From: Macrostomum lignano
Lineage: Eukaryota
NCBI GenBank assembly: GCA_002269645.1
Contig: NIVC01000839.1
Coordinates: 1 to 64,000 of the forward strand
Reading direction: 5' to 3'
DNA: 64,000 nt
Each line of letters begins with the position of its first letter. Positions within the stretch are counted from its first letter, which is position 1. The translations under genes were made by a program, and so were the position numbers. This document shows positions 1 to 64,000 of this stretch, one piece after another. The notes under the pieces were generated by a model. The model saw only the letters and a list, made by a program, of their open reading frames with translations, made no database searches and was not told the origin of the DNA.

Positions 1-792
1 ATAATGGGATTCTCGATTTAGATATGGGATTCTCGATTCGGATAATGGATTCCGATTTAGAATCATGGGATTCTCGATTCGGGATAATGGGATTCCTGAT
101 TTAGAATCATGGGATTCTCGATTCGGGATAATGGGATTCCTGATTTAGAATCATGGGATTCTCGATTCGGGATAATGGGATTCCTGATTTAGATCAAGGG
201 ATTCTCGATTCGGGATAATGGATTCTCGATTCGGGATAATGGGATTCTCGATTTAGAATTCATGGGATCTCGATTCGGGATAATGGGATTCTCGATTTAG
301 AATCATGGATTCTCGATTCGGGATAATGGGATTCCTGATTTAGAATCATGGGATTCTCGATTCGGATAATGGATTCTGATTTGGGATCATGGGATCTTGA
401 TTCGGGATAATTGGATTCTCGATTCGGGATAATGGATTCTCGATTTGGGATCATGGGATTCTCGATTTGAGATCGTGGGATTCTCGATTTGAGATCGTGG
501 GATTCTCGATTTGGGATCGTGGGATTCTCGATTTTGAATCATTGTATTCTTGAGTTGGGAATTTTTTTTTGGATCATGGTTTTAGAATTCGGTTTTTTAA
601 TTCGAATCTTAGGATTCTTGATTTCAGATTTTTGGGATCATGGGATTTTAGAACTCGGATTTTTAATTGGAATCTTAGAATTCTTGATTTCGGAATTTTT
701 GGGATCATGGGATTTTAGAATTCGGATTTTTAATTGGAATCTTAGAATTCTTGATTTGGAATTTTTGGGATCATGGGATTCTCGATTTAGTA
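1..792. repeat. Minisatellite, about 20-21 bp unit (GGGATTCTCGATT-CGGGATAAT/TAGAATCAT), degenerating rightwards
   Basis: Tandem units read directly; ORFs here are repeat translations. Confidence 0.9.
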
Positions 793-978
793 TGTGTGAA
801 ACTGACATTTCTTTAATGTTCAAAATTTTGGCTTCAAATTTGTAATTTTTTTCGGTTTTAGACAGGTTAAACTTACTGTTCCTGAAAGTTGAATACAGTA
901 GAGTTTGAGTCAATATCAACACAACGCCAGTGCATAAACAGTTATTGCTCTTATCGGTGAATTAGTATGTATTTATAG

Positions 979-1030
979 GACGCTCCGCTGCGCAGACCGA
1001 ATCTAGTGCACCTGCACTCATGTTGCTTCG
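979..1030 (+). CDS. Candidate micro-exon (RSAAQTESSAPALMLLR), possibly an upstream exon of the BH3 gene
   Basis: GC-rich 52 nt between tttatAG (977-978) and GTacag (1031); its phase-2 end fits the acceptor at 8095. No homology support. Confidence 0.2.
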
Positions 1031-1127
1031 GTACAGTTGTGCATCTTAGAGGGTTTGTTGTTTCTTTTTTTCATAGCGCATTTGAAGTGCGTGCACAGCT
1101 GTGTGCTATAGTTGACTGTACCAGGCC

Positions 1128-1862
1128 CAGGGGTTGGCAAACTCCGGCCCGTGGGCCCCATGCCTTCGCGTCCTTTGAAATTTCACAATAGGAATCTGGC
1201 CCGCTTAAGGTTGATGTCTCTTCTCTCAGCTCTCTTCTCTCTACCCTCTTTTCTCTCCTCTCTCCTGTACTCTCTCCTCTCTCCCTAATCCTCTCTACCC
1301 TCTTTCTCCCCCTAATCTCTTCTCTCTCTCCTCTCCTTTCTTCTCTCCCCTTTCCTCTCTTCTCTCTCTCCCTCCTCTCTTCTCTCTCCCCTGTTCTCTT
1401 CTCCCTACTCTCTCCTCTCTTCTTTCTTCCTCCTGTCTCCTCTCTCGTCTCTTCTCTCTTCCCTCCTCTTTCCTCTTTCCTCTCTCCTCTCTAACCTCTC
1501 CTCTCTCCTCTTTACCTTCTTCTCTCTCCTCTCTACCCTGTTCTCTCCCCTACTCTCTTCTCTCTCCCCTACTCTCTTCTCTCTCCACTACTCTCTTCTC
1601 TCCCCTCTCCCCTCTCCTCTCTTGTCTCTCCCTCTCTACTCTACCCGCTTCTCTTCTCTCTTCCCTCTCTCTTCCTCTCTCATCTCTTCTCTCATCCCTT
1701 ATTTCATCTCATATCTTCTCTCCTATCACTCATCCCTTCTTTTCTAATTTCTCTCTCCTCTATTCAAACTATTTTTCTCTCTTATCTGGCCCGCATCCAT
1801 GAGGTATAGATTAATTATTTTTCAGGCGCTTTAAGGTAAAAAAAAGTTGTTTCGACCCCTTT
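1128..1862 (+). mobile_element. Degenerate hAT (Charlie-like) MITE with CT-rich interior
   Basis: Left end CAGGGGTTGGCAAACTCCGGCCCGTGGGCC, internal CTGGCCCGC motifs at ~1196 and ~1786, right end AAAAGTTGTTTCGACCCCT; no clean TSD. Confidence 0.55.
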
Positions 1863-2309
1863 GTCTGGTCTACTCGTACATATATAGACGGTGTTAAGGG
1901 ACTCTGTAGTACTATTAATTATTTGGCTACGGGCATATTCACTGTTGCACTGTTGTTCGTTGATAGGAGCGTATATTTCGAATTTTCCCATTTTATTAAT
2001 AATACCAGCTAGCTGAACGTGTGTCCGTGCAGCTATGTAAATATGAATGTGTGGATCTAGTACTGCAGTACTATTATTTTATTGTCTAGACTAAAGACCT
2101 TTCAGTGTATATAGTATAGTGAAACTGAATGACTCATTAGGAATATCGCTTTCTACGATATGTATATATGTACGTGTAATACTCGTCGTCTGAAGTATCT
2201 GCGCAATAGGTGCAATCGTAAGTATTAATATTCAGCAATTCTTTAATAAATTGGTTACTAGTTAGCTAATTAAACGCGCACAAGGGGCGCCACAAGGGGC
2301 GCACAAGAG

Positions 2310-5270
2310 GTGACTAGATAGGGAACAGAGTCACTAGATAGGGAACAGAGTCACTAGATAGGGAACAGAGTCACTAGATAGGGAACAGAGTCACTAGATG
2401 GAGTGCAGAGTCACTAGATGGAGTGCAGAGTCACTAGATGGAGTGCAGAGTCACTAGATGGAGTGCAGAGTCACTAGATGGAGTGCAGAGTCACTAGATG
2501 GTTCACAGAGTTACTAGATGGATTGCAGAGTCACTAGATGGATTGCAGAGTCACTAGATGGAGTGCAGAGTCACTAGATGGATTGCAGAGTTACTAGATG
2601 GATTGCAGAGTTAGCTCGTACTAGATGGAGTGCAGAGTCACTAGATGGTGTGCAGAGTCACTAGATGGTTCACATAGTTACTAGATGGATTGCAGAGTTA
2701 CTAGATGGAGTGCAGAGTCACTAGATGGATTGCAGAGTTACTAGATGGAGTGCAGAGTCACTAGATGGTGTGCAGAGTCACTAGATGGATTGCAGAGTTA
2801 CTAGATGGAGTGCAGAGTCACTAGATGGTTCACATAGTTACTAGATGGATTGCAGAGTTACTAGATGGAGTGCAGAGTCACTAGATGGATTGCAGAGTTA
2901 CTAGATGGAGTGCAGAGTTACTAGATGGAGTGCAGAGTCACTAGATGAATTGCAGAGTTACTAGATGGATTGCAGAGTCACTAGACAGGGCACAGAGTCA
3001 CTAGATGGAGTGCAGAGTCACTAGATGAATTGCAGAGTCACTAGATGGAGTGCAGAGTCACTAGATGGATTGCAGAGTCACTAGATGGTTCACAGAGTTA
3101 CTAGATGGAGTACAGAGTCACTAGACAGGGCACAGAGTCACTAGATGGAGTGCAGAGTCACTAGATGGATTGCAGAGTCACTAGATGGTTCACAGAGTTA
3201 CTAGATGGAGTACAGAGTCACTAGATGGAGTGCAGAGTCACTAGATGGTTCACAGAGTTACTAGATGGAGTACAGAGTCACTAGATGGAGTGCAGAGTCA
3301 CTAGATGGTTCACAGAGTTACTAGATGGAGTACAGAGTCACTAGATGGATTGCAGAGTCACTAGACAGGGCACAGAGTCACTAGATGGAGTGCAGAGTCA
3401 CTAGATGGAGTACAGAGTCACTAGACAGGGCACAGAGTCACTAGATGGATTGCAGAGTCACTAGACAGGGCACAGAGTCACTAGATGGAGTGCAGAGTCA
3501 CTAGATGGATTGCAGAGTCACTAGATGGTTCACAGAGTCACTAGATGGAGTGCAGAGTCACTAGATGGAGTACAGAGTCACTAGACAGGGCACAGAGTCA
3601 CTAGATGGATTGCAGAGTCACTAGACAGGGCACAGAGTCACTAGATGGAGTGCAGAGTCACTAGATGGATTGCAGAGTCACTAGATGGTTCACAGAGTTA
3701 CTAGATGGAGTACAGAGTCACTAGATGGATTGCAGAGTCACTAGACAGGGCACAGAGTCACTAGATGGAGTGCAGAGTCACTAGATGGAGTACAGAGTCA
3801 CTAGACAGGGCACAGAGTCACTAGATGGATTGCAGAGTCACTAGACAGGGCACAGAGTCACTAGATGGAGTGCAGAGTCACTAGATGGATTGCAGAGTCA
3901 CTAGATGGTTCACAGAGTCACTAGATGGAGTGCAGAGTCACTAGATGGAGTACAGAGTCACTAGACAGGGCACAGAGTCACTAGATGGATTGCAGAGTCA
4001 CTAGACAGGGCACAGAGTCACTAGATGGAGTGCAGAGTCACTAGATGGATTGCAGAGTCACTAGATGGTTCACAGAGTTACTAGATGGAGTACAGAGTCA
4101 CTAGATGGAGTGCAGAGTCACTAGATGGATTGCAGAGTCACTAGATGGTTCACAGAGTTACTAGATGGAGTACAGAGTCACTAGATGGATTGCAGAGTCA
4201 CTAGACAGGGCACAGAGTCACTAGATGGAGTGCAGAGTCACTAGATGGAGTACAGAGTCACTAGATGGAGTACAGAGTCACTAGATGGAGTACAGAGTCA
4301 CTAGATGGAGTGCAGAGTCACTAGATGGATTGCAGAGTCACTAGATGGTTCACAGAGTTACTAGATGGAGTACAGAGTCACTAGATGGATTTCAGAGTCA
4401 CTAGACAGGGCACAGAGTCACTAGATGGAGTGCAGAGTCACTAGATGGAGTACAGAGTCACTAGATGGAGTACAGAGTCACTAGATGGAGTGCAGAGTCA
4501 CTAGATGGATTGCAGAGTCACTAGATGGTTCACAGAGTTACTAGATGGAGTACAGAGTCACTAGATGGATTGCAGAGTCACTAGACAGGGCACAGAGTCA
4601 CTAGATGGAGTGCAGAGTCACTAGATGGAGTACAGAGTCACTAGACAGGGCACAGAGTCACTAGATGGATTGCAGAGTCACTAGACAGGGCACAGAGTCA
4701 CTAGATGGAGTGCAGAGTCACTAGATGGATTGCAGAGTCACTAGATGGTTCACAGAGTTACTAGATGGAGTACAGAGTCACTAGATGGAGTGCAGAGTCA
4801 CTAGATGGTTCACAGAGTTACTAGATGGAGTACAGAGTCACTAGATGGATTGCAGAGTCACTAGACAGGGCACAGAGTCACTAGATGGAGTGCAGAGTCA
4901 CTAGATGGATTACAGAGTCACTAGATGGATTGCAGAGTCACTAGACAGGGCACAGAGTCACTAGATGGATTGCAGAGTCACTAGATGGATTGCAGATTCA
5001 CTAGACAGGGCACAGAGTCACTAGATGGATTGCAGAGTCACTAGACAGGGCACAGAGTCACTAGATGGATTGCAGAGTCACTAGACAGGGCACAGAGTCA
5101 CTAGATGGATTGCAGAGTCACTAGACAGGGCACAGAGTCACTAGATGGATTGCAGAGTCACTAGACAGGGCAGAGTCACTAGATGGATTGCAGAGTCACT
5201 AGACAGGGCACAGAGTCACTAGATGGATTGCAGAGTCACTAGACAGGGCACAGAGTCACTAGATGTAGTG
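2310..5270. repeat. 20-bp minisatellite (CAGAGTCACTAGA plus a variable 7 nt), roughly 145 units
   Basis: Strict 20-bp period visible in the sequence. Confidence 0.97.
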
Positions 5271-5594
5271 CAGAGGAATTGCTACCAGATCACACTGGTT
5301 CTAGAGCTTATATCTCCATGAGTAAGCAGAGTAAGTACCATTGTCTATAGCGTCTGTTTGTATAAGCAGTGAGCACAAAGGCAGGCAGACTCATAAATGC
5401 TTTGAATAAATTTCAGCTAGAAGCAGGTGTCACTCTGGGGTCGTCTCCGGTCACGTGATTAAGCTGTTTATGAATAGGCGGCACTGGAACGACAGTTGGA
5501 AATATGCAAATGAAATAAAATAACAGAGAAGCGAAGCAAAGTTGACAGGAGCGTCTTTGTTTTAACTCCCTCTGACCCTTCATTTAAAAGCGTT

Positions 5595-5745
5595 GCGGGT
5601 TGTTAAAATTCTTTACCTCAAGGGCCTGCTAAACAATCCAGCTCATGGCTGCGGGCCAGTTGAGGGAGGAGAGGAATAGAGGAGAGAGGGAGAGAATATT
5701 AGAGATAAAAGGAGAGAAGAGATGAGAGAGAGGGGGAAATTCGAA
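5595..5745 (-). mobile_element. Partial inverted copy of the 1128-1862 hAT MITE family
   Basis: Reverse complement aligns by eye to 1740-1850 (CTGGCCCGCAGCCATGAG vs CTGGCCCGCATCCATGAG; TTTACCTCAAGGGCCTG vs TTTACCTTAAAGCGCCTG). Confidence 0.5.
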
Positions 5746-6099
5746 ATGCAGACACAGAAAGCCAGACTGAGACGTAGTTATAATTCCTAAACAGTGAGCG
5801 GCCTATAGTTTTGTCCAACGTGCCGAATAGCAATGTTTGTTTTAACAATGTAGTAAAGCTTTTATCTATCTTGGGTTATACTATATCGTGACCTTGACAT
5901 GGTTATAACTGCGACATTGTTTATAACAGTTATTATGGCTGATGTTTGTTAATTTTTGGGCGGTAGATAGTAGGATTCTGTGATTTTTAAGCATAAATTT
6001 GACCCCAAATCAATGGATGATAAGTTAAGGTGACCGCGATAAAAATGTGACCTCTCGTTTATGGCTCCCGAGATGTGATCTCGATTGGTTTTAGGAAAT

Positions 6100-7930
6100 T
6101 GCATCAATTGAAATCTAAGAAAATGATCCAAATAGATTTTAAGAAATGACCCCAATCGATTCTAAGAAATTTCACCAATCGATTCTAAGAAATGTCACCA
6201 ATTGGATTCTAAGAAAATGATCCAAATAGATTCTTAGAAATAACCCAAATCGTATTCTAAGAAAATTATCAAAATAGATTCTTAGAAATAACCCAAATCG
6301 TATTCTAAGAAAATGATCCAAATAGATTCTTAGAAATAACCCAAATCGTATTCTAAGAAAATTATCAAAATAGATTCTTAGAAATAACCCAAATAGTATT
6401 CTAAGAAAATGATCCGAATAGATTTTTAGAAATAACCCAAATCGTATTCTAAGAAAATGATCCAAATAGATTCTTAGAAATAACCCAAATCGTATTCTAA
6501 GAAAATGATCCAAATAGATTCTTAGAAATAACCCAAATCGTATTCTAAGAAAATGATCCAAATAGATTCTTAGAAATAACCCAAATAGTATTCTAAGAAA
6601 ATGATCCGAATAGATTTTTAGAAATAACCCAAATCGTATTCTAAGAAAATGATCCAAATAGATTCTTAGAAATAACCCAAATCGTATTCTAAGAAAATGA
6701 TCCAAATAGATTCTTAGAAATAACCCAAATCGTATTCTAAGAAAATTATCAAAATAGATTCTTAGAAATAACCCAAATCGTATTCTAAGAAAATGATCCA
6801 AATAGATTCTTAGAAATAACCCTAATCGTATTCTAAGAAAATGATCCAAATAGATTCTTAGAAATAACCCAAATAGTATTCTAAGAAAATGATCCGAATA
6901 GATTTTTAGAAATAACCCAAATCGTATTCTAAGAAAATGATCCAAATAGATTCTTAGAAATAACCCAAATCGTATTCTAAGAAAATGATCCAAATAGATT
7001 CTTAGAAATAACCCAAATAGTATTCTAAGAAAATGATCCGAATAGATTCTTAGAAATAACCCAAATAGTATTCTAAGAAAATGATCCGAATAGAATTTTA
7101 GAAATAACCCAAATCGTATTCTAAGAAAATGATCCAAATAGATTCTTAGAAATAACCCAAATCGTATTCTAAGAAAATGATCCAAATAGATTCTTAGAAA
7201 TAACCCAAATAGTATTCTAAGAAAATGATCCAAATAGATTCTTAGAAATAACCCAAATAGTATTCTAAGAAAATGATCCAAATAGATTCTTAGAAATAAC
7301 CCAAATCGATTCTAAGAAATTTCACTAATCGGATTCTAAGAAAATGTCAAAATCACCCCAATCGATTCTAAGAAATTGTATCAATTGAAATCTATGAAAT
7401 GACCCCAATCGATTCTAAGAAATTGCATCAATTGAAATCTAAGAAATGACCCCAATCGATTCTAAGAAATTTCACTAATCGGATTCTAAGAAATTGCATT
7501 ATCAAATTCACAGAAATGATCCCAATCAATTCCAAGAAATGACCCTAATCAATTCCAAGAAATAATTTTAATCAATTCCAAGAAATGACCCTAATCAATT
7601 CCAAGAAATAATCCTAATCGATTCCAAGAAATGACCCTAATCAATTCCAAGAAATGACCCTAATCAATTCCAAAAAATAATCCTAATCAATTCCAAGAAA
7701 TGACTTTAATAAATTCCAAGAAATGACCCTAATCAATTCCAAGAAATGACCCTAATCAATTCCAAGAAATGACCCTAATCAATTCCAAGAAATGATCCCA
7801 ATCAATTCCAAGAAATGATCCCAATCAATTCCAAGAAATGATCCCAATCAATTCCAAGAAATGATACCAATCAATTCCAAGAAATGATCCCGATCGATTC
7901 AAAGAAATGATCCCGATCGATTCAAAGAAA
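6100..7930. repeat. AT-rich satellite: 48-bp higher-order unit of two 24-mers (~6180-7310) grading into a 21-22 bp unit
   Basis: 16-aa periodic translation FGLFLRIYLDHFLRIR; AATCAATTCCAAGAAATGACCCT units at right. Confidence 0.93.
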
Positions 7931-8095
7931 TGATCCCAATCAATTGAAGGAAAAACCTCAATATATTTGAATAAAAGACCTTAATGTAATATTCTCTAAC
8001 AGATTCCGAAGATGAATTATTAATAAGTACCCGCTATGGATTTCTTGATTAACTCATTCCCCACCTACAATCCCCCCATTCTGCTCAGCTCGCAG

Positions 8096-8324
8096 TCTTT
8101 TGAACCAGCGGGAGCCGCTGCCAGACCTTCTACTGGAGACCACCGTAGTTGACATCCGGGTGCGCAGCCAGTCTGTGCCAGTGATGCCTGAAGATGCTCA
8201 ACAGTTGCGCCTGCAAATGCGACGCGAAGAGAGCGTCGAAATGGTTGCTATGAGACTTCGACACATTGGTGACGAGATTGATAGCAGCAGGTCGTCTGTG
8301 CAAAATCGCAGCGAAGTTCTCGTG
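8096..8324 (+). CDS. Internal exon of a BH3-motif (Bcl-2 family, probably BH3-only) protein
   Basis: Pyrimidine tract with AG at 8094-8095 (alternative 8087-8088), donor GTAAGT at 8325; encodes RVRSQSVP and VEMVAMRLRHIGDEID matching the BH3 core L-x-x-I-G-D-E. Confidence 0.7.
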
Positions 8325-8389
8325 GTAAGTTTTTTTAGACCTAAAATTCCTTAAAAAATTATATTCATTTCTCTCCTTTAGTATGATTG

Positions 8390-10195
8390 TATTCTGAGGT
8401 CTATTTTAGTAGCTTAGTTTAGCCTGAGGTCCATTTTAGTTTAGCCTGAGGTCCATTTTAGGTTAGCCTGAGGTCCATTTAAGGTTAGCGTGAGGTCCAT
8501 TTTAGGTTAGCGTGAGGTCCATTTTAGGTTAGCCTGAGGTCCATTTAAGGTTAGCCTGAGGTCCATTTTAGGTTAGCCTGAGGTCCATTTTAGGTTAGCG
8601 TGAGGTCCATTTAAGGTTAGCCTGAGGTCCATTTAAGGTTAGCCTGAGGTCCATTTTAGGTTAGCCTGAGGTCCATTTAAGGTTAGCCTGAGGTCCATTT
8701 AAGGTTAGCCTGAGGTCCATTTAAGGTTAGCCTGAGGTCCATTTTAGGTTAGCCTGAGGTCCATTTAAGGTTAGCGTGAGGTCCATTTTAGGTTAGCGTG
8801 AGGTCCATTTAAGGTTAGCCTGAGGTCCATTTAAGGTTAGCCTGAGGTCCATTTTAGGTTAGCCTGAGGTCCATTTTAGGTTAGCCTGAGGTCCATTTAA
8901 GGTTAGCCTGAGGTCCATTTTAGGTTAGCCTGAGGTCCATTTAAGGTTAGCCTGAGGTCCATTTAAGGTTAGCCTGAGGTCCATTTAAGGTTAGTCTGAG
9001 GTCCATTTAAGGTTAGCCTGAGGTCCATTTAAGGTTAGCCTGAGGTCTATTTTAGGTTAGCCTGAGGTCCATTTAAGGTTAGCCTGAGGTCCATTTAAGG
9101 TTAGCCTGAGGTCCATTTTAGGTTAGCCTGAGGTCCATTTAAGGTTAGCCTGAGGTCCATTTAAGGTTAGCCTGAGGTCCATTTAAGGTTAGTCTGAGGT
9201 CCATTTAAGGTTAGCCTGAGGTCCATTTAAGGTTAGCCTGAGGTCTATTTTAGGTTAGCCTGAGGTCCATTTAAGGTTAGCCTGAGGTCCATTTTAGGTT
9301 AGCCTGAGGTCCATTTTAGGTTAGCCTGAGGTCCATTTAAGGTTAGCCTGAGGTCCATTTTAGGTTAGCCTGAGGTCCATTTAAGGTTAGCCTGAGGTCC
9401 ATTTAAGGTTAGCCTGAGGTCCATTTTAGGTTAGCCTGAGGTCCATTTTAGGTTAGCCTGAGATCCATTTAAGGTTAGCGTGAGGTCCATTTTAGGTTAG
9501 CGTGAGGTCCATTTAAGGTTAGCCTGAGGTCCATTTAAGGTTAGCCTGAGGTCCATTTTAGGTTAGCCTGAGGTCCATTTTAGGTTAGCCTGAGGTCCAT
9601 TTAAGGTTAGCCTGAGGTCCATTTTAGGTTAGCCTGAGGTCCATTTAAGGTTAGCCTGAGGTCCATTTTAGGTTAGCCTGAGGTCCATTTAAGGTTAGTC
9701 TGAGGTCCATTTTAGGTTAGCCTGAGGTCCATTTAAGGTTAGCCTGAGGTCCATTTAAGGTTAGCCTGAGGTCCATTTTAGGTTAGCGTGAGGTCCATTT
9801 AAGGTTAGCCTGAGGTCCATTTTAGGTTAGCCTGAGGTCCATTTTAGGTTAGCCTGAGGTCCATTTAAGGTTAGCGTGAGGTCCATTTTAGGTTAGCCTG
9901 AGGTCCATTTAAGGTTAGCCTGAGGTCCATTTTAGGTTAGCCTGAGGTCCATTTAAGGTTAGTCTGAGGTCCATTTAAGGTTAGCCTGAGGTCCATTTAA
10001 GGTTAGCCTGAGGTCCATTTTAGGTTAGCCTGATGTCCAATTTAGTTTAGCCTGAAGTTCATTGTAGTTTAGCTTGTGGTCCATTTTATCCATTTTAGGT
10101 TGTTAGCCTGAAGTCCTTTTAGGTTAGCTTAAGGTTCATTTTAGGTTAGCCTGGGGTTCATTTTAGTTCACCCTGAGGCTTATTTTAGTTTAGCC
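8390..10195. repeat. 22-bp minisatellite GAGGTCCATTT(T/A)AGGTTAGCCT, roughly 75-80 units
   Basis: Direct reading. Confidence 0.96.
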
Positions 10196-10584
10196 TGGCA
10201 CTAGTATATATAGCGTGACTAAAATCAATTTTAGAATCCTGAAATGAAAGGTCCAGTTTTGAGTACAGTGCACTCAACTATCAGTTGCCAAGGCTGAATT
10301 TTTATCAAAACAGGCCCTGTAGGTCTTTGTCTCAACTCGTACTTAGTTTTGTTTATTATTATTAGAATATTGCTCCAGCTCAAGGTCATGTGAAGGTCAT
10401 CGTCTCAGATGCCCTCACATGCCTCCACGATTCGATGCTTCTTATGTGCAATAATAATAATCGTAAAACAGGAAATAAAAAACTCTCATCAACTGGAGTC
10501 TTCTTTTAGTATCCAGGGCCCCAAATAGTATCTAGGGCCTTCATATTCTAGAAGGATAACTTCAAAATCCTCTTCTATAGATCA

Positions 10585-10790
10585 GGCATGAGATTATCCG
10601 AATCTTCTCTCACCCTGAGACACGAGTGAGATTATTAGAATCTTCTCTCACCCTGAGACAGGAGTGAGATTATCAGAATCTTCTACTCACCCTGAGACGG
10701 GAGTGAGATTATTAGAATCTTTTCTCACCCTGAGACACGAGTGAGATTATATGAATCTTCTACTCACCCTGAGACAGGAGTGAGATTATC
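10585..10790. repeat. 38-39 bp tandem repeat, about 5 copies, with internal dyad (GTGAGATT...AATCTTCTCTCAC)
   Basis: Direct reading. Confidence 0.85.
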
Positions 10791-11399
10791 TTAACATAAA
10801 GAGCGGTGCTGTAATAAAATTGACCTAATTGGTCAGAATTCGGAGTTTCCTCCTGCTACAGAAGTGTTTATTGAATGATGAGGCTGACATACACGAAGTT
10901 GTTTTAATAAAGATAAGAAAGATGACAACGTTAGACAGTATGCGTCACAGCTTCTCTTCCCCTTGCCAAACTAAACCCGACCCTGTCATGCATGTCACGG
11001 TCACGTGCCAATGCCTGGATTTAGTTTAATTCCTTGCAATATTGACTATATTAATACTGAATACTTTTTTTATGAAGAGATTGCGGCAGTTGTGTATACT
11101 CGTATTCTGATTGGGTTGCTATGCCGAGAGAGAGGGAGAGGGGAGATAGATACTAGACTGGCCCTGTTTTTATGAATGAGCGATTGGGGAAGAGAGTGAG
11201 GGGTGGTAGGAGAGAGAGGAGCGAGAGGAGGGTTCGCGCCCACCCCCACCTCTTCAGCGCCTCAGCAGCGAGACACGTGACTTTGTTTTATACTCGGTAT
11301 TTAAAAAAATAATGCTTTATTACAAGTGCTCAAGGTAAAAACCAGGGGGGGGGGTGGTTTAGTATTGCCTTTGTTGGCCCCACCCCTCAAATTTCCTAC

Positions 11400-11560
11400 A
11401 GGTTCTAAACTTTACCAGACCTGAGGTGCGGCGCTACCTCAACTACCCCAGCTAATGCTGGCACCCATTTTACAGCTGGGTGAACTGAAGCAATGCAGAG
11501 TTAAGCGTCTTGCTCAAGGACACAATTTGTTCCTTAGTGGGTCGAGAATCGAACCCCCGA
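11400..11560 (+). mobile_element. CORE-SINE remnant
   Basis: 11464-11524 CCCATTTTACAGCTGGGTGAACTGAAGCAATGCAGAGTTAAGCGTCTTGCTCAAGGACACA matches the recalled MIR/CORE domain; followed by GAATCGAACCC. Confidence 0.7.
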
Positions 11561-13096
11561 CTGACCTTCTAAGAAACTGGAAGTTTCCCGTACTTTTTTA
11601 GTTAATCAAAAACACGTATAAAAAGACATGCGGTATCGGGGATTCTATGTGTGGCATTGGGGAGTTCATTCGGTGCAACATTGTGGCGGTTTTTCGTGCT
11701 GAGAGAGAGAGAAGAACTGCAGGAACCAGTGGGAGAGGGAGATAAACCGCCCGCCCACTATTTCTCTCCCAATGCATGACTGACCTTCCATTGCTCCTTC
11801 GTTGTCATTGGCTGATTTTTTATTCCATATGTGGGCTGGTTGGACTGAAGTCAGCTGACCCAAAATATTTCGTAGCTTATAGACTTGAATAAGCATGGGT
11901 TCTTTTCTTAGACTTGTGAATAAACAAGTTCCTGGCGTCCTTTATTAATTATTGAATTCTTGATTATGGCTATTGTGACATTAATATTTATAAGTATAAT
12001 ATGTTTATCTGAAGACACTGAGAATTAACTCTAGCAGTGATTGGTGACACACAGGGTGCTCTAGCAGTGATTAGGTTGATTCGCTAAAAAAATGCATACC
12101 TGTTACCAACGCGTAGTTCTGTATATTCTTGCTTCTAAATTTAATAACAAAATGTTTTTTGTATAAACGAACGTAATGTACGAGCGTATATTTGGCGTCT
12201 CAATTGTTGATCTTAGCTAAGATGACTGACTGTGCTTGGCCCCTGGATAAAAGTTTGTTTGCGCTGGAAACAGCAGCTAAGCTGGGTGTCCTGTCGTTTG
12301 CCCGGTCTCCCCCTCTTCGCGACATGGCGTCAGGGTCTATTTTTGGAAATGGCCTTTTTGACAATTTTAGTTTGCATATATGCGTATGCATAGTATAGCC
12401 AGAACTAAATGGTTCTGATCTCTAATCTCTTCACGTGGTATATCTTATAGTTATTTAAGTCACCTGATTCTAAGTATCTGCGCTTCATATCTGTAGTGAG
12501 ACTGATGATTTTTAACACTGCGCAAGTCAAGTGCAATGGAAGTCTACCCTCGGGCACACGGCGCACGGGTCCAATACGTGTTGTTTAAATCTGTTAAAGC
12601 TTCTATAGAGTGCTTTGATAAATCCAACTCGTGACTGTAGTGCAAAATTCTTACCTGGAAATGCAATTTTTTTAATCTACTTCCACCTCTGGACCCTGGC
12701 GATAAGATTTGCCTAATACTAATAGTGCGTTATGAAATTCCATATGATACTACTTGCCATGTGTCTTATAAGTAATAAAAAAGGAACATGAATTTTTGGT
12801 TAACAATTTTTTTGTGAATCTGTTGCGAGCTTTAGACAGATAAAAGTTTGTGAATCTGTTTAAATTTTGTTTCTGGGTACTAAGATAAGAACCTTGTATA
12901 ACTTTTACGAGTATTCTCGTGCTTCATTTTTTAGTCCAGCCTCTACATTTATGCTCCTTCCTGTCACTCGCTTTCTCCATCTCTCACTCTGTCCGTCTAA
13001 ATCTTACTCTCTCACTCTCACTCTCTCACTTCCACTCTCTCACTCTCGCTCGCTCCGACTCTCACTCTCACTCTCACTCTCACTCACTCCCTCGCT

Positions 13097-13405
13097 ATGC
13101 AGTTCCAGCGTCTGCGCGGTTACTCGGTGAGCGAGACGGAGCGCCAGGGTCGTTCATCTGGCGACGGCGCCGGCGCCGTTGGAGGCGGCAGCGCCTCGTC
13201 GTACCCGGGCGATCCAATGTCGCACTTCATGCACGACCGTCGCCAGCAGCAGCAACAGCCACAGCGACGTCAGTCGTGGCTCGGCCGAGCCCTGTACACT
13301 CTCTCCGGCGCTGGAATTTCCAGCGAAGAGGCCGAAGAAGATGGCCATGCTGATGCGGATCGAGACGATTATAGTCGGGGATTCGATGGCGGCGAGATGG
13401 ACTAA
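13097..13405 (+). CDS. Small disordered protein (102 aa), or a phase-0 terminal exon starting at 13103
   Basis: GC-rich ORF in repetitive surroundings; RLRGYS and RRQSW basophilic kinase motifs, polyQ, acidic tail; pyrimidine tract plus CAG acceptor at 13100-13102. Confidence 0.6.
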   Translation: MQFQRLRGYSVSETERQGRSSGDGAGAVGGGSASSYPGDPMSHFMHDRRQQQQQPQRRQSWLGRALYTLSGAGISSEEAEEDGHADADRDDYSRGFDGGEMD

Positions 13406-13584
13406 AGTGATTTGATGAAGCTGTTGTCAAAGTTGAAATTCTACTGTTGTGTGGGCGTACGCGATGACAGGGTACATGCTGACTTGATGTATATGCGTTC
13501 ATATATATCCCGTCATTTAGACATTTGGGCTTGTTGGGGTCGAGCTTTTGTTCAATATTGTTGAGCTTATTTATATATAGTTTC

Positions 13585-14432
<848 letters not shown>

Positions 14433-15619
14433 TCTAAAACTTTAATATCCCAAACGTTTTTCGCAGTTTTTTAAAATCTGATATTTTGTACATATCGGCA
14501 CAATCGGGCAATCGGTTTCCAAACCTAATAGTAGCTTCCAATACTCTACTGCCAAGTTGTGAATCTTTGCTCTGTGTTGTTCGTTCCGTCTCGAACTTGC
14601 TGCTGTAAATATTTTGTACAGCACCTGTACATATTCTCTATTAGTAAAAGATAAATATGCTGTCTGTTAGTTCGATTTGTACAGCTTTCGAGTGTGTTTT
14701 ATTCGCGTGAAATTGAACTGCTTGAATGTCTGTCTATTGTTATTATTTGTACATATTAATTGGCTGTCATCAATAATAAATCATCTTTGATTTTAACCTC
14801 ATCTTCTTAGTACTGTTTTTGTAAATAATTTAATTTCAAAAACCCTTGGAAACCCTGCATCTACGTGGGAATTAATTTTTTTTCTAGTTGCAATTGTAAC
14901 AATACAGTAACATGCTTGGATACTACTGTGAGTAAGCTAAATCTGCTTATAACCTTATTCAGCCAAAGACAATTCACACAGAATTTAATACTCGCCAATT
15001 AACAAAACCTTTTTTCAGATATTGCATCAGTTTTTGTATAGATTAGTTTGCGTTTATTTGTCATTTGCAATTTGATTTTGTTTTTTATTTTGTTTTTTTT
15101 TCAAGTAAGTAGGCTACAGTAGTATGTGCGGGTTGTGTTCTCTGTCTATTTTGAATTTTTTCTGGCATTTTTTTCGCGTTGTTTTCAATTCTGTATTTCT
15201 GAAGTTTTGAGCAATCTGACACCATCAAGTGCTAAAACTCCTTGATAGCGCAAGCTAGTATCTCAATGTTTGTTTTTGTGTTTTTTTATTTACTTCCAGG
15301 ATAATTATTAATTTTTTTAAAATCAAACCAAGTTGATAATCCTTATCAGTCATGGGTATTTTGGTAACAATTATAGTTCAACACAACATTTATTTAAATT
15401 TGGAATTACCTGAATGCAAAACAGTTTTGACAATTCTATTAATAATTTGTAATGTTTGTAATTTCTTTTTTTCACAGACAGTTTTGTTGTAATATGTTGT
15501 GATCTTGGAAAGAAATAAATTTAACAAAAAAACTTAATAAATTTTCTGTTATTAAAACATTCGGTTTTTAATTGTTTTGATCGAATATTATGCTTTGTTT
15601 ATTCGTGTTAAAGGACAGT

Positions 15620-16083
15620 TGTTGGGGGGTCAGATGGGAGCTCTTGGGGGTCAGATGGGAGCTGTTGGGGGTCAGATGGGAGCTGTTGGGGGTCAGATGG
15701 GAGCTGTTGGGGGTCAGATGGGAGCTGTTGGGGGTCAGATGGGAGCTGTTGGGGGTCAGATGGGAGCTGTTGGGGTCAGATGGGAGCTGTTGGGGTCAGA
15801 TGGGAGCTGTTGGGGGTCAGATGGGAGCTGTTGGGGTCAGATGGGAGCTGTTGGGGGTCAGATGGGAGCTGTTGGGGTCAGATGGGAGCTGTTGGGGGTC
15901 AGATGGGAGCTGTTGGGGTCAGATGGGAGCTGTTGGGGTCAGATGGGAGCTGTTGGGGGTCAGATGGGAGCTGTTGGGGGTCAGATGGGAGCTGTTGGGG
16001 TCAGATGGGAGCTGTTGGGGTCAGATGGGAGCTGTTGGGGGTCAGATGGGAGCTGTTGGGGTCAGATGGGAGCTGTTGGGGTG
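15620..16083. repeat. G-rich 20/21-bp minisatellite G4-5TCAGATGGGAGCTGTT
   Basis: Direct reading; units differ only in G-run length. Confidence 0.95.
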
Positions 16084-16843
16084 ACAGCGCTGAGACACTG
16101 TTCGAGACTTTGTTTACCTATAGCCGCTTCAGTCCTTGTCAAATGCTTGTCGTCCTCGGAGCCACTTTTTAAGTTCTTTGGTACATGCATATACGAGCGC
16201 TCAAGGACCACTAGAAGTTACCGTTGTTTCAGGTCGTAACACTCGTAAATAATTCCAAATTTATTTGAAGGGATTAAGGCCTGCTTGTGTTGCGTCTATT
16301 TGGCGATGCTTGAGTTCAAATCGGTCCAGATCAGTACGAGTGCGTAAATCGCCCCATCAAAAATCCCAAACTACAACTACATGTAGATAAAAAGTTCATT
16401 TGGAGTGACTGTGGAAACAAATATCATATGACAAAAAAGATCGACTAGTAAGATTTTGAGCCTTAAAAAATTCTGTGATGTTTTATGATGCGATGAGGAA
16501 TTAATGTACATGTACATGAAAATTGAGTTTTGTAGGTACACTCTCAGTTGTCCTGCATCAATTTCTACTTTCCAAAGCACTCGTATTTTAACAATGATTT
16601 CCCAGATAAGAATGCCTGTGCCCATGCATATAAAACACAAAGCAGTGACCCATTGAGGAAAATGCAACACAGAAGCGAGCGCTGAGTCTGCAGCGAGTGA
16701 GGAGAATTTAGGCAAACTGCATGCCACTTTTGCTGAAATTCAATTCAACAGTCAAGTCCCAATTTCTGGTGCTGAAACTTCTAGAAAAATAATAACAGTC
16801 AGAGATGTGTTGAGGGCCAACGTGAGTCTTAGCTACATGCATA

Positions 16844-17604
16844 ATATAGCTTTTTGCAGCCCATTTGGGCCTACGCGCATTTAATTTAATCCAAGATAGG
16901 TGTGCCAATGTAACAGAGCTTTCGTCTATGGTAGGCGGTAGCAAGGCTGCCACAGCGGCACTTAATTTAGTCCAACAAGCATCAATTTGGTCCATAGCTT
17001 TGTTTGCAACTGTTGCGGAGGATCAAGATCAGCCCCAGAGTTGTGGACCATGCTAGGTTGTCGAACGAATGCCACTGGCTTGTGATCAAAGCACTCAACA
17101 GAGGTGAACACCCAAAGGACATTGCAAGGTTGCTGAATATAGAAGAAAGATGATTTACAGTATCCATCAGCGTGTTGAAACCACTTCTGGCATAGGTCGC
17201 CTGTGAAAGGTGGAAATCGCCAAGGCAAGTTGCTAGAGACTCAGGTCTAACTGCTACTTAATGCAATTGAGACGAATCCTTTTTGACGTTGCAGAAAATG
17301 CAGCAGCAGTTAAAGGAACAGTTCTAGTTGGTTATCAGATTTTGACTATCAGCAGAGCTCAGGAAAAGCGACTGAAATTTCTGGTACAGACGCTGACATT
17401 CCAGCGGTGCGCAACAACCCTTAGGCGGTTGCGAGAAGGCAAGAGTTTGCCATTGGCTCATTTGGACCAAATTGATGCTTGTTGGACTAAAAAATGCCGC
17501 TGCGCCAGCCTTGCTACCATAGACAAAAGCTCCATTGCATTGGCAAACCTATCTTTGATTAAATTAAATGCGCGTAAGCCCAAATAAGCTGCAAAAAGGT
17601 ATAT
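16844..17604 (+). mobile_element. Non-autonomous IS630-Tc1-mariner element with ~145-bp TIRs and decayed transposase N-terminus
   Basis: Imperfect inverted arms 16844-16994 and 17463-17604 ending in TA. Interior translates across frameshifts to LVIKALNRGEHPKDIARLLNIEER/IYSIHQRVETT, LLNAIETNPF, TISRA and IPAVRNNP*AVARRQEFA; no DDE domain. Confidence 0.75.
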
Positions 17605-17798
17605 ATACGGCTCGTATTTAATGTGCTTCTATTCAATAAATATCAATTCTGAATAGACTGGACATAATGAACAAATATCAGACAAAGAAGGTCATCGCAT
17701 GTAAAAATCCTATAATAAGAAAAACTCGACCGAAACCCGGCCTCCATAAATCAGTCACTAAGAGAAACCCCACAGTTATTATTCGGCCTGTGAATAAA

Positions 17799-19457
17799 TT
17801 AGGATGCACTGAAAACCTGCAGTTTCCTGTTGCCATGGTCAGCCACCACCAGCTGCTCGCGCGGACCTCCAGTCACCACCGCCAGACCCAATGGCCTGTC
17901 GAACCTGCCGTCTCCGCTGCCGCTCTGTCCCAGAGTCCCCAGAGTCCACAGCAACGACCCGTCGTCTGCAGCCACCGCTCGCACTGAGTAACCCAAAAAT
18001 TCACTCATGAACAGGCGGCCTCTGCTGTCGACGGCCACATCGGCTGGACCAGCAAACTGTTGGAGGCCGGAACGCTGAATCGGGAAGGAGGCGACCAGCT
18101 GCTGGGTGTCGATGCGCACTCTGTGCACCTGCTTATGCTCCCTGTCGATCACCAGAATGCAGTTTTCGTGAGTCGCCAGGTTGCCCAGTGCAGCATGAGG
18201 AAGCTGAGACAGCGTGATGACCGTCTCCATCTGCCAAGTCGCTTTGCTGAATGCAGCAATTTTGTTTCCACTGGACACAAACACGGAGGCTGCGTTGCCA
18301 CCGATTCCCCAGATACCACAGAAACCCCGAATTTGTGGGCGGAGTCGACGAACCGCGCAGCCGCTCAGGTCCGTCACTGTCACTGCGTCACGCTGAGCAA
18401 TGAACAGCAGCTGACGGTCGCAGTGAAGGCCACGAATGTCCTTCTCCCAGTCGATGTCGCAGTGGCACCGCAGCTTCTGTGAGCCGTCCACAGAAAGCAC
18501 CAGTAGATTGTCTCTGTGATAGAATGATGCAAGGATGCAGGGCTGAGGCAGAGCCTCGCTGCCGTCTCCCGCTGAATCGGCGGGAACCACACGGCCTGAG
18601 CGGTCACAAACGAATCCGCTGGTGTCGCTGCACACAGCCAGCCATTTAACATTGCCATCCAGCTTCACCTCGTGACTGAAGACCATCGGATCGAACAGCA
18701 GTCTCTTTCTCTCAGCAGCGGCTATGTCCTCCGATGTCGCGGTCACCGCAGCATCTCTCGACCAGTCGCCCTCTTCACTGCGTCCCGCACAAATGCCGAC
18801 CAGCCGCTCGAGCTGGCCCAGAAGCCGCAGCTGCAGCTCCTCATTGTCGCTCTGGTCTTTGAGCAGCCGCTCTGACCTCTCAAAGTCGGCCTCCAAGTCT
18901 CCAAGCGATTCGTGCATGGACTGGACCAGGCGAAGCAGCTCCGCCATGTCGCCTGCAGCCTCCGCCGTGGCCACCTCCTGCTTGTAGCTGGAGACGTCCT
19001 CGAGGTCCCGCTCGCACACACGCACTGCCTCAAGCACACCTGAGAGCTGGCCCGTCACCCTGCTACGAAACGAGTCGATGTGTTGCTGTACCAAATCGAA
19101 TTTGTGATTGACCTCTTGCAGCTGCTGTTGGATGTCGAGAGCGAGACGACGCAGCGACTCAGCGTCTTGTTTTGGTCGCAGCAGCGCTGCACGGCCAGCT
19201 GCACCTGCTGCGCCTTGTGACTCTTGTGAGTCTTGTGAGTCTTGTGACTCTTGTGAGTAGGCACGCAGCAGCTCTTCGACCTCCTCCTTGAGCTTGAATA
19301 GATTGGCCACATCGACACTGAGGTGTTGACTGCACATGTGGTAGCGGGAGAACGGAGCCACACCGACTGCAGCTTGGTCGCAGATGATGCAGAGAGGAGT
19401 TGGGGAAGCGGGAGGCGCGTCCGAACTCGAGCTGTCGCTGGAGTCTTCAAGGCTCAT
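17799..19457 (-). CDS. Intronless TRIM-NHL-like protein: degenerate Cys/His finger, coiled coil, NHL-type beta-propeller (552 aa)
   Basis: Uninterrupted ORF; CIIC...CSQH, heptad-rich middle, NHL repeats FAGPADVAVDSRGRLFMSE and FDRPLGLAV...VVADHGNRKLQVF. Confidence 0.85.
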   Translation of the reverse strand: MSLEDSSDSSSSDAPPASPTPLCIICDQAAVGVAPFSRYHMCSQHLSVDVANLFKLKEEVEELLRAYSQESQDSQDSQESQGAAGAAGRAALLRPKQDAESLRRLALDIQQQLQEVNHKFDLVQQHIDSFRSRVTGQLSGVLEAVRVCERDLEDVSSYKQEVATAEAAGDMAELLRLVQSMHESLGDLEADFERSERLLKDQSDNEELQLRLLGQLERLVGICAGRSEEGDWSRDAAVTATSEDIAAAERKRLLFDPMVFSHEVKLDGNVKWLAVCSDTSGFVCDRSGRVVPADSAGDGSEALPQPCILASFYHRDNLLVLSVDGSQKLRCHCDIDWEKDIRGLHCDRQLLFIAQRDAVTVTDLSGCAVRRLRPQIRGFCGIWGIGGNAASVFVSSGNKIAAFSKATWQMETVITLSQLPHAALGNLATHENCILVIDREHKQVHRVRIDTQQLVASFPIQRSGLQQFAGPADVAVDSRGRLFMSEFLGYSVRAVAADDGSLLWTLGTLGQSGSGDGRFDRPLGLAVVTGGPREQLVVADHGNRKLQVFSAS

Positions 19458-20254
19458 TGTTTGTAATTTAATTTTGTAAATGTTGTAAAATGCGATAACG
19501 CGTAAATTTGTTCGTGGTGTTGCTATTTGCTATTTGGTATTTTAAAAAAATTTTTAAAGTGATTTGACAAGGTGAACTTTGACGAAGTCGTTCAAGTCGG
19601 TTCCCTTTTCCTAGGAAATGGCTGTGCATGCAGTTTTGTGTTCGATGACTGATGGATGTTTTATGATATGTACAAAAAAGTTTCTGTGTGGTAAAATTTA
19701 TTTTTCGTTTTTATGCCAGATAAATTTTTTTGTTATAATTATATAAAAGTACAAAATTCAAATCAACTCAAATTGCTGATTAGGTGCTCACAGTGGGAAC
19801 TGAGCAGCCTGCCAGGAATGGATAATGCAGCTCTTCTCTTCCCGTCTGTCTCTCTGTGCAGGCATTGAACACCGCGGATTTCTATGCCCAGTTTGAGCAT
19901 GAACAGCTGGGGTACTCAGCGGGCTGAGAGTCACCCTCTTCAGTACTTTCCATTCATAGTGCTGTACAAGCTGTATCCTGGCTCTGCTATTGACTGCACT
20001 ACTAACGTTTTTTGCTGGACGTCCCAAATGCATCAAGTCTGAAGTGATACAACTTTAATCATTTCTGCCCCAGGGCCTGGCTTACGCGTAAGCAGCATGA
20101 AAACTGACGTCAATATTGAAACCGAAAATCAACGGAAATCTTGCAGCAAGAAGAGCTGGAAGCAATTTATTTACATTTGTTTTAGAAGTTCTAAATGCTC
20201 GAATTTTAAGTTGGCTGGCTGAATTGGTGGCTTAAAATAGTTTGAAGGACTCTG

Positions 20255-20690
20255 GGAATGGGGAAGGGCTGGGGATAGGGGAGGCTGGGATAGGGAAGGC
20301 TAGGGATGGGGAAGACTGGGGATGGGGAAGGCTGGGGTGGGGAAGGCTGGGGATGGGGAAGACTGGGGATGGGGAAGGCTGGGGTGGGGAAGGCTAGGGA
20401 TGGGGAAGACTGGGGATGGGGAAGGCTGGGGTGGGGAAGGCTGGGGATGGGGAATGCTGGGGATGGGGAATGCTGGGGATGGGGAAGGCTGGGGTGAGGA
20501 AGGCTGGGGATGGGAAGGCTGGGGTGGGGAAGGCTGGGGATGGGGAATGCTGGGGATGGGGAAGGCTGGGGTGGGGAAGGCTGGGGATGGGGAATGCTGG
20601 GGATGGGTAAGGCTGGGGTGGGGAAGGCTGGGGTGGGGAAGGCTGGGATGGGGAAGGCTGGGATGGGGGGAGGCTGGGATGGGGAAGCTG
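20255..20690. repeat. G-rich 15-16 bp minisatellite (GGGGAAGGCTGGGGAT/GT) just downstream of the calmodulin-like stop codon
   Basis: Direct reading. Confidence 0.92.
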
Positions 20691-20716
20691 GGTGCCAATC
20701 CCAGCCGCGCTCTCCA

Positions 20717-21655
20717 TCACTTTGAGCTCGGCCTCTTCCCTGACGGCCTCTCTGGCTGCTCATCCCGCAGCCCACTGCTCATCTCCGCGAATTCGTCAAA
20801 GGAGATGAAGCCGTCCTGATTGGTGTCCACGGTGCTGAACATCTCGACGATGTCGGAGTCGCTGAGCTCCGCGCTGCCGACGCTGGGCCTCATGGCTTGG
20901 CGCAGCTCCGTCATGGAGATCTTGCCGTCCCTGTTCCTGTCGATGGCGTGGAACAGGTCGCTGATGTCGGAGTCCATCAGGCGAAGACTCAGCTGGGTGA
21001 CTTGCCGCTGCATCATGTCGCAGAATCCGCTGAAGTCCAGGTGACCGGGCGGCGCCTTCGAGTTGGCGTCCCGCTGAGCTTCGATCATGGCGTCCAGCTC
21101 GGACTGAGATGCCGCAATGTTGAGCTGCTGCATCAGCTGGCCGAGATCGCTGGCATCGATGAGGCCGTCTTTGTTGTGGTCGGCCAGCTTGAATGCCGCC
21201 TGCAGCTGGTCTTTTTTGAGCGCGGAGTCTTTGTTCTCCCGCTGCTGGTCATTGCTGACGTTGGAGTCTTTGTTCTCCTGCTGCTGGTCATTGCTGACGT
21301 TGGAGTCTTTGTTCTCCCGCTGCTGGTCATTGTTGACGTTGGAGTCTTTGTTCTCCTGCTGCTGATCATTTTTGACGTCGGAGTCTTTGTTCTCCTGCTG
21401 CTGGTCATTGTTGACGTCGGAGTCTTTGTTATCCCGCTGCTGGTCATTGTTGACGTTGGAGTCTTTGTTCTCCTGCTGCTGGTCATTTTTGACGTCGGAG
21501 TCTTTGTTATCCCGCTGCTGGTCATTGTTGACGTCGGAGTCTTTGTTCTCCTGCTGCTGGTCATTTTTCACCGGGGCGTCACTGCCCGCCCGTCTTTGTC
21601 CGGGTGCAGCCGATGACTTGCTGCTGGCAGCCGCTGTCGGCCTCGTGTGAGCCAT
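20717..21655 (-). CDS. Intronless calmodulin-like EF-hand protein (312 aa) with N-terminal 9 x 13-aa repeat
   Basis: ATG at 21655; EF loops [26 protein letters not shown] and [13 protein letters not shown], second hand degenerate; 39-bp coding repeat 21212-21562. Confidence 0.88.
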
Positions 21656-21971
21656 CGGCGCACGAAATCGGCAGGTTAAAAGTTCCAAAGAGCTTCAATT
21701 TCACGTTGCTTTTTTTAATTCACACAGCATTCCTGGTTACCGATATTTCTGTCTATGGCTGCAGCTTCAGACTAAGCCGAGCTCAATTGTTCCTCTATAT
21801 GTAAAACCGTCGATATTCTCAAAAACTCGTGTGCCATGTTGACTCAGACTCAGACTCAATGGTGCTCATTGAAAAATCAGAAAATTAAACGTTGTAGCTT
21901 GATTAAACAATAAATCATCCTGCGATGTGATTGAAACAGCCTTATAGGTTGCTACTCAAGGCCCTGGGTGC

Positions 21972-22540
21972 CGATCTCAGATCCCCATCCCAGACCCCCA
22001 TCCCAGATCCCCATCTCAGATCCCCATCCCAGATCCCCATCCCAGATCCCCATCCCAGATCCCCATACCAGATTCCCATCCCAGATCCCCATCCCAGATC
22101 CCCATCCCAGATCCTTATCCCAGATCCCCATCACAGATCCTCATCTCAGATTTTACACAAAATGTTAGAAACATGGCAGAAAGTGCACACTATCAAGACT
22201 CACTAGTCACTGTGATCACTATCAAGACTCACTAGTCACTGTGAACACTATCAAGACTCACTATAGTCACTGTGAACACTATCAAGACTCACTATAGTCA
22301 CTGTGAACACTATAAAGACTCACTATAGTCACTGTGAACACTATCAATACTCACTATAGTCACTGTGAACACTATCAAGACTCACTATAGTCACTGTGAT
22401 CACTATCAAGACTCACTATAGTCACTGTGAACACTATCAAGACTCACTATAGTCACTGTGAACACTATCAAGACTCACTATAGTCACTGTGAACACTATC
22501 AAGACTCACTATAGTCACTGTGAACACTATCAATACTCAC
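21972..22540. repeat. 13-bp (CCCAGATCCCCAT) array then 31-bp (CACTATCAAGACTCACTATAGTCACTGTGAA) array
   Basis: Direct reading. Confidence 0.92.
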
Positions 22541-22605
22541 TAGCCACTTTGGACATTACATAAAGAACAAACAATCTATGGTCCAACTATTTGACTGATT
22601 AGTGG

Positions 22606-23295
22606 TATCGCTTTTGACGCTCTAGATAAGACTTTAGACATTCAAAATAAGACTGCATAGGATCGCAAGCAAGGCCAGGCTAGCCACGGCCAGAGCAAGC
22701 CCAGTCTTGGCTGCAGGAATGGCTTGGCCATAGACTAAAAAATGGAATATCAAAATGAGAATAAGACGCTCGATATGAGACCGGGAGTGAACGTAATTTA
22801 TTTGCTTTTTGGCAGTCGTTGTCAGCCTTGCAATTTTCTTCTCTCCGACCGCCACGAGGTAGGGATTCAACTCTGCCATGGAGGCGGAACTCCGCAGCGA
22901 TCCTAAAGGCGGACGCTCTCTTGATCTTGAGAATTTGAACGGCAGCTAGGATGGTTGATCCATTGTTTACTGCGTCGATCAGACGCTGACGGTCTGCTAC
23001 AGGAATCGATGGTGCCATCACAGTGAAATCCAAGGGGTCAGATGCAACCCAAGGGGTGAAGAAGGAGAGCTGGCTGAAGGTCAGAGGGTTAGAGCGATAT
23101 CTGAAGGCTTTCACACTCAGTCTCATATTGAGCGTCTTATTCTCATTTTGATATTCCATTTTTTAGTCTATGGCCAAGCCATTCCTGCAGCCAAGACTGG
23201 GCATGCTCTGGCCGTGGCTAGCCTGGCCTTGCTTGCGATCCTATGCAGTCTTATTTTGAATGTCTAAAGTCTTATCTAGAGCGTCAAAAGCGATA
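22606..23295 (-). mobile_element. Young non-autonomous IS630-Tc1-mariner element, ~176-bp near-perfect TIRs, TA at both ends
   Basis: 22606-22781 is the reverse complement of 23120-23295 with very few mismatches; interior ORF from ATG 23018 MAPSIPVADRQRLIDAVNNGSTILAAVQILKIKRASAFRIAAEFRLHGRVESLPRGGRR is a paired-like HTH. Confidence 0.88.
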
Positions 23296-24685
23296 GGTGT
23301 TGACCTTGTACTTCCAGCCAATGGCTTCTTGCCGAAGCAATCTCCCGGGACCGTGGACATCTGCCACCATCGGGGACGCCCCGGCGAGACCCGTGGAGCA
23401 AACTCTGAACGGTGCCTCCAAGAAGACACCTGCAACTCCAGCTGCCAAGCAGCTGAGCACCACCTCTGGAGCTGCCCGTCGTCGACTTAACAAGGCGAGG
23501 CGGGTCAAGGGAGGCGGAAGCCTAACTGGCCGCCAGGGGCCAACGGCCCGCGGCAGCGGAAGCTTCCCAATCTGGGGCGGCGGCGGAAGAGGGCCCTGAG
23601 CCCACTGAAGTCCCTGCCCAGGATAGGGAGGCTGATGCAGCCGGGAGGGTGGACAGCCCACCTGATGTGGCAAAGAGGCAACCGGCGGTTATCATCCTAT
23701 TCTGGGGAAGGACGCGCGCCTATTTCCCGAACAGCTGAAGCAGGTGAGCCGCACTGTTGATGGTCTCTTGTGGAAGCTCACTCTGAACGGCACGCCTCTG
23801 AGCATTCACTCGAATGCGACGAGGGACCCTTGCCTTCTTATTTGGCCCGGTAATGCTGACTTGGGACGGCGGCGGTCCGAGCAGAGCTGGGACCTCAATT
23901 TAGCCTTCAGCAGAGAGGATAAGCGCCCCTGGACGAAGAGGCATCGAATCTGGGTTCCGGTCAGTAGAGTCGTTACCTCTGCTGATGAGCTCCGGAAAGG
24001 ACTGCTAGCAGTCAACCGAGAGCTTCCCGCCGCGGGCCTAGTGGTGTATGACACCCGTAAGCGTACCGAAGGCACTGGCTTCACAGCCATCCCGGGGCTG
24101 TCGGACGCCTGAATGAGGCACTATCCGCATGGCAGCTTCATCAACGTCGGCCTTTGGAAGCTGCGCATCCGTTCCGACGAGGCCGACCCTCCACGTGGCG
24201 GTAAGCAGGGCAGGCGGGACGCGGAGGCGGCCGAAGCCGAGGCGGGAGCCTTCAAGAAAGTGCGGGCCTTTAAGAAGCGGTCGCTTATCCCGCACTCCGA
24301 CCTCTGCCTCAAGACTCTCGAGGAGTGTGGCGGGCTCAACATCCTCACAGACTCAATCCTCGGCAATGAGCGCGCTGACCTGCTGGCGAAGGCTGGCTCC
24401 GCCGGCGCGCTGTTGGGGCCAGGCCCAGGGGCCCCCATCCCCGCCTCGGTGATCAATTCCCGCGTCAAGCGCTGGGCTGATTCCGAGCATCTCCGCGGAT
24501 GGCAGGCGATCCCGAGCTGCCGTCCCCTGTCCCTCACCCTCCTGAGTAGAGCCCTCCTCAGGCTCAAGCGCAAAGACCTCAGGCGCAGAGACCTCCGAGC
24601 AGTTAGCATGGCTCTCTCCGGGCATGGCTGCTTCTCTCGCCACCGCTTCCTCAGGGCACCTCTCTCTCTCACCTGTTCTGGGTGA
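23296..24685 (+). mobile_element. Internally deleted LOA/R1-type non-LTR retrotransposon (ORF1 remnant joined to RNase H tail)
   Basis: ORF1-like RIWVPV...DELRKGLLAVNRELP with a stop at ~24110; then ILGNERADLLAKAGS...GPGP and LRAVSMALSGHGCFSRH; no endonuclease or RT motifs between. Confidence 0.7.
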
Positions 24686-25434
24686 GTTTTCTATTGCAGA
24701 TAATTATTCATTTAACTTTGTTTGTCTGTGCAGCGGTGCGAAATTCGAATTTCTCGCTATTCGATGTTGGAAATGTGCATCGGAGACCGAGTTGGTCTGG
24801 CTGGCAACTCCTGCTGCACTCAGCTGAGCTCTGCACTCTCTGCGCCTCTCATTCCGTTTCTGTGTGTGCAGCCTGCGGTCTGGTGTACTTTGCCAGCAGC
24901 TGTGCGATGAAGCTCGCGTGTGCAGAGCGGCCTGCAGTAACAATGGAGACTGCTGGCTGAGAAATGAGTGGGGAAAGACAAAGAGAAGAACTGATCTCGA
25001 TTACGACTCATGAGCTCCCTCCCTTGTACTTTACTTACTACTGCTAGTAGCCATGGAGTTGCGTCAGATTTAGCCTATTCTCCGGATTAGCCGATAATTT
25101 CCACAACTGTACCTTTCAAATTTTTCCATGCTCTCCTGCAGTCTCTCGCTGTCTTCGCGTAGCAATAGGACCTTAAGCTGCTCGACACGCTATACACATA
25201 CCTTGGGCCGCTGACCACTGACAGGAGTGTAGGAGAGGCAAGAGCATTAGGTGATTGATTTATTTCTATGCTATTAGGCCGGAAAAGCCTCCGATCAAGT
25301 GCTTAGTAAGGCCGAACCCATCACAGCCAGAATGACATGCGGTATTTTTTTAACTTTATGACTTCAGGTGAAGAGTGGCAGATAATTAGTCTTTCTACTG
25401 TAAAAATATTAATACGGAGACAATGTTGAGAAAC

Positions 25435-25642
25435 TACCGTATAGCAATCCGACGTTGGCGACGTCGACCGACGTTCAAGACGCCTTTCGACGTTAATGAC
25501 AGATGTGTACTTTGACAGTGCACCGAATGTTCAGCGGGAGTATGACGTCGTTTATATCCGTCGAATTGTCATCGACGTCCTACATGTACATCGGCGGAAG
25601 CATCGGCGGACATAACGCCGACGTCGGATTGCTGTACGGGTA
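25435..25642. mobile_element. Small MITE with ~26-bp TIRs flanked by TA
   Basis: TACCGTATAGCAATCCGACGTTGGCG vs CGCCGACGTCGGATTGCTGTACGGGTA. Confidence 0.75.
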
Positions 25643-25980
25643 TTGTAGGAGCTTCAATCTCCAGAAAACACTACTTTAGTTAACGAGTCTACTTTTTATC
25701 GTAGTCAAAGTGTCCTTTTGTGCAATACATACGTATACACATGTGAAGTCTGCACAATCACTAAACTTCTTTTCTGACGCTTTGGTGGCTGCACTTTCCA
25801 GCATGTTGCCAGCAAAGAATGCAAACATGTAAGTAGTAGTATAATAGATATGCACTGCATGCACAAGGGAATGGCATATTGTTGTGAAGTTATATTTTGA
25901 CTATAAAACTGACGAGATGTCCAGTTACTTGATTTTACCTGCGTGGTATATGTTTGTCGATATTTTCCATCATAAGCATT

Positions 25981-27022
25981 TTAACCATTTGGAAGCCAAA
26001 GGCCTGCACTGCAGGCCATACCGAAACGGCCCAGAAACCCAGAGATTGAAAAATGTCTATGGCATCAAAAACCATCTCCCAATCACTAAAGCAAGTGCCC
26101 AGTATGGCCTGCTGTGCAGGCCATGACTGATTTAAAGACGTCCATTATGCATTTCCATTGTGTTTTCACTCAAATGGGAAATGTTAAAGGGGAAATAAAG
26201 CGTGGATGAATTAGCATGGATCTGGACAGAGACCAGGATTTCCGGGACATTGGCTGCAGCAAAATACTGTGTTCTTAGCTGGAACGTCAGGTTTCAAATA
26301 GTACATTCGGCATCGTTTGCTTGGGCGAGTCTGGGCTTCCGTTGCTGGGAGTCGTCCGTGTATATGTGGTATCCTCCGCCCAGCACTTCGCGGCTGAGCT
26401 CAACAACAACTCTCGCTCTCTTCCTCGCCATTTTCTGCACTCTCCTGCTGGAACTCCCTGACTGCCAACCACATTCGCTCATTGGTCCATGTGACAAGAC
26501 TGTGGTGAGAAACTCTTCAGTCAGGAAGATTGATAAATATTATTTCATACTTTCGTCTGGATTTTCTGGTAGACCAGTGCTTAGATTGATGGTCGAAAAC
26601 CCTCGGAATTCCGGCACCCCGTCGTGGTCAAACGAGTTGTCATTTCCAGGGGTTATTTCAACCCGTTCCGCGGTCGCCTCATCTTGGCTCTGATCAATTT
26701 CTGGATCCATGCCTTCCGACTCCGTTTCTGACTCAAAAACCGTCGAGTCATTGCTTGATAAAGCGTCTTCCGAATCGGAATCGAGTCCCAGTCTACGCAA
26801 GGCGTCACTTTTAGCTATCCTATTCGGCCGCGTAAAAGCCATTTGTGGGTAGGAAGGTTTGAACAGGAGCTAGCTGAAAAGCTATGTGATATACTTTACT
26901 TCTGGGCTTCTAGGGTGTGCACTCGATTCAGCAAAAAAGACAAATTTGTCTATGGACTGCTCTGCAGGCCTTTGGGCTTTTAAGCCATCTTACAGAACCA
27001 AGCTTAGGCGCGAAGTGGTTAA
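25981..27022 (-). mobile_element. Decayed, internally deleted piggyBac element
   Basis: TTAA at 25981 and 27019 with CCA(T/C)TT termini and GGCCTGCA subterminal repeats. Minus strand gives an acidic N-terminus (26540-26842), VVVELSREVLGGGYHIYTDD, and Cys-rich tail KRCRMYY...TVFCCSQCPGNPGLCPDPC (26211-26318). Confidence 0.75.
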
Positions 27023-27053
27023 GCTAGGCGCATTGACCGATTCTATTTGCGAT

Positions 27054-28147
27054 CTGTGACCAGGACGCCCAGATACTTGAACTGGTTGCACGGGGCGATG
27101 GTGTTGCCGTCCGGTAGAAGCAGCGGTGGAGAGTGGGAATGCCAACATGCAGCACCTCTGTATTGCCGTAGTGGATGTGGAGACCCACCCCCTCTGCGCA
27201 GCTTCGGGATCCTGCAGCAGGTCAGTGCCAAGTCGTCGGCGTAGGCGAGGCAGGTCAGCTTGACGCAGGGAAAGCGGGAGCTACGGCGAGGCACCACCAC
27301 TTCATAGCCGTCTTCGTCGCGCAGAGCCAAGCCGGATGACGTAGTCGATCAGGATAACGAATAGAAACGGTGATATGGTGTCACCTTGCAGCTAGGATTT
27401 GTGGTGGCAAATTCTGATGTATAGTGCCGTGGTCTGTCTAGACAAAAGCCTTGGACGAGCTGTAGAGGTCCATGATCGCCTGAACCATCAGCTGAGGAAC
27501 TCCATGCTGCTGGAGGAGCCAGGCAAAGGCCGTCCGGCTGACGGCCGAGTTAGAAGCTTTACTGACGACCCGGATGCCTTTAGTCAACAACCGCAAGCAG
27601 CTGGCGTGGCGGGCCTCCTACCTTCTCCGCGCTCCATCTTCAACTGCCGGCTCGCCAGCGACAGCCTGAAAAGGTCGCCCTCTTCCGCTCGGCAGTAATT
27701 GAGACAGTGCTGACCTACATGTACCTATGGGCTGGAAGCTGTGTCCGCGCGAATGACTGCCACTAGTGAGGCGAGCTTGGAGGCCTGTCATCGTCACCTC
27801 CTGAGCAATGCCCTAGGCATCTGGTTCCCCGAGCACGTGAGCAACGCTGAGCTGGCGGCCCGGACCCGCATTGCGCCCCTGGGTCGCACTTTGCAGAGGC
27901 GACGTTGATTGGCCACTGCCTGCGGGCCCACACACGGGGAACCGGGCACCCGCTCGCTGACCTGCTGCTCAGCCCACCTCCGCTAAGGCCAGGCGCGCTG
28001 CAAAACTCTGACTGACACTATTCTCACTCACTTCCGGTCTCTGGGCCTTATCCCTCAGTCTGTCTGCAAGCTAGGCTGGACTCAGCTGTTTTCAACCAAC
28101 GTGTGCTTTGCTGACCCCTAGATTTAATAATAATAATAATAGTAATA
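27054..28147 (+). mobile_element. 5'-truncated, 5'-inverted RTE-clade LINE
   Basis: Minus 27054-~27562: KA..SR...HGVP, LQGDTISPFLF, LAYADDLAL, FKYLG. Plus ~27563 onward: NRKQLAWRA, IETVLTY, EHVSNAEL, IGHCLR. (TAA)n tail; 9-bp TSD ATTTGCGAT at 27045-27053 and 28148-28156. Confidence 0.85.
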
Positions 28148-28463
28148 ATTTGCGATGCATGTTAAATATATTTAAATATATTGAATTATATTGAAATATA
28201 TTGAAATATATTAAATATATTGAAGTATATTACGTTTTGGCTTTCATCAGACATGCATACGTTAGATTTGGATTCCGAAACTCGTGTATAACGACATGAT
28301 GTCTAGATGTCGGACGTACTTAATTTCTGTTTTTACAAGAAACTGATAGAAGCGTGCTATGGCAGCTATGCTAAAGCATTTTAATTGTTTCTTGTAAGTA
28401 TCTGAGATACAAGCAAGCATCGGTGATTAATTTCTCAAAAAAATCTTTACTGCTAGCGTACAA

Positions 28464-63556
<35,093 letters not shown>

Positions 63557-63599
63557 GTATGTTCGATTTTTTGCCTTAATCTGTTTCCTTTTCCTCTTA

Positions 63600-63985
63600 T
63601 CGACACCCACCCACTCCGATGCTCTGCCCCTCGCTCTAACCGACACCCACCCCTATCGGATTCTCTGCCCTCACTCTAATCAACACCCACCCCACTCCGA
63701 ACTCTGCCCCTCACTCTAACCGACACCCACCCCACTCCGATCTCTGTCCCTCACTCTAACCAACACCCACCCCACTCTGATTCTCTGTCCCTCACTCTAA
63801 CCGACACCCACCCCACTCTGATTCTCTGCCCCTCACTCTAACCGACACCCACCCACTCCAATTCTCTGCCCCTCACTCTAACCGACACCCACCCCACTCC
63901 GATCTCTGTCCCTCACTCTAACCAACACCCACCCCACTCTGATTCTCTGTCCCTCACTCTAACCGACACCCACCCCACTCCAATT
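63600..63985. repeat. ~40-bp minisatellite, intron 26
   Basis: CTCTAACCGACACCCACCCCACTCCGATCTCTG units. Confidence 0.9.
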
Positions 63986-64000
63986 ATCTTAGCACTAATT

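Follow-up and report, generated by a model that had tools for sequence, protein, structure and literature searches.

The window analysed here is a stretch of 64,000 nucleotides of the genome of the flatworm Macrostomum lignano (NIVC01000839.1:1-64000, assembly GCA_002269645.1). Near its start lie the last two exons of a three-exon gene on the forward strand. The penultimate exon encodes a candidate BH3 motif and, upstream of it, a match to kinase and 14-3-3 consensus sequences. A second copy of the gene, the paralogue, is located at NIVC01000032.1:247362-285383 (L001 below) and is represented in GenBank by PAA93152.1 (P0001), a transcript-derived model of 240 aa entered as ‘hypothetical protein BOX15_Mlig023455g1, partial’. 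The features are listed below, with slashes marking splice junctions; the last three lines refer to the paralogue.

1..8088, forward strand: 3′ part of intron 1, mostly minisatellites, placed by synteny with L001
8089..8324, forward strand: exon 2, the penultimate, BH3-bearing exon (236 nt), with acceptor ctgctcag/CT and donor GTG/gtaagt
8157..8180, forward strand: RVRSQSVP, read from the sequence and found by regular expression, fitting two consensus sequences, RxRxxS of basophilic (Akt-type) kinases and RSxSxP of mode-1 14-3-3 sites
8232-8285, forward strand: SVEMVAMRLRHIGDEIDS, read from the sequence
8244..8282, forward strand: candidate BH3 core VAMRLRHIGDEID, with hydrophobic V, L, I and I, a small Gly and the invariant Asp
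8325..13102, forward strand: intron 2 (4,778 nt), its junction set by the protein sequence of PAA93152.1
8419-10086: 22-bp minisatellite in intron 2
10589-10790: 38/77-bp repeats in intron 2
13103..13405, forward strand: coding part of exon 3, the last exon, with the TAA stop at 13403-13405; FQRLRGYSVSE...RRQSWLGRALYTLSG...GGEMD
L001 10001-10169: exon 1 of the paralogue, with ATG at 10037 and donor GCT T/gtaagt
L001 19493-19728: exon 2 of the paralogue
L001 27702-28022: exon 3 of the paralogue

Exon 2 lies within a single open frame between stop codons (8046-8354) and is placed between a 23/48-bp minisatellite (6084-7945) and the 22-bp minisatellite (8419-10086) of intron 2. The GC content of the exon block is 55%, against 25–36% in the flanks, and the preceding acceptor is pyrimidine-rich. 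The 76-aa peptide in the frame of 8097-8324 is LLNQREPLPDLLLETTVVDIRVRSQSVPVMPEDAQQLRLQMRREESVEMVAMRLRHIGDEIDSSRSSVQNRSEVLV; it matches residues 59-134 of the 240 residues of PAA93152.1 with 97% identity (phmmer, E=5.6e-35). The L001 acceptor ctgctcag/CC corresponds to ctgctcag/CT at 8088/8089 of the window. Since exon 1 of the paralogue breaks off after the first base of a codon, the other two bases have to come from exon 2, which must start at 8089; they complete a Ser codon (T/CT), and exon 2 ends in phase 0. The original prediction had placed a cleanly bounded exon at 8096-8324. The exon is real and its donor after 8324 is correct, but an acceptor at 8095/8096 is 7 nt too far downstream and loses the frame with exon 1.

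After ...NRSEVLV, the sequence of PAA93152.1 runs on as FQRLRGYSVSE...GGEMD, which is the ORF independently picked at 13103-13405; position 8324 of the window is therefore spliced to 13103. The acceptor of exon 3 consists of a long pyrimidine tract followed by ...cgctatgcag/TTC. Two further kinase consensus sites are encoded by this exon, the second RxRxxS of the protein at 13109-13126 and RRxS at 13265-13276, together with a short polyQ stretch and the acidic tail. The coding sequence of the paralogue comprises three exons and reaches its stop 101 codons past the BH3-bearing exon. The coding architecture of the gene is established from the paralogue’s annotated model and exons 2 and 3 of the window. 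The end of intron 2 (atgcag/TTC, 13097-13102) contains an in-frame ATG, so that the last exon mimics a free-standing 102-aa ORF (13097-13405), and the same is seen in the paralogue. The ATG at 13097 was rejected as a start codon, since the transcript model shows an internal splice acceptor there.

The window and L001 are collinear, with 83–94% identity and very unlike minisatellite copy numbers. Part of the DV1 genome is duplicated, with 180 Mb of duplicated non-repetitive blocks of at least 95% identity, and the two copies are paralogous or homeologous. By synteny, position 1 of the window corresponds to about L001 14685, which places exon 1 (L001 10001-10169) about 4.5 kb beyond the contig start. 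A tblastn search found no exon 1 in the window because that exon lies off the contig. The window copy has no gene model because the contig start cuts the gene and exon 1 is missing. The gene had been described as unannotated, and this holds for the window copy but not for the paralogue, which was already in GenBank as a hypothetical protein. Only RNA-seq transcripts, assembled with StringTie/TACO and de novo, went into the GenBank annotation of GCA_002269645.1, and TransDecoder was used to call the ORFs (PMC5730564). Expressed RNA thus underlies the three-exon structure of the paralogue, the model of which joins the matching exon to the last exon, in agreement with the proposal of a spliced, expressed exon. 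The gene identifier Mlig023455 is mentioned neither in the literature nor in the M. lignano paper supplements searched.

The Met at L001 10037 is likely to be the start codon of the paralogue, and the ‘partial’ flag of PAA93152.1 probably reflects merely an upstream stop missing from the transcript. Counted from this first Met, the paralogue protein has 228 aa, and the product of the window gene is also about 228 aa long. An in-frame genomic TGA lies upstream of the Met, at L001 9986-9988. A TATATATAAA box was observed about 45 nt ahead of the annotated 5′ end of paralogue exon 1 (region L001 9940-10037).

Several other features occur in the window. Minisatellites fill the introns and flanks of the gene (4-780, 1217-1693, 2326-5275, 6084-7945, 8419-10086, 10589-10790, 13585-14432 and 15620-16081); their units include a 20-bp unit present 147 times, a 48-bp unit present 38 times, a 22-bp unit present 76 times, a 21-bp unit present 22 times and CT-rich arrays. 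They give rise to long spurious ORFs in several frames. An ATG-initiated ORF of 552 aa on the reverse strand (17799-19457), the exact product of which is not on record, has a weak C-terminal NHL-repeat match (E=6.6e-4); its 3′ end is directed towards the 3′ side of the BH3 gene. The reverse strand also carries an intronless gene at 20717-21655, encoding a 312-aa protein with three C-terminal EF-hands and an exact GenBank match. The N-terminal half of this protein is composed of NDQQ(Q/R)ENKDS(D/N)V-type repeats; its L001 paralogue has 338 aa and differs in repeat number. The antisense of the EF-hand gene reads as Gly/Trp-rich pseudo-ORFs, which produce false ‘WGR’ matches. On the forward strand, an ORF fragment at 51759-52655 encodes the start of a UCH/USP domain (PF00443, E=3.6e-17) and presumably belongs to a deubiquitinase gene as one of its exons. 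Scans of the window for tRNAs and Rfam families returned nothing.

Coding constraint, disorder and homology

Exon 2 and the coding part of exon 3 show substitution identities of 96.6% and 97.4%, respectively, between the window and L001. The corresponding values are 94.4% for the 143 nt of intron 1 preceding exon 2, 97.6% (with 10 gap columns) for the first 94 nt of intron 2, 93.7% for the last 1000 nt of intron 2 and 92.8% for the 180 nt past the stop. The exons are more alike than three of the four non-coding segments compared (92.8–94.4%), the 94-nt segment of intron 2 being the exception. Indels are many in the non-coding segments; the sole exon indel (18 nt) is in frame and falls in the polyQ run of exon 3. 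The exons differ by six synonymous and five non-synonymous codon changes, giving a rough dN/dS of about 0.4 from very few events. Four of the synonymous changes, including that in the split Ser codon (TCT/TCC), and two of the non-synonymous ones belong to exon 2. Within the BH3 segment, the copies differ at one residue, His in the window and Ser in the paralogue, at the exposed x that separates Leu-Arg from Ile-Gly-Asp. The sequence is under modest coding constraint, which fits a coding, fast-evolving disordered protein. With copies only about 3% diverged, the comparison says almost nothing on the motifs themselves.

The paralogue protein begins with an acidic N-terminus rich in Ser, followed by a basic central part with RVRSQSVP and the BH3 motif, a Gly/Ser-rich stretch, a polyQ run, RRQSWLGRALYTLSG and an acidic tail. 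Disorder-promoting residues account for 70% of its composition, and its GRAVY value is −0.9. No hydrophobic 19-mer able to span a membrane, and no C-terminal anchor, was found in the whole protein. The AF2 model of the paralogue, computed from the single sequence without an alignment, has a mean pLDDT of 43, and none of its residues reaches 70. Helices were modelled at residues 47-60, 105-121 (exactly the BH3 segment) and 172-209 of PAA93152.1. Judged from the AF2 pLDDT and composition, the protein is predicted to be intrinsically disordered.

In a word-indexed search against 5.8 billion protein clusters, the 76-aa exon peptide had no relative, and the same kind of search with the full 240-aa model returned the model alone. 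Exhaustive searching of 1.84 billion representatives with HMMER gave a single match, PAA93152.1 of M. lignano itself, and none outside the species. According to these searches, the gene is, apparently, Macrostomum-restricted.

Pfam scans of the exon, the whole protein and window exons 2 and 3 combined (E<=10) found no Bcl-2 (PF00452), BAD (PF10514) or other BH3-only family; the only matches were noise (AIMA-like_N, CHD1-like_C and DUF4005). The Pfam families of BIM, BMF, BID, PUMA, NOXA, HRK, BIK and EGL-1 were not matched. A PDB search with the full paralogue returned only noise (a Tet4 variant, UTP6 and the polyQ of POLG), and no BAD chain was among the PDB matches at E<=10. BH1 (NWGR) and BH2 (GGW) motifs are absent from all six frames of the 64-kb window save in a Gly/Trp-rich repeat.

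Linked exons with BH1 and BH2, which would have made the protein a multi-domain member, were looked for by the Pfam scan and the six-frame motif scan, and none was found; the original assignment to a single-BH3 protein stands in this respect. The exon might still be thought to belong to a multi-domain gene of the BAX/BAK/BOK type, or to be a chance ORF that lies between satellites and is not coding. It stands alone amid tandem repeats, and its BH3 core resembles those of BAX and BAK. The first of these alternatives is contradicted by the complete coding sequence of the paralogue, which has no BH1, BH2, transmembrane segment, Bcl-2 Pfam match or Bcl-2 fold; neither does the window encode them. 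The second is at odds with a model derived from transcripts, an indel that keeps the frame and an identity that is higher in the exons. Both candidates were rejected, and together they are hardly credible.

The BH3 motif and the BH3-only class

A functional BH3 is defined by four hydrophobic residues on one face of a helix and an acidic residue between the hydrophobic positions HP3 and HP4 (PMC9171138). Every one of these positions is satisfied by V-AMR-L-RH-I-G-D-E-I, encoded at 8244-8279. The 26-mer peptide spanning the motif is REESVEMVAMRLRHIGDEIDSSRSSV. In the 13-residue BH3 consensus, HP1 and HP3 are also each followed by a small residue, and the Asp by an acidic one. The core fits both this consensus and a stricter PROSITE-type pattern. 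A looser core pattern (L, two or three residues, a hydrophobic residue, a small residue, Asp and an acidic or polar residue) has its sole match in the six frames of the window here. A PSSM built from 15 BH3 segments, to be treated as a lead only, scores the exon motif at 12.3 bits, within the range of 7–30 bits obtained for genuine BH3s in leave-one-out scoring.

Among PDB sequences, the exon is matched best by the BH3 peptide of human PXT1 (8gsv_B, E=0.037; 7wjh_B, E=0.07). PXT1 is a mammalian testis-specific, non-canonical BH3-only protein and a Bak activator; crystal structures of its BH3 peptide with Bcl-xL and Bak have been determined, and the peptide binds all five human pro-survival proteins in vitro (PMC10298792). 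The PXT1 segment LAMQLRHIGDNID and the worm core VAMRLRHIGDEID are identical at 10 of 13 residues, and all five consensus residues of PXT1 (Leu82, Leu86, Ile89, Asp91 and Ile93) are matched in the worm motif. The likeness is limited to the motif, with a marginal E-value of 0.037, and is gone when the paralogue, with Ser for His, is used as the query; sequence statistics that are lost on one residue change are thin. The similarity to PXT1 is one of convergence, not orthology.

In mammalian BH3-only genes, the BH3 is whole on the second-to-last exon in all but BID (PMC7022251). The worm BH3 is wholly on exon 2, the penultimate of three, and exon 3 carries the stop. As with members of the BH3-only class such as BIM, BIK, BAD, EGL-1 and sjC of Schistosoma japonicum, the worm protein is short and disordered, has a single BH3 on the penultimate exon and lacks BH1, BH2 and BH4. 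It differs from the class in that it has no detectable sequence homology to any described member. BIM, BIK and HRK possess a C-terminal membrane anchor, unlike the worm protein; BAD, BID and PUMA are also without one.

For the strict BH3 pattern, about four matches arise per 10^7 random residues, and 1.5e-4 of the shuffled versions of this protein contain one; a PSSM score at least equal to that of the exon is reached about 80 times per 10^7 random residues. At about four strict matches per 10^7 residues, the M. lignano proteome (a few 10^7 residues) should hold several accidental ones. The match is beyond chance for one window, not for the whole proteome.

The principal alternative is that the gene encodes a lineage-specific disordered protein with another role, for example, as a kinase substrate or scaffold, and that the BH3-like stretch has arisen by accident in a charged amphipathic helix that does not engage Bcl-2 proteins in vivo. 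Somewhat less than an even chance is given to this explanation. The chance rates for both the strict pattern and the PSSM agree with it, as do the lack of homology to any BH3-only family, the lack of orthologues displaying motif conservation and a dN/dS of about 0.4 based on very few changes. BH3 patterns have poor predictive value with many false positives (PMC9171138), and ApoL2, a published BH3-like protein, does not act as a BH3-only protein (PMC4611713). An accidental origin is less easily reconciled with a match that exceeds the minimal L-x4-D, fitting 13 of 13 consensus positions and sharing 10 of 13 residues with a structurally validated BH3, or with a context typical of BH3-only genes: a short, disordered, domain-less protein, a penultimate exon and a predicted helix. 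In a screen of the human proteome, moreover, the 36 most promising of the BH3-like peptides selected on arrays each bound one or more pro-survival proteins in solution (PMC4072508).

The gene is real, and its product is a plausible candidate BH3-only protein supported at the level of the motif, a reading to which about an even chance is assigned. The original designation as a BH3-only apoptosis trigger is retained in so far as a complete motif is present, no other BH domain accompanies it and the protein is short, predicted to be disordered and encoded with its BH3 on a penultimate exon; it is a motif-level candidate.

The kinase and 14-3-3 consensus site

RVRSQSVP and the second motif SVEMVAMRLRHIGDEIDS are both present where they had been reported, separated by 17 residues. 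The candidate phosphorylated Ser is encoded at 8172-8174 (S72 in the 228-aa numbering, the Ser preceding VP in RSQSVP). The octapeptide is identical in the paralogue. It is one of three basophilic-kinase consensus sites in the protein, the others being RLRGYS and RRQS, and it also matches the mode-1 14-3-3 consensus. Per 10^7 random residues, the mode-1 14-3-3 motif arises about 364 times and RxRxx[ST] about 3,600 times; the mode-1 motif is also present in 1.75% of shuffles of this protein. What had been put forward as an Akt/14-3-3 site is thus present as a motif match, and a motif match only, of a kind that arises in about 2% of shuffles.

The worm protein resembles BAD in having a kinase and mode-1 14-3-3 consensus upstream of the BH3 (RVRSQSVP versus RGRSRSAP of BAD, as quoted in the original prediction), in its further RxRxxS and RRxS sites and in lacking a membrane anchor. 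It differs in spacing, the worm site being 28 residues before the BH3 Leu and the BAD site about 15, and in the replacement by Gly of the regulatory Ser within the BAD BH3 (RRMSDEF); it also has no match to PF10514 at E<=10. BAD homologues have been reported from deuterostomes (among fish, from the coelacanth and zebrafish), and BH3-only candidates are described as ‘potentially present’ in Lophotrochozoa. The label ‘BAD-like’ can be kept only as an analogy, as neither Pfam nor the PDB gives BAD homology and the intra-BH3 Ser is replaced by Gly. Regulation of the BAD type, in which an AGC kinase would act on S72 and 14-3-3 capture would keep the protein inactive, is speculative, drawing on one motif match, and is regarded as unlikely.

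Proposed function and its significance

The Bcl-2 system of flatworms, as described in schistosomes and planarians, has three parts: pro-survival Bcl-2 proteins, a pro-apoptotic effector and BH3-only proteins. BH3-only proteins have been shown biochemically in Schistosoma japonicum, and mitochondrial outer-membrane permeabilisation (MOMP) and cytochrome c release in planarians. Among effectors, flatworms appear to keep only BAK (PMC11463336). BLAST searches seeded with EGL-1, schistosome sjC or mammalian proteins do not cross phyla (PMC8998228), so an orphan BH3-only gene in Macrostomum is as expected. A literature search found no BH3-only protein described for M. lignano or Macrostomum. The exon itself is not new, its paralogue being in GenBank; what appears to be new is that it is read as a BH3-only candidate.

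Groove binding, killing activity and phospho-regulation are properties that we infer for the protein. According to the proposed mechanism, the BH3 of the disordered protein would fold into an amphipathic helix in the groove of the worm’s pro-survival Bcl-2-like proteins and/or BAK. The four pockets would be occupied by V96, L100, I103 and I107 (numbered on the 228-aa protein), and the conserved Arg of the groove would be the partner of D105. Survival proteins would thereby be neutralised and/or BAK released or activated, leading to MOMP and mitochondrial apoptosis. The three kinase consensus sites may provide control by a survival kinase or 14-3-3, analogous to that of BAD.

The motif could also serve binding to Bcl-2-fold proteins for a non-apoptotic end, such as a Beclin-1-like control of autophagy or metabolism. 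Bcl-2 proteins do bind BH3-like motifs of non-apoptotic regulators, Beclin-1 among them, and the polyQ run, the acidic tails and the several kinase sites suggest a signalling hub. Beclin-type proteins, however, are long, with folded domains and a BH3 split across exons, whereas the worm protein is short and domain-less and has its BH3 on one exon; a non-apoptotic role of this kind is considered quite improbable.

BH3-only proteins are hard to find beyond vertebrates and nematodes, and few invertebrates therefore have a known upstream trigger of mitochondrial apoptosis. If the apoptotic BH3-only reading is true, the gene would represent an independent flatworm BH3-only lineage, having no sequence relationship to described members, in a phylum where the class is known. 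If it is refuted, the gene would become one more documented false BH3-like motif. M. lignano is a regenerating, stem-cell-rich animal with transgenesis, RNAi, irradiation protocols and an annotated genome, which makes a 13-residue motif and a defined Ser testable. Should the 14-3-3 site work as well, kinase gating of a BH3 would have arisen outside deuterostomes. The protein would then be a protostome BH3-only protein with its killing helix gated by a survival kinase and 14-3-3, a convergent BAD-type link from Akt and growth factors to mitochondrial apoptosis; the likelihood of this is rated as distinctly low.
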